Assembly: GCA_964636545.1 (NCBI GenBank)
Contig: CAZWSR010000004.1
Location: 9,524 to 73,523 of the forward strand
Length of the DNA: 64,000 nucleotides
Source of the DNA: Candidatus Undinarchaeota archaeon
Lineage (GTDB): Archaea > Undinarchaeota > Undinarchaeia > Undinarchaeales > UBA543
Reading direction: 5' to 3'
In this document: piece after piece, positions 1 through 64,000 of the stretch
Layout of the letters: the number at the start of each line of letters is the position of its first letter
Numbering within the stretch: position 1 is the first letter of the stretch
Translations under genes and position numbers: made by a program
Notes under the pieces: model-generated
Database searches by the model: none
What the model was told of the DNA's origin: nothing
Seen by the model: only the letters and a program-made list of their open reading frames with translations

Positions 1-203
1 CTCCTCAAATGCATCCAATGGTTCATATTGAACTTGTTGCAAAAGAGGAAGCAGTTGAAGTTAAATCAGATAAAAAAGAGGGAAAAACTCCAGAAAAGGA
101 ACCAAAAACAGAGAAGAAAGAAGTTTCTAAAACTGAAGAAAAAAAACCAGAAGAAAAGAAAGAACAGAAACCCAAAACCCCAACTAAGGAGGATAAATCA
201 TAA
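1..203 (+). CDS. rpl22: 50S ribosomal protein uL22, 3' part (gene starts before the window)
   Basis: VHIELV C-terminal motif followed by a K/E-rich tail; lies directly upstream of rps3, as in the S10 operon. Confidence 0.8.
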   Translation, partial: PQMHPMVHIELVAKEEAVEVKSDKKEGKTPEKEPKTEKKEVSKTEEKKPEEKKEQKPKTPTKEDKS

Positions 204-979
204 TGGCAATTGAAAGAAAATTCATTCACGAGCAAATAAAGAAGCTCAGGATAGATCGGTATATCCACAAAGAACTAGAAAGGGTTGGTTGTGGAGATGT
301 TGAAGTTAAAAGAACTCCATTAGGAAACCGTGTAATAATCCACAGTACTAAACCGGGTCTTGTGATTGGAAGAAAGGGCAAAAATATTGAAATGCTTACA
401 AATGTGCTAAAAAAACGATTCAAAATGGATAATCCTCAAATTGAGGTTCAAGAAATTACTAAATCTGAATTTGACCCTGATATAATGGCAAAACAACTTG
501 CAGGGTCACTTGAACGTGGTTTCCACTTCCGAAGATCGTCTTACAGTTTGCTAAGGCAGATCATGAAAGCTGGCGCACTTGGTTGCGAGATTGGAATCTG
601 CGGAAAAGTAAGTGGTGGACGATCACGAACTGAAAAATTCAAAGAAGGTTACATTAAACACTGCGGAGACACTGCAGACAAATATGTTAAAGAATCTGTA
701 ACTCAGGCAACACTTAAAGCAGGTGTTCTTGGCATTAGGGTCAAGATTACACCACCAATGGAAGGGTTGTTTAATGAGCTTCGGTTAACTGAGCCAAAAC
801 CAAAAGCAGAAGACAAAAAACCAGAAAAAATCGATGAAAAAGCTGATAAAGAGAGAGAAATGCAAGAAAAGGCTGGTAAAGGAAATAAGAAACCAGAAAA
901 AAAAGAAGACTCCAAAAAAGAAGCTTCTGAATCTAAAGATCACAAATCCAAACCTGAAAAGAAGGAGGATAAGAAATAA
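203..979 (+). CDS. rps3: 30S ribosomal protein uS3
   Basis: KH domain KPGLVIGRKG, GCEIGICGKV, KAGVLGIRVKI; operon position. Confidence 0.97.
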   Translation: MAIERKFIHEQIKKLRIDRYIHKELERVGCGDVEVKRTPLGNRVIIHSTKPGLVIGRKGKNIEMLTNVLKKRFKMDNPQIEVQEITKSEFDPDIMAKQLAGSLERGFHFRRSSYSLLRQIMKAGALGCEIGICGKVSGGRSRTEKFKEGYIKHCGDTADKYVKESVTQATLKAGVLGIRVKITPPMEGLFNELRLTEPKPKAEDKKPEKIDEKADKEREMQEKAGKGNKKPEKKEDSKKEASESKDHKSKPEKKEDKK

Positions 980-1191
980 TGGCCGTGATACGAACCAATG
1001 ATCTAAGGACTCTTAGTGAAAAAGAACTTGATAAGAAATTGGTTGAAATGAGAAAAGAAATCACAAGCCAACGTGCCAAAATCGCAGCCGGCGGTACACC
1101 TGACAATCCTGGTAAACTCGCTGAAATGAAAAAGCTAGTTGCTAGAATAAAAACAATTGCAAAGGAGAAAAAATACAAAATAGATGAGTGA
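979..1191 (+). CDS. rpl29: 50S ribosomal protein uL29
   Basis: NPGKLAEMKKLVARIKT motif; operon position. Confidence 0.95.
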   Translation: MAVIRTNDLRTLSEKELDKKLVEMRKEITSQRAKIAAGGTPDNPGKLAEMKKLVARIKTIAKEKKYKIDE

Positions 1192-1486
1192 AATTTGCAA
1201 CATATGTGGATTACCCAAAGAAATTTGCGGATGCAAAGAACGAGCATTAGAAACACAAGGCGGAATCAACGTCTTTACAGATAAGAAGCGTTACGGAAAA
1301 ATCGTAACTTTCATATCTGGAATAGATCCTGATTCAGTTGGAGGCGGCCTAAAGGGATTCCTGAAGCAGCTGAAAACCAGTTGTGCTTGCGGCGGTGCCA
1401 TCAAACCAGAAGGCCTCATGCTGCAAGGCGACCACAAAAAACGAATCGAAGAAAAGCTCCGTACAATGGGTTTCACCATAGGATAG
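1184..1486 (+). CDS. translation initiation factor SUI1/aIF1
   Basis: CNICGLPKEIC N-terminus, KRYGK.VT, CACGG, LQGDH; archaeal position after rpl29. Confidence 0.93.
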   Translation: MSEICNICGLPKEICGCKERALETQGGINVFTDKKRYGKIVTFISGIDPDSVGGGLKGFLKQLKTSCACGGAIKPEGLMLQGDHKKRIEEKLRTMGFTIG

Positions 1487-1494
1487 GACAGATA

Positions 1495-1773
1495 ATGGTA
1501 ATAACACCTGAAACTCTGCCCAAACACGAGCTAATAGGCCTGACACTCGAGGTTGTGCAAAGCACAGACCCTGGCCAAATTGGTATCAAAGGGCAAATCA
1601 TTGGCGAAACAAAGAACACATTGGAAATTCAAACATCTGAAAACGTAAAAATGGTGCAGAAAAAAGGCACAGTTTTCAGAATCATGCTCAATGGCAAAAA
1701 AGTGGATATCGATGGCGATATCTTACTCAAAAGTCCTGAGGAACGAACAAAAACACTGGTAAAAAAATGGTAA
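1495..1773 (+). CDS. rnp1: ribonuclease P protein subunit Rpp29/Pop4
   Basis: ITPETLPKHELIGL, GIKGQIIGETKNTL, PEER; start moved to ATG 1495. Confidence 0.93.
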   Translation: MVITPETLPKHELIGLTLEVVQSTDPGQIGIKGQIIGETKNTLEIQTSENVKMVQKKGTVFRIMLNGKKVDIDGDILLKSPEERTKTLVKKW

Positions 1774-2072
1774 GTAAACAAGAATGCACAGACAAGAACT
1801 GCCCCTTGCACGGTAAAATAAGCAAGAGAGGATTTAAGCTAGAGGGAACTCTAGTTTCAGATCGCATGAAAAACAGTGCAGTTGTTGAAGTGTTAAGAGT
1901 TAGAAAAATACAGAAATATAAAAGGTATGAGAAAAGACGAACCAAAATACACGCACATAACTCTGCTTGTATTGGTGCTAAAACAGGAGATTCCGTTATT
2001 GTACAGGAATGTGCACCAATAAGCAAAACCAAATCATTTGTCATAATTAAAAAAACAGGAGCAACTGAATAA
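1767..2072 (+). CDS. rps17: 30S ribosomal protein uS17
   Basis: CTDKNCPLHG, KYKRYEKRRTKIHAH, ECAPISKTKSF. Confidence 0.96.
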   Translation: MVSKQECTDKNCPLHGKISKRGFKLEGTLVSDRMKNSAVVEVLRVRKIQKYKRYEKRRTKIHAHNSACIGAKTGDSVIVQECAPISKTKSFVIIKKTGATE

Positions 2073-2500
2073 TGGGAAAAGTAAGGAAGAAACTAAAAGT
2101 TCACGTAAAAGTGAAAGGGAATCTGTCAAGGCCCCTTACAGCGAAGTCCAGATTGACTTGTGCTGACAACACTGGTGCAAAAATCCTTGAAATAATCACA
2201 GTTAAAGTTCACAAACGCAGAAAAAGACAGATGGCAAAAGCAGGCATAGGCGACATGGTAATGTGCTCTGTAAAAGAAGGTTCACCAGATATCAAAAAGC
2301 AGGTTGTTCCTGCAGTCATAATCAGGCAAAGAAAGGAAATATTCCGTGCAGATGGTACTCGAATGAAATTTGATGACAATGCTGCAGTTATTGTAACGCC
2401 TGAAGGTGAATCAAAAGGTAGTGAAATTAGAGGTCCTGTAGCTAGAGAAGCTGTCCAGAAATGGTCTGGAATAGCTAGTGCAGCGAAATTGGTGGTATAA
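2072..2500 (+). CDS. rpl14: 50S ribosomal protein uL14
   Basis: CADNTGAK, AVIIRQRK, FDDNAAVIV, GPVAREA. Confidence 0.97.
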   Translation: MGKVRKKLKVHVKVKGNLSRPLTAKSRLTCADNTGAKILEIITVKVHKRRKRQMAKAGIGDMVMCSVKEGSPDIKKQVVPAVIIRQRKEIFRADGTRMKFDDNAAVIVTPEGESKGSEIRGPVAREAVQKWSGIASAAKLVV

Positions 2501-2502
2501 AA

Positions 2503-3012
2503 ATGAAAACAAACTGGTCAAACACTTGGAAAAAATCTGTTCAACCAAGAAGACAGAGGAAATACCTAATCAAAGCACCATTGCACGTAAGGCATAAATT
2601 ACTTTCAGTTCATGTTGACAAAACTCTCAGAGAAAAAATAAAGAAACGCGCAATTCCTGTTCGAAAAGGTGATGAAGTCAAGGTTATGCGCGGAAAAAGA
2701 AAAGGGATGAAAGCAAAAGTTGTATCAATAAATACAAAAAAGAAATTTGTTTTCCTAGAAGGTCAGACACGTGAAAATATTCGAGGCACAAAAGTGCTTA
2801 TCCCATTCAGTCCATCAAACCTGCTTTTGATTACTATGAAAGATGACAAAAGAAGAAACAGGCAGGGAAAAAAGGTTGTGAAAACAAAACCAGTGCCAAA
2901 AACTGAAAAGAAAGTTGAGAAAAAACCAGAAAAAAAAGAAGAAAAAGTTAAGAAGAAGGAAGAGAAAAAGAAAGAAGCCCCAAAAACCCCAACTAAAGAG
3001 GTAAAAAAATGA
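2503..3012 (+). CDS. rpl24: 50S ribosomal protein uL24 with K/E-rich tail
   Basis: SVQPRRQRK, APLHVR, PVRKGDEVKVMRG, PSNL. Confidence 0.96.
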   Translation: MKTNWSNTWKKSVQPRRQRKYLIKAPLHVRHKLLSVHVDKTLREKIKKRAIPVRKGDEVKVMRGKRKGMKAKVVSINTKKKFVFLEGQTRENIRGTKVLIPFSPSNLLLITMKDDKRRNRQGKKVVKTKPVPKTEKKVEKKPEKKEEKVKKKEEKKKEAPKTPTKEVKK

Positions 3013-3680
3013 GCCACTTAAAAAGATTAGCAGCACCAAAAACATGGAATATCTCTAGAAAAGATAACACTTTCATAGTTACACCTAACCCAGGACCTCA
3101 CAAAAAAGAACACTCAATACCATTAGTTGTTCTAATTCGTGATATGATTGGAATAGTAGACAATGCAAAAGAATGCAAAAATATCCTCCATACTGGACAG
3201 GTCTTAATTAATGGAAGAAAAAGACGAGAAAATAACTATCCAGTTGGTTTAATGGATATTATTGAATTACCGCTTACAAAGAAATCATACAAGCTTATGA
3301 TCAGCACCAAAGGAAAACTATTTGCGAAAGAACTTGAAAAATCTGAAGACAGAATGTGCAGAATTGAAGGAAAAACAATTCTTGCAAACAAGAAAGTACA
3401 GCTTAACTTGTTTGGTGGCGAAAACATAATCATTGATAAAGATGAATACAAAGTTGGAGATACAATAAAACTCGATGTCAAAGATAGAAAAGTAAAAGGG
3501 AGTGTTGTGCTCAGCAAAGGTGTACCTGCATTAATTATTGGTGGAAGCCACGTTGGCGAAATCGCAGTAATTAAAGGTATTGACAAGAGTATTGCACCAA
3601 CTGAAATCATATTGGAGGATGAGAGCCAAAAAGAGATACGCACACGCTTGTACAATGTGTATCCAATTGAACAAAAATGA
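3009..3680 (+). CDS. rps4e: 30S ribosomal protein eS4
   Basis: HLKRLAAPKTW, PGPH, YPVGLMDII, GGSHVGE. Confidence 0.96.
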   Translation: MSHLKRLAAPKTWNISRKDNTFIVTPNPGPHKKEHSIPLVVLIRDMIGIVDNAKECKNILHTGQVLINGRKRRENNYPVGLMDIIELPLTKKSYKLMISTKGKLFAKELEKSEDRMCRIEGKTILANKKVQLNLFGGENIIIDKDEYKVGDTIKLDVKDRKVKGSVVLSKGVPALIIGGSHVGEIAVIKGIDKSIAPTEIILEDESQKEIRTRLYNVYPIEQK

Positions 3681-4174
3681 AAGAAGTAAAAATCGCAAAA
3701 GTTACAGCAAATATTGGAGTTGGTGAATCTGGTGACAAGCTTCAAAGAGCAGAGAAGCTTCTAGAGGAACTTACAGGTCAGAAACCGGCAAGAGGGGTTG
3801 CAATGGCAACACATCCTGAATTCGGTGTTAAACGGTACTCTCCAATTGGTACAAAAGTTACACTCAGAAAGAAAATCGCAGTTGATTTTCTAAAAAAAGC
3901 ACTTGAAGCTGTTGAAAACAAGGTGCAAAGAAAACAATATGATATGCACGGAAATCTCTCATTCGGAATACACGAATATATTGAAATGCCTGGTGCAAAA
4001 TATGATCCAGATATTGGTATGTTTGGATTAGATGTTTCAGTTAATCTTGAAAGACCAGGATACAGAATCTCTCGCAGAAAAAAACATCCTGCCAAAATCC
4101 CAGCACGATCACGCATAACAAAAGAAGAATCAGTAGAATTCTTCAAGAAAAACTTTGGAGTTGAAACAGAATAA
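3677..4174 (+). CDS. rpl5: 50S ribosomal protein uL5
   Basis: NIGVGESGD, PIGTKVTLR, GNLSFGIHEYI, YDPDIGMFG. Confidence 0.97.
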   Translation: MKEVKIAKVTANIGVGESGDKLQRAEKLLEELTGQKPARGVAMATHPEFGVKRYSPIGTKVTLRKKIAVDFLKKALEAVENKVQRKQYDMHGNLSFGIHEYIEMPGAKYDPDIGMFGLDVSVNLERPGYRISRRKKHPAKIPARSRITKEESVEFFKKNFGVETE

Positions 4175-4320
4175 TGACAAACAGAAAACACGGAAAAGCA
4201 ACAAAAAAATGCAGGCTCTGCAACAGCCACGATCGCGTGATACGAAAATACAATCTGTATGTTTGCGGAAGATGTTTCCGTGAAGTAGCACCAAAAATGG
4301 GCTTTAAAAAATATTCCTAG
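4174..4320 (+). CDS. rps14: 30S ribosomal protein uS14 (48 aa, not in ORF track)
   Basis: Manual translation MTNRKHGKATKKCRLCNSHDRVIRKYNLYVCGRCFREVAPKMGFKKYS; CxxC...CxxC; lies between rpl5 and rps8. Confidence 0.95.
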   Translation: MTNRKHGKATKKCRLCNSHDRVIRKYNLYVCGRCFREVAPKMGFKKYS

Positions 4321-4331
4321 GAGATAAAAAA

Positions 4332-4721
4332 ATGTTACACGATCCACTTGCAAACGCACTCAACAACCTGAAGCTGTATGAAAAAACAGGAAAGAACGAC
4401 TGTGTTATTACTGTAGGGTCTAAATTAATAGAACACACCCTCACAGCAATGAAAGACAGCGGTTACATTGGAAGTTTTGAAAAGACAATGGAAGGAACAA
4501 TTAAACAATTCAAAGTAAAACTCATTGGAAAAATCAATAATTGCGGCGTTATAAAGCCACGATACCCAGTAAAAACAGGCGAAATAGAGGAATATGAAAA
4601 ACAATACTTGCCTGCAAAAAACTTTGGAATCCTACTCATCAGCACACCACAAGGTATAATGACTCATACAGCTGCACGAGAAAATAAAACAGGGGGCATA
4701 TTGTTAGCTTACGTTTACTAA
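4332..4721 (+). CDS. rps8: 30S ribosomal protein uS8
   Basis: DPLANAL, INNCGVIKPR, ISTPQGIMTH, GGILLAYVY. Confidence 0.97.
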   Translation: MLHDPLANALNNLKLYEKTGKNDCVITVGSKLIEHTLTAMKDSGYIGSFEKTMEGTIKQFKVKLIGKINNCGVIKPRYPVKTGEIEEYEKQYLPAKNFGILLISTPQGIMTHTAARENKTGGILLAYVY

Positions 4722-4722
4722 A

Positions 4723-5253
4723 ATGGCAAGTAAAAACATCAGAACAATGGAAGTCCAAGAAGGAGTGGATATCACTTTAGATGGGTCTATTGTTAAAGCA
4801 AAAGGTGCAAAAGGCGAGCTTTCAAAGCTGCTTCATTACCCTGGTGTTACAATCAAAAAAGATGGAAATACAATTACAATTGCTTCAAAATACACAGGAA
4901 AAAAACCAAATTCAGTTGTTGGAACATTTGAATCACATATCAAAAACCTAATGCAGGGTGTTACAGAGGGCTACGTTGCAGAACTTAAAGCAGTATTTGC
5001 TCACTTCCCAATCACAATAAAACAAAATGAAAATGTGATAGAAATCCAAAATTTCCTTGGTGAAAAAGTGCCAAGAAAAGGAAAAATCCATGGCGATGCT
5101 CAAGTAAAAATACAGAAAGACATTGTCACAATTGAAGGCATAAACAAGGAAGATGTTGGACAAACAGCTGCAAATATTGAGCTGGCAACTCGTGTGAAAA
5201 ACCGAGATATTAGGGTATTCCAAGATGGTGTATATATCACCAAGAAACCATGA
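4723..5253 (+). CDS. rpl6: 50S ribosomal protein uL6
   Basis: AHFPI, NFLGEK, VGQTAANIE, DIRVFQDGVYI. Confidence 0.97.
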   Translation: MASKNIRTMEVQEGVDITLDGSIVKAKGAKGELSKLLHYPGVTIKKDGNTITIASKYTGKKPNSVVGTFESHIKNLMQGVTEGYVAELKAVFAHFPITIKQNENVIEIQNFLGEKVPRKGKIHGDAQVKIQKDIVTIEGINKEDVGQTAANIELATRVKNRDIRVFQDGVYITKKP

Positions 5254-5639
5254 CTGAAAACAAAGAAAATATTATCAAAGTGAGAAAAGAGCTTTTGTCT
5301 AAACTGAAAAAGAAAAACGTCACGTTCAGAAGGCAGAACTTCTGGAGATTTAAACGTTTAAAGAAAACATGGAGAAAGCCAAGAGGCCGAACTGGAAAAG
5401 TAAGGCTTAAAAAAGGTGGAAGAGTTCCATCACCAGGCCCAGGATACGGCAATCCATCTATTATTAAACACTTACATCCTAGCGGTTATGAAGAAGTATA
5501 TGTTTCATGTTCAAAAGATATGGCAGAAATTGATGCAAAAACACAAGCAATTAGATTCAATGGTACACTTGGAAAGAAAAAGAAAGAAGTGTTGTTAAAA
5601 GATGCTGAAAAAGCAGGAATAAAGGTACTAAATCCATGA
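5250..5639 (+). CDS. rpl32e: 50S ribosomal protein eL32
   Basis: FRRQ, WRKPRG, HPSGYEEV, GIKVLNP. Confidence 0.96.
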   Translation: MTENKENIIKVRKELLSKLKKKNVTFRRQNFWRFKRLKKTWRKPRGRTGKVRLKKGGRVPSPGPGYGNPSIIKHLHPSGYEEVYVSCSKDMAEIDAKTQAIRFNGTLGKKKKEVLLKDAEKAGIKVLNP

Positions 5640-6070
5640 AGACACAGAAAAGACTAGCTGCAAAGATCTTGAAAATTGGAAAAAGCAAGGTCTGGATTGA
5701 TCCTGAAGCAAAGGAAGAAGTAGCTGGTGCAATGACTCGTGGTGATATTAGGAAATACATTGGTCTTAAAATGATAAAGGCTAAACCAAAAGTTGGAAAT
5801 TCAAGAAGTCGAATTCGAAAACGAGCTATTCAGAAAAAGAAAGGAAGACAGCGCGGTCATGGCCGAAGAAGAGGAAGTGCAAATTCACGGGAAGCAAAAA
5901 AAGACAAGTGGATGATGAAAATTCGTGCACAAAGATCAATACTTAAGAAATTAAGAGATGAAGAAAAAATAACTACTAGCGTTTACAGGAAAACATATCG
6001 TCTTGCAAAAGCAGGAACATTCAAGAGCAGGGCGCATATTTTAACCTATCTTAAGGAAAATACAGAATGA
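5636..6070 (+). CDS. rpl19e: 50S ribosomal protein eL19
   Basis: QKRLAAKILKIG..KVWIDP, WMMKIRAQR. Confidence 0.96.
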   Translation: MKTQKRLAAKILKIGKSKVWIDPEAKEEVAGAMTRGDIRKYIGLKMIKAKPKVGNSRSRIRKRAIQKKKGRQRGHGRRRGSANSREAKKDKWMMKIRAQRSILKKLRDEEKITTSVYRKTYRLAKAGTFKSRAHILTYLKENTE

Positions 6071-6582
6071 AATCAAAAAGACCAAAATCTTTCAAACGGA
6101 GAAAACAAAGTAAAACAAACTACAAGCGAAGGCTAGGTTTACTGAAATCACGCAAACCAAGATTAATTGTTAGAAAAAGTTTGAATAATATTCGTGTTCA
6201 GATTGCTGAATATTTAACAGATGGAGATAAAATAGTTGCAAGTGCAATTTCCAGTGATTTAAAGAAAGAAGGTTGGAAATATAACTGTGCAAATCTTCCA
6301 GCAGCATATTTAACTGGGATGCTTTGTGGTTCCCGCGCAATAAAAGCTGGAATAAAAGAAGCAGTGCTTGATATTGGTTTAAATGAGCCAATAAATGGTT
6401 GCAAGATATATGCAGCACTCAAAGGGGCAATTGACGCAGGATTACAAATTCCACATAGCTCAGACGCATTTCCAAAAGAAGAGCGTTTAAATGGGGCTCA
6501 TCTTCAAAATCAAAAAGCAGACGAAGTAGCTAAAGCTATTGAGCAAATCAAAAGCAAATTAGCAGGAAGTAAGAAAGAATGA
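6067..6582 (+). CDS. rpl18: 50S ribosomal protein uL18
   Basis: KTNYKRRL, RLIVRKS, NLPAAYLTG, LKGAIDAGL. Confidence 0.96.
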   Translation: MKSKRPKSFKRRKQSKTNYKRRLGLLKSRKPRLIVRKSLNNIRVQIAEYLTDGDKIVASAISSDLKKEGWKYNCANLPAAYLTGMLCGSRAIKAGIKEAVLDIGLNEPINGCKIYAALKGAIDAGLQIPHSSDAFPKEERLNGAHLQNQKADEVAKAIEQIKSKLAGSKKE

Positions 6583-7373
6583 GACAAAAAAGACCAAGAC
6601 GACAGAGGCGTGAGGAAGCACCAAAAATATGGAATCCAATTACTGAACTTGGTAAATCTATTAAATCAGAGAAAATTGATAGTATTGATACAATCTGGGC
6701 ACGCGGACAAGTTATAAAAGAGCCAGAAATTATTGATTTTTTCCTTCCAGGAATTGAAGAGCGCATACTCAAAATCGGAAAAGGTAAAAGGCCATTCAGA
6801 TGGGTTCAGAGAATGACTGATTCTGGTCGAAGAAGCAAATACGTTGTTGCTGCAGCTGTTGGAAACAAAGATGGTTATGTTGGTGCAGGCGTTGGTCGTG
6901 CAAAAGATTACGGAACAGCAATCAGCAGTGCAATAAGAAAAGCAAAACTCAATATCATTCGTGTTGATCGTGGCTGTGGTTCTTGGGACTGCGGTTGTAA
7001 TGAAGAACACTCAATTGCAACAGAAGTAGATGGAAAATGCGGAAGTGTTTTAATTAAATTAAAACCAGCACCACAAGGAACTGGATTAGCTGTTAGTGAT
7101 ACTTCAAAAGATCTATTAGAACTTGCTGGAATTTCTGATGTTTGGTCAATGTCTCGCGGACACACTGCAACAAGAACAAATACAGCTCTTGCAACATTTG
7201 ATGCTCTTAAAAATCTTTCACAAGTTAAACTCTTAAAGGAAAGAAAAAGGAAAAAGAGAGTTGCTCCAAAGGTTGAGGCAAAATCAGAAAAATCAACTGG
7301 GGCAAAAGAAGAAAAAACTGAGAAAAAGTCAGAAACAAAACCAACAACTCCTGTAAAAGAGGTTAAGAAATGA
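6579..7373 (+). CDS. rps5: 30S ribosomal protein uS5
   Basis: WNPITELG, VQRMTDSGRR, GCGSWDCGC, PAPQGTGL. Confidence 0.97.
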   Translation: MRQKRPRRQRREEAPKIWNPITELGKSIKSEKIDSIDTIWARGQVIKEPEIIDFFLPGIEERILKIGKGKRPFRWVQRMTDSGRRSKYVVAAAVGNKDGYVGAGVGRAKDYGTAISSAIRKAKLNIIRVDRGCGSWDCGCNEEHSIATEVDGKCGSVLIKLKPAPQGTGLAVSDTSKDLLELAGISDVWSMSRGHTATRTNTALATFDALKNLSQVKLLKERKRKKRVAPKVEAKSEKSTGAKEEKTEKKSETKPTTPVKEVKK

Positions 7374-7726
7374 AATTAGCAGCAATTAGAATCAGAGGAG
7401 AGGTAAGGAAAACCCCTGATCTAGTTGAGACACTAAAAAGTTTGAAGCTTTTACACAAAAATCACTGTGTTATTGTTGAAGATATTCCACAGACTATGGG
7501 AATGTTAAGGCGTGCAAGTGGTTACATTACTTGGGGCCCAATTAAGGAAGACTTGCTTAAAGAACTTGTTGAAAAACGAGGAACTGAAAAAGATCAAACA
7601 CATTTCAAACTCAGTCCACCAAAAGGCGGTTTTGACCGTGCAGGAATTAGAAAATACAGAAAAATGAGGGGAGCTTGCGGACACAGAGGCGAAGACATTG
7701 AAAAGCTTTTGCGGAGGATGATTTAA
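7370..7726 (+). CDS. rpl30: 50S ribosomal protein uL30 (short form)
   Basis: AAIRIRG, GYITWG, LSPPKGGF, LLRRMI. Confidence 0.94.
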   Translation: MKLAAIRIRGEVRKTPDLVETLKSLKLLHKNHCVIVEDIPQTMGMLRRASGYITWGPIKEDLLKELVEKRGTEKDQTHFKLSPPKGGFDRAGIRKYRKMRGACGHRGEDIEKLLRRMI

Positions 7727-7727
7727 A

Positions 7728-8183
7728 ATGGCATATTCAAAAATTAGACAGCACCGTGGCAGAAAGAACTGTGGAGGACACAAGAAAAAGCGCAGGGGTG
7801 CAGGAAACCGTGGAGGTCGTGGAAATGCTGGAATGAGCAAGCATAAATGGACTTGGGTTACAAAAAATAATCCAAAATACTTTTGCAAGCCTAGTATGAA
7901 GCCAAAAATGGACAAGCCACCAGTGCTTAACTTAACTTACATCAGCAAATTAATACTCTCAGAAGATAAAAACGAGTTTGATCTTAGCAAATATAAGATT
8001 CTAGGCAAAGGCAGCATTACCAAAGCAGTTACAGTCAAAGCTCTAAGCTTTTCAAAGCTAGCTGAAGAGAAGATAAAGAAAGCCGGGGGAAAAACAGAAA
8101 CTTTATATGCCCCTAAAACAGAACCTGAGGGAGAGGAAAGGGATCAGGCAGCAGGCAACGGGGATCAGGATAACAAAAGCTGA
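7728..8183 (+). CDS. rpl15: 50S ribosomal protein uL15
   Basis: RGAGNRGGRGNAG, KILGKG, AEEKIKKAGG. Confidence 0.96.
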   Translation: MAYSKIRQHRGRKNCGGHKKKRRGAGNRGGRGNAGMSKHKWTWVTKNNPKYFCKPSMKPKMDKPPVLNLTYISKLILSEDKNEFDLSKYKILGKGSITKAVTVKALSFSKLAEEKIKKAGGKTETLYAPKTEPEGEERDQAAGNGDQDNKS

Positions 8184-8210
8184 TACCCGAAACCCGATAC
8201 CAGATACCTG
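8140..8210. repeat. palindromic heptamer array, class 2 (GGTATCA-like); left arm inside the rpl15 3' end
   Basis: gggatca-ggcagca-ggcaacg-gggatca-gg / loop / c-tgatacc-cgaaacc-cgatacc-agatacc. Confidence 0.8.
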
Positions 8211-8226
8211 GAATAGGTGTTGCTAA

Positions 8227-9636
8227 ATGTCATTTAAGTCTATACTACAGTCACTACCAAGCGTTGCTAAGCCAAGCAAGACTCTCGGTTTTAAAGATAA
8301 AATTAAATGGACTACAATAACACTTGTTACATTTTTTATTCTTGGAGAAATTGCACTTTTTGGAATTGAAAGCGGCGCAACTGGTGATATTTTTGGTGAA
8401 TTACGAGTCATTATGGCTAGTAAGTTTGGTACCATCATAACTCTTGGAATTGGTCCAATTGTTATGGCATCCATTATCTTGCAGTTACTTTCTGGAGCTG
8501 GCGTATTCAAATTTGATATGTCTACACCGGATGGAAAAGCAACTTATCAAGGTGCTCAGAAACTTCTTGCAATTGCGTTCACAATATTTGAGGGTGGAAT
8601 TCTTGTAATATCTGGACAAATAGCGCCCTCGTCAGCATTTGTCAGTTCTGCGGGAGCACTCATTGCGAATTTAGTAATAATGCTCCAGATACTAACCGGA
8701 GGTATTATTCTATTATATTTAGATGAAATTGTTTCAAAGTGGGGTTTTGGTTCAGGAATCGGGCTCTTTATTGCATCTGGTGTTTCTTATGAAATTATAT
8801 TAAGGGCAGTTGATCCAATGCGTTTGGGTGTTGGACAACCAATTAATGGTGCAATTCCCGCATTTATTTCCTCATTTGCTAGCGGTTCTATTCAATTTTT
8901 AAGACAATATCCAAATGATATGTTGGCCCTGTTTGCTACAATTTTGGTATTTATGGTAACTATGTATGCTCAAAGTATCAAAGTTGAAGTGCCGATTTCA
9001 TATGGTCGAGTCAGAGGTTTATCAAGACGCTATCCACTTCCATTAATTTATGCTTCAAATATGCCAGTTATTTTCATTGCAGCATTGCTTGCAAACTTCA
9101 GGTTCTGGGTTGCGATTTTGCAAAAAATGGGCATTAAATTCTTCGGATACTTTGATCCTAGTGGAGGTGCACATGGTGCAATTTCATATATTTTACCATA
9201 CAACCGCTTTGTCAAAGATATTTTCTTCCAAGCAGTTGGTGGCCGTGAGCTATTGCATGCAGGCGTTTATATCACTGTGATGATTTTCGGTTCAATTTTA
9301 TTCTCAAAACTCTGGGTTTCTGTATCTGGAATGACTTCAAAAGATTTGTCGCAAAAACTTGTGAATTCAGGAATGCAAATACCCGGTTTCAGAAGCGACA
9401 CTAGAGTTATTGAAAAAGTACTTCAAAGATATGTTCCTTATTTGACTGTTCTTGGTGGAGCATTTGTTGGTTTGCTGGCTGCAGGAGCTGAAATGACAGG
9501 CGCTCTTGGTGGTGGTACAGGTGTACTGCTTACTGTCGGTATTATCTATCAGCTTTATCAACAAATTGCATCTGAACAGCTTATGGAAATGCATCCAGCA
9601 ATAAGGAGCTTTATGGGAGAAGGGGGAATAATATAA
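8227..9636 (+). CDS. secY: preprotein translocase SecY/Sec61 alpha
   Basis: LGIGPIVMASIILQLL, SKWGFGSGIGLFI, YASNMPVI, GMQIPGFR. Confidence 0.97.
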   Translation: MSFKSILQSLPSVAKPSKTLGFKDKIKWTTITLVTFFILGEIALFGIESGATGDIFGELRVIMASKFGTIITLGIGPIVMASIILQLLSGAGVFKFDMSTPDGKATYQGAQKLLAIAFTIFEGGILVISGQIAPSSAFVSSAGALIANLVIMLQILTGGIILLYLDEIVSKWGFGSGIGLFIASGVSYEIILRAVDPMRLGVGQPINGAIPAFISSFASGSIQFLRQYPNDMLALFATILVFMVTMYAQSIKVEVPISYGRVRGLSRRYPLPLIYASNMPVIFIAALLANFRFWVAILQKMGIKFFGYFDPSGGAHGAISYILPYNRFVKDIFFQAVGGRELLHAGVYITVMIFGSILFSKLWVSVSGMTSKDLSQKLVNSGMQIPGFRSDTRVIEKVLQRYVPYLTVLGGAFVGLLAAGAEMTGALGGGTGVLLTVGIIYQLYQQIASEQLMEMHPAIRSFMGEGGII

Positions 9637-10091
9637 TGGGACTATTAGCACATCCAATTTTGTTTATAACCATAGTTTCAGTGGTTCTTTCACTGATTCT
9701 AACACTTGTTAACAAGGTAATTGTTGACCAGGGCCGCATGAAAGAGATTCAGAAAAAAGTTTCTGGTTTTAATAAAGAAATTATGCGCGCTACTAAAGCA
9801 AAAGACACAGCAAAAGTTGCTGAATTAAACAAGGACAAGCCGCAGATTATGCAAATGCAACAGGAAATGATGAAAATGCAGATGCCAATGTTCATGTCAA
9901 TGGTTCCGTTTATTCTTGTGTTTATGGGTTTGAAAAGACTTGCAGTTTCAATGGACTGGGGTGTAATAATTCAATTACCATTTAATTTACCGATTTTAGG
10001 AATAAATAATTCATTTACTTGGCTTGGCTGGTACATACTTTGTTCTTTACCTTTCACTGCATTGTTTAGGAAAGTTTTAGGCGTCCGATGA
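9636..10091 (+). CDS. DUF106/EMC3-TMCO1 (Oxa1 superfamily) membrane protein
   Basis: TM, coiled coil, Met-rich TM, WLGWYILCS C-terminus; follows secY. Confidence 0.88.
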   Translation: MGLLAHPILFITIVSVVLSLILTLVNKVIVDQGRMKEIQKKVSGFNKEIMRATKAKDTAKVAELNKDKPQIMQMQQEMMKMQMPMFMSMVPFILVFMGLKRLAVSMDWGVIIQLPFNLPILGINNSFTWLGWYILCSLPFTALFRKVLGVR

Positions 10092-10696
10092 ATGAAGATT
10101 TCGTAGTAACTATTGGTGGACTGCACGGTTCTGGTAAAAGCACTATTGCAAAAGCAATTGCTGAGCATTATGGAATGACTCGATTTTCACCAGGAAAAGT
10201 TTTTAGGACTATAGCTAAGGAGAAAGGCATTCCTGTGCTTGAACTTAATAAAAATGCTCAAAAAGAAGTTGATTTGGAAGTAGATAGACAAAGCAAGGAA
10301 GCAGGTTTGAAAGGTAATGTAGTGATTGAAGGAGATCTTGCTGCTTGGGTTAATAAAGAAGTTCCAAATAAAACCGTAATCCGGATTTGGTTTAGTGCAA
10401 GTGCAGAAGCACGCGGAGAACGAATTTTTAATGATGAAAAAAGCAGAATTAGTGAAAAATATCCAACAATTGCTGAAGCAACTTCAAGTGTTACTGAAAG
10501 AGATACTGCTGATAGGGCACGGTATATAAAATATTATGAAATTGATTGGACTCCAGATACAGATGAAAAAACAGAAATAAATCATATTGAATATGATAAA
10601 GTTATTGATACTAGTAATTTAGATATTGAAGCAGTTAAAAAAGAAGTTTTTGAGTTTTTGGAAAGTAAAGGATTGAAACCAGCAGAAACTATTTAA
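10088..10696 (+). CDS. cmk: cytidylate kinase
   Basis: Walker A GLHGSGKST, G.VFR.IAKEKG, D..RY.KYY.ID; operon position. Confidence 0.88.
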   Translation: MNEDFVVTIGGLHGSGKSTIAKAIAEHYGMTRFSPGKVFRTIAKEKGIPVLELNKNAQKEVDLEVDRQSKEAGLKGNVVIEGDLAAWVNKEVPNKTVIRIWFSASAEARGERIFNDEKSRISEKYPTIAEATSSVTERDTADRARYIKYYEIDWTPDTDEKTEINHIEYDKVIDTSNLDIEAVKKEVFEFLESKGLKPAETI

Positions 10697-10720
10697 CCAC
10701 GCAAACCGCTCTTTTTGTTT

Positions 10721-11710
10721 ATGGGACATCTCCCTTTTGAGAAAAATAGAACAATTATCACTCGGTTTGAAGAAAAGACTGACCCTAAATATGGTTGTAT
10801 GCCTCATAAACAATCAATAAAAGATCTTTTGCAAGGTGGAGTTGTGAATATTGACAAGCCACCTGGGCCAACAACAACTCAAGTTTCTGAATATGTTAAA
10901 AATATCTTAGGTGCTAGAACTGCGGGTCACACTGGCACTTTAGACCCAAATGTGACAGGATGCGCTGTAATTGCCATCAATAACGCCACAAAAGTGACTT
11001 CTGCACTACTTCCTGCTGGAAAAGAGTACATTACTCTCATGCATTTGCATGAAAAAATTGATCAAAAAGAGCTTATGAAGGTGTTCAAGGAATTTACAGG
11101 AAAAATTTATCAAAGGCCTCCTGTGAAGTCAGCTGTTAAGCGGGATTTGCGAATGAGAACAGTTTATTATATTGAATTAATTGAGTTAAAGAATAAAGAT
11201 GTTTTATTCAAAATTGGTTGCCAAGCGGGCACATATATCCGCAGAATTTGTTATGATATTGGAGCTGTTCTTGGTTGCGGAGCGCATATGCAACAACTTA
11301 AGAGAAGTAAAACAGCTGCATTTGATATTGGAGATAGTGTGACTTTGCAAAAGTTATCTGATGCTTATTATTTTTACAAAGAAAAAAAAGATGAGAAAAG
11401 ATTAAGAAAATATTTATTGCCAAAAGAAGCAGCACTTTCACATTTGCCAAAGATTTTTGTTTCAGATACTTGTGTTGATGCAATTTGTCATGGGGCTCAG
11501 TTAGCACTTCCAGGGATTGCTAGATTTGATTCAGGAATTTCTGAAAATGAATTAGTTGCTGTTTATACTTTGAAAGGAGAAGCAGTGCTTCTTGCTCGCG
11601 CTTTAATGACTTCAGAAGAAATGACTAAAAGGAAGAAAGGACTGGTCACAAAAACTGAACGGGTTTTGATGAAGACGGGGGTTTATCCAAAAAATGAAAG
11701 AAAAGATTGA
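10721..11710 (+). CDS. cbf5: H/ACA RNA-guided pseudouridine synthase Cbf5
   Basis: DKPPGPT, GHTGTLDPNVTG, YQRPPVKSAVKR, AGTYIR; PUA domain. Confidence 0.95.
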   Translation: MGHLPFEKNRTIITRFEEKTDPKYGCMPHKQSIKDLLQGGVVNIDKPPGPTTTQVSEYVKNILGARTAGHTGTLDPNVTGCAVIAINNATKVTSALLPAGKEYITLMHLHEKIDQKELMKVFKEFTGKIYQRPPVKSAVKRDLRMRTVYYIELIELKNKDVLFKIGCQAGTYIRRICYDIGAVLGCGAHMQQLKRSKTAAFDIGDSVTLQKLSDAYYFYKEKKDEKRLRKYLLPKEAALSHLPKIFVSDTCVDAICHGAQLALPGIARFDSGISENELVAVYTLKGEAVLLARALMTSEEMTKRKKGLVTKTERVLMKTGVYPKNERKD

Positions 11711-12350
11711 AACAGAAATACCTCAAGAGCATTACTTTAATGAAACAACTGAAATCCCATTGCAATTAGGGCTACTTAGTGGTTTAATTAAAGAAGTCAT
11801 GTTTGAATTTTACACTTCTCCACCTGTTTTTTCATGGAAATCTTTTGATAAAGGTAGTGTAGTGCTTGCTGAGAAAATGAAAATACGTCCTACTGATAAA
11901 AAATTACTAGATCTTGGTTGCGGTTATGGCATGATCGGAATTGTTGCTGCTGTTTTGAATCCAACTTTGCATGTAACTATGGTTGATAAAAGCAATAGAG
12001 CAATTTTGCTTGCATTAAAAAATATTCAAAAATATCGATTGAAAAAACAAGCTGAAGTAGTTCAAGGTGATTTGTATGAGAACTTGAAGTTCGTGAACAA
12101 TAAGCAAAAAGAAGTTTTAAGGAAATTTGATGTAATAGTTTGCAATCCACCGTATTCTGCTGGAAAAGAAGTTGTAAATAAAATAATTGAGCAAGCTCCA
12201 AATTATTTAAGTGCAAATGGAAACTTACAAATTGTTGGTAGAAAATCAAAAGGTGGAGAAATGTACAAGCAAAAAATGATTGAAGTTTTCGGGAACTGTG
12301 AGGAGTTTGGAATTGAGAGTGGGTTTAGGATTTACATGAGTAAAGTATAA
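11694..12350 (+). CDS. class I SAM methyltransferase (RsmC/MTS-like)
   Basis: VFS..SFDKGS, LDLGCGYG, NPPY. Confidence 0.85.
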   Translation: MKEKIETEIPQEHYFNETTEIPLQLGLLSGLIKEVMFEFYTSPPVFSWKSFDKGSVVLAEKMKIRPTDKKLLDLGCGYGMIGIVAAVLNPTLHVTMVDKSNRAILLALKNIQKYRLKKQAEVVQGDLYENLKFVNNKQKEVLRKFDVIVCNPPYSAGKEVVNKIIEQAPNYLSANGNLQIVGRKSKGGEMYKQKMIEVFGNCEEFGIESGFRIYMSKV

Positions 12351-12461
12351 AAAATATTGGCTTCGTTTTGCGAGCCCAACTCTTTTGCCATGAAAAATTT
12401 ATTAAAAATAATATGAAGCGAGTTTTCCTGCCCGAGACAAGCCCGAACAGGCCTCGCAAAG

Positions 12462-12545
12462 CGCGGGGAGCCGGATTTGAACCAGCATATCCGTAAGGAA
12501 ACTACCTTTCCAGGGTAGCGCAGTACCAGATTGTGCCACCCCCGC
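12462..12545 (-). tRNA. tRNA-Ser(GGA)
   Basis: Acceptor GCGGGGG/TCCCCGC, anticodon arm CTACC-CT-GGA-AA-GGTAG, long variable arm, TTCAAATCC, G discriminator. Confidence 0.93.
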
Positions 12546-12585
12546 ATAGCAATTATTAGAATCTTATGATGTTTAAAAGCTTTAT

Positions 12586-12735
12586 CTAATGACCGCCAGT
12601 AGCTCCGACACTCTCAGCACCGCCGAAATTGCCAAAAATACCAAGCAAAATAAGGCCAATAACAACTATTACTGCAATTATAATAACATACTCAACCCAT
12701 CCTTGGCCTTTTTTTGGAAGCAAGAATTGAAACAT
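12586..12735 (-). CDS. small class III signal peptide (type IV pilin-like) protein, 49 aa
   Basis: MFQFLLPKKG/QGWVEYVIIIAVIVVIGL: KKG^Q cleavage site, Glu at +5, hydrophobic helix. Confidence 0.8.
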   Translation of the reverse strand: MFQFLLPKKGQGWVEYVIIIAVIVVIGLILLGIFGNFGGAESVGATGGH

Positions 12736-12814
12736 AAATACAAAGAGGTTTGGATGGTTTATAAAGATTCCCACCAATTTCTTTAAATACCATTACTTCA
12801 TATCACTTTTTATT

Positions 12815-14236
12815 ATGAGAGGATGGCTACCATTAATAACAATTATCTTTTTTGCTGTATTAGCTGCAGGAGTTGCTGCTGATGACACCGCCCCAACAAT
12901 AGAACTAAATTCCCCTTTGGATGACAGTAGTTTCTTTTTTGGAAATATCGATTTCAAATACACCCCAGATGATGCAGCAGGAGTCTACAGGTGCACACTT
13001 TTCATAAATGAAACACTAGCTCGAACTTCATCTGAAATTTCAAATGATGCTGAAAATACATTCACACATAACATGCTTGATGGAATTTATGATTGGTCAA
13101 TTTATTGTGAAGATCCAGATGGGAACAATCACACAACAACAAATCGCACATTGAAAATCTTTTCAGATACCCAAGTGCCAAATGTGACAGTACAAACTTT
13201 TCTGGAAACTGAAAAGAAATCAAGTATTCAATTTAATTACACTGTTGTTGAAAATGGTTCTGGAATAGATAACTGTAAACTTTTTATTGATAATGCAGAA
13301 GTACAAACTAGCACCTCGGTAAATGATAATGAAACTCAACATTTTACTTATTCTGTTGATGAAGGAGATAGTAATTGGTATGTGAAATGCACTGATGAAC
13401 ACGGCAATTACCAAGATTCTGGAACGTCACAAGTTACTGTAATGCTACCTCCAAAAGTTGTATTACTTTCTCCGGAAAATAATCATGAAACAGATGCATC
13501 TACATTAATCTTTAAATATATCCCAACTTCAACAAGAAATATTGCACGCTGTGACCTGCTTTTCAATAATGTAACTAACAAATCGATATTTGTTATAGAT
13601 AATGGCGTTGAACAAAGTTTCGAAATTACGCGCATTCCAACAAGAGTTATTGATTGGACTGTTGAGTGTAAAGACTCAGAAGACTTGCTTGGAAGAGCTG
13701 ATGAGCGCGCACTGATAGTTACAACAACAGATATTCTTGAAAGCGAAGCCCCAGGAGTTCTTCTTGTTCACCCAGTAGACATTAGTGTTGTAAACGGCTC
13801 TAAGTTCTCATTTAAAGCAACATCAGAATTAGTTGACATATCAATTTGTGAATTATATATTGATGATCTCTGGAATGCAACAGATGCCGAAGTGGAAAGT
13901 GGAGTGCAACAAGACTTTGACTTTACTGTTTTTGAGTTAGGTGAATATATCTGGCAAGTTACTTGTATGAATGAGCGCGGCCAAACTACTGTTTCAGATA
14001 ATGCAACTTTCATAATTGTTGATGAATTACCAGATGATATTGATGGTGTAAATCCGAAAATAGATGAAGATATTGATGATGAAACAATTGCAGAATTAAC
14101 TGGAAGAAGTAAGCTTAAAGGTGCAATAAAAATGATGTTCTACCTATTGGTTCCGCTTTTGATTGTGGTATGGTTAGTAAAACGGCAAATGCGTGATCCT
14201 TATGGAGCAACCGGGCAATATTCTAGGCGAGGATAA
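12815..14236 (+). CDS. cell-surface protein with about 4 repeated Ig-like beta modules and C-terminal TM anchor
   Basis: Signal peptide; repeated P.v.L.sP...F.Y...C.L.id...W.v.C.d units; TM near the C-terminus. Confidence 0.75.
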   Translation: MRGWLPLITIIFFAVLAAGVAADDTAPTIELNSPLDDSSFFFGNIDFKYTPDDAAGVYRCTLFINETLARTSSEISNDAENTFTHNMLDGIYDWSIYCEDPDGNNHTTTNRTLKIFSDTQVPNVTVQTFLETEKKSSIQFNYTVVENGSGIDNCKLFIDNAEVQTSTSVNDNETQHFTYSVDEGDSNWYVKCTDEHGNYQDSGTSQVTVMLPPKVVLLSPENNHETDASTLIFKYIPTSTRNIARCDLLFNNVTNKSIFVIDNGVEQSFEITRIPTRVIDWTVECKDSEDLLGRADERALIVTTTDILESEAPGVLLVHPVDISVVNGSKFSFKATSELVDISICELYIDDLWNATDAEVESGVQQDFDFTVFELGEYIWQVTCMNERGQTTVSDNATFIIVDELPDDIDGVNPKIDEDIDDETIAELTGRSKLKGAIKMMFYLLVPLLIVVWLVKRQMRDPYGATGQYSRRG

Positions 14237-14987
14237 GTACAAGTATTCCAAGCGCCCAGCAATAATATGCGAAATAATGGAATTTTTGTTTCTTGATAAC
14301 AAGGTTAATCAATAGTTTTAATGAGAAATAACCAACAACAAGCGCAGTCAAGAACCCAGCAATATATGGGGTGCTAATTAGCTCTGCAGTAACATTTCCA
14401 ATATTCAAAAGAATTGCTCCAACAAATGCTGGAATTGCTATTAAAAATGAAAATCGTACTGCATCTTCTCTTGAAACACCTTGCAAAGTTGCTGTACTAA
14501 TTGTTGAACCACTTCTAGATATGCCTGGAAACAGTGCAAGTGCTTGAGAAATTCCAATTATAATTGAATTAAATATCCCAACTTTGGCTGTAATTTTTCT
14601 CCAATTTGAAAAGAACAATAAAGTTCCAGTGAACAAGAACGCAATTCCAATGAAAATCATATTTGTAAAGATTGCTTCAGCGTATGTTCTAAAGAAATAA
14701 CCAACTAACAGAACTGGGATATTTGCAAGTATTATGTAAAGTCCCCATTTGAATTCCTTGCTCTTTATATCCCATTTAACAATTGCACGCAGTATTGCGA
14801 TTATATCTTTTGAAAAAACACCAAGTATAACAATTAATGTTGCAATATGAACTAAAAGATCAAACATTATTGGAGCTCCAAGTCCAAAGAATTTTTGAGT
14901 AATTGCTAAATGGCCTGAACTAGACACCGGTAGCCACTCAGTAATACCTTGAATCACGCCCAACAGAATGCCCTGTAGTAAATTCAT
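14223..14987 (-). CDS. uppP: undecaprenyl-diphosphate phosphatase (BacA/UppP family)
   Basis: QGITEWLPVSSSGHL and PGISRSGSTI motifs. Confidence 0.93.
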   Translation of the reverse strand: MNLLQGILLGVIQGITEWLPVSSSGHLAITQKFFGLGAPIMFDLLVHIATLIVILGVFSKDIIAILRAIVKWDIKSKEFKWGLYIILANIPVLLVGYFFRTYAEAIFTNMIFIGIAFLFTGTLLFFSNWRKITAKVGIFNSIIIGISQALALFPGISRSGSTISTATLQGVSREDAVRFSFLIAIPAFVGAILLNIGNVTAELISTPYIAGFLTALVVGYFSLKLLINLVIKKQKFHYFAYYCWALGILVLILA

Positions 14988-15036
14988 GATTTCAGTTTAA
15001 TAACCTTTAAATAAATACTTTTGGTACCCTTGTACT

Positions 15037-15258
15037 ATGACAAAAAAGCAGGAATTTGAACAATGGTTGCCTGCAATTGGAATCGGGCTCTTAGGAGGTG
15101 CAACTCTATTTTTTGTTAACATCCTCTTAGCCAAGTTCGTATTCAAGAATCCAGTAGATGTCCAACAAATTCTGTTGACTGCTTTCGTTTTTGCAGTGGT
15201 TTTTACAATAGTCTCATATCAGTGGGATAAAAAGAAAGTTCAAAAACCTAAGAATTGA
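15037..15258 (+). CDS. small 2-TM membrane protein
   Basis: Two hydrophobic segments; TATA-like tttaaata about 25 nt upstream. Confidence 0.65.
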   Translation: MTKKQEFEQWLPAIGIGLLGGATLFFVNILLAKFVFKNPVDVQQILLTAFVFAVVFTIVSYQWDKKKVQKPKN

Positions 15259-15274
15259 GGGAGTAAAAAAGATT

Positions 15275-15424
15275 ATGGTAAAAATAAGATGTCCTGACTG
15301 TAAGGAAATTATAGAACCTGAACAAAAAGATGGCAAGAATATTTGTCCTAAATGTAATGCTGTGATTTATGGTGAATTGCGACCATCGCCGTGTTCAATG
15401 TGTAGTGCTTGTGATGGTTGTTAA
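15275..15424 (+). CDS. Cys-rich Zn-ribbon microprotein, 49 aa (not in ORF track)
   Basis: MVKIRCPDCKEIIEPEQKDGKNICPKCNAVIYGELRPSPCSMCSACDGC; upstream gagggag SD-like sequence. Confidence 0.75.
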   Translation: MVKIRCPDCKEIIEPEQKDGKNICPKCNAVIYGELRPSPCSMCSACDGC

Positions 15425-15509
15425 TAGGGGTTTAATTTATATACTACTTTAATCTACCAACCAGCCTCATTATGGGATTGGTTTTCAATAATGGGGAGGA
15501 GAATAAAAA

Positions 15510-15872
15510 ATGACAGATGATCAAGAAACTAATGTAGAAGAACAAGCACCTGCAGAAGAAACTACTGAAGCGCCTGCAGAAGAGACAACTGAGGAAACCT
15601 CAGAAGAAACTCCAGCTGAAGAAACAAGTGAAGAGTCAGACGACAATCCTGATGATGACACTGAAGAAGCAAAAGATGAGGAAGAAATTGCTAAAGAAGA
15701 GTCAACAGAAGAATCATCTGAAGAATCCACAGAAGCCCCAGCTGAAGAGAAATCTGAAGAATCCACAGACGCTCCAGCAGAAACTGAAGAAGCACCTGCA
15801 GAGGAAGCACCAGCAGAAGAATCCACAGAGGAAACTTCTGAAGAAGCACCAGCAGAAGAAACTTCAGAGTAA
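15510..15872 (+). CDS. highly acidic low-complexity (E/A/P/T/S) protein
   Basis: Repeated APAEE units; strong GGAGGAG SD. Confidence 0.75.
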   Translation: MTDDQETNVEEQAPAEETTEAPAEETTEETSEETPAEETSEESDDNPDDDTEEAKDEEEIAKEESTEESSEESTEAPAEEKSEESTDAPAETEEAPAEEAPAEESTEETSEEAPAEETSE

Positions 15873-16001
15873 ATGACTGCAACTTGTTCAAAGTGTGGCG
15901 AAGTAATGCCAACATGGCCTACTGATGGAAAGTGCACAAAATGCGAGGCTGTTCTTAATAAAGAACAAACTTGCTGTGGTTGCACTGGATGCCACGCATA
16001 A
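15873..16001 (+). CDS. Cys-rich Zn-ribbon microprotein, 42 aa (not in ORF track)
   Basis: MTATCSKCGEVMPTWPTDGKCTKCEAVLNKEQTCCGCTGCHA; ATG immediately follows the upstream TAA. Confidence 0.7.
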   Translation: MTATCSKCGEVMPTWPTDGKCTKCEAVLNKEQTCCGCTGCHA

Positions 16002-16012
16002 ATTAATCAAAA

Positions 16013-16050
16013 ACCTACGGGGTAAAATCCGTGGGTAAATTTATTTTTTA
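16013..16050 (+). terminator. hairpin plus T-rich tract, putative terminator
   Basis: acctacggg-gtaaaa-tccgtgggt followed by tttatttttt. Confidence 0.5.
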
Positions 16051-16085
16051 GAAATTAATTTAGTTAGATAATTTAATTGTTTTAA

Positions 16086-16160
16086 ATGTTGAACCGAAGG
16101 TTCATGTTGAACCGAAGGTTCATGTTGAACCGAAGGTTCATGTTGAACTGAAAGTTCAAC
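16086..16160. repeat. 18-bp tandem palindromic repeat x4
   Basis: atgttgaaccgaaggttc x3 plus atgttgaactgaaagttc. Confidence 0.9.
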
Positions 16161-16162
16161 TT

Positions 16163-16233
16163 CTGTCTGGTAAACAAATTGTACTGTCCAGACAGTGACT
16201 TTTGTTTGGTAACCAATTTGTATGCCCAAACAA
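16163..16233. repeat. two diverged copies of a ~33-bp stem-loop
   Basis: ctgtctgg-taaacaaattgtactgt-ccagacag and ttgtttgg-taaccaatttgtatgc-ccaaacaa. Confidence 0.75.
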
Positions 16234-16242
16234 TTAATTAAT

Positions 16243-16719
16243 TTATTCAGAAGGTTTTGCTTCTATTTCAGGAGTTGGGGCTTCTGGCTTAGGTGCTTCT
16301 GCGATTTTCTTTGGTTCAGGAGTCTTAGGAACTTCATCATTTCCAACTAATATAGCATTAATTGTTCCAGTTTGTCCAGGTCTGCTAACCACCTTTGCTA
16401 AACCAGCACTTGTATCAACAATAGCGCCCTTTGTTATGGTGTTTCTTCGCACAAAGTGGGGGTTTGATGGGTTTTCCTTAACAGTTTTGATCTCTGCTTT
16501 TTGGTATTTTCCTGTTTTTTTATCTAGAACATTAGCTTCTTTAACTAAAAGAGCACGAGTTTTTGTAGTTGCTCCTCGACCACGCATAGTTTTGGTTTTC
16601 TTGTCGCCGATCGTAACTTCAAGTAGAGTATGGCCTAGCTGTGCTAATCTTTTACCTTTTAGATGATGGTACTTGCCACCAGTTGATTTTCTCTTTGAAT
16701 AAGCTTGTAGTTTTGCCAT
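16243..16719 (-). CDS. rps8e: 30S ribosomal protein eS8
   Basis: SKRKSTGG, NPSNPHFVRRNTITKGAIV, SRPGQTGTINA. Confidence 0.96.
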   Translation of the reverse strand: MAKLQAYSKRKSTGGKYHHLKGKRLAQLGHTLLEVTIGDKKTKTMRGRGATTKTRALLVKEANVLDKKTGKYQKAEIKTVKENPSNPHFVRRNTITKGAIVDTSAGLAKVVSRPGQTGTINAILVGNDEVPKTPEPKKIAEAPKPEAPTPEIEAKPSE

Positions 16720-16783
16720 GAGTATCAATTTACACAGAGTTTACAATATATAAAGTTAATGGTGGGTTTTGAAATGTTAATAG

Positions 16784-16857
16784 TGGGCCCGAAGGGATTT
16801 GAACCCTCAACCTAGTGATTAAGAGTCACTCGCTCTACCAGCTTGAGCCACGGGCCC
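16784..16857 (-). tRNA. tRNA-Lys(CTT)
   Basis: GGGCCCG/CGGGCCC acceptor; AGTGA-CT-CTT-AA-TCACT. Confidence 0.95.
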
Positions 16858-16911
16858 TATATTGACTAACAGATTTTAACTTTTAAAAACTTAACGCCCA
16901 TTGAAGGGCAA

Positions 16912-17133
16912 TCACTTCTTTACTGCCTTTTTAACATTTCGAATATCACGAGCCATAATTTTCCTCATTTTAACTGCTCTGCCTTGTCCAGTTCGTCTTT
17001 TTGCACTGTTTCCAAAGCCACAGCTAGAACAAATTTTCTTGCTTTTATGATATGCTAATTCGCCGCATCTACGACACTTGATATGGGTTTTGCCCTTATT
17101 ATGTCGTCCACGGCTTGGAGTTCCCTTACTCAT
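16912..17133 (-). CDS. rpl37e: 50S ribosomal protein eL37
   Basis: [23 protein letters not shown]. Confidence 0.96.
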
Positions 17134-17139
17134 TTTTCC

Positions 17140-17198
17140 TCGTTATTTGTTTTTAGTTGTTCGTTTTTCGTAAACCAAAAACGAATAACCAACAACGA
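17140..17198. repeat. palindromic heptamer array, class 1 (TNGTWNT)
   Basis: tcgttat-ttgtttt-tagttgt-tcgtttt-tcgt / aaaacga-ataacca-acaacga between Sm and rpl37e. Confidence 0.8.
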
Positions 17199-17199
17199 A

Positions 17200-17391
17200 T
17201 TACTCTTTAAATGTAATGAACAAAATATTATCGCCACGCACCAACATAGTTTCTTCTTTTTCAATGATTAAGTTCATATGTGCGTCAAATGCTTTCAATA
17301 TTCCAGTTATGTCTTTACCTTCTTTTAATTGAATAACAATTTGTTTATCTATTGAGTTATTCAATGAATCAAAGGGTCTTTGTTCAGTCAT
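17200..17391 (-). CDS. Sm/LSm protein (SmAP)
   Basis: RPFDSL, G.L.AFDAHMNL, LVRGDNI; conserved linkage to rpl37e. Confidence 0.93.
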   Translation of the reverse strand: MTEQRPFDSLNNSIDKQIVIQLKEGKDITGILKAFDAHMNLIIEKEETMLVRGDNILFITFKE

Positions 17392-17441
17392 TGTGCGTTT
17401 CCTATTCAGTGAGTGCTATATAAAGTTTATCCTGTTGGTTA

Positions 17442-17490
17442 AGGTAGCAGCCCTCGGCTATCAGTTCCTGATGGCTGACTGCTGACACCT
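17442..17490. repeat. palindromic heptamer array, class 2
   Basis: aggtagc-agccctc-ggctatc-ag / ctgatgg-ctgactg-ctgacac-ct. Confidence 0.7.
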
Positions 17491-17493
17491 AGC

Positions 17494-18048
17494 TTAAACC
17501 TTTTTCTTAATGTGAGTAACATCTCTCTTCAAAGTTTGAATGTGTTTTACAGTCTCTTCCATGTGCTTTTTAACATCACTCATGTGGCGTTTAACAGATT
17601 CTACACCTTTATCTGTCTTAATATTTAGATTGTAATCTTTTTTAACTGTCCTGATCAGTCCTTTAATATCTTCTAAATCCTTTTGCATATCTGCAATTTC
17701 GTGCTCTGCTTTGCGATTTACAGCAAAATCATATTCAAATCTCTTGCGATCTTTTTCTGATTGCCTGTTTTGGCTCATAAGAATTATTGGTGCCTGGAAT
17801 GCTGCAAGACAAGATAAGAATAAATTAAGTAAGATGAATGGGAATGGGTCAAATGGTTTCCCACCAAGATATCTTGTTAAATAATAACTGTTTAGCCCAA
17901 CCCAAACAACCAAAACAATAACGAAACTTAAAATAAACACCCAAGAACCCATTAAAGCAGTCATTCTATCAGCAGCCCTATCAGCAAAAGATTCTTTGTT
18001 TTTTGGAGGACGTTTGTCGTTATGCAGTAAATGGAATTTTTCAGCCAT
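17494..18048 (-). CDS. DUF1003 family membrane protein
   Basis: AD....GSW.FI, FDPFPFILLNLFLS..AAFQAPIILMSQNRQ. Confidence 0.9.
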   Translation of the reverse strand: MAEKFHLLHNDKRPPKNKESFADRAADRMTALMGSWVFILSFVIVLVVWVGLNSYYLTRYLGGKPFDPFPFILLNLFLSCLAAFQAPIILMSQNRQSEKDRKRFEYDFAVNRKAEHEIADMQKDLEDIKGLIRTVKKDYNLNIKTDKGVESVKRHMSDVKKHMEETVKHIQTLKRDVTHIKKKV

Positions 18049-18096
18049 AAAAAGTGATAGAGAATTATGGTTTAAATAGTTTTAGCAGAAGAAAAG

Positions 18097-18173
18097 TGGA
18101 GCCCCGAGGGAGAGTTGAACTCCCGACCTTTCGCTTACAAGGCGAACGCTCTACCGAGCTGAGCTATCGAGGC
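18097..18173 (-). tRNA. tRNA-Thr(TGT), CCA encoded
   Basis: TTCGC-CT-TGT-AA-GCGAA anticodon arm; GCCTCGA/TCGGGGC acceptor. Confidence 0.95.
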
Positions 18174-18224
18174 ATAGCTCATATTACAAATTAGACGGAA
18201 TAAAAAGGTTTTGGTGTCTTAAAA

Positions 18225-18965
18225 TTATGGTTTTTGAACAGAAGCTGAACCTGGATTAAATTTCTGTACAACTTCATACAATAATGGTACCAACTTGGTT
18301 TCTGCTTTGCGAATATGCTCTCTTACTGTATTTTCATGTAAATCAGCAAGCTCTGCCATGTCTCTAATAGAAACTTTTCTAGGATATGTGTAATACCCAA
18401 GTTTGTACGCCATATTAAAAATCTCTAATTGTTTTGCACTAAGTTCTCCAGGTAACATATTTGCATCTTTTGAAGAAATCAAACATAAAAGATCAGTTGG
18501 TTTTGGAGTGCCGATATCTGTTTTCTTTAGTTTTAGAAGTTTAGCTTCTCCAATTTCATTCATTGTGTTATAAAACTGCATCATACTATCTTTATTTTCA
18601 GACATGATTGTAGCAGTTTCCATGCCATCACTATCATGCACTGAGTCAAAGAACAAACATCCAGAGTCTGTTATGCTTTGAGTTGCGGTTTTATCATACT
18701 TTGTCTTTGCCAGTACCCTCATTACATTATTAGATTTGTACAAAACTTTTAAGTCTTTAACAAGATCATGGGACTTGACGTATTCAAAAGCAGCATTAAG
18801 TTCTGCAGTAGTACCTTTCCAGGTATTGTCTGTAAGAACATATTTCTTTACTGCATCTGTGAAAAACGGTTTGGTCTCGATATCAAGTTCTGGATATTTT
18901 TCAGATAAGTCTACAACCCAACACTTGTGTCTGAACCCCACCTTCGAAATTAATACATCCATCAT
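18225..18965 (-). CDS. transcription regulator with C-terminal Bat-type HTH (HTH_10)
   Basis: LSAKQLEIFNMAYKLGYYTYPRKVSIRDMAELADLHENTVREHIRKAETKL. Confidence 0.88.
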   Translation of the reverse strand: MMDVLISKVGFRHKCWVVDLSEKYPELDIETKPFFTDAVKKYVLTDNTWKGTTAELNAAFEYVKSHDLVKDLKVLYKSNNVMRVLAKTKYDKTATQSITDSGCLFFDSVHDSDGMETATIMSENKDSMMQFYNTMNEIGEAKLLKLKKTDIGTPKPTDLLCLISSKDANMLPGELSAKQLEIFNMAYKLGYYTYPRKVSIRDMAELADLHENTVREHIRKAETKLVPLLYEVVQKFNPGSASVQKP

Positions 18966-19183
18966 ATTTCTCCTGAACTTTGTTTTATAAAAGGTTTTAG
19001 ATGTTGAAATAGTATGAGTAAATATGGGGTGTGGTAACCGCTATTTTCAATTTACTCATACTCAAGAGTTCCACTTAACCATTGGTTACAACTTCCACCT
19101 AAATATTTAGAGGACTTGTTTTTGCTTGGTGGTTTGGGTTTCATCTTAAACTAAATTGTCAAAACTAGGTTATTTTAGTTACA

Positions 19184-19197
19184 CTGTGATATCACAG
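19184..19197. promoter_or_regulatory. perfect 14-bp palindrome next to a minus-strand TATA box
   Basis: ctgtgatatcacag, adjacent to (minus) gcttttaaa at 19201-19209. Confidence 0.55.
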
Positions 19198-19230
19198 GGG
19201 TTTAAAAGCAAATTAAAAATAATAGAAAAG

Positions 19231-19355
19231 TGCCGACGGCGTGGATTGAACACACGACCTCCAGATTTCTTAGCGCCGAATAAGTCATTTCCCGCAAGGG
19301 GATCAGCACTCATAACGCATATGAGTCTGGCGCTCTACCGCTGAGCTACGTCGGC
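19231..19355 (-). tRNA. tRNA-Met(CAT), probably elongator, with 53-nt intron (19267-19319)
   Basis: GCCGACG/CGTCGGC acceptor; CCAGA-CT-CAT-A^intron^A-TCTGG; BHB-like pairing at 37/38. Confidence 0.92.
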
Positions 19356-19471
19356 ATTGATTTGGAGGAACTCAGCAGGAGTTTTGGATTAGTTTTGCTG
19401 TTTATAACTTTTATTGATAGGAATATTCGCAAAAGCATAAATTAATAACCACTAAATCAGTATTCGATTTA

Positions 19472-20353
19472 ATGAAAGCCCTAATAATCCAAAATCCAAT
19501 GTCTGGAAGAAGCAATGAATTTGATACTTCAGTAAAAGATATTTTCAAAAAAGCCAACATCAAAATTGAAATAAAACAAACAATAGCAAAAGGAGATGGC
19601 ACGAATCTTGCAAAATCTGCAATTGGAAAGTATGATATTGTTATTGCTGCTGGCGGCGATGGAACAGTTAATGAAGTAATTAATGGGATTATTGGAAAAA
19701 GCATAAAGCTTGGAATCCTGCCTCTTGGTACTGAAAATTCGGTTTCTAAAGAGCTTGGAATTCCTGAAAACTGTAAATCAGCTGCAAGAATTATTGCAAA
19801 AGGAAATTCAATTAAATTTGATATTGGTTCACTTGAAAACGAAGCAGGAAAACGTTATTTTGCATTAGTTGCTGGTGTTGGATTTGATGCAGCAATTGCT
19901 TCAGACTTAACTCCTCACTTGAAAAAAATGCTTCATGGTGCAGCATATCTTCTTGAAGGCCTAAAAGAACTAGTAGAATACAAAAAACACAAAATGATTG
20001 TGGTACTTGATGATAATGAAGAGCTTGAAGGCTATTTTGCAATTATTGGAAATGTGAAATATTATGGAATGGGTTTGGAAATGACACCAGAAGCAGACCC
20101 AACATCAGGCCAACTTGACTTAATCCTTTTCAAAAAAGAGAATGTTTTTGAGATGTTAGAATACGGAGTTCATGCACTTTTACATAATATTGACAAATTT
20201 AAGGATGTAGAATACAGGAAATTCAAAAAAGCAGTTATTGATTCAGAAGGAGACGTGCTTGTACATGCTGATTGTGAACTTTCTGGTGGAACCCCAGCAA
20301 CTTTCCAAGTGCATGAAAATGCAATTGAAGTATTTTATAAAAAAATACAGTAA
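19472..20353 (+). CDS. diacylglycerol kinase family lipid kinase (YegS/DagK-like)
   Basis: NPMSG, AAGGDGTVNEVING, LPLGTEN, GVGFDA, GNVKYYG. Confidence 0.92.
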   Translation: MKALIIQNPMSGRSNEFDTSVKDIFKKANIKIEIKQTIAKGDGTNLAKSAIGKYDIVIAAGGDGTVNEVINGIIGKSIKLGILPLGTENSVSKELGIPENCKSAARIIAKGNSIKFDIGSLENEAGKRYFALVAGVGFDAAIASDLTPHLKKMLHGAAYLLEGLKELVEYKKHKMIVVLDDNEELEGYFAIIGNVKYYGMGLEMTPEADPTSGQLDLILFKKENVFEMLEYGVHALLHNIDKFKDVEYRKFKKAVIDSEGDVLVHADCELSGGTPATFQVHENAIEVFYKKIQ

Positions 20354-20386
20354 GGGTTATTGGTTTTTCGTAGTTAGTTATTCGTA
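20354..20386. repeat. class 1 heptamer array, left arm of four-helix-bundle cassette
   Basis: gggttat-tggtttt-tcgtagt-tagttat-tcgta, starting immediately after the dagK-like stop. Confidence 0.8.
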
Positions 20387-20441
20387 GATAAACTCACTTG
20401 AGTTAACAAAAGTTTATTAACACTTAAGCAATCGAGCACAT

Positions 20442-20795
20442 ATGCAAGATTTTACAAAACTAGAAATTTATCAAGAAGCACAGACATTAGCATTAGACAT
20501 CTATACTATTACAAAGAAATTTCCAGGAGATGAACGATTTGGAATGGTTCAACAGTTAAAAAGAGCTAGTACTTCAATAGGTGCAAATATTTCAGAAGGT
20601 GCAGGACGTTCTAGTAATAAAGATTTTTCTAGATTTTTATTTAATTCAGTTGGTTCTTTAAATGAGCTTCTTCATTTTTTGATGCTTGCTCATAAATTAA
20701 AGTATATAACTACTGGAGAATGGGTTATGATTTCTGAAAAAAGCGATAAATTAGGTAGAAAAATTAACAAATTTCTACAATCACTTTCTAGATGA
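20442..20795 (+). CDS. four-helix-bundle protein (23S rRNA IVP / Avd-like family)
   Basis: F.KLEIYQ, FP.DERFG...Q.KRAS.SI.ANI.EG.GR, FL..S.GSL.E. Confidence 0.93.
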   Translation: MQDFTKLEIYQEAQTLALDIYTITKKFPGDERFGMVQQLKRASTSIGANISEGAGRSSNKDFSRFLFNSVGSLNELLHFLMLAHKLKYITTGEWVMISEKSDKLGRKINKFLQSLSR

Positions 20796-20800
20796 TTTAT

Positions 20801-20833
20801 TACGAAAAACGAAAGACAAAAAACCAATAACAA
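20801..20833. repeat. class 1 heptamer array, right (inverted) arm of four-helix-bundle cassette
   Basis: tacga-aaaacga-aagacaa-aaaacca-ataacaa, in-register reverse complement of 20354-20386. Confidence 0.8.
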
Positions 20834-20872
20834 ATACTAACCTTTTTAAACACAAAATAACTAACCCAAATC

Positions 20873-21943
20873 ATGTCAAAATTTAAGAATTGGATAATGA
20901 GTGGGTTTGGAGTTTTAGTTCTTGGACTTTTCTTGAATTTCTTGCGTGGTAGTGGTTTTACAGGAGTTTTGAAAAATGCTAATTATTATTTAATGATGTG
21001 GGTCGTGATTCTAAATCTAGTTGTTGTTGCAATCTGGACCTGGCGATGGGACATTGTTCTTAGGGAAATGGGTTACAAACTCAATTACTTTTATCTTTAT
21101 GTTGCTACAATTATTGGAAACTTTGGAGATACAATAAGTCCTGGAGCAAGAATGGGTGGAGAGCCATTCCGTGCATATTATGTTGAAAAAAAGCATAAGG
21201 AAGTTAAAGTTGATGATCTTGCAGCATCGCTTGTTCTTGAAAAGATGTACAACACCACGGTTTTCTTTGCAATAACTGCAATTTCAATAATTTACATTCT
21301 TTTAAAATACACATTTTCAATAAAACTACATGTGCCCTTGTTAATCATTTTAGTTCTTGGTAGTGGAATGATGGCAGGAATCTTTTACTTAATGTTTAAA
21401 ACAAAAAAAGGAATAGCTGCATTTGAGAGATTAATGCATTGGATTTTAGAAAAATTATCACATACTCATTTTTGGAAATATTTTGAAAAGAAACATATGA
21501 GTAAAAAGAAAGTAGAAGCAATCTTTGACAAACACATTAGAAAATTCTTCCAGGACATTGGAAAATTCAGTAGAGGGGGTGGTTTGTGGACAAAAGGTGC
21601 GTTAAATGCAGTATTGTATTGGATAGCACTTTATTTACAAGCATACTTGTGTTTCCTTGCAATAGGGAGTAACATCAGTTTTGCAGCAGTTGTTGCTATT
21701 ATTTCAATTTCAAATATGGCTGGAGCAGTTACTTTATTACCAAGTGGATTGGGAATTGTTGAAATAATCCAAACATCACTTTCAATGTTATTCGGTGTTG
21801 CACTTGCAGAAGCAGGAGCAGCAATCCTACTTCTAAGAGGAAATTACTACTTGTTTGGAATAATATTTGGATATGTTGTAATGCTAATTGCAACACAAGG
21901 TAGAGGGCATAAAGAAATTAAAAAGCATACGCAAGAAGAATAA
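20873..21943 (+). CDS. LPG-synthase TM / UPF0104 flippase-like membrane protein
   Basis: RW..VL, P.ARMGGEPFRAY, PSGLGIVE; polytopic. Confidence 0.85.
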   Translation: MSKFKNWIMSGFGVLVLGLFLNFLRGSGFTGVLKNANYYLMMWVVILNLVVVAIWTWRWDIVLREMGYKLNYFYLYVATIIGNFGDTISPGARMGGEPFRAYYVEKKHKEVKVDDLAASLVLEKMYNTTVFFAITAISIIYILLKYTFSIKLHVPLLIILVLGSGMMAGIFYLMFKTKKGIAAFERLMHWILEKLSHTHFWKYFEKKHMSKKKVEAIFDKHIRKFFQDIGKFSRGGGLWTKGALNAVLYWIALYLQAYLCFLAIGSNISFAAVVAIISISNMAGAVTLLPSGLGIVEIIQTSLSMLFGVALAEAGAAILLLRGNYYLFGIIFGYVVMLIATQGRGHKEIKKHTQEE

Positions 21944-21946
21944 AAG

Positions 21947-22049
21947 TGGTCCCCTCTCCGAGATTTGAACTTGGAACCTTCCGGTTTCTATACAAGCAAT
22001 TGCTTGCATCGTTCTACAGCCGGACACTCTACCGTTGAGCTAAGAGGGG
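21947..22049 (-). tRNA. tRNA-Tyr(GTA) with 28-nt intron (21986-22013), CCA encoded
   Basis: C1-G72 acceptor CCCCTCT/AGAGGGG; TCCGG-CT-GTA-G^intron^A-CCGGA; canonical BHB possible. Confidence 0.93.
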
Positions 22050-22097
22050 TATCAAATAAATCAGGATAGGAGATTATAAGCTTTTTGATTAAAGTTT

Positions 22098-22163
22098 TTG
22101 TAATTCGTTATTGGTTTTTTGTTATTCGTTTACGAACTACAAAGAACAAACAACCAATAACTA
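22098..22163. repeat. palindromic heptamer array, class 1 (empty form)
   Basis: ttgtaat-tcgttat-tggtttt-ttgttat-tcgt-TT-acga-actacaa-agaacaa-acaacca-ataacta. Confidence 0.85.
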
Positions 22164-22202
22164 AAGATAACATATAAAAACACCAAATACCTACTGCGAT
22201 TA

Positions 22203-23927
22203 ATGATTCAGAACGTCTTTGTTGAGCTAAGTATTCTAATCCTAATTGTTGTAGGCATTTCAGCAATCATGCGGATCCTAAAACAGCCGCTGATTATCGG
22301 TTATATCCTAGCAGGAATTGTTGTCAGTCCATCTATTTTTAATATTGTTGGAGCAGCTGACTCAATATCAACTTTTGCAGAAATTGGGGTTGCGTTCTTG
22401 CTTTTCATGGTCGGCCTTAATTTGAACTTAAAAGTAATAAAAGATGTTGGAAAAGTTGCACTTGTAACAGGGTTAGGACAAGTTGCAATAACGTCAGTTG
22501 TATCATTTGCAATGTGTATGTTCTTTGGTTTTTCAAAAATAACCTCACTTTATGTGGCAATTGGGCTTACGTTCAGCAGTACAATTATTGTAATGAAAAT
22601 GCTTACAGATAAAAAAGAAACCGATGCGCTGTACAGCAGAATTGCAATTGGATTCCTTATTGTTCAAGATATTATTGCGATCTTTTTACTCATCTTCTTA
22701 TCTTCATTTACAGGACAAGTTGGTTTCTCAAACTTTGTTATAAAAACATTCTTTGGTGGAATGGGTTTACTTTTATCACTGTTTTTAGTTGGAAAATACA
22801 TATTGCCACCAGTAACCAAAGCAATTGCAAAGTCACAAGAATTCCTTCTTCTGTTTTCAATTGGCTGGTGTATGGCATTGGCGTCACTGTTTTATTACCT
22901 TAATTTTTCAATTGAAGGTGGTGCGCTTCTTGCTGGAATAACACTTTCAATGTCCCCCTACAGATTTGAAATAAGTTCCAGAATGAAACCATTGCGAGAT
23001 TTCTTTATTGTGATGTTCTTTGTGCTCCTAGGGACACAAATACAACTTGGAGCAATGACTTCGTACATACTTCCAATAGTTTTGTTTTCAATGTTCGTGC
23101 TTATTGGCGGTCCAGTAATAATGATGGGAATTATGGGCTTTATGGGATATACAAAACGAAATAGTTTCCTTGTTGGAATAACTACGGCGCAGGTTAGTGA
23201 ATTTTCATTGATTTTGATTGCACTTGGTGTGCGATTGGGTCACTTAACTGGAGAGATTCTTTCATTTATGACAGTAATTAGTTTAATAACAATTGCAGGT
23301 TCTGCATATTATATCAAATACTCAAAAGGTATGTACAATGAATTTTCACCATTCCTTAAGATTTTTGAGCGTTCAGGAGAGAAAGTTGATGAGCATAAAT
23401 ATCACAAAGACAAGAAATATGATGTTTTCTTATTTGGATATAATAGAATTGGATATGATATTTTGAATGCAATTGAAAAAACAAAAAAGAGTTTTCTTAT
23501 TCTCGATTATAATCCTGAAATAATTGTAAATCTGGCAAAGAAAGGTTATGAATGCCGATATGGAGATGCTAGCGACCCTGAACTTTTGAATGAACTTGAT
23601 TTCTGTCAAGCAAAAATGGTAATTTCAACAATACCAGACTTAGAAATAAACTTGATGCTTCTGAAAAGATGTAAAAATGAGAAAAAGAATGCAGTTATGA
23701 TATTTGTTTCACATAGTATTGAAGAAGCAATGAAACTATATGAAGCTGGAGCATCTTATGTTGTAATGCCACACTTCCTTGGGGGGCATCATGCTTCAGT
23801 AATGATTGAAGAACATGGATTAAATTTGAACAAATTTTTAAAAGAAAAAGTCAAACATATCAAAGATCTAGAAACCAGAAAGAGTATAGATCACGAGCAT
23901 CCAACAACTGAGAGAACTACAAGTTAG
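22203..23927 (+). CDS. CPA2/Kef-type cation:proton antiporter with TrkA-N (RCK) domain
   Basis: QPLIIGYILAG, FSSTIIV.K, IVQD, QVSEFSLI; GYNRIG and YGDASD in the RCK domain. Confidence 0.9.
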   Translation: MIQNVFVELSILILIVVGISAIMRILKQPLIIGYILAGIVVSPSIFNIVGAADSISTFAEIGVAFLLFMVGLNLNLKVIKDVGKVALVTGLGQVAITSVVSFAMCMFFGFSKITSLYVAIGLTFSSTIIVMKMLTDKKETDALYSRIAIGFLIVQDIIAIFLLIFLSSFTGQVGFSNFVIKTFFGGMGLLLSLFLVGKYILPPVTKAIAKSQEFLLLFSIGWCMALASLFYYLNFSIEGGALLAGITLSMSPYRFEISSRMKPLRDFFIVMFFVLLGTQIQLGAMTSYILPIVLFSMFVLIGGPVIMMGIMGFMGYTKRNSFLVGITTAQVSEFSLILIALGVRLGHLTGEILSFMTVISLITIAGSAYYIKYSKGMYNEFSPFLKIFERSGEKVDEHKYHKDKKYDVFLFGYNRIGYDILNAIEKTKKSFLILDYNPEIIVNLAKKGYECRYGDASDPELLNELDFCQAKMVISTIPDLEINLMLLKRCKNEKKNAVMIFVSHSIEEAMKLYEAGASYVVMPHFLGGHHASVMIEEHGLNLNKFLKEKVKHIKDLETRKSIDHEHPTTERTTS

Positions 23928-24658
23928 ATTTTTCTAGCAAATATTAGAAATGCAGTGTGACCAATAGGTGCAGTTCTAGGTCTTGACATATCGCCACCAG
24001 CTTCCCAAATACGCTCGATTATTTCTCGAACCATAATATTACTGAATTTTGTTAAAGAGTTCTTGAATTTAACAACTTGTTCAACTGTTGGGCAATAACC
24101 AACAATAAAACCACCAGGCTTCAAGGCCTTGTAAGCTCCCGGAACAGCTGATGCAGGTGCACCCATATCAAGCATAACAATATCTACTTCTTTTTCTTTA
24201 ATCCCTTTTGTAACATCTGCATTCTTTAAATCAACATTAGTTACTCCACAGCGATCCAAATTTTTCTTTACAATTTCATAAAAATCTTTGCGAATTTCGT
24301 AAGTATGTACTTGTTTTACAATTGAACTCATGAAAATAGTCATCGCACCACTGCCACCACCTGCTTCTACAACAACATCTGTCTTGCACATACCCGTGTG
24401 TGCTGCTATAATTCCAGCGTCCTTGAATGTGATTATTTGAGGTGCGCGCTTAATTTTACGCAGTTTGTCAGGTATTCGTGGGATAACGATTGTAAATTCC
24501 TTACCCATATGTGTTTTTACTTTATCACCAGGCTTCAGCTTGCGCATTGCTTTAAGATCAAAATTGCCATACTCTGTACTGAAGGCATCTTCATTTAGAT
24601 AAATAAGATAATTTTTGTGGCCTATTAATTGTACTTGGTCTGTTTTCTTGAAAGTCAT
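23924..24658 (-). CDS. trmI: tRNA (adenine-N1, A57/58) methyltransferase
   Basis: R.PQII..KD, VVEAGGGSGA.T, YEIR.DF, YCPTVEQ, GHTAFL. Confidence 0.92.
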   Translation of the reverse strand: MTFKKTDQVQLIGHKNYLIYLNEDAFSTEYGNFDLKAMRKLKPGDKVKTHMGKEFTIVIPRIPDKLRKIKRAPQIITFKDAGIIAAHTGMCKTDVVVEAGGGSGAMTIFMSSIVKQVHTYEIRKDFYEIVKKNLDRCGVTNVDLKNADVTKGIKEKEVDIVMLDMGAPASAVPGAYKALKPGGFIVGYCPTVEQVVKFKNSLTKFSNIMVREIIERIWEAGGDMSRPRTAPIGHTAFLIFARKI

Positions 24659-24788
24659 GAGAATTAGATAGAGTACACTGTTTATAAGCATTTTCAAGAA
24701 AACCATAAAAACCTACTAAAACATATATTTTCAAGTATATGGATAGCCAATGGAAAAGCTTAAATACACAAATTAGCTCTAAAAGAAG

Positions 24789-24907
24789 GTCTGACGGCCA
24801 TAGCGGAGGGGTTCCACCCGATCCCATTCCGAACTCGGCAGTTAAGCTCTCCAGCGATTTGTTGATTACTGCGTTTTGACGTGGGAAAAACAAGACGCTG
24901 TCAGGCA
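24789..24907 (+). rRNA. rrf: 5S rRNA (stand-alone)
   Basis: ggccatagcgg, cccgatcccattccgaactcggcagttaagc; terminal helix gtctgacggc/gctgtcaggc. Confidence 0.93.
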
Positions 24908-25072
24908 CTTTAATCATGTCCACATCCGCGGAAATTCGAGGTTAAGATTGTTGATTCTAAAGAAATCTGACTAAATTTTAGAAGCATACAAGCAGCCATA
25001 GCTATAGACCTTGCTCTCGATTGGTCATGAAGAACACCCAAATGTCAAAACTTTGGATGTATCATAGGAAAT

Positions 25073-25147
25073 GCCCCGGTAGTGTAGCGGTTATCATACG
25101 ACCCTGTCACGGTCGTGACGCGGGTTCGAGTCCCGTCTGGGGCGCCA
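25073..25147 (+). tRNA. tRNA-Asp(GTC), CCA encoded
   Basis: CGACC-CT-GTC-AC-GGTCG; GCCCCGG/CTGGGGC acceptor. Confidence 0.95.
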
Positions 25148-25149
25148 AT

Positions 25150-25223
25150 GGACCCGTAGCTCAGGCTGGGAGAGCACTTGGCTTTTAACCAAGGGGTCGA
25201 GGGTTCAAATCCCTTCGGGTCCG
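25150..25223 (+). tRNA. tRNA-Lys(TTT)
   Basis: CTTGG-CT-TTT-AA-CCAAG; GGACCCG/CGGGTCC acceptor. Confidence 0.95.
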
Positions 25224-25250
25224 CTCTAATAATCTAAAAAGAGGAGAAAA

Positions 25251-25493
25251 ATGGCAGAAAAGAAAACAACAAAAAAACTAGTACATGACCTTGTGCCAAA
25301 GCACGAGCTTATGAAAGAGGACGAAGTTGAAAAGATTCTAAAAGTGTATGGGATTGCTAAACAGCAATTACCAAGGATATTAAGTAAGGATCCAGCTCTT
25401 GAAGGTCTTGATGCAAACAGGGGCGATGTTGTTCGTATTGAAAGAAAAAGCCCAACTGCTATACTAACAAACTATTACAGGATAGTTATCTGA
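25251..25493 (+). CDS. rpoH: RNA polymerase subunit H (Rpo5)
   Basis: HDLVPKHE, QLPRI...DP, RKSPTA...YYR. Confidence 0.96.
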   Translation: MAEKKTTKKLVHDLVPKHELMKEDEVEKILKVYGIAKQQLPRILSKDPALEGLDANRGDVVRIERKSPTAILTNYYRIVI

Positions 25494-25500
25494 GGTTCAA

Positions 25501-26982
25501 ATGGATTACAAACCACTTATTAAATCATTCATACAAGAAAACGGGCTGGTAACTCACCACATCAACTCGTTTAATGATTTTATTGAGAGCGGATTACAAA
25601 GCGTTGTCACTGAAATCGGAAATATTAATCCAGAAATGGAAGAATATGAAATTAGATTGGATAAAATAAGTGTAGGTGTTCCTTGTGTAAAAGAAGCAAA
25701 TGGGACAATACGAAAAATTTTCCCAAATGAAGCACGACTACGTGACTTAACTTATTCTGCACCACTTCTACTTTCAATGACTCCAATACAAAATGGAACA
25801 GAGTTGGAGCAAATAGAAACACCTATCGGCGATCTTCCAATAATGCTTAGATCAAAAAAATGTCTTTTACACGGCCTTACTGCAGAAGAAATCACAAAAA
25901 CAGGTGAGGATCCTGAAGATCCTGGTGGATATTTTATTGTAAACGGAACTGAGCGAGTACTTGTACTTGTTGAAGATTTAGCAGCAAACATGATGAACAT
26001 GAATCATGTTGCACTAGGAACTACAACAGAGAGTGTTAGAATTTTCTCAGAAAAAGAATGGTACAGACGCAGAAACAGTATAGACAGGAAAAAAGATGGC
26101 AGCCTTATTGTTAACATGCCACCATTCTCAAAACCAATTGAATTTATTGTTTTAATGCGTGCACTTGGAATGGATAGTGATGAATTAATTGTAAATTCAA
26201 TATCCTCAAACCCACAAGTTCAAGGGGAACTTTATGTAAGTTTTGAAAGTGCAGCAGAAGCAGTTTCACGAAAAGATGCTCTTGACCACCTTGGAAAGAA
26301 AATAGCATTTGGACAAGGAAGGCCAGAGAGAATACAAAGAGCAGAACGTATTCTTGACACATTTTTACTACCACATATGGGTCTTGATCCAAAAGACAGG
26401 TTTGCAAAGGCACATTTCCTTGCAAAAATGACTGACAGGGTTATCAAACTCCATCTTGGCCTAACAGAAATTGACGACAAGGATCATTATTCAAACAAGC
26501 GATTGCGTCTTGCAGGAAGCTTGTTTAAAGACCTTTTCCATGTAGCTTTCCGTGCTATGATAAACAATACTGTTTACACGCTAGAAAAAGCATATAAGCG
26601 AAACAGAAAATTCTCAATACATACTGCAATACGTTCAAATTTCTTAACAGACAGGATACAACATGCAATTGCAACTGGATCCTGGATTGGAAGCAGACAA
26701 GGAATTTCACAACATTTGGACCGCTTGAATTACATATCTGCAGCATCCCATAGGCGTCGTGTGCGTTCGCTTTTGAGCACAACACAACCGCACTTTGAAG
26801 CTCGTGATTTGCATGCAACCCACTGGGGCCGTTTGTGTCCAAGTGAAACACCAGAGGGTTCAAACATTGGTCTTGTGAAAAACTTATCAATTATGTCAAA
26901 AATTTCAACAAAAAAAGATGATGTTTTGATAACTGAAACACTTGAAAAGATGGATGTTAAATTGGAGGGAGCAAAAAAATGA
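25501..26982 (+). CDS. rpoB2: RNA polymerase subunit B'' (Rpo2N)
   Basis: PNEARLRDLTYSAP, DPGGYFIVNG, DDKDHYSNKRL, CPSETPEG. Confidence 0.96.
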   Translation: MDYKPLIKSFIQENGLVTHHINSFNDFIESGLQSVVTEIGNINPEMEEYEIRLDKISVGVPCVKEANGTIRKIFPNEARLRDLTYSAPLLLSMTPIQNGTELEQIETPIGDLPIMLRSKKCLLHGLTAEEITKTGEDPEDPGGYFIVNGTERVLVLVEDLAANMMNMNHVALGTTTESVRIFSEKEWYRRRNSIDRKKDGSLIVNMPPFSKPIEFIVLMRALGMDSDELIVNSISSNPQVQGELYVSFESAAEAVSRKDALDHLGKKIAFGQGRPERIQRAERILDTFLLPHMGLDPKDRFAKAHFLAKMTDRVIKLHLGLTEIDDKDHYSNKRLRLAGSLFKDLFHVAFRAMINNTVYTLEKAYKRNRKFSIHTAIRSNFLTDRIQHAIATGSWIGSRQGISQHLDRLNYISAASHRRRVRSLLSTTQPHFEARDLHATHWGRLCPSETPEGSNIGLVKNLSIMSKISTKKDDVLITETLEKMDVKLEGAKK

Positions 26983-28814
26983 AAAAACAAATAACAACCT
27001 CTGTAAAAAAATATGATGTTTTTCTAAATGGAAAGTTCATTGGAAGTCATGAAAAACCAAATGAACTCGTGGATGAGCTTAAAAAACTTCGTACACAAGG
27101 AATTATCTCTGCTGAAGTCGGAATTGTTTTTGATGCAAAAGATGAAGTTAGAATAGTTTCAGATGCAGGACGACTCCTTAGACCTTTAATCAAAATTAAA
27201 GATGGAAAACCATTACTTACTGAAGACCAGCTTGAAAAAATAGGCAAAGGCGAAATGACTTGGTCAGAACTGGTTAGCAGAGGACTTATTGAGTATATTG
27301 ATGCATCAGAAGAAGAAAGTGCATTTATTGCACTTAGAGAAGAAGATATTACAGAAGAGCATACTCATTTAGAAATAGATCCTTGTACTATTTTCGGAAT
27401 TTGTGCAGGACTTGTCCCATTTTTGAACCATAACATGGCAACCCGTGTTACACTTGGTGCAAACATGGCAAAACAAGGAATTGGTGTATATTGTTCAAAT
27501 TATGGAATCAGAACAGACACACAAAAACATGTTATGGTATATCCACAAAAACCAATGGTTAATACATTAGGAATGGATATTGCAAAATTCGATTTACGTC
27601 CTTCAGGACAGAATTTTGTTGTTGCAGTTATATCTCATGGTGGTTACAACATGCAGGACGCACTTATCATAAACAAGGCATCTGTTGAGCGCGGTTTAGG
27701 AAGATCTGTTTTCTTTAGGTCATACAAAGCAGGGGAGCGAAAGTACCCTGGTGGACAAGTTGACATGATAGAAGTTCCAGACAAAGAAGTTCGTGGATAC
27801 ATGTCAGATGAATGCTATCGATATTTGGGAGATGATGGAATAATTGAACCAGAAAGCATAATCAATACAGATGATGTTCTTATTGGAAAAACTTCACCTC
27901 CAAGATTCCTTGAGGTTATTGAAGAATTCGGAATGTCTGTAAAACATCGAAGAGAAAGTTCAGTAACTGTACGAACAGGTGAAGAAGGAATTGTTGATAA
28001 GGTAATTCTTTCAGAATCACTAGACGGCGACAAGATTGTTAAAATTAAAACAAGAGATCCAAGAATACCAACAGTTGGTGACAAATTTGCATCAAGACAC
28101 GGACAGAAAGGAGTTATTGGAATGATTCTTCCACAAGAAGATACACCATTTACTGAATCTGGAATAGTGCCAGATCTTCTTTTGAATCCTCACGCAATTC
28201 CATCTCGTATGACTGTGGGACAATTGCTTGAAACAATTGGTGGAAAAGTTGGGTCACTAAATGGAAGAACAGTAGATGGCACAGCATTTTCAGGAGAACC
28301 AGAAGAAAATATGAGAAAAGAGCTTGAAGCACTTGGATTCAAGAGCAATGGAAAGGAAGTTCTTTATGATGGAATAACTGGTGTACGACTTGAAGCTGAA
28401 ATTTACATTGGTGTTGTTTATTATCAAAAACTAAAACACATGGTAGCTGACAAGATAAGAGCAAGGTCAAGAGGACCTGTTCAGATTCTTACAAGACAGC
28501 CAACAGCAGGAAAAGCACGAGAAGGTGGTCTGCGTCTTGGAGAGATGGAAAAGGACTGTCTTGTTGGACATGGAGCTGCATTGTTGCTAAAAGAACGGTT
28601 GCTTGATGAATCTGATAAAACAACTGTTCCGATTTGTAGTCAGTGTGGGCTTGTTGCTGTTTATGACAAATTCCGAGATTACAGTTACTGCACAATCTGC
28701 GGTGAGAATGTTGACATAACCTTTGTTGAATTGTCTTATGCATTCAAATTGCTACTTGATGAAATGAAATCAATGTGTATTTATCCAAAGCTTGTGCTGG
28801 GAGAAAAGGGGTGA
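26979..28814 (+). CDS. rpoB1: RNA polymerase subunit B' (Rpo2C)
   Basis: GYNMQDA, GDKFASRHGQKG, NPHAIPSRMT, GGLRLGEME. Confidence 0.97.
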   Translation: MKKQITTSVKKYDVFLNGKFIGSHEKPNELVDELKKLRTQGIISAEVGIVFDAKDEVRIVSDAGRLLRPLIKIKDGKPLLTEDQLEKIGKGEMTWSELVSRGLIEYIDASEEESAFIALREEDITEEHTHLEIDPCTIFGICAGLVPFLNHNMATRVTLGANMAKQGIGVYCSNYGIRTDTQKHVMVYPQKPMVNTLGMDIAKFDLRPSGQNFVVAVISHGGYNMQDALIINKASVERGLGRSVFFRSYKAGERKYPGGQVDMIEVPDKEVRGYMSDECYRYLGDDGIIEPESIINTDDVLIGKTSPPRFLEVIEEFGMSVKHRRESSVTVRTGEEGIVDKVILSESLDGDKIVKIKTRDPRIPTVGDKFASRHGQKGVIGMILPQEDTPFTESGIVPDLLLNPHAIPSRMTVGQLLETIGGKVGSLNGRTVDGTAFSGEPEENMRKELEALGFKSNGKEVLYDGITGVRLEAEIYIGVVYYQKLKHMVADKIRARSRGPVQILTRQPTAGKAREGGLRLGEMEKDCLVGHGAALLLKERLLDESDKTTVPICSQCGLVAVYDKFRDYSYCTICGENVDITFVELSYAFKLLLDEMKSMCIYPKLVLGEKG

Positions 28815-28819
28815 TTAAG

Positions 28820-31384
28820 ATGACAGGAGACTTTATTAGCAAAAAAATAGATTCGATAAAATTCGGCATATTATCACCGAAAATGATGAAGAAAATGGCA
28901 GTTGTGAAAATCATAACTCCAGATACTCACGACACTGATGGTTATCCAATTAAAAGTGGACTTATGGACCCAAGAATGGGCGTTATTGATCCAGGATTGC
29001 GTTGCAGGACCTGTAAAAGCAAGATGGGCGACTGTCCAGGCCACTTTGGTTATATTGAGCTTGCAAGGCCAGTAATTCACTCAGGATATTCAAAAATGGT
29101 GAATAACATTCTTAGATCAACTTGTAAGGAATGTTCACGTGTTTTACTACCACAAAAGAAAATTGACGAGTACTTAGAAAAAATACAAAATGCTATTAGT
29201 GCAGAAGAATTTGAAGAAATAGTTGCTGAAGCAATAAAAGATGCAAAAAAGAAAAAGAAATGTCCGCACTGTGGTGAAACAAAACACAAAGTAAAATTCG
29301 ACAAACCAACTACTTTTATTGAAAGTAACCAGCGCATTATGCCAACAGAAGTCAGGGAACGTTTGGAAAAAATACCTGATGATGATATTTTAATATTTGG
29401 ACTAAACCCAGAGTGGTCACGGCCAGAATGGATGATCCTTACTCTGTTACCAGTACCGCCAGTTACTACAAGACCATCAATCACACTTGAAACTGGAGAA
29501 CGTTCAGAGGATGATTTAACACACAAACTTGTAGATATTATTCGACTTAATCAGCGTCTTAGGGAAAACATAGAAGCTGGAGCACCTCATTTGATTATTG
29601 AGGATCAATGGGAACTTGTACAATACCATGTAACAACTTACCTCGATAATGAAGTTTCAGGAGTTCCAACAGCAAGACACAGGTCAGGAAGACCACTTAA
29701 GACACTTAAACAAAGACTAAAAGGAAAAGAAGGACGATTTAGAAGTTCTCTTGCAGGAAAACGTGTTGATTTTTCAGCACGAACAGTTGTTTCACCAGAC
29801 CCAAACATTAGTATTGACGAAGTTGGAATCCCATATTTAATTGCAAAAGAAATGACAATACCTGAAAGAGTTACGCCTAGAAACCATGAAATACTAAAAG
29901 CTCTTGTAATAAATGGTATAGATACTTATCCAGGTGCAAATTACATTATACGACCAGATGGAAAAAGAAAAAGAGTAACAGACGAGAATAAAGAAGAACT
30001 TGCTGATGAAATTGATACTGGATATGTTGTTGAAAGACATCTTAGAGACAATGATATTGTGCTATTCAACCGGCAACCATCACTTCACAGAATGAGTATA
30101 ATGGCCCACAGAGTACGTGTTCTTCCATACAACACATTCCGTTTGAACTTATCTGTTTGTGCACCATACAATGCCGATTTTGATGGAGATGAAATGAATC
30201 TGCATGTTCCGCAAACTGAAGAAGCAAGAACAGAAGCTCGTTTACTAATGAGTGTTCAGACACAAATTCGTTCACCAAGATTTGCTGGACCAATTATTGG
30301 AGCAATTCACGACCACATAACAGGACTTTACTTCCTAACAATAAATGAATTAACAGAAAACCAAGCAGCAGATATGCTAACAAAAGCTGGTTATACTGGA
30401 AAACCAATAAAAGGCAAAGCAGGAAAAGTTCATGGACGAGAAATATTCAGTGCATTTATACCAGAAGGTATTTGGTTGAAATTCAAAACTAAATCTGGAG
30501 ACAAAGTTGAAATAAAAAACGGGCAAATGCTAAGCGGATTTGTTGATGACCGAGCGGTTGGTGCAATGAGTGGTAGATTACTTGATGAAATTCTCAGAAA
30601 ACACGGACCAAGAGGAGTAAAAGATTTCTTAGATGGAATTACAAAACTTGGAATCGCATACTTGGATCTTTATGGATTTACAACAGGTCTTGATGAAGAA
30701 GATCTTCCTGAAAAAGTTAGAGAAAACATAAATAATGCCATTAAAAAATCAGAGAAAAAAGTTGAAGATCTTGCTCAAGATTACAGAGAAGGAAAGCTAA
30801 AACCATCAAAAGGAAAAAGTGTAACAGACACTCTTGAAGAACTTATAATGCTTGAATTAAATAAGGCAAGAAACAGCGCAGGAGAACTTGCTGAAAAAGA
30901 TCTTAAGAGCACAAATTTCGCACTTGCCATGGCAAAAACAGGAGCAAGAGGAAGTTTGCTGAACATAACTCAGATGAGTGCTTGTATTGGACAGCAAGTT
31001 GTTCGAGGTAAGAGAATTATGAGAGGTTATGCAAAAAGAACATTGCCACACTTTAGTGAAACAGATCTTGGAGCAAAAGCTCATGGATTTGTAAGATCTA
31101 ATTACAAAAGCGGAATGGGACCAATTGAGTTCTTCTTCCACTCAATGGGTGGACGCGAATCATTGACAGATACTGCTATGCGAACACCTAAGTCAGGATA
31201 CCTGCAACGCAGATTAATAAATGCAATGCAGGACGTTGTTGTTGATTACAATGAAACAGTAAAAGATGGTAGGGGGATCGTTATCCAGTTCAAATATGGT
31301 GATGATGGCGTTGACCCAAGTAAAAGTGACCATGGAAGAGCTGTGAATGTTACTAAGGCAATAAAAGATGTGGTGTATAAATAA
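28820..31384 (+). CDS. rpoA1: RNA polymerase subunit A' (Rpo1N)
   Basis: CPGHFG, NRQPSLH, YNADFDGDEMN catalytic motif. Confidence 0.98.
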   Translation: MTGDFISKKIDSIKFGILSPKMMKKMAVVKIITPDTHDTDGYPIKSGLMDPRMGVIDPGLRCRTCKSKMGDCPGHFGYIELARPVIHSGYSKMVNNILRSTCKECSRVLLPQKKIDEYLEKIQNAISAEEFEEIVAEAIKDAKKKKKCPHCGETKHKVKFDKPTTFIESNQRIMPTEVRERLEKIPDDDILIFGLNPEWSRPEWMILTLLPVPPVTTRPSITLETGERSEDDLTHKLVDIIRLNQRLRENIEAGAPHLIIEDQWELVQYHVTTYLDNEVSGVPTARHRSGRPLKTLKQRLKGKEGRFRSSLAGKRVDFSARTVVSPDPNISIDEVGIPYLIAKEMTIPERVTPRNHEILKALVINGIDTYPGANYIIRPDGKRKRVTDENKEELADEIDTGYVVERHLRDNDIVLFNRQPSLHRMSIMAHRVRVLPYNTFRLNLSVCAPYNADFDGDEMNLHVPQTEEARTEARLLMSVQTQIRSPRFAGPIIGAIHDHITGLYFLTINELTENQAADMLTKAGYTGKPIKGKAGKVHGREIFSAFIPEGIWLKFKTKSGDKVEIKNGQMLSGFVDDRAVGAMSGRLLDEILRKHGPRGVKDFLDGITKLGIAYLDLYGFTTGLDEEDLPEKVRENINNAIKKSEKKVEDLAQDYREGKLKPSKGKSVTDTLEELIMLELNKARNSAGELAEKDLKSTNFALAMAKTGARGSLLNITQMSACIGQQVVRGKRIMRGYAKRTLPHFSETDLGAKAHGFVRSNYKSGMGPIEFFFHSMGGRESLTDTAMRTPKSGYLQRRLINAMQDVVVDYNETVKDGRGIVIQFKYGDDGVDPSKSDHGRAVNVTKAIKDVVYK

Positions 31385-31397
31385 GGAGGTATGAAAA

Positions 31398-32555
31398 ATG
31401 GTAAATGAAATTCAAAAAATTATTGATGACAAAAATATTGAACTGCCACTTATAGTTATAAAAAAACTAGAGAAACGACTTAAAGATGGAAAAGTTAAGA
31501 AAAAAGATCTTCCAGCTGTTATTGACCACATAAGTGATGTTTATGATAAAGCAAAAATTGAGCCAGGCGAAGGTGTAGGAGTTCTTGCAGCACAGTCAAT
31601 TGGAGAACCAGGAACACAGATGATGATGAGAACAAAGCACTATGCTGGAACTGCTATGGACGTTACTCGTGGATTGCCTAGATTAATTGAACTTGTGGAT
31701 GCTCGTCGTACTCCAAAAACACCAATGATGAGTGTTTATCTAACGAAAGACTACAATGTTGCTGATAAAGCAGAGAAACTTGCATATTCAATTAAAGAAA
31801 CAACAATAAGACATATTGCAAAATCAATTAAATTAGATTTCTTGAAATATAGAGCAATCATAGATATTGATAAAGAAGAGATGAGGATGCGTGGCCTAAC
31901 ACCAAAAGCAATGAAAGAGATTCTTGATGAAAAATTCAAGAAACGCGTTTCAATGGAAGGTAGCACAGTGATGATAAAAGCTCCAAAGAAAGTTGCTTCA
32001 GCACTGCAAAAATTAAGAGGAGAAGTAATAAGCACACATCTTTCAGGAATAAAAGGCGTAAGTTATGTTGTTATTCAAAAAGAAGATCGTGATTATGCAA
32101 TTTACACAAAAGGCACAAACCTCAAAGATATGCTAGCTATGAAAGGAATTGATACTATAAAGACAAAAACAAATGATATAAGAGAAATTGAAGCTCTTTT
32201 TGGAATAGAAGCTGCAAGAAATATTCTTGTTGAAGAAATAACAGATACTTTGAAAGAAGCAGGACTTGTTGTTGATTCAAGACATGTTAGTTTAGTTTCT
32301 GACACTATGTGCTCAGATGGAAAAATAAAAGCAATAGGAAGGCACGGAGTTTCTGGTCAAAAAGCATCAGTTCTTGCACGAGCAAGCTTTGAAGAAACAG
32401 TAAAACACTTGTTAAAAGCAAGTGCATATGGAGAAGAAGACAAGCTAAAAGGAGTTGTTGAAAATATCATAGTTGGACAGATAATAGCACTTGGAACTGG
32501 AATACCTGAATTGATCATGAGGAGTACAGAAACACCAAAGAAAAAATCAAAATGA
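31398..32555 (+). CDS. rpoA2: RNA polymerase subunit A'' (Rpo1C)
   Basis: [39 protein letters not shown]. Confidence 0.97.
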
Positions 32556-32971
32556 TAAAACTCAACACAGACACATTACTATACATCGCTGCATTGGAAA
32601 AAACAAGTGGCACCCGCGTAAAAGATTGTATTGTAACGGATACAGAGATAATATACATAGTTGATGAAGAAAACCTAGGAAAAGCAATAGGAAAAAACGG
32701 ACAGCATGCGAACAAGATAAGAAATGCATTGGGAAAACAGGTTAGAATTATTGGATTTAACGCAGATCCACAAAAATTCACAAGAAATCTGATTGGGTTA
32801 GTTGAACCAAAATCAATAATACTCGAAGAAACAGAGACCGAAAAGCATATAATAGTGGAGTCAGATTACAAAACTCACAGTTCCATCCGAGGGAAGCATG
32901 GCAAGAAGCTTAAAATAGTAAGAGATTTACTCAAACGCCACCATAATGTCGATGATGTCATATTAAAATGA
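32552..32971 (+). CDS. nusA: archaeal NusA (KH domains)
   Basis: [12 protein letters not shown]; position after rpoA2. Confidence 0.9.
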
Positions 32972-33037
32972 ACGTTGTTCGTCTTTAGTAATTCGTTTTT
33001 AGTAAACGAATAACGAACAACCAAAAACAAAAAACGA
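32972..33037. repeat. palindromic heptamer array, class 1 (empty form)
   Basis: acgttgt-tcgtctt-tagtaat-tcgtttt-tagt-AA-acga-ataacga-acaacca-aaaacaa-aaaacga between nusA and rps12. Confidence 0.85.
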
Positions 33038-33056
33038 GGATAAATAGGAAAAACAC

Positions 33057-33494
33057 ATGGCAAATAAACCAAGAGGACTTTACACTGCAAGAAAACTGAA
33101 AAAAATACGAAAACAGTTCAGGTGGAAGGACTCAGATTATAAGAGAAAAGCCCTTAGCTTAGATGTTAAGGCATCACCATTAGGTGGAGCACCGCAGGCA
33201 CGAGGAATTGTACTTGAGAAAGTTGGACTTGAAGCAAAACAACCAAACTCAGCTATTCGAAAGTGTGTCAAGGTACAGCTCATCCGAAATGGTAAGACAG
33301 TTACTGCTTTTGCACCAGGAAACAACGCAATTGGGTTCATTGATGAGCACGATGAAGTTGAAATCGCTGGTATTCACGGACCAAAAGGAAAATCTATGGG
33401 AGATATCCCCGGAGTTAGGTACAAAGTTATCTCAGTAAGCGGCATGTGTTTGGACCAACTTGTTAGAGGAAAGAAGGAGAAACCAGTGAGGTAA
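33057..33494 (+). CDS. rps12: 30S ribosomal protein uS12
   Basis: [22 protein letters not shown]. Confidence 0.98.
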
Positions 33495-33496
33495 AG

Positions 33497-34102
33497 ATGA
33501 ACAAGATGCTACTTTTTGAAAAATGGGACACAAGTGAAGTGATTGTTGCTGATTTAGGACTTAGAAAATATTTGAAAATCACTCAAACAATTATGCCAAA
33601 CAAGTTTGGAAAAGGAGCAAACAAACGCTTTGGAAAAGAAGAAACACACGTTGTTGAGCGCCTTGGAAACAAACTTATGGTTACAGGTCATATGAAAGAT
33701 TCTAGAGTTCACAAAAGAGTTTCTGGACGAGACACAGGGAAAAAACAAACAGTTTACAGAATAATTAAAGGTGCATTTGAAAGAGTTGAGAAAAAAGCAA
33801 AAATGAATCCCGTTCAAGCACTTGTAAAAGCAATTGAAAATGCAGCACCAAGAGAAGAAACAACTAGAATCAGGCAAGGTGGAATAATTGCTCACAGGGC
33901 AGTTGATGTTTCCCCAGCAAGACGTGCAGATATTTCTTTAAGTTTTATAACACATGGAGCAGCGCAGCGTGCATTTAACAAAAAACAACCAATGGCAGCT
34001 GCACTAGCTGAAGAAATACTAAGTGCAATGAATTATGATACAAAAACGTATTCAATTTCAAAAAGAGAAGAGCTTGAGCGAGTTGCTCAAAGCGCAAGGT
34101 GA
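33497..34102 (+). CDS. rps7: 30S ribosomal protein uS7
   Basis: LFEKWD, NPVQ, AIENAAPREE, ELERVAQSAR. Confidence 0.97.
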   Translation: MNKMLLFEKWDTSEVIVADLGLRKYLKITQTIMPNKFGKGANKRFGKEETHVVERLGNKLMVTGHMKDSRVHKRVSGRDTGKKQTVYRIIKGAFERVEKKAKMNPVQALVKAIENAAPREETTRIRQGGIIAHRAVDVSPARRADISLSFITHGAAQRAFNKKQPMAAALAEEILSAMNYDTKTYSISKREELERVAQSAR

Positions 34103-34109
34103 TAAATAA

Positions 34110-36308
34110 ATGGCAAGAAAAGAAGATATTGTTGCAAAAGTTTCAGAATTAATGTGGAAACCAGAACAGATCCGCAATATAGGTATTGTGGCTCATATTG
34201 ATCACGGCAAGACCACTTTGTCAGATAATCTTCTAGCTGGATCAGGTATGCTTTCAGAAGAAATTGCAGGAAAAGCATGTGCACTTGATTTTGATGAACA
34301 AGAACAGAATAGAGGAATTACAATTAATGCAGCTAATGTTTCACTTTTACACACACATGAGGGAAAAGAACACCTCATAAACTTGATTGATACCCCAGGA
34401 CATGTTGATTTTGGAGGCGATGTTATTAGAGCAATGCGTGCTGTTGACGGAGCAGTTGTTGTTGTATGCGCTGTTGAAGGTGCAATGCCACAGACAGAAA
34501 CCGTACTCAGACAAGCAATCAGAGAGCGAGTAAAGCCAATTCTTTTCATAAACAAAGTTGACAGAATGATTCGCGAATTAAAACTAACACCAGAAGAAAT
34601 GCAACAGCGATTCATCAAAGCAATTGCACGAGTAAATGAACTTATTAGTAGAAACCTCCCAGATGAACTTAAAAACGACCCAAATTGGAAAGTAAAAGTT
34701 GAAGATGGAAGCGTACTTTTCGGTTCTGCGTTTCACAATTGGGCACTTTCATTCCCACACATGCAAAAATTAAATCTTTCATTCAAAGATATTATTGAAG
34801 CATATGCTGATGAAGATTCTTGGAAAACACTTGGAAAGAAAGCTCCATTAAATGGAATTCTTCTTGACATGGTTGTAAAACATCACCCAAATCCAGTAAC
34901 TGCACAAAAATACAGAATTCCACAGATTTGGCCTGGTGAAGACAAAGAACTTGAAGCAAAAATGGCTGAATGTAAACCAGATGGCCCACTTGCACTTATG
35001 GTTACAAAAATGATTTCAGATCCACATGCTGGCGATATTGCAACAGGCAGATTATTCTCAGGAACAATTGAAACAGGAAAAGAAGTTCATCTTGTAAACC
35101 GCAATCAAACACTACGACTTCAGCAAGTTGGAATTTATATGGGTGCTGATCGTTCAAAAATTGAAAAAATTCCAGCAGGAAACATTGTAGCTCTTGTTGG
35201 TGTAAAATCAGCAACTTCAGGAGAAACAATTTGTGATCCTGAAAACATACTTATTCCATTTGAAGCAATTCAAGAAGCAGAACCAGTTGTTACAGAAGCA
35301 CTTGAAGCAAAAAACACAGCTGATTTGCCAAAACTTATTGAAGTTCTACGAAGTATTGAAAAAGAAGATCCATCTATTCATGTTGAAATTGATGAAGAAA
35401 CTGGCGAACACAAAATGTCAGGAATGGGTGAATTGCACTTGGAAATTTGGAAATACAGAATTGAAAAAGACAAAAATGTTCCAATTAACTCTTCAGATCC
35501 TATTGTTGTTTACAGAGAAACTGTTTCAAAACAATCACCAGAAGTTGAAGGAAAATCTCCAAACAAGCATAATAAATTTTTCATGATTGCTGAACCACTA
35601 GAACAGCCAATTTTTGATGCAATTAAAGAAGGGAAAATCAGGCAAGGAACTGTGAAAAAGAAAGAATACAACAAACTTTTGCAGGAACTTAACGTGGACA
35701 AGCACGAAATCAAGGGATTCACACACGTTTATGGAAATAATGTGTTAATTAACATGGTTAAAGGAGAAGTTCATATTGGAGAGATAATGGAGCTTGTAAA
35801 GGAGGGATTTGATTCTGTTATGAAAAAAGGCCCAATTTCAGATGAAAAATGCTCAGGAATCAAGATAAAACTTATGGATACAAAGCTTCACGAAGATGCT
35901 ATTCACAGAGGCCCAGCACAGGTACTCCCAGCTGTAAGAACCGCTATCAAGGCAGCAATGTTGCTTGGCGGCACTTATTTACTTGAACCTAAACAAAACA
36001 TATATATACGGGTACCGGAGGAATATATGGGTGCAGTTAACCGCGAAATGCAGAGCAGACGCGGTCAAATTCTTGATATGCAACCTGAGGGAGATCAGAT
36101 GGCAATCACTGCAAAAGCACCTGTAGCATCAATGTTCGGGTTTGCAGGCGAAATACGATCAGCAACTGAAGGCCGTGTTCTCTGGAGTACAGAAAATGCT
36201 GGCTTTGAGAAGCTTCCGCAAGAGCTGCAACCGAAAATCATAAAAGAGATAAGGCAGAGAAAAGGCCTGAAAGAAGACCTGCCAACACCACAAGAGCTGT
36301 TGGGATAG
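34110..36308 (+). CDS. fusA: translation elongation factor aEF-2
   Basis: [23 protein letters not shown]; diphthamide loop [11 protein letters not shown]. Confidence 0.98.
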
Positions 36309-36345
36309 ATCATAATCATCCATATTTGGAGGATAACAAACTAAA

Positions 36346-37626
36346 ATGGCAAGTAAAAAACCACACATGAATATAGTATTCGTCGGCCACGTAGATCACG
36401 GAAAGTCTACCTCAGTCGGCAGAATCCTCTTTGACACTGGAAATATTCCAGAGCAAGAGATGAAAAAAATCCAAGAAGAAGCTAAAAAGCTCGGAAAGGA
36501 AACTTTCGGACTAGCTTTTGTAATGGATAGAATGAAAGAAGAACGTGAGCGTGGTCTTACAATTGACGTAGCACACAAAAAATTCGAGACTGCAAAGTAT
36601 TACTTTACAATTATCGACGCACCAGGGCACAGAGATTTTGTCAAGAACATGATCACTGGTACTTCTCAAGCTGATGCAGCTGTCCTAGTGGTTGCTGCAA
36701 AAGATGGAATTCAGCCACAAACAAAAGAGCACGCATGGCTTATCAAAACTTTGGGCGTTAATCAGTTGATTATTGAAGTCAACAAGATGGACGAAGTCAA
36801 ATATGACGAGAAGAAGTTTGAAGAAGTCAAGAAACAAGTTGGCGAACTTTTGAAACCAATTGGTGTCAAGGTAGAAGATGTTGTATTTGTTCCAACAGCT
36901 GCTTTTGCAACTGGCGAGAACATGACCAAGAAAGCTGGCGAGAACATGAGCTGGTACAAAGGTCCAATGTTAATTGACGCACTTGACAATTTAAAAGCAC
37001 CTGACAAAATGACTGACAAGCCACTACGTGTGCCAATTCAGGACGTTTACACCATCACTGGTGTTGGAACTGTTCCTGTTGGTCGTGTTGAAACTGGTCT
37101 TCTAAAACCTGGTCAGAAAGTTGTATTTGAACCTTCTGGCGCATCAGGCGAAGTTAAATCAGTTGAGATGCACCACGAAATGCTTGATCAGGCAGAACCT
37201 GGCGACAATGTCGGTTTCAATGTCCGAGGCCTTGCAAAGAATGAAGCAAAACGCGGAGATGTTTGCGGAACAGCTGACAGTCCACCAACAGTTGCTGAAG
37301 AATTTACAGCACAGATTGTTGTACTACAGCACCCAACAGCAATTACTGTAGGATACACTCCAGTGTTCCACTGCCACACTACGCAGGTTGCATGCACTTT
37401 CACAGAACTTGTGAAGAAAATCAACCCAGCAACAGGTGAAGTAATTGCAGAGAACCCAGACATGCTGAAAACAGGCGACGCTGCAATTGTCAAACTGAAA
37501 CCAACAAGGCCACTCTGTATTGAGAAGGCTGCTGACTTCCCACCACTTGGTAGATTCGCTATCAGAGATATGGGAGCAACAGTTGGCGCAGGTATGGTAA
37601 CTGACGTTGTACCAAAGAAAAAATAA
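36346..37626 (+). CDS. tuf: translation elongation factor aEF-1 alpha
   Basis: [39 protein letters not shown]. Confidence 0.98.
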
Positions 37627-37633
37627 ATAATCC

Positions 37634-37667
37634 TTGAGCGGGCTTAAACCCCCGTTCAACCCCTTTT
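37634..37667 (+). terminator. stem-loop between tuf and rps10 (terminator or mRNA-stabilising)
   Basis: ttgagcggg/cccgttcaa stem followed by ccccttttat. Confidence 0.5.
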
Positions 37668-37680
37668 ATATTATATTCAA

Positions 37681-37992
37681 ATGACACAAAAAGCAAGAAT
37701 TCGATTGAGTGGCCCAGACATAGGGCAAATTAATGAAATTACTGAACAAATTAAAGGAATCGCAGACCAGAGTAAAACTTCTTATTCAGGACCTATCCCA
37801 TTACCAACAAAAAAACTGAAAATAACTACAAGAAAAAGTCCAGATGGGGAAGGAAAAGCAAGCTGGGAGAGATGGGAAATGCGTTTGCACAAAAGAGTTA
37901 TTGATGTTGATCCAAATGAGAGAGCAATGAGACAAGTTATGCGTCTTCAAGTGCCTGATGGCATTAATATTGAGATTGAAGTTAAAGGATAG
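37681..37992 (+). CDS. rps10: 30S ribosomal protein uS10
   Basis: GPIPLPTK, RKSPDGEG, WERWEMRLHKR. Confidence 0.98.
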   Translation: MTQKARIRLSGPDIGQINEITEQIKGIADQSKTSYSGPIPLPTKKLKITTRKSPDGEGKASWERWEMRLHKRVIDVDPNERAMRQVMRLQVPDGINIEIEVKG

Positions 37993-38033
37993 TTATAACG
38001 AAACTTTTTAAAGGAAGATTCTTTATTGTTTTT

Positions 38034-38555
38034 ATGGATAAAAAAGAGTTTAAACAAATATTTCTTACACTTATTTTACCAATATCTTTAATTATACTTG
38101 GATTAATTGTATTAGTTACAGGAGCAATTAAAAAACATGTTATAATTTTTTCAATTGGATTAATAACAATGCTTGGTGGCATGATTACGGTTTTCTTAAA
38201 TAAACAAAAATCTGGATTAAATGTTTGGCACATATTCTCAATGTCTTGGTTGTTTGTTGATGGTCTTTTCCATGCATTTGGAGTTGCTGATTTAGTGGAA
38301 GGGCGAGCACCTGATGCAGTTATTGCAAGAGGATTACTTGAATTAGATGGTGCTTTGCCAATGTGGATACACAGGATTATGGGTGCGTTTTTGATTCTAA
38401 CTACAACTTATGCATTTTATTTATTGAATCAGAAAAAGAAATTAAGTAAAGCTAAAGCAATTTATGTTAAAGTGTATTTCTGGGTAGAAGCTCCAATAAC
38501 AATTGCAATTATAGCATTTGGAATAATATTGAATTTATTGGGTGTTGGGGTTTAG
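38034..38555 (+). CDS. hypothetical polytopic membrane protein
   Basis: About 5 hydrophobic segments; TATA ttttta at about 38005. Confidence 0.65.
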   Translation: MDKKEFKQIFLTLILPISLIILGLIVLVTGAIKKHVIIFSIGLITMLGGMITVFLNKQKSGLNVWHIFSMSWLFVDGLFHAFGVADLVEGRAPDAVIARGLLELDGALPMWIHRIMGAFLILTTTYAFYLLNQKKKLSKAKAIYVKVYFWVEAPITIAIIAFGIILNLLGVGV

Positions 38556-38653
38556 TAGAAAACCTTTTTAATAGAGGAATTTGATTAATTGATAGTTATC
38601 TTGAAGGCCTGAGAGCTTGAAATCTTGAAGTCCTAACCAATTTAACCAAATTT

Positions 38654-38740
38654 GCCGAGGTGGCGGAATCCGGTAACGCGCTCGCCTTGAGAGCGAGTTC
38701 TCGCAAGGGAATGTAGGTTCAAATCCTGCCCTCGGCGCCA
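38654..38740 (+). tRNA. tRNA-Ser(TGA), CCA encoded
   Basis: GCCGAGG/CCTCGGC acceptor; CTCGC-CT-TGA-GA-GCGAG; long variable arm. Confidence 0.95.
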
Positions 38741-38745
38741 ATTTC

Positions 38746-38816
38746 TAAGATTTTAGAGTTTGGAATTTAGAATTTGGAATCAACTCTAAACTCCAAAATC
38801 TAAACTCTAAATTCTA
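38746..38816. repeat. palindromic heptamer array, class 3 (TTRGART)
   Basis: taagatt-ttagagt-ttggaat-ttagaat-ttggaat-CA-actctaa-actccaa-aatctaa-actctaa-attcta. Confidence 0.85.
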
Positions 38817-38817
38817 C

Positions 38818-39354
38818 CTATTCCCCAATTTTCCCAAACTCATCAAAAATAATCTTACTAGTATCCTTAGCAACTCCAGGGTTTTTGAAAAAGTGCGCTA
38901 TTGTGCCCCTGTATTCTGCTTCAATTTCAAGTTCTTCTGGTGTTTTACTAGCTTCTGGATTGTGTCGTAAGTCAAGCAAAGATCCAGTGTGCATTATAAC
39001 AAACAATAATTTCTCAAGCATTTTGCCTTTAGTGCCTTCGGTTTTTCTGCCAAGACCATTTCTTTTAAAAGTATTTACAAAAGAATTTGCAAGTGTGCGC
39101 AATTTTGCTTCCCGAATTCTTGGAGATTGCTCTGTTTTGTGAAGATGTAATTTGTATTTGACAATTGCAGAATTCAAATTAACTTTAGCTGACTCACTTG
39201 ACTTTTCTAAAACACGAGCAATGTGGTCAGTGATAAGCGGATGCTTGCGCCAATAATTATTACGTTTAACAGCGCCAGTGTATTGCTTAAGATATTGATT
39301 CAGTTCTTTTTTTGCTGGATTTGATATTTGTACTAACCGTCTCACTTTAGGCAC
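38818..39354 (-). CDS. hypothetical protein
   Basis: 178-aa basic ORF with GTG start and a TATA-like element about 25 nt upstream; no recognised motif. Confidence 0.55.
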   Translation of the reverse strand: MPKVRRLVQISNPAKKELNQYLKQYTGAVKRNNYWRKHPLITDHIARVLEKSSESAKVNLNSAIVKYKLHLHKTEQSPRIREAKLRTLANSFVNTFKRNGLGRKTEGTKGKMLEKLLFVIMHTGSLLDLRHNPEASKTPEELEIEAEYRGTIAHFFKNPGVAKDTSKIIFDEFGKIGE

Positions 39355-39407
39355 CTAAAGTATTTTGTACCTCAAGGATTATATACTTTATTGTTGTTTT
39401 TCAGAAT

Positions 39408-40163
39408 ATGTTTCAAGTAAAACTTTCGCAAGAACATTCAACATTACCAGTAGCAGAGCTTAATGCAGTTATTGAAACCTGCTATCCAGACGAGAATGTT
39501 GTGCTAGAATTTAATGAAAATATAGTAAAGATTACTGGATTGAATGATATTTCTGAATTAAAGAACCGATTAGCTTATGCAATGGAAATTGATGGCGTGG
39601 AACTTGGACAAGGTTTTGATGCAAGGTACTCCAGGAATCGCCCGTTTTCTTATCCAACAACACTTGATCCAAAATTAGCAAGGTGTATGGTTAATTTAGC
39701 ACGACCTCAAACCCCCAACCTCAAACCTCCAACCCCAATCTTTGACCCTTTCTGCGGAACAGGCGGAATACTTTTGGAGGCTGGATTAATGGGTTTCAAG
39801 ACAATTGGAATTGATATTGATGAAAAAATGATTGCTGGTTGCAAGCAGAATTTAGAACATTATGGAGTTAGTGGTTTTGATATTTCAGTTGAAGATTTTT
39901 TCAAAACAAAAAAACAAGGAATAATTGTAACAGATCCACCATATGGCAAAAACACAATTGTATCTGGACAAACGATTGAAGAGTTTTACAATCTGATTTT
40001 GGAAAGATTATACAAAATAACAACTGGAATAAGCTGTATTGGAAGCCCAAATACAATAAATTTAAGTGAAATGGCAAGAAACCAAGGATTTAAAATACTT
40101 GAAGAACATATTGTTTTTGTTAATAAAGACATGAGTAAAAGGATATTGGTATTGGAGAAATGA
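39408..40163 (+). CDS. tRNA (guanine-10-N2) methyltransferase-like (Trm11/TrmG10), THUMP domain apparently missing
   Basis: LSQEH..LP.AE, RPF..P..LDPKLARCMVNLA, DPFCGTGGILLEA, TDPPYG. Confidence 0.82.
   Translation: MFQVKLSQEHSTLPVAELNAVIETCYPDENVVLEFNENIVKITGLNDISELKNRLAYAMEIDGVELGQGFDARYSRNRPFSYPTTLDPKLARCMVNLARPQTPNLKPPTPIFDPFCGTGGILLEAGLMGFKTIGIDIDEKMIAGCKQNLEHYGVSGFDISVEDFFKTKKQGIIVTDPPYGKNTIVSGQTIEEFYNLILERLYKITTGISCIGSPNTINLSEMARNQGFKILEEHIVFVNKDMSKRILVLEK
39704..39738. repeat. in-frame heptamer run inside the trm11-like gene
   Basis: acctcaa-accccca-acctcaa-acctcca-accccaa, encoding PQTPNLKPPTP. Confidence 0.7.
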
Positions 40164-40750
40164 TTAAAAATTTTTATGACCTATTAGATAAAAAATTAGA
40201 TGAAGTAGCAGACTATGATAAAAAACAGGATTATGATCTTTTTGGAGACTATAGTTTATTTGATAAGATTGTTGGAGAGGAAATATGTATTTTTAAAAAA
40301 GATAGAAAGAAAGAAAAATTTCGAAAAGATTTAACATTAGATGAAATAGACAGACTTCTAGATAAACTACAAAAAGTAATGAAAAATATTAACATAAAAA
40401 CTATAAAAAATTCTGAGATAGAAGATAAAATTGATTATTGCTATCAGATATATTCTAAAACATTTTTAAAAGAACCAACAAGAAGAGAGCGAAAATGGAC
40501 ACAAAAAGAGATGGTGAAAGCACAGATAAGGGAATTTATACACAAAAGAAAAAGAAAAATGAATAGAGAACTAGTTAGGCTTGCATATGTACAATGCGCA
40601 GTAGAAATTATCAGTAAGCTCTGGAATAAAGCTGATGAACGCGGCGTTAAACTAATTAATTTAGCTGAAATTGAAAAGAGTAAACATATAACAGTATATT
40701 TTAAGGATAATAAAAAATTGAACGCTGAAAAAAGATTAAAAAACACTTGA
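40160..40750 (+). CDS. hypothetical protein (very AT-rich, charged)
   Basis: 196-aa ORF overlapping the upstream stop (ATGA). Confidence 0.6.
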   Translation: MIKNFYDLLDKKLDEVADYDKKQDYDLFGDYSLFDKIVGEEICIFKKDRKKEKFRKDLTLDEIDRLLDKLQKVMKNINIKTIKNSEIEDKIDYCYQIYSKTFLKEPTRRERKWTQKEMVKAQIREFIHKRKRKMNRELVRLAYVQCAVEIISKLWNKADERGVKLINLAEIEKSKHITVYFKDNKKLNAEKRLKNT

Positions 40751-40805
40751 GAAAAATAAAGTAAAAACATAATTATTTATAAGTAACTTATTCTTATTCT
40801 AAACT

Positions 40806-41708
40806 ATGATTGAATTAATCTTTCTTGGAACAAGCGGAGGAATGCCAACAAAAGAACGCGCGCACTCAGCAATTGCTCTCCGCTATGGTGGCGAAGTTTT
40901 GCTATTTGAGTGTGGTGAGAATGCACAGCGCCAGTTTATGTACACAACCTACTCTCCAATGAAGATTGACAAGATTTTCATAAGCCATTGGCACGCAGAC
41001 CACTTTGCAGGACTACCGGGCCTTATTCAAAGCATGTCACTTCAGAACCGTTCACGAGATTTGCACATTTACGGACCAAAAAGTACTAAGAAATTTATTG
41101 ACATGATAATGAAAACTGGTCATTTCAAGTGTAAATTCGACGTTATTCCGCATGAAGTAACTACTGGAAAAATGATTTGTGCTGGAAAAAAGTATAGTGT
41201 TTATACAATTCCAACTAATCATAGTGTTGAAACACTCGCATACAAGTTTGAGGAAATGCCAAGACCGGGAAAATTCAATGCATCAAAAGCAAAAAAACTT
41301 GGAATTCAGGAAAAAGACTTTGGGAAACTGCAAGATGGGAAAAGTATCAAAGTTGGAAAGAAAAAAATAAAACCAGACCAAGTTATAGGACCAGACAGAC
41401 CAGGAAAAACAATTGTTTACAGCGGAGATACTATATTTAATCCAAAGATTATAGAATTCTCTGAAAAAGCTGATTTGCTAATACATGAAGCAACATTTGG
41501 CGATGAGATGAGAGAGTGGGCAGAGAAAGTAGGACACACAACTAATATACAAGCAGCTGAAATTGCAAAAAAAGCAAAAGTAAAAGAATTGATATTAACT
41601 CACCTTAGCCCAAGATACAAAGAAACTAAAACATTTTTAGCTCAAGCAAAAACTAAATTTAAAAATACTAAAATAGCTAATGACTTCATGGAAATTGTAG
41701 TGAAATGA
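40806..41708 (+). CDS. rnz: ribonuclease Z
   Basis: FLGTSGGMP, SHWHADH, exosite, YSGDT, HEAT, LTHLSPRY. Confidence 0.96.
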   Translation: MIELIFLGTSGGMPTKERAHSAIALRYGGEVLLFECGENAQRQFMYTTYSPMKIDKIFISHWHADHFAGLPGLIQSMSLQNRSRDLHIYGPKSTKKFIDMIMKTGHFKCKFDVIPHEVTTGKMICAGKKYSVYTIPTNHSVETLAYKFEEMPRPGKFNASKAKKLGIQEKDFGKLQDGKSIKVGKKKIKPDQVIGPDRPGKTIVYSGDTIFNPKIIEFSEKADLLIHEATFGDEMREWAEKVGHTTNIQAAEIAKKAKVKELILTHLSPRYKETKTFLAQAKTKFKNTKIANDFMEIVVK

Positions 41709-42616
41709 TACCACAGAACTTACGCGATCTTCTTGAAAAACAGCAATATCGAATTGTTGGCAACCACAGTGCTGTAAAAATATGTCATTGGACAAAAGAA
41801 TCAATGCGAAATCGCGGTTTTTGTTACAAACAACAGTTTTACGGAATTAGTGCACACCGTTGTTTGCAAATGACTCCTGCTGTTGCTTGGTGCAATCAAT
41901 CTTGTGTTTACTGCTGGAGACCAATTGAAAAAACACTTGGAGTAAATATGGATAATATTGAACTAGATGAGCCAGCAGAAATTATTGATGGTTGTATTGA
42001 AGCTCAAAGAGCATTGCTTATGGGATTTAAAGGCCGTGAAGGAGTTGATATGAAATTATTTGAAGAAGCAATGGAGCCAAATCAAGCAGCAATTTCGTTA
42101 GCTGGAGAACCGACACTTTATCCAAAGCTTCCTGAACTAATTGAAGAGTTTCATAAAAGAAAATTCACTACTTTTCTTGTAACAAATGGAACTAACCCAG
42201 AAATGTTGGAAAAAATACCTGAACCAACTAATTTGTACATCTCAGTTGATTCTCCAATTAAGGCAGAATACATGAAAATGGATAGGCCAATGGTAAGTGG
42301 GGCATGGGAAGCCTTAAACAAGAGCCTAAACCTGCTCAAAAACTTCAAATGCAACACTGTTGTACGGGCTACGCTAATGCGAAGCAACATGAAAGATCCT
42401 GAAACCTTTGGAAAATTCATTGAACAATTCAAACCAACCTATATAGAATGCAAAGCATACATGCATGTTGGCTTTTCCAAGGACCGAGTTAAGCATGAAG
42501 AAATGCCTTTACATGAAGAAATAATGCAGTTCGCTAGGGGAATTGAAAACATTACAGACTATACACTCATAGATGACAAATCGGCATCAAGAGTTGCACT
42601 TTTGAAGCTAAAATAA
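41705..42616 (+). CDS. taw1: 4-demethylwyosine synthase (radical SAM)
   Basis: HSAVKICHWT, CYKQQFYGI..HRC, CNQSCVYCWR, ISLAGEPT. Confidence 0.95.
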   Translation: MIPQNLRDLLEKQQYRIVGNHSAVKICHWTKESMRNRGFCYKQQFYGISAHRCLQMTPAVAWCNQSCVYCWRPIEKTLGVNMDNIELDEPAEIIDGCIEAQRALLMGFKGREGVDMKLFEEAMEPNQAAISLAGEPTLYPKLPELIEEFHKRKFTTFLVTNGTNPEMLEKIPEPTNLYISVDSPIKAEYMKMDRPMVSGAWEALNKSLNLLKNFKCNTVVRATLMRSNMKDPETFGKFIEQFKPTYIECKAYMHVGFSKDRVKHEEMPLHEEIMQFARGIENITDYTLIDDKSASRVALLKLK

Positions 42617-42619
42617 CGC

Positions 42620-42704
42620 TGTATTGTTGCAAAGTAACAAAAAAAGACCTGTATAACAAAGTATATAAAAGGTCAACCCAAGTTTTTCAATAGAAAACAA
42701 TACA
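42620..42704. promoter_or_regulatory. TATA box with nested inverted repeats
   Basis: tgtattgtt(42620)/aacaataca(42696) and gacct(42646)/aggtc(42670) around gtatataaaa. Confidence 0.5.
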
Positions 42705-42722
42705 ACCTTGGTGAATTAAAAT

Positions 42723-43871
42723 ATGCTAGAAAACCCGTTTGCTGATACAGTACCAACGCACTTTGCAATAGCTGCGACAGTGTATACAGAATCACTACAA
42801 CAGCTACAAGCAGAAACAAAAACAAAGCGTTCAAAACTAATTTTTGCAGTAGGTGGTTATGGAAATGGCAAGTCACATGCACTTGAACGCCTAAAAAATG
42901 ACATTAATATTGAACAAAATAAAAAACTAGCTATTTACTCTTCTGCTTTTGCAACAAAAAGTTTGCGAGGAATTTATGATCAAGTAACTTCAGAGTTAAT
43001 GGCAGGCAAATATGACAAACTTGACACAAGTGCAGAAAATCGAGTTATGATGGAAACCAAAGGAATTCCAGAAAAAATTGTAAATCTTTTCTTTAACAAT
43101 ACATTATTCAGAACAAAGGAGGAAATGCGACCAATATTAAAATTCGGAAAAACAGTTGCGTCCTCAGTTGATGTTGTAAATTTCATATGTGCGCTGTCAG
43201 TTCTTGTTGAACAATTAATTCTGATGATTGATGATATTGAAGAAGCAGCAACAATGGATAAAAACGAGAGAAAAATGTTCTTTGGTTATTTGCGTGCACT
43301 TTATGACCAGGCAGTTAGAAACAACAATAATATTTTGATTTTACTTACATTTATTCCAAACAAACTTCGCTTACTTCAAGAAGACAGAGTGGACTTTTAT
43401 CAGCGAATGGATATTGATGTTAATTTCAATAGACCAACTTTCAAGGAACTGAAATTAATTGTTGACAAGCGTCTGGAAATAAGTGGTTTAGAGAAATACA
43501 AATTTACTGACCGTGCACTAAAACAAATTTATGAAAAAACAGATAGTATTCGAGACATGTTTAATCTTTTAAGAAAATCACTTGATTCAGCAGAAGCTAA
43601 AGGTGAAAAGAAAATAGACAATATTGAACTTCCAAAAAAGAAAAAAGCACTGGAAGTCCGCGGTTCAAAACCAGCAGATGATGCAATATTTTCAGTTCTT
43701 AGAAAACAAGAAGGTTTGAAAGCAGATGAAATAGTTAAGAAAACAGAAATGAGTAATCCGTGGATTAGACACCGACTTGCAGACCTTGTGCGAGAAGGAA
43801 TACTTACAAAACAGCAAATAGCGCGAAACAAACCAGCAAGATACTACCTTGCAGGAGAAGAGAAAAAGTGA
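42723..43871 (+). CDS. AAA+/P-loop ATPase with C-terminal winged HTH
   Basis: ENPF start, Walker A GGYGNGKS, Walker B LMIDDIE, FYQR, SIRD; wHTH (EIV..TEMS....RHRL..LV.EGIL). Confidence 0.8.
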   Translation: MLENPFADTVPTHFAIAATVYTESLQQLQAETKTKRSKLIFAVGGYGNGKSHALERLKNDINIEQNKKLAIYSSAFATKSLRGIYDQVTSELMAGKYDKLDTSAENRVMMETKGIPEKIVNLFFNNTLFRTKEEMRPILKFGKTVASSVDVVNFICALSVLVEQLILMIDDIEEAATMDKNERKMFFGYLRALYDQAVRNNNNILILLTFIPNKLRLLQEDRVDFYQRMDIDVNFNRPTFKELKLIVDKRLEISGLEKYKFTDRALKQIYEKTDSIRDMFNLLRKSLDSAEAKGEKKIDNIELPKKKKALEVRGSKPADDAIFSVLRKQEGLKADEIVKKTEMSNPWIRHRLADLVREGILTKQQIARNKPARYYLAGEEKK

Positions 43872-44536
43872 GAGAAACACTGATCATAAAAGGGAAAGCA
43901 CTGGACAATGCACGATTCTGCACACTTGTAGATGCTCTTACAAAGAAAAAATACAGACCAATAATTGATCCAAGAAATTTTGACAATCCAATAACAACAA
44001 AAGCAAGATTCAAAACAAAAGAAGAAAAAATACGATTTATTGAAATTTCACCAAATCTTGAAATAGAAATAGAGCATACAGGAAACAAGACAGAAGGGAA
44101 AACATTCTTGAATGAAATAAAAATTAATGTTGAAACATCAATACCTGCAGCAATTATTAAACCAGAAGATTTTGAACTTGCAACACTTCAAATGATTGCT
44201 CGAAAAGAAAGTGTAATAATTCCAAAAAACAGTTCTGAGCGAAAACTTTTCATGAGTTTAGTTGAAAAAAACATTTTCACTTTAGCAAAAAGAATAGAAT
44301 GTCCACATTGCAACATCAGTTTCATGTTCCCAAAAGAAAAAACAGTTCTTGGAACCAAATCTTTTTGCAAAGACTGTGAAAAATGGTTTGAAATAAAAAG
44401 AGATACAGAAGCATTTGTATTAAATGAGGATTATATGGAAGTACTTGGCGGAATGTGGGGGAAAATGCAAAAACTAATAAAAGATAGCTGGAGAGAAGTG
44501 GTCAAAAAAGGCGTTCCAATGATTCCAAAGGTGTAG
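43868..44536 (+). CDS. hypothetical protein with Zn ribbon
   Basis: CPHC...CKDC; GTGA overlap with the ATPase stop. Confidence 0.7.
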   Translation: MRETLIIKGKALDNARFCTLVDALTKKKYRPIIDPRNFDNPITTKARFKTKEEKIRFIEISPNLEIEIEHTGNKTEGKTFLNEIKINVETSIPAAIIKPEDFELATLQMIARKESVIIPKNSSERKLFMSLVEKNIFTLAKRIECPHCNISFMFPKEKTVLGTKSFCKDCEKWFEIKRDTEAFVLNEDYMEVLGGMWGKMQKLIKDSWREVVKKGVPMIPKV

Positions 44537-44541
44537 AAAAT

Positions 44542-44598
44542 AGGTATCAGGTGTCAGCAGTCAGCCCTCAGGTGCTGAGGGCCGAAAACCTGACGCCT
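44542..44598. repeat. palindromic heptamer array, class 2
   Basis: aggtatc-aggtgtc-agcagtc-agccctc-ag-GTG-ct-gagggcc-gaaaacct-gacgcct. Confidence 0.8.
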
Positions 44599-44619
44599 TA
44601 AACAATAGGACAAATAAAA

Positions 44620-45195
44620 ATGGAAGAACAAAAATCAAAATTAAGAAAACAAATGTATGCAAGGCGAGACGCACTTGATTTAGGCGATATAATGGAAAAA
44701 AGTGAGGTTATTAAGGGAAAACTTTTCACACTTAAAGAAATTCAAGACGCAAACACAATAATGTTTTATTCATCCTGTAGATCAGAAGTGCGAACACGAG
44801 AAATGATTGAAGAAGCACTTGCAATGGGAAAAGATGTTGTGCTACCAATAACAAACATCAAAAAGAAAACAGCAACCCTTGTGAAAATTAATAGCACAGC
44901 AGCACTTATACCAAATGAGGCAGGTATCCCAGAACCAAAACCAGACAACAAAGAGCATGTTAAACCAGAAGAACTTGATTTAATTATTGCACCAGGTGTT
45001 GCTTTTACAGAAGATGGTAAAAGACTTGGGCAAGGATGGGGCTTTTTTGACCAACTTTTTACAAAAACCAAAGCAAAACGAATTGGACTTTGTTTTGACA
45101 TGCAGCTTATGGAAAGTGTACCAACAGAAGCACATGATCAGGACCTTGATTTACTTGTAACAGAATCTGGCGTATTCCGGCCAAAACTGATTTGA
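44620..45195 (+). CDS. 5-formyltetrahydrofolate cyclo-ligase
   Basis: K..LRK, GIPEP, PGVAF...G.RLG.G.G.FD, HD..LD..VTE. Confidence 0.93.
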
Positions 45196-45242
45196 AAGAT
45201 TTTTGCACTAATTATTTAAACCGCTCAACGCAAGTTCAAAAT

Positions 45243-46538
45243 ATGGAAAACCTAATCCGCGATTCACTTCAGAAACAAGACCCAGATGTTGACCAAATGG
45301 TTAGAAATGAAGCAGAGCGACAGCAATTTGGGCTAGAACTTATACCTTCTGAGAATTTTTCAAGTCAAGCAGTTCGTGAAGCAATGGCATCTCCAATGAA
45401 TGATAAATATGCTGAAGGATATCCAAGAAAACGATATTATGGCGGAAATCAGATTATTGATCAAGTTGAAGAACTAGCAATTGAACGCGCAAAACAGCTT
45501 TTTGGATGCGAGCACGTCAATGTTCAGCCATATTCTGGAAGTCCTGCAAATGCAGCAGCTTATTTTGCTGTTTTAGAGCCAGGTGATACAATAATGGGAA
45601 TGTCGCTTGCACATGGAGGTCACTTAACTCATGGACACAAAGTTAATTTTTCAGGAAAACTTTACAAAACAGCACAATATGGACTAAGCAAGAAAACTGG
45701 TAAAATTGATTATGACGAAATTAGAAAACTTGCAAAAGAACACAAACCAAAAATTATTGTTTCAGGTGCAACCGCTTATCCAAGAGAAATTGATTTTAAG
45801 CAATTTAGTGAAATTGCTGAAGAAGTTGGTGCTTATTCAATGGCAGATGTTGCACATATTGCTGGTTTAATTGCTGGCGGAGTTCACCAGAGCCCATTCC
45901 CACACACAGATATTGTCACAACTACAACTCACAAAACATTGAGAGGCCCTCGAGGTGCAATGATAATGTGCAAAATTAAAGACAAACTTAAGGAAAAATA
46001 TCATGCTGAAAGCAAATACACTCTTGCTCAAAGAATTGACCGTGCAGTTTTCCCAGGATTGCAGGGCGGACCACACGAACACCAGATTGCTGCTAAAGCA
46101 GTTGCTTTTGGAGAAGCACTACAACCAGAATTCAAAGAATATGCTGGACAAGTTGTTAAAAATGCAAAAGCAATGTCAGAAGTTTTATTGGAAAAGGACT
46201 TTAATTTAGTAACTGGTGGAACTGACAACCATTTGATGCTTATTGATTTAACAAATAAAAATATTACTGGTGCTGAAGCTGAAACTGCTCTTGATAAAGC
46301 AGGAATTACAGTAAACAAAAACGCAGTGCCTTATGACATTAGAAAACCATTTGATCCATCTGGCATTCGATTAGGCACACCAGCAATCACTACTCGTGGT
46401 TTGAAAGAATCAGAATGCAAACAAGTTGCTGAATTTATTAGCAATGTTGTTAATAATCATAAAAATGATGATAAAATAAAGGAGATTCGGGAAGAAGTTA
46501 AACAATTATGTGAAAAATACCCCTTGTACAACCTATGA
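45243..46538 (+). CDS. glyA: serine hydroxymethyltransferase (bacterial-like)
   Basis: [47 protein letters not shown]. Confidence 0.97.
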
Positions 46539-47350
46539 TTATTGATGGAACAGCAATTGCAGAAAAAATCACTGAAGATTTAAAGAAACAAATTTCTGAA
46601 TTAAAAACCAAACCAGGGCTAGCAGGAATTATTGTTGGAGATGATCCAGGTTCAAAAATTTACATTAATATTAAAGAGAAAAAATGCAAGGAACTTGGAA
46701 TTTATTTTGAAAAACATGAACTAGCTGCTGATTCCACTGAAGAGAATGTTATTGAATTGATACAGAAATTAAATACAAAAAAAGAAATTCATGGAATTTT
46801 AGTGCAAATACCATTACCTGAACACATTAACAAGGAAAATGTAATTAACACAATTGCCACTGAAAAAGATGTTGATGGATTGCATCCAGTAAATATGGGA
46901 AAACTTGTTAGGCAGGAGAAAGGAATTGTTCCTTGCACACCAAAAGGATGTATTAAACTTATTGAATCAACTGGAATTAAAATTTCTGGAAAAAATGCAG
47001 TTGTTGTTGGACGAAGCAACTTAGTAGGAAGGCCAGTTGCGATTCTGCTTCAGCATGCGAATGCAACAGTAACTGTTTGCCATTCAAAAACTCAGCCACT
47101 TATCGATTACACAAAACAAGCAGATATTTTAGTTGTTGCAGTTGGAAAACCTGGATTAATTACTGCAGATATGGTCAAAGAAGATGCTATTGTGATTGAT
47201 GTTGGAATTAATAGAACAGAAAATGGCCTAGTTGGAGATGTTGATTTTGAAAATGTTAAGAAGAAAGCAGGTTTTATTACTCCAGTGCCCGGAGGTGTTG
47301 GGCCAATGACAGTTGCTATGTTGTTGGAAAATGTTGTTGAACGAATTTAA
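46535..47350 (+). CDS. folD: methylenetetrahydrofolate dehydrogenase/cyclohydrolase
   Basis: [37 protein letters not shown]. Confidence 0.97.
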
Positions 47351-47353
47351 ATT

Positions 47354-48727
47354 TTATTTCCCCATGTCCTGATACTTAGCTCTCTGATCCATCATTTTTC
47401 CGCAAGTTTTATTCCGTTCTGGGCAATTTCCAATAACGCAAGTAGAACCTGCACCTTCAAAAATAAGTGGCGCTTTTTGTTTTACTTCCTTTAGAATATC
47501 ATCTGCAAGTTCCTGAATTTCCCACTGAGCTCGATTACAGCAACGCAATCTAAAAAAATGATGCAATTCTCTTGCATTTATTGTCATAACAACACTGACA
47601 AGATTTCCACATTGATACAAATAACTTAAAACTTCGCGTGGAACACCATCGCCTTTGAATCTCTTGTAAAGTTCATGGGTTTTATCAATTGTTGCTTTGT
47701 AAATTTCAAGTAATTCAGGTTTCCCACTAATTGTTTTTGGAAGTACATTTCCATAGAACATATTTACTTCAGTGAATTTTGGAATAGTAAGACTCTGCAT
47801 ACGATGTCTGGTCAAATGAGTAAGCACCGATAATGAAATCTTGTTTATTCGCAAAGTAAAATTAGCATGTTCGAATTCTCGCTTTCTCTTATTTCTGCAA
47901 ATAATATTTACAACTCCGGTTTTTTTACCGTGCATTAATTCTTTTGCAGTGTCTGCATCAACTTGTAAATGATTCATTGTTGCAATTGTTGCAATTTTAT
48001 CATCAGGATTTTCAGTGCAATAGAGTAAATCAACTTTTTTCTCAGGTAGTTTTGGTACTGATTTATCAGGGAACAAACCGCGAAGCTGTTCCTCTTTTTT
48101 ACTTTCTTCATGTTCAAACAAATTTATATCATCAAAAATTACTGGCGCAATTTCTTTTGCTTGATCAAGAAGAGCTTCACCTGCTTTTCTAACTTCACTA
48201 TAAGGCCGACCATGACCATACATGCACCCGTAAATAAAATGCGCTAGTTCTCGAGCATTAATTGTGCAGATTATGTTATCAAAAGTGCAAAATGGAAGAA
48301 CAAATCGAGCATCTTCAGTAGGTATGCCAGCATCAACAAGCTTTTTGTAGGACTCAGATAAGAATGCAACATGCTCCTCAAATTCTTTTTCAAGTTGTGG
48401 TTTGTACTTGAAAAAGCTAGGCACATAATGACCAACATTCGAATAATTAACATATCGCTTGGAGCGAACAGTATAACTTGCAAGTCTATGCTCAATTAAG
48501 TATTGATGAAACATTGCTGAAATATTTTCAAACGCAATTGTGAAAATTCCATGCTCAATAACAGAATGGTGCCCCAATTTTATAATATTTCCAAGAACTG
48601 TTTTTGCTTTTTCAGGAGAAATTTTCTCAAGTAATTCCCCATATCCTTCTTGAGAAACAGACGTAAACCCAGCGATTCCGCAGAGCTTGTCTGGGTCAGT
48701 GTTATAGTTGATTATTTTTACTGTCAT
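47354..48727 (-). CDS. thyX: FAD-dependent thymidylate synthase with two tandem ThyX domains
   Basis: Domain 1 GHHSVIEH, EHRLASYTVRSKRY, EDARFVLP, NAREL; domain 2 EFEH, TRHRMQS, NAREL.HF..LRCCNRAQWEI. Confidence 0.9.
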   Translation of the reverse strand: MTVKIINYNTDPDKLCGIAGFTSVSQEGYGELLEKISPEKAKTVLGNIIKLGHHSVIEHGIFTIAFENISAMFHQYLIEHRLASYTVRSKRYVNYSNVGHYVPSFFKYKPQLEKEFEEHVAFLSESYKKLVDAGIPTEDARFVLPFCTFDNIICTINARELAHFIYGCMYGHGRPYSEVRKAGEALLDQAKEIAPVIFDDINLFEHEESKKEEQLRGLFPDKSVPKLPEKKVDLLYCTENPDDKIATIATMNHLQVDADTAKELMHGKKTGVVNIICRNKRKREFEHANFTLRINKISLSVLTHLTRHRMQSLTIPKFTEVNMFYGNVLPKTISGKPELLEIYKATIDKTHELYKRFKGDGVPREVLSYLYQCGNLVSVVMTINARELHHFFRLRCCNRAQWEIQELADDILKEVKQKAPLIFEGAGSTCVIGNCPERNKTCGKMMDQRAKYQDMGK

Positions 48728-48929
48728 TGGTATTCACTTCTATGAATTTTTCAAACGAACGGTCGTATGTTGCTTCTATTTCAGATGTAAAACAGCACGC
48801 CGGTAGCTCTTTTCTAGAGCGGTGGTACTGAAGACACTCACAGCATTTTCCTCTTCGTGAGCATCCAGGGTAAGTACAATTGCACTGCTGTAAGTTCTTG
48901 TCAGTATTCGGACACTCCACTTCTCCCAC
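48702..48929 (-). CDS. small Cys-rich protein (DUF6485-like)
   Basis: CNCTY..CSRRGKCCECL.YH....ELPAC.F....E.TYDRS.E.F. Confidence 0.78.
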   Translation of the reverse strand: MGEVECPNTDKNLQQCNCTYPGCSRRGKCCECLQYHRSRKELPACCFTSEIEATYDRSFEKFIEVNTNDSKNNQL

Positions 48930-48997
48930 CAGTCTGAGATTGAACCTAATCCCTTATAAGTTTTTATTCAGTTGAGAGGATAAAAGAAATTTGAGAA

Positions 48998-49052
48998 AGG
49001 GATCAGGCAACAGGTATCAGGCCTGATACCCGACCCACGATACCTGATACCT
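48998..49052. repeat. palindromic heptamer array, class 2
   Basis: agggatc-aggcaac-aggtatc-agg/cct-gataccc-gacccac-gatacct-gatacct. Confidence 0.85.
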
Positions 49053-49101
49053 TCGTCATACATAAATTACTTTTATAAACCACAACTTACTATGTTTCTT
49101 G

Positions 49102-50259
49102 ATGAATATCCTACTAACAATTGCCATAGTATTATTTTTTGCAAAAGTAGGTGGATTTATCGCTAAAAGACTAGGACAGAGCAGTGATGTTGGAGAGATT
49201 ATTGTAGGAATGATACTTGGTCCTGGCTTGCTTGGAATATTCACACCAACAGAGTTTTTTCATCATTTTGCAGATATTGGCATTGTCCTCCTTATGTTTT
49301 TAATGGGTTTAGAATTTGATATGAAAGCTTTTGAAAGGTTTTTGAAAGGTGGAATAATGACTGGGCTCTTTGGTGCATTTGTTCCATTTTTCGCAGGAAT
49401 AATACTGGGTTCTTCAGTTTTTGGCTGGTCAGCAACAACTAGCTTTGTGTTTGGAACAATAATGATGGCAACAAGTGTTAGTGTTGCAATGACTGTGTTG
49501 GAAGAAGTGAAAAAGCTCAGAAGTGAATCAACATATACAATCGTAGATGCTGCAATTGTTGATGATGTTCTTGGTGTTGGAATGCTCACAATTGTACTTG
49601 GGTTAATTTCTAAAAGCACACCTTCTGCATTTACATTTGGTTTGCTTGGTTTAGAAATGATAGCATTCTTTGCATTTGTTCTGCTCCTTGGTCCAAGAAT
49701 CTCAGACCTTGTACTTAAATTTGGAAAATATTTAGATCTTAGAGTAAAAGAAGGTCACTTATCAACAATTCTCATAATTCTATTTGCAACAACATTTATT
49801 GCACATTACATTGGACTTTCAATTATCATTGGAGCATTTTTAGCAGGAACAATTTTCAAGAAAGCACATATTAAAAAAATACAGCACGAAGTTTACAGTA
49901 TGACATATGGCCTATTCATACCGATTTTCTTTGTGTTTGTTGGAAGTTTCCTTAACCCAGCTGTTTTAATAGAATATTGGTATTTCATATTTTTGATTGT
50001 TCTTGTAGCAATGATTAGTAAATTCATAGGATCGTTTTTTGGAGCAATATTATCTGGACTAACAAAGAAAAGCTCAATAGCTGTTGGTTTAGGAATGATG
50101 GGAAAATGTGAAGTTTCTCTTGTTATTGCAGTGCTTGCACACAATTTAGGAGTATTTCCAGAAAATGTTTACACAGTAGTAGTAACTTCAGTTGTATTAA
50201 TCATGATATTAACTCCAATTATTTTTGGACAATATATGAAGAGGGCTCTTCCTAGATGA
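49102..50259 (+). CDS. CPA2/NapA-type Na+/H+ antiporter
   Basis: GEIIVGMILGP, ATSVSV, AAIVDD, IGAFLAG. Confidence 0.9.
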   Translation: MNILLTIAIVLFFAKVGGFIAKRLGQSSDVGEIIVGMILGPGLLGIFTPTEFFHHFADIGIVLLMFLMGLEFDMKAFERFLKGGIMTGLFGAFVPFFAGIILGSSVFGWSATTSFVFGTIMMATSVSVAMTVLEEVKKLRSESTYTIVDAAIVDDVLGVGMLTIVLGLISKSTPSAFTFGLLGLEMIAFFAFVLLLGPRISDLVLKFGKYLDLRVKEGHLSTILIILFATTFIAHYIGLSIIIGAFLAGTIFKKAHIKKIQHEVYSMTYGLFIPIFFVFVGSFLNPAVLIEYWYFIFLIVLVAMISKFIGSFFGAILSGLTKKSSIAVGLGMMGKCEVSLVIAVLAHNLGVFPENVYTVVVTSVVLIMILTPIIFGQYMKRALPR

Positions 50260-52946
50260 ATTATAAATACTCCTCAAATAAGACAGAGCAAGTCTTGGGG
50301 AAACTAGAAACAACAAAGAAAGGACTTTCAGAATTTGAGGCAAATAAACGATTTAGAGCACATGGGCCAAATGAATTAAAAGAAGGTAAAAAAGACACAA
50401 AACTCAAGATTTTTTTCAGACAATTCAAAAGCACCTTAGTTGTAATATTAATTTTTGCAGCAATTGTATCAGCGGCAGTTGGTTTTTACAGTAAAGATCC
50501 TGAAGGAATTATTGACACAGGAGTCATTGTTTTAATAATTCTACTTAATTCTATTCTTGGTTTTGTGCAAGAGTACCGAGCAGAAAAAGCAATGGAAGCA
50601 CTAAAGAAAATGTCAGCCCCAAAAGCAACTGTAATAAGAAGTAATATACGCAGAAGGATTTCTTCAAGAAGTTTGGTGCCAGGAGATATTGTAATTCTTG
50701 CAACAGGAGACCGAGTTCCTGCAGATATTAGATTAATTGATTGCACTAATCTCACTGTTGATGAATCTGCGCTCACAGGAGAGTCGGTTCCAGCTCACAA
50801 GAACACGCAAACACTTGCAAGAGATGTAACATCAATTGCAGAGCTTAGCAATATTGTGTTTATGAATACAACAGTTGCAACTGGACGCGCAATAGGTGTT
50901 GTGATTGAAACTGGAATGAAAACACAAATGGGCTTAATTGCGAAAATGATTCAGAAAGCACCAGATAAAGAAACCCCATTGCAGAAAAAGCTTGGGGAAA
51001 TTGGAAAATTTCTTGGAATTGCAACTTTGATTATTTGTACATTAGTTTTTGGTGTTGAAATGCTACGAGGTGGTGCATTGATTCCAGTATTTATGATAGC
51101 AATCAGCTTAGCTGTTGCTGCGGTTCCAGAAGGTTTGCCCGCAGTTGTTACAATAACATTGGCAATGGGTTTGCAGAAAATGGCTCACAGGAACGCAATT
51201 GTAAAGCGGCTTCCAGCTGTAGAAACTCTTGGTTCAACTAATGTTATTTGCACAGACAAAACAGGAACTTTGACAAAGAATCAGATGACTGTGCGTGAAG
51301 CATACTTAAATGGAAACACAGTTGAGATTACTGGAACTGGTTATGAACCAGAAGGAAAAATAAAACTATTAGACAAAGCAACAAAAAAAGAACAAGAGCA
51401 TTTGGAATTATTTTTAAAAGCAGGTGTACTTTGTAATGACTCATATTTACAAGAAGTTAAAGGGAAATGGAAAATGCAAGGAGACCCAACAGAAGGTTGT
51501 TTGCTTACACTAGCTGTAAAAGGGGGATTTAATTTATCAAAACTTAATAAAGAATATCCAAGAATACACGAATTTGAATTTAATTCAACAAGAAAGCGAA
51601 TGACTACAATACATGAACATGAGAATAGGCTTGTTGCATTTTCAAAAGGCGCTCCTGAAATGATTTTGAATAGGTGCTCTTTTTATTATGATGCTGGCAA
51701 GAAAAAAAGATTAACTAAGAAGAAAAGAGAGGAAATAATTGAGAATATTAATGGAATGGCAGAGCGCGCATTGCGAGTTCTTGCACTGGCATATAAAAAA
51801 CTTCCAAAAAAAACAAAATTCAAAGCAGATAAAATAGAAGACAAATTAATTTTTGTTGGTCTTGCTGGAATGATAGACCCCCCTCGTGAAGAAGTAAAAG
51901 AAGCAATTAAAACTTGCAAAACAGCGTGCATACGAACAATAATGGTGACTGGTGACCATCATGAAACAGCAATTGCAATTGGAAAAGAAATTGGTTTGTT
52001 CAAAGAAGGAGAACTTGCAATTGATGGGGAAGAATTGGAGCGAATGAGTGAAAAGAAACTTGGTAAAATAATAGAAAAAGTCTCAATTTTCTCAAGAGTT
52101 TCACCAGAACACAAGGTTAGGATACTCAAAGCATTGCAGGGAAAAGGATATGTGGTTGCAATGACAGGTGATGGTGTAAATGACGCACCTGCCTTGAAAA
52201 ACTCAGACATTGGTGTGTCAATGAGCATAACTGGAACTGATGTTGCTAAAGGAGCAGCAGATATGGTTCTAGAAGATGATAATTTTGCGACAATTGTGCA
52301 TGCAGTTGAAGAAGGACGTTCAATATATGACAATATTCGAAAATTCTTGCATTTTCTCTTAATGAGTAATGGAGCAGAAGTGTTGATAGTATTTATTGCA
52401 GCATTGATTGGAATGCCGCTGCCATTGCTCGCAGTTCAATTATTGTGGATAAATTTACTTACTGACGGCTTACCAGCAGTAGCATTAGCTATGGATCCAC
52501 CAGCTATTGGGATAATGAAAAGAGACCCACGAAAATCAAAAGAAAATACAATATCTCGTTCAATGATACAAAGTATCCTATTCGCTTCTGTGCTTATGTG
52601 TATTGCAACTCTTGGTTTGTTCAAATGGGTGTTGTATAATGGAATGCCAGAAGCACAAGCAAGAACAGTTGCCTTAGCTGTATTGATTGTGCTTGAAATG
52701 GTTAGTGTGCAGATAGTACGTGGCCGTTATAATGTAAAATGGAATTCCAATAAGTGGGTGTGGCTTGCAATATTACTGTCACTTGGACTAATGATAGCAA
52801 TAATATACATGCCAATGTTGCAGACATTGTTCCACACAGTAGCGCTTCCATTGTCAATTTGGCCTTGGATAATTGGAATATCCGCAATAGTTTATATAGT
52901 GATAATCAGTAAGCAGTTTATTGAAAAAAGAATAAAATGGAAATGA
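50256..52946 (+). CDS. P-type ATPase, type IIA (SERCA-like Ca2+ pump)
   Basis: LTGES, VAAVPEGL, DKTGT, KGAPE, TGDGVNDAP, QLLWINLLTD. Confidence 0.95.
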   Translation: MNYKYSSNKTEQVLGKLETTKKGLSEFEANKRFRAHGPNELKEGKKDTKLKIFFRQFKSTLVVILIFAAIVSAAVGFYSKDPEGIIDTGVIVLIILLNSILGFVQEYRAEKAMEALKKMSAPKATVIRSNIRRRISSRSLVPGDIVILATGDRVPADIRLIDCTNLTVDESALTGESVPAHKNTQTLARDVTSIAELSNIVFMNTTVATGRAIGVVIETGMKTQMGLIAKMIQKAPDKETPLQKKLGEIGKFLGIATLIICTLVFGVEMLRGGALIPVFMIAISLAVAAVPEGLPAVVTITLAMGLQKMAHRNAIVKRLPAVETLGSTNVICTDKTGTLTKNQMTVREAYLNGNTVEITGTGYEPEGKIKLLDKATKKEQEHLELFLKAGVLCNDSYLQEVKGKWKMQGDPTEGCLLTLAVKGGFNLSKLNKEYPRIHEFEFNSTRKRMTTIHEHENRLVAFSKGAPEMILNRCSFYYDAGKKKRLTKKKREEIIENINGMAERALRVLALAYKKLPKKTKFKADKIEDKLIFVGLAGMIDPPREEVKEAIKTCKTACIRTIMVTGDHHETAIAIGKEIGLFKEGELAIDGEELERMSEKKLGKIIEKVSIFSRVSPEHKVRILKALQGKGYVVAMTGDGVNDAPALKNSDIGVSMSITGTDVAKGAADMVLEDDNFATIVHAVEEGRSIYDNIRKFLHFLLMSNGAEVLIVFIAALIGMPLPLLAVQLLWINLLTDGLPAVALAMDPPAIGIMKRDPRKSKENTISRSMIQSILFASVLMCIATLGLFKWVLYNGMPEAQARTVALAVLIVLEMVSVQIVRGRYNVKWNSNKWVWLAILLSLGLMIAIIYMPMLQTLFHTVALPLSIWPWIIGISAIVYIVIISKQFIEKRIKWK

Positions 52947-53869
52947 TATTGGCTGTGCCACTCTTAATTATTGGATTTGTTATTTTACTGAAAGGCGCAG
53001 ATTGGTTTGTTGATAGTGCTGCCACAATTGCAGGGGCACTCGGAGTTAGCAAATTTGTTATTGGATTCACACTTGTTGCTTTTGGAACATCTTTGCCTGA
53101 AATGGCGGTGTCAGTTGTTGCATCTTTTGCTGGAAAGAGCGCAATAGCCGCAGGAAATGTAGTTGGATCAAATATTGCAAATATCGGACTTGTTATGGGT
53201 GCAGCAGCGTTATTTTTTACAATAAAGATTAAGAAAAGTGATTTTAAGAACGGGGCAATAATGTTTCTTGTGTCTGTTTTGTGTTTTCTGTTGATGTGGG
53301 GTGGAGTTGGCAGAGTTGAAGGATTTGTTCTTTTTGCATGTTTAGCAGTTTACATAAAATACTTGATATCAAAAGAAAAAAGCACAAAACATCATCATTC
53401 AAAAAAGCAACTTGGACACAGCATTATGTTTACAGTAATTGGCTTGCTTGGAGTAATAATCGGAAGTAAACTACTTGTAAATTCTGCAATAACAATAGCT
53501 GAATTTTTTGGACTATCAGAAATTGTAATAGGAATGACAATTGTAGCTCTTGGAACATCATTGCCCGAGCTAGTTACTTCACTTGTAGCTGCAAAGAAAG
53601 GAATGCAAGAGATTGCAATTGGAAACATAATTGGCAGTAATATGTTCAATATCTCTGCAGTTCTTGGTTTATCTGCACTTGTTAAGCCAATTGCAGCAAT
53701 ACCGCGCTTGTTTAGAGTAGATATGCCAATAATGCTTGTAATAACTGCAGTAATGCTCACCTTTTTGTGGAAGAGTAAGAAGATTACTTATTGGCAAGGC
53801 GGATTGTTAGTAGCAATGTATGTTGGATTTATACTTTCACAATTTGGTGTTTGGGCACTTATTTTTTAA
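52937..53869 (+). CDS. Ca2+/Na+ antiporter (YrbG/CaCA family)
   Basis: Two alpha repeats GTSLPE...GN..GSN. Confidence 0.93.
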   Translation: MEMILAVPLLIIGFVILLKGADWFVDSAATIAGALGVSKFVIGFTLVAFGTSLPEMAVSVVASFAGKSAIAAGNVVGSNIANIGLVMGAAALFFTIKIKKSDFKNGAIMFLVSVLCFLLMWGGVGRVEGFVLFACLAVYIKYLISKEKSTKHHHSKKQLGHSIMFTVIGLLGVIIGSKLLVNSAITIAEFFGLSEIVIGMTIVALGTSLPELVTSLVAAKKGMQEIAIGNIIGSNMFNISAVLGLSALVKPIAAIPRLFRVDMPIMLVITAVMLTFLWKSKKITYWQGGLLVAMYVGFILSQFGVWALIF

Positions 53870-53908
53870 TAGAAAACTATTAAATACTCAAAATTCCTTT
53901 AAGAAAAC

Positions 53909-55033
53909 ATGAATGGATATTATGTTATATTGATATTGTTGGCAATGGTCATTGGTGGCATGAAATACTTGAAAAAGAAAAAAGGATTCAAGGTCACAGG
54001 TCCGCTTGTACTTTTTAGAACAAAGCATGGCGTCAGGATTATAGGGAAAATTGCAAATGCTTGCCCAAGATTTTGGAAAGGGTTTTCAACATTCGGAGTG
54101 GTATTTTGTTTTGCTGCAATGGGATATATTTTCTATGCGCTTTTGAAGAATACACTTAAATTTTTCTCAACACCAGATATGGCGGCAGGAGCTATTCCAG
54201 TAATACCAGGAGTTACAATACCATTTTGGGCTGGAGTAATTGGTTTAATCACAGTTTTGGTATTTCATGAATTTTCACACGGAATCGTTGCAATTGCAGA
54301 GAAAATAAAAGTTAAAAATGTTGGAATTGCATCACTTGGTTTCTTGCCAATTGGAGCTTTTGTTGAGCCAAATGAAAAGCAATTAAAGAAAAAGAAAACT
54401 CATTCGCAACTTCGAATGTATGCAGCAGGCTCATTTATGAATTTCATTATTGGAGGACTGACATTGGTATTACTTTTATTCATAATACTTCCTGGAATGG
54501 CGACTTTGTCTCCAGCAGCACACATTGTAAGTGTTGATGTAGATAGTCCAGCAGAATTAGCAGGGCTTCCAGCAGAAGCAGTTCTTTACAGTATTGGAGA
54601 AACGCAAGTAACTGGTATTGACGAGTTTATGTCAGCAACAGATAACACAGTACCTGGACAAAATATTGTTCTTAGCACAGATCAGGGAGACTATCCAGTA
54701 CAACTTGGTGAAAAGGCAGGCTCGTCATATATAGGAATACAAGCAGTTTTCTGCACAAAGAACGTAATACACCCACTTTGTTATAACACAAAACCATGGG
54801 TGCCAAATAATATGTTCTGGTTTACTGTTGGTGCACTAAACTGGATAATAATACTTAACTTTGGTATTGGATTATTCAATCTTCTGCCACTAAAACCATT
54901 TGACGGCGGACTAATGACAGAGGCAGTTACAAAAAAGATTGTTCCAAAAGCATCAAAGTTCATGGTACGGGGTTTGAGTGCAATTTGTATCCTGATGGTT
55001 GTAATAAATTTGGTTGGACCGTATATTTTCTAA
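53909..55033 (+). CDS. site-2 protease (M50) with PDZ domain
   Basis: HEFSH, GAFVEP, AAG..MN, NLLPLKPFDGG. Confidence 0.92.
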   Translation: MNGYYVILILLAMVIGGMKYLKKKKGFKVTGPLVLFRTKHGVRIIGKIANACPRFWKGFSTFGVVFCFAAMGYIFYALLKNTLKFFSTPDMAAGAIPVIPGVTIPFWAGVIGLITVLVFHEFSHGIVAIAEKIKVKNVGIASLGFLPIGAFVEPNEKQLKKKKTHSQLRMYAAGSFMNFIIGGLTLVLLLFIILPGMATLSPAAHIVSVDVDSPAELAGLPAEAVLYSIGETQVTGIDEFMSATDNTVPGQNIVLSTDQGDYPVQLGEKAGSSYIGIQAVFCTKNVIHPLCYNTKPWVPNNMFWFTVGALNWIIILNFGIGLFNLLPLKPFDGGLMTEAVTKKIVPKASKFMVRGLSAICILMVVINLVGPYIF

Positions 55034-55117
55034 AAAATAACCAATTTTACTACTAACCAATGACATAAAAACCAATAGCAGTAAGGTATATAATAGATGA
55101 CATTCACGGGTAATTGC

Positions 55118-55945
55118 ATGAGGGAAAAGAAAAAAATTCTAAAGAAAAAGACTACTGCAAAACCAAAGAAGAGTTCTAAAAAAATAAGTAAACCGCGCAC
55201 AAGCTTGCTCAAAAAAGTTCTGGGTAAGAAAAAAATATTAAAAAAATCAGCGCCAGCTAAAAAAAGAACACCAATAAAGAAAACTGGGGCAAGGCGAATA
55301 AAAAAAGTTGCTGGAAAAAAGAAAGTTGTAAAGAAAAAAACAACTTCTAAAAAAACATCAGCAAAAAGAAAGACTGTAAAGAAAATAAAACATTCATTTT
55401 TAGAGGATAAACAACTAACAGGATACTTGCAAACACTCCTAGGCGAGGAAGGAATGCAAGTTGTTACTCAGATAGCTCACAAGGAACGATCAGATGTTGA
55501 CCTTGCTGAAAAAATGGAACTGAAAGCAAATATAATTCGCAAGCATTTATACGCAATGTATGAAGCAGGAGTAGTTACATACAGAAGACATCGGTCAAAA
55601 ACTGGCTGGTATACATATTATTGGAAACTGCACCCAGAGAGGATTACAAAAGCGATAAATCAAGAGAAGGATGACAATATTCAAGAACTTATGGGAATGA
55701 TTGAATATGAGAAAACCAATCACTTTTATCAGTGCAAAAACAAGTGCACGCGCGTGGTTTTTGATGAAGCAACTGACCTAGGATTTAGATGTATGAAATG
55801 TGACAAACCACTTGAACATTCAGATAACAACCACTTCATAAAAGAATTGGAAAAGAGGGTAAATAACCTTCAAACAGTAATAGAAGAACCTATAGAACCA
55901 ACAGAATCTGTAGAACCAACGAAATCTGAAAAAGAAAGTAAATAA
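55118..55945 (+). CDS. tfe: transcription factor E alpha with long Lys-rich N-terminal extension
   Basis: wHTH IRKHLY.MYE.G.V.YRR.R...GWY.YYW, Zn ribbon C..C / F.C..C..PL; start chosen about 24 nt after TATA gtatataa. Confidence 0.9.
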   Translation: MREKKKILKKKTTAKPKKSSKKISKPRTSLLKKVLGKKKILKKSAPAKKRTPIKKTGARRIKKVAGKKKVVKKKTTSKKTSAKRKTVKKIKHSFLEDKQLTGYLQTLLGEEGMQVVTQIAHKERSDVDLAEKMELKANIIRKHLYAMYEAGVVTYRRHRSKTGWYTYYWKLHPERITKAINQEKDDNIQELMGMIEYEKTNHFYQCKNKCTRVVFDEATDLGFRCMKCDKPLEHSDNNHFIKELEKRVNNLQTVIEEPIEPTESVEPTKSEKESK

Positions 55946-55989
55946 ATGACTCCATATTCTTTTTAAACCTATAACTTATAGAGAATTCT

Positions 55990-57255
55990 ATGAAATTACC
56001 AAAAGATGTTTTGCTAAGAGGAAGTATTATTCTATTTGCTAGCAATATTCTTATGCGCGGGCTTGATTATTTGTATCGTGTAATGATGGGGCGAGCACTT
56101 CAGCCACATGAATTTGGAATTTTGAATCTAGCGCTCCCATTACAGTTTACAATAATCATGCTAACATCAATTGGGATTGCACCAAGTATTGCGCGATTTA
56201 CTGCAAGACATCTTGGGAGAGGAGAGAAACATAAACTAAGTGAATTATATTCTTCAACATTATTTTATTATGTATTAGCAGCTACAGTACTCGGTGCTGT
56301 AGTATTCTTTGGATCAAATTGGATTGCATATTCATTTTTCAAAGTACCTGAACTTGCACTTATAATAAAAATAACTGCATTTGGAATCCCATTTGGAGTT
56401 TTTGTGTCAGTGTATACTGGTTTTTTCCAAGGATTTAAGAAAATGGATAGAATGAGTTACACAATAATTGCACATCAAGTATTCAGAGTAGTGGTATCAG
56501 CACTTCTGGTTTGGCTTGGTTACAGAGTTGTTGGAGCTATCCTTGGTTCTTCAATTGCTTTTGCATTTGGAGTTTTTGTTGGATATTTGCTTTTCCGAAA
56601 ATTAGATATTCATTATACAAAAGCAAATTTCAAAACATTTAAAGAAGTTTTCAAATTTTCAGTACCAACTTCAATATCTGGACTTGCCACGGTAATATTT
56701 GTATTCACAGATATTTTCCTTATTGGAAAACTAATGAGTACAACAGCAGTTGGAATTTATTCTGCGGCTTCTCCAACAGCTCGACTTACAATAGCAATTG
56801 CAGTTGCAATATCAGCAACAATACTCCCAATTGTAGCAGAAAAGCGTGCAAAAAATAATGAAGAAAAAATAAAACATCATACATATCAATCCTTGTTATA
56901 CTATCTCTTGGCTGCGATTCCGCTAATGGTAGGACTTTATTTTATTGCACCGTGGATGCTTTCAACGCTATTTGGGCAAGCATACCTTGCAGGAACAACT
57001 GCATTTAGAATTTTAATAGTTGGTTCATTCTTTATCAGTATCCATATTGTTCTTGCTGGTTCATTTCAGGGAATTGGTTGGCCATCAATACCAATGTATG
57101 TCATTATGCTGGCAGCAATTGTGAATCTAATTCTTAATTTAAAACTAATACCACTATATGGAATAGAAGGAGCAGCATTAGCTACATCAATAAGCTCAGG
57201 AATAGCAGGAGTAGCAGCACTTGGAATATTTATGGCAATAAGAAATAAGACTTAA
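55990..57255 (+). CDS. MOP-family oligosaccharide flippase (RfbX/AglR-like)
   Basis: About 12 TMs; GIYSAA, LIPLYGIEGAALAT. Confidence 0.88.
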   Translation: MKLPKDVLLRGSIILFASNILMRGLDYLYRVMMGRALQPHEFGILNLALPLQFTIIMLTSIGIAPSIARFTARHLGRGEKHKLSELYSSTLFYYVLAATVLGAVVFFGSNWIAYSFFKVPELALIIKITAFGIPFGVFVSVYTGFFQGFKKMDRMSYTIIAHQVFRVVVSALLVWLGYRVVGAILGSSIAFAFGVFVGYLLFRKLDIHYTKANFKTFKEVFKFSVPTSISGLATVIFVFTDIFLIGKLMSTTAVGIYSAASPTARLTIAIAVAISATILPIVAEKRAKNNEEKIKHHTYQSLLYYLLAAIPLMVGLYFIAPWMLSTLFGQAYLAGTTAFRILIVGSFFISIHIVLAGSFQGIGWPSIPMYVIMLAAIVNLILNLKLIPLYGIEGAALATSISSGIAGVAALGIFMAIRNKT

Positions 57256-57260
57256 ACAAG

Positions 57261-57956
57261 TTACTTTCCGCGCATTTTAACAACTGTTGCATGTTTTTCT
57301 GCAATTTCAACAAATGGCTTCATTTCATCATCTGTTTGCGGTTTTTTCTCATTAAATTTTGGATCAAGACACATTCCAGAGCGGAATTTTTGAATGCAAA
57401 ACTTTTTTGCGCCACTAACTTGAGCTACAAGTTTTTCAAAAACTTCTAGAGTATGCAACTCAGGAACAATTGTTGTTCTAAATTCATAATCAATTCCAGA
57501 ATCCATTATTAATTTAACACTTTCTTTTAATTGTTCAGCATTAAATGGAACTCCAATAAAATCCCCATAATTTTCCCATGGCCCTTTAATATCCATTGCT
57601 ACAAAATCAACTAGCTTAGAATCAATTAATGTTTTCAGAACCTCAGGATTTGTACCATTTGTATCTAATTTAACAAGAAAGTCCTTGCCCTTTAACTTTT
57701 GACAGAAATCAACAAGGCCAGATGACAGAGTTGGTTCGCCGCCTGTAATACATACACCATCAATAAAGTCATTGTGTTTTTCAATAAATGCAAATACAAC
57801 ATCTTCAGGAACATCCACGACAGTGTCTGGTTCTAGCACTAATGCACCATTAAAACAAAAACCGCATTGGAAATTACATCCTCCTGTAAAAACAACAGAA
57901 CAAACCTGTCCGTCCCAATCTACAAAACTGGTTTCAACAAATCCTTTTAGTTTCAT
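57261..57956 (-). CDS. nrdG: anaerobic ribonucleotide reductase activating enzyme (radical SAM)
   Basis: GCNFQCGFC, ITGGEPT, KLDTNG, AMDIK, YEFRTT. Confidence 0.93.
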   Translation of the reverse strand: MKLKGFVETSFVDWDGQVCSVVFTGGCNFQCGFCFNGALVLEPDTVVDVPEDVVFAFIEKHNDFIDGVCITGGEPTLSSGLVDFCQKLKGKDFLVKLDTNGTNPEVLKTLIDSKLVDFVAMDIKGPWENYGDFIGVPFNAEQLKESVKLIMDSGIDYEFRTTIVPELHTLEVFEKLVAQVSGAKKFCIQKFRSGMCLDPKFNEKKPQTDDEMKPFVEIAEKHATVVKMRGK

Positions 57957-58255
57957 TCTTCAGTTTCTTCACTTGTTGTTTCTTGTTCAGGTTCAGTAGC
58001 CCCGCTGAAATATTCCTTTATTTTTTCTGCATCGGGAGGTGCACCTCGCCAGGAATCAAGTTCTTTTCCAGAATCATCAACAAGCACAGCACTTGGCGTT
58101 GACAAAACCATGTAAAAACTGCCCTCTGTCAGTCCATCAACTTCCTCAGTATCATAATACTCTATGGGAATTCCAGCTTCCTCTAGATCTTTCGCGATCT
58201 TTTTTGCTGGCGGACAGTTAGGACAGTCTTTTTTGGTAAATACTTTAAGCTTCAT
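57953..58255 (-). CDS. thioredoxin/NrdH-like redoxin
   Basis: CPNC active site, V.STP cis-Pro loop; within the nrd operon. Confidence 0.88.
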   Translation of the reverse strand: MKLKVFTKKDCPNCPPAKKIAKDLEEAGIPIEYYDTEEVDGLTEGSFYMVLSTPSAVLVDDSGKELDSWRGAPPDAEKIKEYFSGATEPEQETTSEETEE

Positions 58256-58279
58256 TTTATCATTATTGCTAAGAGTTTC

Positions 58280-58483
58280 TTAGTTGTTCTCTTTTGTTAA
58301 ACTAGAACCCTCTAAAGCACCTTTGTTTGCATGTATTGCGTCTCTTCGTTTTTTAAGCTCGCCGATTTTGCCCTTGTTCCAAGAATTTACCTTGGAAAAG
58401 AAACCAGTGACTCGTGTCATAATCTCAATCTTTTCAGATCCGCATTCTGGGCAAGAGCCCATTGGATTTTTGTTTTCTGTCAT
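58280..58483 (-). CDS. stand-alone NrdD C-terminal glycyl-radical domain, 67 aa
   Basis: MTENKNPMGSCPECGSEKIEIMTRVTGFFSKVNSWNKGKIGELKKR; GGAGGT SD upstream of ATG 58483. Confidence 0.85.
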   Translation of the reverse strand: MTENKNPMGSCPECGSEKIEIMTRVTGFFSKVNSWNKGKIGELKKRRDAIHANKGALEGSSLTKENN

Positions 58484-58485
58484 TT

Positions 58486-60441
58486 TTACATACCTCCAAA
58501 ATCGCTTGGTATACCGCGAGTTGTCTTTGCACAATCAAGGCAGTGTGTGAACTCAGGACTAAATGCAATTTGGTCATTCGTGGTTTCCTTGAAAACCTTC
58601 TTGACAAAGTTTGAAATACTTGATGGATCAGGCCTTGATTCTCCAAGCCACAAGTGAGAAATGCTTCCTGCCTCGATCATTGGGTGGAACATTCCTTCTT
58701 TTTTAACTCTCTCAATTGGATTTACAGGAACAGAAATATTAAGCTGTGTACTGTTTGTGTAATAAATTTCATTTTTGTCAGGGAATCCCTTAACCACGGT
58801 TTTTGTTTGTTCAGGGAACATTTGCATGTCAAGACGAGCAAGTCTGTGGGCTGTACTTTCTGCAGGAGTTTGCTCTAGAACAAATTTCATGTCATATTCT
58901 TCTTTTAGTTTTTCAGTTTCTTTTTTCATTGTTGCTATGACACGCAAACCAAATTTGAAAGCGTCTTCAGATTCATGAAGCTCTTGACCAGTGTGGAATT
59001 GTACAAGTTCATTAAGCCCAACCATGCCAATTAAAAAAGATGCTTTATTGTATCTATAGTAATTTTCACCATCTTCTTTCATAGTAAGCATACCAAGCGG
59101 ACCTTTCTGTTCCATATCTAGTAAGCCCTTGACAAACTTCCTCTTTTGTGAGTGAGCTTTTCCAATTAATTGTAAATGCTCTCTCAAAAGTTCAAACAAT
59201 TTATCATCATCTCCTTTTGCTTTATATGCAATTCGCGGAAGATTAACTGTTGCAATTTGCATTGCACTGTAACGCATTTTCCAAGGAGTTTTTGCATCTT
59301 CTAAATCCTCTGCTTCTAATTTGAAGGATAATCTACAACATTCACTGATTTTTGCAGTATCTCCACGATCAAGAAGATAGTATGTATTACCCATTTCAGA
59401 AGATAATTTAGCTGCTTTTTCCAAAAATTCATCATTTCCATCTGTTTTAAAGAATTTTTCAGTTATGTGCAAATTTGGTTTTGGAAAGAAAAACGGTCTT
59501 CCGCGAGCATCTCCCTGAGTATACACTGAAAAAAGTGCAGTAATGAATCTTCTTGCATCTTCAGAATAATCCTGATAAGTTAAACCAGTGAACTCTCCCC
59601 CAGGGCCAATTGCAGGAACATTTGCAAAGTGTTTTGGAACTTCCCAATAAAGATTAAGATCTGAGAAAATACTTTGTCCACCTCGTGCAACTGCCTGTTG
59701 TGCAAATTCAAAAATAAGGATTTGTGCATATTGTTCTAATTGTTTATCTGTTTTTCCTTTAAGATATGGAGCTAAAAACAAGTTAACTGCATCCCAGCCA
59801 ATTGCTCCAGCGAAAGTACCTTGCAAAGCTGCACTGAATTTAATCATCTGACCAATAAGAACTTCAGGGTGTTTTGCTGGCTTTGCAATTGAAAGTGAAT
59901 TTGGAAGAGAAAGACCGAATTTTTTAACATATTCTAGTGAATTTCCTGAACAATATGGCCTGTCAATAAAACCAAGGTCGTGCAAGTGAATATCGCCATT
60001 CATATGCGCATCAGCAGCATCTGCACTAAACACATTAAGGAGCGCATACTCCTTCTTTACACCTTCTGCAAGTGTTAGATTTGTTGCTTCTGGGCCGTGT
60101 GGAACATTAGCATTTTCTTTATTATGCGCTGTGATGATCTGCTCAACGTCAAAAATAGGGAAACCAAGACGAGTATGTTGTTTTCTGATGTTCTCATAGC
60201 CGTATTCTATGAGTTTAGCATTAACAAGTTCACGAATAAGGGGTGCAGTAATGAATTTAATGCGTTCTTTTTTAACGAATTTTTCTACTTCTGCACAGAT
60301 AAATTGAGCTACTTTTTCATCAATATCAGTTTCTTTAACAAGTGCTTCAGCTATTCGTTGTTTATCCCATTTCACAATTTGTGAACTGGATGTACGCACG
60401 AAGAGTGCGAGGTCTGTTGTTTCTGATGGTGAATTGTCCAT
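58486..60441 (-). CDS. nrdD: class III anaerobic ribonucleotide reductase large subunit lacking the glycyl-radical C-terminus
   Basis: ATP cone, H..GDIHLHDL, PYC, SECCRL finger loop, EQTPAES, YYTNS; ends CLDCAKTTRGIPSDFGGM-stop. Confidence 0.93.
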   Translation of the reverse strand: MDNSPSETTDLALFVRTSSSQIVKWDKQRIAEALVKETDIDEKVAQFICAEVEKFVKKERIKFITAPLIRELVNAKLIEYGYENIRKQHTRLGFPIFDVEQIITAHNKENANVPHGPEATNLTLAEGVKKEYALLNVFSADAADAHMNGDIHLHDLGFIDRPYCSGNSLEYVKKFGLSLPNSLSIAKPAKHPEVLIGQMIKFSAALQGTFAGAIGWDAVNLFLAPYLKGKTDKQLEQYAQILIFEFAQQAVARGGQSIFSDLNLYWEVPKHFANVPAIGPGGEFTGLTYQDYSEDARRFITALFSVYTQGDARGRPFFFPKPNLHITEKFFKTDGNDEFLEKAAKLSSEMGNTYYLLDRGDTAKISECCRLSFKLEAEDLEDAKTPWKMRYSAMQIATVNLPRIAYKAKGDDDKLFELLREHLQLIGKAHSQKRKFVKGLLDMEQKGPLGMLTMKEDGENYYRYNKASFLIGMVGLNELVQFHTGQELHESEDAFKFGLRVIATMKKETEKLKEEYDMKFVLEQTPAESTAHRLARLDMQMFPEQTKTVVKGFPDKNEIYYTNSTQLNISVPVNPIERVKKEGMFHPMIEAGSISHLWLGESRPDPSSISNFVKKVFKETTNDQIAFSPEFTHCLDCAKTTRGIPSDFGGM

Positions 60442-60466
60442 TTTACTACTCCTTGGTGAAAAAACT

Positions 60467-60550
60467 GTTCGGTTATCGCCGAACTATTATAGTTACAAAG
60501 CGTTTATATGCTTTTACATACTCTAGAATATAGTTCGGTGTTTGGCGAAC
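60467..60550. promoter_or_regulatory. two TTCG-N8-CGAA operator boxes flanking the nrdD TATA box
   Basis: gttcggttatcgccgaac (60467-60484) and gttcggtgtttggcgaac (60533-60550); minus-strand aaaagcatataaa between them. Confidence 0.75.
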
Positions 60551-60554
60551 AAAA

Positions 60555-60626
60555 ATAGAGTTTAGAATTTAGATTTTAGAATTTAGAGTATATTCTAAAC
60601 TCCAAACTCCAAACTCCAAACTACAA
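60555..60626. repeat. palindromic heptamer array, class 3
   Basis: atagagt-ttagaat-ttagatt-ttagaat-ttagagt-AT-attctaa-actccaa-actccaa-actccaa-actacaa. Confidence 0.88.
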
Positions 60627-60661
60627 ATAAACTTAAATACCACAACTAGCAATACACTACT

Positions 60662-61003
60662 ATGGATCGTGAACCATCAGAGCCAAAAGGACATTTTGAA
60701 TTATATGCATCTAAAGACGAAATTATAGATTTGCGTGATCCAACAAGAATTAGAATAGTACACCTTCTTGCTGATTCTACAAAAGAATTTGATGAAATTG
60801 TGTCATTTATTGGCAAAGCAAAATCAACAATATCCGTGCATCTTGACACATTAGAACAGCGTGGTTTAATTAAAGCAATTGTAAATGAAAAAGATGCTCG
60901 TAGAAAAAGCTATAAGCTAGTTGCAAAACTAATTGCAATGTCAAGCAAAAATGATGCGAAGATTTATGTTGCTGACAAAAATTATTTTGAGGGACTGGGA
61001 TGA
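60662..61003 (+). CDS. ArsR-type wHTH regulator resembling the N-terminal domain of MsvR
   Basis: DPTRIRIVHLL....KEFDEIV..IGKAKSTISVHL..L...GLI.......DARRKSY. Confidence 0.85.
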   Translation: MDREPSEPKGHFELYASKDEIIDLRDPTRIRIVHLLADSTKEFDEIVSFIGKAKSTISVHLDTLEQRGLIKAIVNEKDARRKSYKLVAKLIAMSSKNDAKIYVADKNYFEGLG

Positions 61004-61596
61004 CACTAGTATTAAAAAGTACAACAGAACGAGTGCAAAAAATAAGAAACAAGCTATCAACATATTTAGTTGAAAGCAAGCAAAAACTGAATATTGAAAA
61101 AATTATAAAAAAACATGAAGAAATGTCAAAAAAAATAGAAAGATTAGAAGAACCAATTCCAACTGAAGCATATAACCTAAAAGGATTAACTGAGTGTTTT
61201 GAGAATTTTTTCAATATTTTAGAAAAGATGGATATGGATAAAATCAGTACTAGAGAAAGTATTAAGATTTTAAAAGAGACATATCAACAAAACAAGATTT
61301 TATTAAACTATACAAAAATAAGTGATAAGATTAACAAAACCAAAATAGCAAATTATGAAACTGCGATGAGTATTGTAGTAAAGAATATTAAAACACAAAA
61401 AGCAAAAGAAGAATTTATCAGAGTTGCATGGATGTTTAAAGCAATAGCAATGACTATGGCAAAAATAAAAATATTAGATGCTGTAATAAACAGTTGCTTA
61501 ATTATTGGAAAATATAATAGAGACGGGATGATGGTATATATAAATAAATTAATTAGAGGTGATGATATGGAGTATTGGGTAGAACCAGATAGTTAA
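61000..61596 (+). CDS. hypothetical helical protein (AT-rich)
   Basis: 198-aa ORF with ATGA overlap to the regulator. Confidence 0.55.
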   Translation: MTLVLKSTTERVQKIRNKLSTYLVESKQKLNIEKIIKKHEEMSKKIERLEEPIPTEAYNLKGLTECFENFFNILEKMDMDKISTRESIKILKETYQQNKILLNYTKISDKINKTKIANYETAMSIVVKNIKTQKAKEEFIRVAWMFKAIAMTMAKIKILDAVINSCLIIGKYNRDGMMVYINKLIRGDDMEYWVEPDS

Positions 61597-61615
61597 GCTG
61601 GTTTTTTAACTTTCA

Positions 61616-62032
61616 TTACTCTACATCAGCCATTGCAGCGTCAAGTGCAGTGTATTTCCATTCTACAGAATCGCCATCAACAAGCTCATAGGCATCTGCT
61701 CCAACACTTGGCATTTCACCATTGACATAGTACATCCAGTAATAATCAGTGCTTCCACCAATACTGTTAATTACAGTAACCATTGCACCCATGCCAGCAT
61801 AGGTTTCATATTCAATTTCTGCTGCGCCAACAAGTGCAACAAAAGCAGTTGTTCCAGATACCTGTGTTAATGTTTCAGTTGTTGTCTCTTTTTGACCAGC
61901 GTAATCTATTGACAAGCTTACTGTGAGTTCCGTGTTTTCTCCAGACTTCTTGTTGGAAGTGCTCTGGAGACATCCTGCTGTCGCCAGTATTGCTATCAAT
62001 AGTACTGCCAAGTACAAGTTTTGTTTTTTCAA
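61616..62032 (-). CDS. DUF4430-domain lipoprotein
   Basis: Lipobox LATAGC; V..IN......YYWMYYVNG....VGA..Y.L.DGD.VEW; TTG start with AGGAGG SD. Confidence 0.85.
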   Translation of the reverse strand: MKKQNLYLAVLLIAILATAGCLQSTSNKKSGENTELTVSLSIDYAGQKETTTETLTQVSGTTAFVALVGAAEIEYETYAGMGAMVTVINSIGGSTDYYWMYYVNGEMPSVGADAYELVDGDSVEWKYTALDAAMADVE

Positions 62033-62606
62033 TTATTTTTCCTCCTAATTTTGGTAATGTTTTTTTGACTCCCCATAATGCAGAACCGATTCCAATACTT
62101 GAAACCAGGTGCACTGCCACAAAAGGGAGTGATGTTAATATGAAAAGTGGAAGCCCGAAAAAGCCAGACCACATTGTGCCAAGAGTAAGAATAACAACTG
62201 TTTCATAAACTAAAATTCCAGCAACAATTGCAACTGTATACATTTTAAAATTTTTCCATGTTTTGCCAAACCAGCCAGCTGTGTAACCAGCAAGACCAGC
62301 ACCAAGGCACTGGAAAATAGTCCATGGACCTTGACCGCCCCAGACCATGAAATTTGAAAGATAAAATGCAGAAGTTCCTGTTGCAAAACCATAAGATGAA
62401 CCAAGCATAAATCCTGCAAGAATTGCAAAAGGAGTTATTGGCTCAACACTAGGAACATTTTGCAGAGCAACGCGTCCTGCAACTGCAGCACTTGTAAGTG
62501 CAAAAAGAATAATAAGAGACCTCAAGTTCTGTCTAAGATCAAGTTTTTGAGTAACTTTGCTAATTAAAACCTGCGCAGTATTTTGTTTTGTAATTGTTTT
62601 CTGCAT
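61875..62606 (-). CDS. ECF transporter S component (CbrT-like, possibly cobalamin)
   Basis: A.GR.....P.V.P.T, G...G......SNF...GQGPWT.FQ; paired with a DUF4430 gene. Confidence 0.8.
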   Translation of the reverse strand: MQKTITKQNTAQVLISKVTQKLDLRQNLRSLIILFALTSAAVAGRVALQNVPSVEPITPFAILAGFMLGSSYGFATGTSAFYLSNFMVWGGQGPWTIFQCLGAGLAGYTAGWFGKTWKNFKMYTVAIVAGILVYETVVILTLGTMWSGFFGLPLFILTSLPFVAVHLVSSIGIGSALWGVKKTLPKLGGKIIEKTKLVLGSTIDSNTGDSRMSPEHFQQEVWRKHGTHSKLVNRLRWSKRDNN

Positions 62607-62656
62607 TATTCCCCTCACTAATTAAATAGAACTGCTATTTAAAAACATTACCAATT

Positions 62657-64000
62657 TCACTTCGCAGCATTCATTTTCTTTGCAATATCTGCGTCGCCCC
62701 ATCCCTGTTTCTTAAGTTCAACTTTTATTTGCGCATCAGTGAAACCATTTGCTCTGCAGGATTTGACATATGCTACTGCAGGATCAGCTGGTTTTGTAAC
62801 AGGTGTTGGCTGAACTGGTTTAACTGCTGGCTTTACAACAGATGTTGGTTTTGTAACAGGAGTGGCTACTGGCTTTGCTATTGGTTTGATTGCTGGTAAT
62901 GGCTTAACAGGAGTTAGTGGTTTAGCAGCAGGTTTTGCACCAGTTACTGGTTTTGCTGCTGGTTTCTTTCCAGTCAGACCACCAATGCTTGGCATTTCAC
63001 CTTCACCTTTCATTTTAGTGTATTGTTTGTATCCGAAGAATCCACCTGCACCAAGAACAATGAGGATTAGTGGAATAAGAACCCACAAGCTGAAAACAAC
63101 ATCCATGATTGATCGCTCTTCTCCGCCTGCTTCTTGTGATCTGGATTCAGTTTCTTGATCAACATCTGGTTCTGGATCTTGAGTTGGTGCTGCAGGAGGA
63201 ACTGGGTCTGGGGTTGCTGGTGGTTTTGGTTTTGTTGTTTCTTTCTTTACAGGAGGTTTTTGTTTAGTTGTAACTTTCACACTTTCTTTAACACACCCAT
63301 TTCCAATACATTCATAACCAGAATTACAATCAGAATTTGCTTTGCACATTACACAATTATTATTAAAACATAAGTCCTTAGTACCAGTACAGTCAGTATC
63401 TGCCTTGCATGCTTTACAGTGTTCACTTATGCAGAATTTATTAGTAGTATCAGTACATTCAGAATCTTTAGTACACTCTGGTGGAATTTCTTCACAAGCA
63501 TTATCTGTGCATTGGAAACCAGCTTCACACTGAGTGTCTGCCACACATTCAACACAAAAACCAGCATCACAATATTCCTCGTCACAATCAACATCAACTG
63601 AACATTCTGGCTCAACATATTCATTATCAGATATTAACGTCCCAGGCACATACATCACTTGATTACTTGTTGAATCAGCACCAATTTGCATGCCCTGATT
63701 ATCTCCTAAAACAACATCTTTAACTATTATAGCACCTTGGCTAATTGGAGTAAATGACAGTTTTACAAGAACTCCGTCACCAGTAACGCCACTAAAACCA
63801 GGAGCATTAACCACAACCATGCCGTTTTCTGTGTTTACAACAACGCTTGCCCCAGATGAAAATTCGCCTGCTTCAGCACCTAAGAAAGTGAGTGAGTTTT
63901 GGCTATAATCTACTTGGAATGATGCAGTATCAAAATCCTCGACATTTTTGATATTAACACGAACTATAACATTATTACTTTCTCCTTCAAGAACTGGAGA
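62657..64000 (-). CDS. membrane-anchored surface protein (cohesin-like domain, Cys-rich repeats, Pro-rich linker, TM, cytoplasmic tail); 5' end beyond the window
   Basis: Frame open to 64000 (VIVRVNIKNVEDFDTASFQVDY...GDGVLVKLSF); C..D.DC repeats; TM; terminal YVK..R..G.....I...L...GW motif. Confidence 0.8.
   Translation of the reverse strand, partial: SPVLEGESNNVIVRVNIKNVEDFDTASFQVDYSQNSLTFLGAEAGEFSSGASVVVNTENGMVVVNAPGFSGVTGDGVLVKLSFTPISQGAIIVKDVVLGDNQGMQIGADSTSNQVMYVPGTLISDNEYVEPECSVDVDCDEEYCDAGFCVECVADTQCEAGFQCTDNACEEIPPECTKDSECTDTTNKFCISEHCKACKADTDCTGTKDLCFNNNCVMCKANSDCNSGYECIGNGCVKESVKVTTKQKPPVKKETTKPKPPATPDPVPPAAPTQDPEPDVDQETESRSQEAGGEERSIMDVVFSLWVLIPLILIVLGAGGFFGYKQYTKMKGEGEMPSIGGLTGKKPAAKPVTGAKPAAKPLTPVKPLPAIKPIAKPVATPVTKPTSVVKPAVKPVQPTPVTKPADPAVAYVKSCRANGFTDAQIKVELKKQGWGDADIAKKMNAAK

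Follow-up and report, generated by a model that had tools for sequence, protein, structure and literature searches.

A PF05635 gene between inverted heptamer arrays in a DPANN archaeon: a putative gene-plus-repeat system

The DNA analysed here (the window, 64,000 nucleotides) comes from a tiny marine DPANN archaeon with a 0.84-Mb genome, whose assembly is 83% complete. Positions 20354-20837 of the window are a discrete insert, flanked by a diacylglycerol-kinase-like gene and an LPG-synthase-TM gene. From 5' to 3' it consists of a left arm, a small palindrome, a putative BRE/TATA promoter, a gene for a 117-aa PF05635/TIGR02436 protein, and a right arm complementary to the left one. We see it as an accessory, self-contained cassette in which two inverted arrays, each with some five degenerate heptamers, enclose one PF05635 gene and a putative archaeal promoter. 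Heptamer arrays and hairpins occur over the whole genome, and we regard the cassette as their gene-carrying version. The explanation we favour, with confidence slightly short of even, is a gene-plus-repeat system in which a probably pentameric protein would bind arrays of five heptamers.

Several decades-old puzzles are touched by this locus: the PF05635 "IVS protein" family, with solved structures and unknown function; the intervening sequences (IVS) of 23S rRNA; and the heptamer repeats, which are abundant in cyanobacteria, Xanthomonas, Beggiatoaceae and others. Should the protein bind five-heptamer arrays, then IVS proteins, rRNA intervening sequences and heptamer repeats would form a single system open to direct test. 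What the archaeal case contributes is that the design works in a lineage without detected RNase III, that it can apparently carry its own promoter, and that gene-less arrays track the gene in the genomes sampled.

The insert and its protein

Parts and neighbours of the insert are as follows (window coordinates):

19472-20353, plus strand: upstream host gene, diacylglycerol-kinase-like by its domain matches (DAGK_cat and YegS_C); the insert begins directly after its stop codon TAA (20351-20353)
20354-20386, plus strand: left arm, made of some five degenerate heptamers whose plus strand is G/T-rich (from the sequence and the arm alignment)
20391-20404, plus strand: small palindrome AACTC-ACTT-GAGTT (AACTC-N4-GAGTT), kept just 5' of the predicted promoter in archaeal cassettes
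20405-20420, plus strand: A-rich BRE-like stretch and TATA-like box (TTTATTAA, 20413-20420), the box lying 21 nt before the ATG
20442-20795, plus strand: gene for the 117-aa four-helix-bundle protein (profile matches to PF05635 / TIGR02436, the 23S rRNA IVS protein family; distant from Avd)
20801-20837, plus strand: right arm, about five heptamers, class-complementary to the left arm (from the arm alignment)
20873-21943, plus strand: downstream host gene of the LPG_synthase_TM family; empty-site relatives keep its promoter-like CCTTTTTAAAC

A gene with its own TATA box and a small palindrome between inverted heptamer arms had been claimed in a preliminary description, and the sequence confirmed this arrangement. 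The arms (20340-20386 and 20801-20847) are 74% complementary over 47 nt, with the best ungapped core at 20356-20386 versus 20801-20831; when split in steps of 7 nt, each arm contains five units. The 3' end of the insert lies at 20835-20837; behind it come a second TAA (20838-20840) and the host TATA box of the following gene. The list of open reading frames contained no other ORF of at least 60 aa and no transposase within the insert. Judging from the general architecture of archaeal promoters, the BRE/TATA stretch is the predicted promoter of the cassette itself and would give rise to a leaderless or near-leaderless mRNA.

The kinase/LPG-synthase junction, proposed earlier as the place to look for an empty site, lacks the insert in two congeners. 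The kinase stop codon TAA is directly followed by the promoter of the next gene in the first congener; the second one reads TAA-AC-TAA, and the source genome TAA, then the insert ending in AC, then TAA. These forms are compatible with a 3-bp duplication (TAA on both sides) and, in one congener, with a footprint (TAA-AC-TAA); a comparable or consistent signal of target duplication was not found at the other junctions examined. In Logan contigs from four DNA runs of four studies, the cassette and three hairpins were covered, there were no differences, and no joint skipped the cassette; since contigs drop rare variants, this match shows presence only. A look for expression data over 19900-21400 gave no RNA run.

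The protein encoded at 20442-20795 scored 113.6 bits against PF05635 (cut-off 33.8) and 106.3 bits against TIGR02436 (cut-off 24). Two solved homologues are 2gsc (E 2.2e-16) and 2rld (E 9.4e-7), each entry with five chains, and passages of a report on Avd describe this protein as a pentamer "similar to S23 ribosomal proteins" which binds short stem-loop RNA (bioRxiv 10.1101/2023.10.23.563531). Because of the chain counts of the homologues and the description of Avd, the cassette protein is probably a pentamer. PF05635 and bAvd were the only families matched, and a Y1 HUH transposase, as in REP/RAYT-type systems, was not among them. No catalytic domain could be recognised, and therefore the mover must be host-supplied or unknown. 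The protein matched no defence-system model of PADLOC, and a literature search for a link of the family to HEPN yielded nothing relevant.

The protein belongs to a fold family of four-helix bundles homologous to Avd, which is pentameric and nucleic-acid-binding according to the same passages. That the gene encodes an Avd-type accessory protein of a diversity-generating retroelement is nevertheless extremely improbable. A weak similarity exists to bAvd (PF22296, 23.6 bits) and to NF033474 (30 bits), but these scores are under the respective cut-offs of 40 and 80; a reverse transcriptase (PF00078) was not found in the 83%-complete source genome, and the insert offers no further ORF of at least 60 aa.

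Arms at homologous loci and gene-less hairpins

All four PF05635 genes of the source genome are located in heptamer-arm cassettes, each of a different unit class, and 18 cassette copies in related archaea have, by inspection, the same design; the statement that all 22 archaeal cassettes possess arms is likewise based on inspection. The expected enrichment of inverted heptamer arms around homologous genes was observed at 78 mostly bacterial loci. A lag-7 array was present in at least one flank at 45 of the 78 (control windows: 6 of 672); upstream and downstream flanks of the same locus were complementary (score of at least 14) at 46 of 78, versus 2 of 78 mismatched pairs; and gapped alignment of the arms exceeded the 95th percentile of mismatched pairs at 56 of 78 loci, versus 18 of 390 mismatched pairs. 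For the 22 archaeal cassettes, lag-7 detection, which is insensitive for short and degenerate arms, found arrays in both flanks at only three, and the 95th percentile was exceeded by 8 (6-mer sharing) or 10 (gapped alignment). The module of palindrome and TATA box was present in 19 of these 22, versus 22 of 1100 shuffles and 1 of the 78 other loci. Four of the five palindrome pairs are invariant across archaeal cassettes; at the fifth, inspection gave two compensated changes and several in which pairing is lost, which is uninformative on covariation. Many bacterial cassettes are situated inside operons, directly after stop codons. The archaeal cassettes differ in that they occur without detected RNase III and carry their own predicted promoter.

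Besides the cassette, the window contains gene-less hairpins and solo arrays (no strand assigned):

22095-22166: gene-less hairpin of the T-rich unit class of the cassette, 5 + 5 units, loop TT at 22130-22131, between a tRNA gene (minus strand) and a Na+/H+ exchanger gene (plus strand)
32970-33039: gene-less hairpin of the T-rich unit class of the cassette, 5 + 5 units, loop AA at 33004-33005, with a stop codon on one side and the S12 gene promoter on the other
38744-38819: gene-less hairpin, GGAATTT/GGAGTTT type (another unit class), fold z -5.9
60551-60634: gene-less hairpin, GGAATTT/AGAGTTT type; in one congener a hairpin of a different unit class lies inside the same boundaries
8176-8210 (contig C4, 17699-17733): solo heptamer array, GATACC/GAAACC type, from the array scan
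39704-39738 (contig C4, 49227-49261): solo heptamer array, CCTCAAA/CCCCAAC type, from the array scan

The notion of a discrete unit with loaded and empty forms is borne out by the cassette and the gene-less hairpins of the same T-rich class. The two hairpins with 2-nt loops postulated before do exist, with loops TT and AA; the positions given for them, 22098 and 32972, are the starts of the hairpins and not their dyads. The T-rich hairpins form weak predicted RNA folds (z -1.5 and -2.0). The right arm of the hairpin at 22095-22166 had no match in an exact scan of metagenome contigs.

Across the 0.84 Mb, 74 to 121 lag-7 arrays were counted, depending on the detector; a comparison of lags gave 47 arrays at lag 7 versus 0-11 at lags 5, 6 and 8-11. 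Unit classes of arrays and hairpins include some without G-runs. By the segment measure, arrays contained four units in 51 of 121 cases, five in 41 and six to seven in only 6; hairpin arms, for which about five units had been anticipated, contained five in 24 of 42 and four in 10, with a mode of five. The correspondence of five units with a pentamer is not exact, since the mode is 4-5 by the segment measure and a preference for four units was reported in Xanthomonas (PMC4692102). The 22 listed entries of gene-less hairpins in the source genome represent 21 distinct hairpins. Their spacers (12 tandem, 7 divergent and 3 convergent among the 22 entries) fit insertion wherever it is tolerated. A "loaded" arm pair of 749 nt in one genome (G000, contig C2, 82375-83175) was rejected as gene-bearing; its interior contains a tRNA gene but lacks an ORF.

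When 20340-20850 is folded as RNA by prediction, the arms pair with each other and thereby close the cassette (-105.1 kcal/mol versus -83.6 +/- 6.3 for shuffled sequences, z -3.4). An Rfam scan of the window gave only 5S rRNA and tRNAs at gathering scores, so that the arms belong to no catalogued RNA family. The arm-to-arm closure would be in keeping with an RNA-level intervening element as in 23S rRNA, where the arms would pair in a read-through transcript and an endonuclease would cut the stem, separating the flanking mRNAs and releasing the mRNA of the cassette; the protein may then act in autoregulation. The many bacterial cassettes in operons directly after stop codons point the same way, as does the RNase III cut of Coxiella, which passages of PMC4990558 place inside the stem at the first heptamer repeat. 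RNase III families, however, were not found in the 83%-complete source genome and exceeded the cut-off in 0 of 17 related genomes. Mismatches of the arms on the sense strand (50 G:T versus 64 A:C in 1708 columns) show no G:U preference and thus lend no support to a stem of sense RNA, and arm-to-arm covariation is absent; by these findings the RNA-processing option raised in the preliminary description is weakened. Also, the predicted folds of the T-rich hairpins are weak, divergent genes flank 7 of the 22 hairpin entries, and the predicted promoter of archaeal cassettes sits downstream of the left arm, hence the cassette's own transcript would lack that arm. We consider an RNA-level element quite unlikely.

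Co-occurrence of arrays with the gene and their turnover

Among the genomes sampled (21 archaeal and 4 bacterial, which are related and not independent samples), heptamer arrays are abundant only where PF05635 genes are present. At the stricter setting, arrays were detected in 6 of 8 PF05635-positive archaeal genomes, at 1.7-14.6 per 100 kb, and in 0 of 13 PF05635-negative ones (approximately 1.0 Mb in all). A contrast within one genus was 9 genes with 14.6 arrays per 100 kb versus 0 genes with 0 arrays. In one bacterial order, positive genomes contained 13 and 5 arrays (200 kb each), negative genomes none in 200 kb and one in 133 kb. Two PF05635-positive archaeal genomes, with two genes and one gene, had no arrays in the sample; the one with two genes is a congener sampled over 100 kb. 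One PF05635-negative genome showed a heptamer hairpin at a looser threshold. The co-occurrence fits either direction, i.e., the gene makes or maintains the arrays, or it persists only where arrays exist.

Gene-less arrays matched cassette arms of their own genome best in 49 of 160 cases; when genome labels were shuffled, this number was 32.6 on average and 42 at most, so that none of 2000 shuffles reached 49. The best match was a cassette of another genome for a further 49 of the 160, and 62 matched no cassette. The GGAATTT, GGTTTGR and GGYAGTR types are abundant in the source genome and have no arm-matching cassette in the 83%-complete assembly. At one orthologous site, two congeners each possess a hairpin whose unit class is that of a cassette in the respective genome, and a third congener is empty; the unit class of arrays thus changes at orthologous sites. 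Apart from the unit class which they share, the arms of a hairpin show no covariation (class A: complementarity of own arms 19.9, of cross-hairpin pairs 20.9-21.0, of 24). Members of one class do not reproduce a master element faithfully: unit order differs among them, and the complementarity of own arms does not exceed that of cross pairs.

Part of these data would be expected if the arrays were ordinary fast-evolving microsatellites generated by slippage, some classes forming G-quadruplexes, independently of the protein. Genes would then land in, or survive best inside, pre-existing hairpins, and the dependence would run from arrays to gene. Three abundant array classes without a matching cassette, arms which look like independent samples of a degenerate unit, the switching of classes at orthologous sites and the congener with two genes and no arrays in its 100-kb sample would agree with this, and for Xanthomonas and Nostoc, G4 formation was offered as the reason for the preferred unit number (PMC4692102). 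We think this unlikely in view of the PF05635-negative archaeal genomes sampled, of which 13 of 13 are array-free at the stricter setting (with 0 and 1 arrays in two negative bacterial genomes). Moreover, lags 6 and 8 are almost empty everywhere, which is not what general slippage would produce; four to five units occur also in T-rich classes incapable of G4; and the arrays around the gene as a rule form inverted pairs.

Proposed mechanism and comparison with known systems

In the gene-plus-repeat system which we favour, the protein (a pentamer by homology) would read five successive heptamers, each subunit recognising one unit; its target would be either single-stranded nucleic acid or an extruded hairpin. 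The arms of about five units and the five chains in two solved homologues fit one subunit per heptamer. Gene and arrays together would be self-propagating, with a logic comparable to RAYT/REPIN, and at intergenic sites units are gained, lost and rewritten. Such a system would be the equivalent of the ORF-bearing intervening sequences in 23S rRNA, but located outside rRNA and independent of RNase III. A wider proposal, which we hold as a possibility short of probable, is that heptamer repeats of prokaryotes (STRR, GGGAATC and TAACTGA types) have their missing partner in PF05635 pentamers, with one subunit per heptamer and five units per site. Cassettes with the gene, intervening sequences of rRNA and heptamer hairpins without the gene could then be three forms of one RNase III-independent system of Bacteria and Archaea, which would write or maintain arrays in trans.

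Leptospira is one host of ORF-bearing 23S rRNA intervening sequences. Another is Coxiella burnetii, whose helix-45 IVS contains, according to passages of PMC4990558, an S23p ORF (PF05635 family) between terminal inverted repeats with tandem heptamers. The cassette resembles such elements by its PF05635-family ORF within terminal inverted repeats, which can form a closing stem in the predicted fold, by its size range (about 430-480 nt) and by its patchy presence. It differs from them by its location between two protein-coding genes and not in helix 25 or 45 of a 23S rRNA gene, by a host lineage without detectable RNase III, the enzyme of IVS excision, by its own predicted archaeal promoter and conserved palindrome, and by the dozens of gene-less arrays which accompany it.

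The STRR of cyanobacteria are prokaryotic heptamer simple-sequence repeats. Arrays of the source genome are of this kind, being intergenic, made of few tandem 7-nt units and often arranged as convergent inverted pairs. Passages of PMC4692102 report inverted pairs and a preferred unit number for the Xanthomonas GGGAATC and Nostoc GGGGAYT repeats (four units in Xanthomonas), and passages of PMC4679880 deal with TAACTGA repeats in prokaryotes; the archaeal arrays share with these the intergenic tandem heptamers, the frequent convergent inverted pairs and the small preferred unit number. They differ by several unit classes per genome, some of them without G-runs, by the archaeal host and by the tie to the presence of a gene. 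The passages searched in both papers make no connection to PF05635 genes, and the interacting partner of heptamer repeats is explicitly called unidentified in another report (bioRxiv 10.1101/2022.06.06.494920). The former designation as an undescribed element was too broad, as ORF-bearing rRNA intervening sequences with heptamers (PMC4990558) and inverted heptamer pairs (PMC4692102) are already in print, going by passages of these papers; the designation may hold for the link of heptamer repeats to the PF05635 family outside rRNA, which a literature search did not find.

Like MITEs, the hairpins are short intergenic elements with presence or absence between close relatives; unlike MITEs, they have no transposase partner, and the body of the element is a variable array instead of a conserved sequence. 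Compared with RAYT, a Y1 HUH transposase, the cassette protein is a small four-helix bundle in which no catalytic motif is known, and the repeats are arrays of degenerate 7-nt units with unfaithful copies, whereas REP is a fixed palindrome. The general arrangement is nevertheless that of REP/REPIN and RAYT: inverted copies of a repeat flank the gene, the repeat is also dispersed without the gene as hairpin doublets, and unit classes are common to both.

Architecture of the cassette and its insertion site

The preliminary description had proposed a four-helix-bundle gene between inverted heptamer arms, and this arrangement was recovered. The following features were assigned (window coordinates):

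20340-20386 and 20801-20847: inverted arms, 47 nt each, 74% complementary
20391-20404: palindrome AACTC-ACTT-GAGTT, between left arm and ATG
20413-20420: TATA-like box, with an A-rich stretch, 21 nt upstream of the ATG
20442-20795: four-helix-bundle ORF, 117 aa (PF05635, 113.6 bits; TIGR02436, 106.3 bits)
22095-22166: gene-less hairpin, T-rich class common to the cassette arms, 2-nt loop
32970-33039: gene-less hairpin, same T-rich class, 2-nt loop

Read in 7-nt steps, each cassette arm consists of about five degenerate units. Inside the insert no further ORFs of at least 60 aa were present; profile matches identify its neighbours as a DAGK_cat/YegS_C gene on one side and an LPG_synthase_TM gene on the other. 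In the profile search the ORF scored below the models for Avd, the accessory protein of diversity-generating retroelements, and no reverse transcriptase was found in the window genome (83% complete). The nearest solved relatives of the protein are 2gsc (E 2.2e-16) and 2rld, with five chains in each deposited entry. The 2-nt spacers formerly assigned to 22098 and 32972 exist as loops, but these positions correspond to the starts of the two hairpins. Two tRNA matches on the minus strand, at 19231-19355 (125 nt) and 21950-22049 (100 nt), probably contain introns, since their lengths exceed the 71-position model; one of them adjoins the end of the LPG-synthase gene and the 22095 hairpin.

The kinase gene was located in two congeners. 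In the distant one (kinase 76% identical) the promoter-like sequence CCTTTTTAAA belonging to the downstream gene comes immediately after the stop codon TAA; in the close one (89% identical) the junction reads TAA-AC-TAA, and in the window genome TAA-(insert ending in AC)-TAA. Thus, the dagK-flippase junction, where an empty site had been suggested as a check, is without the insert in both congeners, and the comparison defines a discrete unit, 20354-20835/37. This junction, a single case, fits a 3-bp duplication together with a footprint of excision. Three further loaded/empty comparisons were drawn among the three congeners. One cassette, present in both relatives, is missing from the window genome; of another, intact in both relatives, only a 19-nt piece of the left arm is left there. 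The contig 1 cassette of the window genome occupies a site at which one relative has a solo array of another class and the other a hairpin that lacks a gene and represents a third class.

The host is a DPANN archaeon (assembly of 0.84 Mb, 37% G+C, 39 contigs, 83% complete), and the DNA runs containing the window stretch carry the labels seawater, marine and hydrothermal-vent metagenomes. Four DNA runs, from as many studies, gave contigs that reproduce cassette and hairpins unchanged, and no joint skipping the cassette was found in these contigs; the runs listed for the stretch included none of RNA. In run X4, one contig agrees with the window only from 22115 on, inside the left arm of the hairpin at 22095-22166, and has about 255 unrelated letters before that point; possible sources are strain variation, a paralogous copy of the hairpin or branching of the assembly at the repeat. 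At a 5S rRNA and tRNA cluster (24648-25311) word depths reached the hundreds in all four runs, probably by piling up of conserved RNA genes from other organisms, and variant contigs show a 159-nt skip (24911-25071).

In the archaeal cassettes the palindrome, an A-rich stretch and a TATA-like box come one after another in this order, and their distance to the gene is constant. This module was present in 19/22 archaeal cassettes, compared with 22/1100 shuffled controls and 1/78 other loci, the single positive among the latter being archaeal too. In its strict form (AACTC, 4 nt, GAGTT) the palindrome is found at five places in the whole genome, three of them within cassettes. Judged by archaeal promoter architecture, the module would appear to serve as a promoter belonging to the cassette, combined with an operator-like site. 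A palindrome of the cassette type (AACTC-ACAA-GAGTT), together with a TATA-like box and with no four-helix-bundle gene, lies on contig 3 (C3:68010-68115), 3' of a stop codon and 5' of a small unrelated ORF; short AGCTATA-like units come next, and the site may be a cassette remnant. A second motif, AACTN-4 nt-GTGAGTT and after it TATTGAGT-like sequence, recurs in intergenic regions of the window genome (C1:16981, C2:35874, C2:68196, C2:107192, C4:2590, C9:2413, C10:788), at some sites directly 5' of TATA-like boxes.

Distribution of gene and arrays

In the window genome, inverted 7-periodic arrays enclose each of the four PF05635 genes, with a different unit class for each. The family was found in 8/41 related genomes, and by inspection such a bracket also surrounds the 18 copies in relatives. 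Automatic detectors are less sensitive for the short degenerate arms of archaeal cassettes (gapped alignment, 10/22; shared 6-mers, 8/22; lag-7 arrays in both flanks, 3/22). A set of 80 homologous loci, 78 of them usable, was collected from further genomes, which for the most part are those of bacteria belonging to many phyla. A lag-7 array was present in at least one flank at 45/78 loci compared with 6/672 control windows; other lags gave 0 (lags 5, 6 and 9) or 6 (lag 8). Own-flank complementarity scores of at least 14 were reached at 46/78 loci, by 2/78 mismatched pairs and by 10/78 in direct orientation, and gapped arm alignments exceeded the 95th percentile of mismatched pairs at 56/78. 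Enrichment of inverted heptamer arms around homologous genes, as predicted from the window, was thus observed. In the sample from a bacterial order, the single-contig 2.4-Mb genome G051 has two PF05635 matches that score identically and carry one in-frame TAA each (C1:1520320-1520634 and 1736797-1737111); they may be duplicate copies, e.g., in repeated operons such as rRNA.

For co-occurrence, 20-100 kb were sampled from each of 20 related genomes and searched with a stricter array detector.

Table. Arrays per 100 kb in genomes with and without PF05635 genes
Genome: arrays per 100 kb
Positive, 9 genes: 14.6
Positive, 4 genes: 8.0
Positive, 3 genes: 6.4
Positive, 3 genes: 3.0
Positive, 2 genes: 5.0
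Positive, 2 genes: 0
Positive, 1 gene: 1.7
Positive, 1 gene: 0
Negative, 13 genomes (about 1.0 Mb in total): 0 in all

Arrays thus co-occur with the gene (6/8 positive versus 0/13 negative genomes; Fisher test about 5e-4, computed by hand, which overstates the support because the genomes are related). In a same-genus contrast independent of the window's genus, one genome has 9 genes and an array density of 14.6 per 100 kb, and the other has neither gene nor arrays. The positive congener whose sample was devoid of arrays shows array-like matches outside the sampled part, and a looser threshold revealed one real heptamer hairpin in one negative genome. In the bacterial order, the gene was over cut-off in 16/31 genomes; two positive genomes, sampled away from PF05635 genes, had 13 and 5 arrays in 200 kb; of two negative ones, the first had none in 200 kb and the other a single array in 133 kb. 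The arrays may be plain slippage microsatellites, but their restriction to gene-bearing genomes argues against this. The co-occurrence is compatible with either direction, from gene to arrays or from arrays to gene.

Gene-less arrays and their possible recognition

In the whole genome, 47 lag-7 arrays were found at a strict threshold versus 0-11 at other lags; a looser threshold gave 74, of which 46 are mostly intergenic on a crude ORF map (88% coding). A segment detector returned 121 arrays of period 7 versus 32 each at periods 6 and 8. Gene-less hairpins amount to 22 listed rows (21 distinct), located between tandem (12), divergent (7) or convergent (3) genes. The several unit classes have about five conserved and two variable positions each. 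Array size is narrow (n = 121: 4 units in 51, 5 in 41, 6-7 in 6, 9-11 in 12), and in the hairpin arms five is the commonest number (n = 42: 5 units in 24, 4 in 10, 6-7 in 3, 5 failures). In passages of Rehm et al. (PMC4692102), 70-75 convergent inverted pairs of GGGAATC repeats per Xanthomonas genome are described, with four units preferred, which was attributed to G4 formation; here the narrow number holds also for T-rich classes, which cannot form G-quadruplexes.

The conserved function may be that of a plain RNase III-type RNA stem. Passages on Coxiella's intervening sequence, or IVS (PMC4990558), describe a stem with tandem heptamers, cut by RNase III at the first repeat, and relate old proposals of a mobile element. 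Predicted RNA stability of the hairpins here ranges from weak (T-rich class, z -1.5 and -2.0) to strong (z -5.9). Against such a stem, arms of the same hairpin were no more complementary than cross pairs, with scores, out of 24, of 19.9 versus 20.9-21.0 in class A (13 hairpins) and 18.8 versus 20.0 in class F (6 hairpins), and mismatches in cassette arms had no wobble bias (50 G:T versus 64 A:C in 1708 columns from 53 loci). Furthermore, RNase III families were not found in the window genome (83% complete), nor over cut-off in any of 17 related genomes, among them all eight with PF05635. The 5' arm had G > C in 39/53 loci and C > G in 8/53. On these data, both arms of a hairpin are independent draws from a single unit family.

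Unit classes turn over quickly. At one orthologous site the window genome and the distant congener carry a five-unit hairpin with the same boundaries and different unit classes; in both genomes the hairpin has its class in common with a resident cassette, and the close congener has an empty site. Two more shared sites have hairpins of related or unrelated classes, and five sites are occupied in the window genome only. Gene-less arrays do share classes with resident cassettes, but only in part: among 160 gene-less arrays the best match was an own-genome cassette in 49 (shuffled labels: mean 32.6, maximum 42), a cassette elsewhere in 49 and none in 62.

A gene-plus-repeat system, in which a pentameric four-helix-bundle protein would read a run of five heptamers, is a tentative proposal to which we give somewhat less than an even chance. 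The data show the cassette design, its discreteness, the co-occurrence of arrays and gene, the number of units and the class turnover; oligomeric state, array binding and the mode of copy spread are what we infer. Passages of MacGregor (PMC4679880) report TAACTGA repeats in Beggiatoaceae, Cyanobacteria and Bacteroidetes, and the abstract of a Nostoc preprint (bioRxiv 10.1101/2022.06.06.494920) describes what heptamer repeats interact with as "yet to be identified". The passages considered of the Coxiella, Xanthomonas, TAACTGA and Nostoc papers contain no link to PF05635, and full-text searches with family names and heptamer-repeat terms returned no paper making one.

On contig 2 of the window genome (C2:82375-83175) two inverted GGGTAGT-class arrays stand 749 nt apart with no ORF between them; they enclose a tRNA gene together with a solo array belonging to a different class and a motif containing CTCACAA, present in six copies. 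In the congener G001, a run of CTCAAAA/CTCAAAC-type units is repeatedly found inserted in GGCGTTA-class right arms (loci L008, L109:7210-7304 and L113), and thus arrays of one class are nested within those of another.

Follow-up and report, generated by a model that had tools for sequence, protein, structure and literature searches.

The DNA analysed here, a stretch of 64,000 nucleotides (the window) from a small marine archaeon of the Undinarchaeota, carries on its minus strand an operon in the order nrdD body, radical piece, redoxin and nrdG, with an ArsR-type gene upstream. The first gene (58486..60441, minus strand) encodes a protein of 651 aa with an ATP-cone-like N-terminus, a catalytic barrel and the first half of a Zn ribbon, in which the glycyl-radical loop is absent. 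The ATP-cone-like segment (residues 14-85; 60187..60402, minus strand) scored 25.7 bits against Pfam PF03477, just below the cut-off of 25.8, and an ATP-cone domain is among the precomputed Pfam matches of many relatives. Within the barrel, Cys368-Cys369 (SECCRLS; 59335..59340, minus strand), which are invariant in 43 split bodies, align with the CC pair of the Thermotoga maritima NrdD chain 4coi and are presumed to be the thiyl-radical and resolving cysteines of the finger loop. The protein ends HC(634)LDC(637)AKTTRGIPSDFGGM-stop; thus, as an earlier note on this DNA had read it, translation of the body stops 14 residues past the first CxxC of the Zn site (C634-L-D-C637; 58531..58542, minus strand), a motif found in 43 of 43 aligned bodies.

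The missing elements lie in the next open reading frame (58280..58483, minus strand, stop included), which encodes a radical subunit of 67 aa comprising the second CxxC (C11-P-E-C14; 58442..58453, minus strand), a docking strand, the glycyl-radical loop and a variable charged tail. Its recognizable motifs are C11PEC14, R24VTG27FF, WNKGK and E42..R46. A search for small homologues of this subunit returned 22, and in all 22 aligned proteins both the second CxxC and the TRVTG27FF motif containing the presumed radical glycine (Gly27; codon at 58403..58405, minus strand) are invariant. The junction reads GGAGGT(58497-58492)-ATG-TAA(58488-58486)-AA-ATG(58483-58481), which places the small gene in a frame different from that of the body and positions its Shine-Dalgarno-like GGAGGT (58492..58497, minus strand) within the final nrdD codons, again as the earlier note had described. 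Because the junction is only 2 nt long, an intein or intron was rejected as the cause of the split. Downstream lie a thioredoxin-like redoxin of 100 aa with a CPNC motif (57953..58255, minus strand; Pfam Thioredoxin_3, 27.7 bits against a cut-off of 24.8), which is presumably the reductant of the enzyme, and nrdG, encoding a radical-SAM activase of 231 aa (57261..57956, minus strand; TIGR02495 NrdG2, 191.8 bits against a cut-off of 131.15), the 5' end of which overlaps the 3' end of the redoxin gene.

Both chains belong to the NrdD family of class III ribonucleotide reductases (RNRs; PF13597 and TIGR02487) by curated cut-offs. The Pfam NRDD profile is divided between them, positions 1-517 of 562 matching the body (E 4.8e-129) and positions 522-560 matching the small protein (E 9.9e-11; 41.4 bits against a cut-off of 26.2), and the body scored 394.9 bits against TIGR02487 (cut-off 326.35). 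The features expected of an NrdD are accordingly distributed over two polypeptides. The RVxG[FYW] loop is present on the 67-aa chain (R24-V-T-G27-F) and absent from the body, the four cysteines that would form the metal site preceding the loop occur as two plus two (C634/C637 and C11/C14), C368-C369 are predicted to act as the finger-loop thiyl-radical site, and a radical-SAM activase is encoded in the same operon. A single polypeptide carrying both barrel and radical domain, the form of every NrdD so far solved or described, is not encoded, given the stop codon, the change of frame and the separate SD-like site and ATG. NRDD was the sole family listed for the small protein in a Pfam scan with E up to 0.1, which gave no match to the Gly_radical family PF01228 of pyruvate formate-lyase (PFL). 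In addition, no class I or class II RNR (PF02867) was found in genomes G000, G001, G002 and G016, which are 72-83% complete; the source genome is 82.8% complete, so a further RNR could be unassembled.

Since two pieces of the same family offset by 2 nt are what a single indel would produce, we considered whether the locus is a pseudogene of recent decay or reflects a frameshift introduced by sequencing or assembly. The earlier note had judged a slip unlikely because joining the frames would leave too long a spacer between the CxxC pairs, and this argument held: 14 + 10 residues would separate the pairs here, as compared to 10 in fused relatives, or 17 in the case of locus L090. Positions 58470-58540, where the earlier note had proposed a check, are spanned by contigs from four runs, each of a different study, with 0 gaps and 0-1 other letters, so that four independent assemblies agree across the junction without indels. 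The same split, which the note had suggested seeking in related genomes, recurs in many of them. Among the best 120 NrdD clusters, 57 end 2-14 residues past the first CxxC (60 are fused and three are odd), and in a set of 80 species loci the split form accounts for 21 and the fused form for 56, with two unlinked copies and one odd case making up the rest. In the three genomes of the genus the junctions read TAA-AA-ATG, TAA-AAA-ATG and TAA-A-ATG, representing all three frame relations, and GGAGGT is kept in each. In the comparison of G001 with G002, the only one of three pairs whose synonymous sites are not saturated, the adjacent radical gene has a dN/dS of 0.084, indicating purifying selection. 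Together with the translation signals described below and the failure to find another RNR in the incomplete genome, these results refute an artefact or pseudogene as far as sequence data can, and we consider that reading extremely improbable.

A second way to obtain a single chain from this arrangement would be programmed recoding, by frameshifting or stop read-through, for which the distance of only 2 nt from stop to restart at this locus could be taken as a sign. The variety of the junctions makes this very improbable. The 23 split loci are divided among the three frame offsets as 11, 6 and 6, the frame relation (0, +1 or +2) differs even among close relatives, the stop codons vary, the gap from body stop to small-gene start ranges from -4 to +226 nt, and a conserved slippery site is absent. 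The small genes instead have their own starts (ATG in 22 and GTG in one), and 22 of the 23 are preceded, at a distance of 7-11 nt, by an SD-like site. Further, in ten loci (L031-L040) the frame of the radical piece runs to 159-201 aa, and in the five that were read the extension is a redoxin, confirmed by Pfam in three (L031, L036 and L037); these fusions of radical piece and redoxin, found in Hydrothermarchaeota and new here, support the reading of the small protein as a separate chain. Taken together, the conservation, the separate SD-like sites and starts, the occurrence of all frame relations, the purifying selection and the lack of another detected RNR strongly support the proposal of the earlier note that this is a natural two-chain class III RNR. 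We therefore regard a working anaerobic RNR made of two polypeptides, separately translated from one operon, as the probable state of this locus.

In a FastTree phylogeny of NrdD from which the C-terminal columns were excluded, and for which support values are local only, 55 of the 57 split bodies fall on one side of a branch with support of 95. As the remaining two adjoin a fused pair, the tree requires a minimum of two changes between the split and fused states. A direct search for relatives longer than the small protein itself was weak, yielding only two matches (119 and 136 aa) among 50 candidates; since the cluster and species-locus surveys contain fused relatives with a near-identical radical loop, that search cannot be taken to mean that the small protein is without fused relatives.

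Radical pieces were also found apart from any adjoining body. A second copy of 58 aa, unlinked to the operon, adjoins a gene for an HxlR-type regulator, and this neighbourhood (HxlR regulator, copy and 4Fe-4S protein) is kept in three of three genomes of the genus. Redox sensing occurs in the HxlR family, and the regulator may have such a role, to which a weak, sub-threshold match (50 bits against a cut-off of 175) also points. The unlinked copy has a dN/dS of 0.11-0.13 and probably provides an alternative supply of the radical piece. Free pieces were likewise identified in two genomes that encode a full-length NrdD, the core of each piece nearly matching that of its own NrdD: the piece in G030 adjoins an HxlR gene, and the piece in G033 lies directly upstream of nrdG2. 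One query of the other four genomes of the five in the phylum of G033 did not recover a piece of the latter type. As leads only, an Atlas look-up with the G030 piece gave 27 clusters at >=0.9, consisting of NRDD-only proteins of ~80-105 aa, and the G033 piece gave matches under 0.9.

Finally, small pieces occur in viral genomes. All five of the IMG/VR contigs examined as records with a small piece, two of them complete, have no NrdD body; for these five, the possibility that the ~100-aa viral pieces are halves of split viral NrdDs was rejected. At the other 17 viral loci with a small frame, which were screened over ±4 kb with an archaeal body profile, the pieces may still be such halves. A tblastn search of GenBank phages with a ~100-aa piece (P0227) gave no match at E 1e-5, so the viral evidence comes solely from IMG/VR contigs. 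Like the redoxin fusions, the second copy, the free pieces beside full-length NrdD and the piece-only viral genomes are new here.

To the extent that structure prediction can report on it, the two chains would reassemble into a familiar enzyme. A complex model of body, small protein and Zn gave an ipSAE of 0.87 (runs of 0.88, 0.86 and 0.87), as compared to 0.01 for the best control; in the benchmark the mark was attained by 58 of 80 solved complexes and two of 110 mismatched pairs. The pLDDT of the partner was 76-77, and at least 85% of the contacts were common to the runs. In the model the small protein occupies the canonical position; its residues 18-30 contact body residues 368-370 and 629-637, and C634 lies beside C11. 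Nevertheless, solved structures of one-chain NrdD exist, and the high score may stem from resemblance to that fold. The inter-chain Zn site proposed in the earlier note is thus supported indirectly, by the invariance of all four cysteines and by the modelled proximity of C634 to C11, the latter being open to the same reservation.

These observations suggest how the enzyme could work. The two CxxC pairs would hold one Zn between the chains and so tether the small protein, a strand of which would pair with body residues 629-637. NrdG, using SAM, would abstract hydrogen from Gly27, and the glycine loop, lying against Cys368/369 inside the barrel, would generate the thiyl radical. After reduction of an NTP, the adjacent thioredoxin-like protein would re-reduce the resulting disulfide. 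With the radical glycine carried by a short chain of its own, cleavage by O2 at this residue would sacrifice no more than about 7 kDa of protein, and a new copy could take the vacated place; the two-protein layout could then let the cell replace only the fragile part. Such a replaceable cartridge against O2, as proposed in the earlier note, is plausible but hypothetical, and the unlinked copy, the free pieces beside full-length NrdD and the piece-only viral genomes lend it circumstantial support.

The split could also be a neutral gene fission, in which an obligate heterodimer acts like a one-chain NrdD with no chain exchange and no advantage in repair or toward O2. In line with this, the break falls inside the Zn ribbon in the inter-CxxC linker, which is flexible and has 10 residues in fused relatives, and the complex model restores the canonical arrangement. 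A gap of -4 to +20 nt in 18 of the 23 split loci would favor coupled synthesis of the two chains at 1:1. Close relatives show the fused and the split form at about the same frequency, so that neither seems clearly superior, and long stable inheritance of the split fits this account equally well. However, the account leaves aside the unlinked copy maintained by purifying selection beside its own regulator throughout the genus, the free pieces kept in genomes with an intact NrdD and the viruses with the piece alone, none of which is readily understood if the piece cannot act in trans, and it has to accommodate at least two changes of state on the tree. We therefore consider neutral fission somewhat unlikely. 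A mainly regulatory role, with RNR activity set by the amount of radical subunit rather than by repair after damage, appears less probable still. The contrast between the ArsR-type gene upstream of the operon and the HxlR-type gene beside the unlinked copy is in its favor, as is the location of the G033 piece with nrdG2, but the adjacent copy appears from its junction to be translationally coupled to the body, which leaves little room for its separate control.

Tentatively, the findings can be joined in a broader reading, rather less probable than not, in which NrdD-type radical domains are widespread as free, exchangeable subunits and form the first spare-part system of a glycyl-radical enzyme (GRE) other than PFL. 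According to this proposal, NrdG would act in split lineages such as the present one on the small chain while it is free of the body, and the chain would then dock through the shared Zn and be swapped after O2 damage; the redox-controlled second copy would serve as a stress reserve, and a viral piece would plug into the reductase body of the host, sustaining dNTP synthesis during infection.

Several consequences follow from a two-chain form. Class III RNR is often discussed as lying near the ancestral reductase. For enzymologists, the division offers a 7-kDa activase substrate, which would help with the unsettled question of how the buried glycine loop exits the barrel and gains access to NrdG. 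Ecologically, it points to a way in which marine archaea with tiny genomes, whose sole detected RNR is O2-sensitive, might cope with oxygen. For annotation, an 'NrdD' of 640-650 aa terminating after CLDCGK.. should not be taken for a truncated or broken gene. A description of a split NrdD or of an NrdD spare part was not found in the CC-licensed full text of PMC and bioRxiv, a scope outside which subscription journals and supplements fall, nor in the relevant passages of PMC4390871, PMC9531940, PMC3019208, PMC13450708, PMC9669993, PMC11194802 and PMC12288474. A review of June 2026 (PMC13450708) names the formate lyases as the only GRE class with known spare parts and leaves to future work whether other family members have them; the present locus and its many relatives make that question directly testable for class III RNR.

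Comparison with known systems places the Undinarchaeota enzyme between three precedents. It shares its sequence family with the one-chain NrdD/NrdG enzymes (phage T4, 1h78; T. maritima, 4coi/4u3e; Prevotella copri, 8p23; and entry 9d3x), and resembles them in the finger-loop cysteines of the T. maritima chain, the Cys4 site, the RVxG[FYW] loop and the NrdG2 activase. Unlike them, it consists of two polypeptides, cut within the Zn ribbon so that each chain carries one CxxC, and the genome encodes a further copy of the radical chain at another site. A thioredoxin-like reductant is also a property of the T. maritima-like type of NrdD. A naturally split RNR catalytic subunit is known from NrdJa/NrdJb of Pseudomonas aeruginosa, a class II RNR with its C-terminal Zn-finger part on a second chain (Crona et al. 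2015, as cited in PMC9669993). In contrast to the archaeal pair, however, NrdJa/NrdJb is B12-dependent, lacks a glycyl radical and is divided at another position, and its PF02867 barrel is the one not found in G000, G001, G002 and G016. A further parallel is provided by the PFL spare parts GrcA/YfiD of E. coli and Y06I of phage T4, which are likewise stand-alone small glycyl-radical domains with a phage-borne version, GrcA/YfiD being thought to dock into the barrel of its parent, pyruvate formate-lyase. The archaeal small protein differs in belonging to the NRDD family rather than to Gly_radical PF01228, and also in carrying half of a putative Zn site, which GrcA is not known to have. Moreover, the sole NrdD body in G000 is without a radical domain of its own, so that in that genome, where no full-length parent coexists with it, the small protein acts as a constitutive subunit rather than as a replacement, whereas the free pieces of G030 and G033 do accompany a full-length NrdD, in the manner of GrcA.

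The window encodes nrdD, a small radical gene, a redoxin and nrdG in one compact minus-strand operon. The nrdD body (58486..60441, 651 aa) covers positions 1-517 of the 562-position Pfam NRDD profile (E 4.8e-129) and scores 394.9 bits with TIGR02487 (cut-off 326.35); its N-terminus is ATP-cone-like, at 25.7 bits slightly below the cut-off of 25.8. The body ends in HC634LDC637AKTTRGIPSDFGGM-stop, and across the junction GGAGGT-ATG-TAA-AA-ATG the small gene (58280..58483, 67 aa) encodes MTENKNPMGSC11PEC14GSEKIEIMTRVTG27FFSKVNSWNKGKIGELKKRR... and then a charged tail, matching NRDD positions 522-560 (41.4 bits, cut-off 26.2). A thioredoxin-like redoxin with a CPNC motif (57953..58255, 100 aa) and the nrdG activase (57261..57956; TIGR02495 191.8 bits, cut-off 131.15) complete the operon. 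Thus, the window contains all sequence elements cited in an earlier note that proposed a naturally split class III ribonucleotide reductase (RNR), namely the body stop, the second CxxC and radical loop on the next ORF, and the GGAGGT. The region between nrdD and a divergent gene for a 113-aa ArsR/MarR-type winged-helix regulator (60662..61003) is repeat-dense (60466-60621); it holds two copies, 66 nt apart, of a GTTCGG..CGCCGAAC-type element and a 28-nt inverted repeat built from TAGA(A/G)TTT units, and these repeats may be operator sites of the operon.

The split could in principle reflect a sequencing slip, which the earlier note had considered unlikely, or a programmed recoding event. Logan contigs from four sequencing runs, each of a different study, bridge 58470-58540 with no gap or indel and 0-1 differing letters, and retain the split junction; two runs that are possibly the window's own source were excluded. 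The window's genome (840 kb, 39 contigs, 82.8% complete) has two available congeners, whose junctions read TAA-AAA-ATG (in frame) and TAA-A-ATG (third frame), both with GGAGGT, so that all three frames occur within the genus. Across 23 split loci of many different lineages, the three frame offsets occur 11, 6 and 6 times, 22 loci have an SD-like site 7-11 nt 5' of the small-gene start, and this start is placed -4 to +226 nt from the body stop. Body tail and small-protein N-terminus together form a linker of 10-28 residues in split loci, compared to 10 in fused relatives. A slip is excluded by the frame offsets, SD-like sites, variable gaps and linkers and matching junction assemblies, and recoding by the mixed frame relations, separate SD-like sites and gaps of up to +226 nt. 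These features indicate that the small gene is translated independently, probably coupled to the body.

The adjacent small gene is also under constraint, with a dN/dS of 0.084 between the two congeners; the other two pairs within the genus are synonymously saturated (24.5/30.5 and 22.5/29.5 synonymous sites differ, with non-synonymous differences at 13.5/110.5 and 14.5/111.5 sites). No class I/II RNR barrel (PF02867) was found in the three genomes of the genus or in G016, a genome of another family of the phylum (all four 72-83% complete), in a search that gave matches in 12 of 14 control genomes, indicating that on present data the split enzyme is their only RNR.

The same split was found in related genomes. 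Searching with the small protein recovered 22 proteins of 44-116 aa (query included) on contigs of up to 169 kb, all beginning with their own Met and sharing the invariant core C..C.S...E..TRVTGFFSK...WN.GK..EL..R with variable, charged tails on its flanks; two proteins of 104-116 aa (P0019, P0020) carry an extra N-terminal CxxC...CxxC zinc ribbon before the usual CxxC. Searching with the body gave 3848 proteins at E <=1e-20, and the C-termini of the best 120 clusters (65-92% identity) were read: 57 stop 2-14 residues past the first CxxC (e.g., ..CLDCGKTVRGLH, ..CLDCGRVDRGLW and ..CLDCGKNS), 60 are fused (..CLDCGKTxRGLxxxCxxCxSxxxEGITRVTGFFSK..) and three have odd tails. Scanning one genome of each prokaryote species for the pattern identified 192 relatives; the best 80 comprise 21 split loci with the small gene adjoining the body, 56 fused loci, two unlinked copies and one locus (L070) that has a stop some way upstream of its fused tail. 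As labelled, the split loci include Undinarchaeota (the window's genus), many Hydrothermarchaeota, "Candidatus Pyrohabitans", one Micrarchaeota and one Patescibacteria, and the fused loci are chiefly of Thermoplasmata and Methanomassiliicoccales. Among 17 genomes of the window's phylum, the split is present in all three of the genus and in G016, and five others have a fused NrdD. In a FastTree phylogeny of the 120 bodies, built from sequences truncated ahead of the first CxxC to exclude the trait columns, a single branch (local support 95) has 55 of the 57 split bodies on the same side. The remaining two adjoin a fused pair, requiring at least two changes between states, a number never as low after shuffling of labels (0/500). 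This distribution argues that the split state has been stably inherited across deep divergence.

Several relatives depart from these patterns. The locus labelled Patescibacteria group bacterium (L095) has an archaeal-type split operon of body, 58-aa piece (from ATG), nrdG and redoxin, is the sole one of the 23 without an SD-like site, and suggests transfer between domains. Three genomes of the window's order (G006, at L025 1906..3726 (-), G009 and G012) encode an NrdD-like protein of 606 aa whose start is ATP-cone-like and in which the CC finger loop, the two CxxC pairs and the radical loop are all missing. Pfam NRDD detected no small radical gene in these genomes; the 606-aa protein may be a catalytically dead paralogue or part of a very divergent system. 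Two further genomes have NrdD matches in two pieces within single frames of 1138 and 1217 aa (G013:C31:10800-13733 and G039:C1:897707-900790), the pattern expected of an intein-containing nrdD.

The split loci inspected share, with slight variations, the order body, small gene, redoxin, nrdG, and in ten Hydrothermarchaeota-type loci (L031-L040) the radical-piece frame continues to 159-201 aa. In the five of these that were read, the extension is the downstream redoxin (..RIKLFWK.NCPRCP..), and in three of the five Pfam places NRDD 521-560 and Thioredoxin_3 on one chain; such fusions of 156-161 aa (e.g., L036 2977..3447, + strand) occur in Hydrothermarchaeota and 'Ca. Pyrohabitans'. Because the radical piece is joined here to the redoxin and not to the body, it can only function in trans to the body, lending further support to the small protein being a chain of its own and tying the redoxin functionally to the split enzyme.

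The solved structures most similar to the body are one-chain NrdDs (9d3x, T. maritima 4coi/4u3e, P. copri 8p23 and T4 1h78); body residues C368-C369 correspond in the alignment to the CC of the T. maritima finger loop, and none of C164, C368, C369, C634 and C637 varies among 43 split bodies. Modelling of the complex from body and small-protein alignments plus Zn gave an ipSAE of 0.87 (runs 0.88, 0.86 and 0.87) versus 0.01 for the best control, a mark that 58 of 80 solved complexes attain and that 2 of 110 mismatched pairs attain as well. The partner had a pLDDT of 76-77, and no fewer than 85% of contacts recurred between runs. The lowest-error contacts pair strands of body 629-635 and small-protein 18-23 and join C634 with C11, and the interface includes finger loop 368-370. 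The modelled complex is the canonical NrdD arrangement. Structure prediction, proposed in the earlier note as a check on the inter-chain Zn site, places C634 beside C11 across the chains, but since one-chain NrdD structures have been solved, this result is a likeness and not proof that the two chains bind. A shared Zn site is likely. At the level of the genes, separate translation, 2 + 2 conserved cysteines, retained catalytic cysteines, an activase and redoxin in the operon, long-term purifying selection and the absence of another detected RNR uphold the two-chain reading, and we have high confidence that the two-chain enzyme is real. In the proposed mechanism, Zn would bridge the body and small chain, NrdG would make the radical on Gly27, the radical loop would dock against C368/C369, and the redoxin would recycle the active-site disulfide.

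O2 cleaves glycyl-radical enzymes at the glycine, as established for PFL and NrdD, so, more speculatively, an O2 hit would cost only the 7.5-kDa chain and a fresh one could replace it, drawn from the adjacent copy or from an unlinked one. The latter is a 58-aa radical gene (MTETQLGTCQECGS..TRVTGFF..) on another contig of the window's genome (C9, L003 1459..1635 (-)). It lies between a divergent HxlR-family regulator (1712..2071 (+), E 4e-23) and a 260-aa protein (665..1447 (-)) whose N-terminus holds a 4Fe-4S dicluster domain and whose Cys-rich C-terminal part has no family match. All three genomes of the genus keep this trio, and the unlinked copy has a dN/dS of 0.11-0.13. HxlR/DUF24-family regulators include thiol-based oxidant sensors; the match of this regulator to the redox regulator RrpB is sub-threshold (50 bits, cut-off 175).

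Free radical pieces also accompany full-length NrdD in two unrelated archaeal genomes. In G030, an 82-aa piece (L021 1956..2204 (+)) has its own CxxC...CxxxC domain and a core (YSRITGYYQNISGWNKGKLAELRDRKRY) nearly identical to the C-terminus of that genome's NrdD, and adjoins a divergent HxlR gene (E 3.2e-25). In G033, a 97-aa piece (L023 1598..1891 (+)) combines a Cys-free N-domain with a core like that of its own NrdD, and one of the two nrdG2 genes of that genome lies directly downstream of it. HMMER, run with the G030 piece over the full set of 1.84 billion representative proteins, returned 311 matches at E <=0.001; of the best 150, 112 are <=160 aa, 102 of which begin with Met, some short entries clearly being gene fragments. 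Architectures among the short matches include a Zn domain, a ~65-aa Cys-free domain or a coiled coil with the radical loop, very short 50-70-aa forms, and the radical loop with a redoxin. The ~100-aa Cys-free type is a coherent family, with matches in 32 IMG/VR loci (L109-L140; 22 small-frame, nine ordinary fused NrdD and one odd). Five viral records were examined whole (behind L111, L117, L118, L122 and L129), including two complete ones of 91 and 60 kb with terminal repeats; in all five, NRDD matched the small piece alone and no NrdD body was found. A repair role of the small chain, the replaceable cartridge of the earlier note, is plausible, with new circumstantial support. The window stretch turns up in metagenomes of 15 studies, from marine, seawater and hydrothermal-vent settings, habitats that are compatible with occasional O2 exposure but prove nothing.

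A split RNR is already known for class II (NrdJa/NrdJb, PMC9669993), and a June 2026 review names formate lyases as the only glycyl-radical enzyme class with identified spare-part proteins (PMC13450708). Searches of CC-licensed PMC and bioRxiv full text turned up neither a split NrdD nor a free radical domain of the NrdD type. Compared to one-chain NrdD, the split enzyme matches the family on all sequence criteria except the one-polypeptide layout. The likeness to GrcA/YfiD is in concept only; the small protein is not in that Pfam family and is, in the window's genome, a constitutive subunit and not a spare; the viral NrdD-type pieces without a body parallel phage T4 Y06I for PFL.
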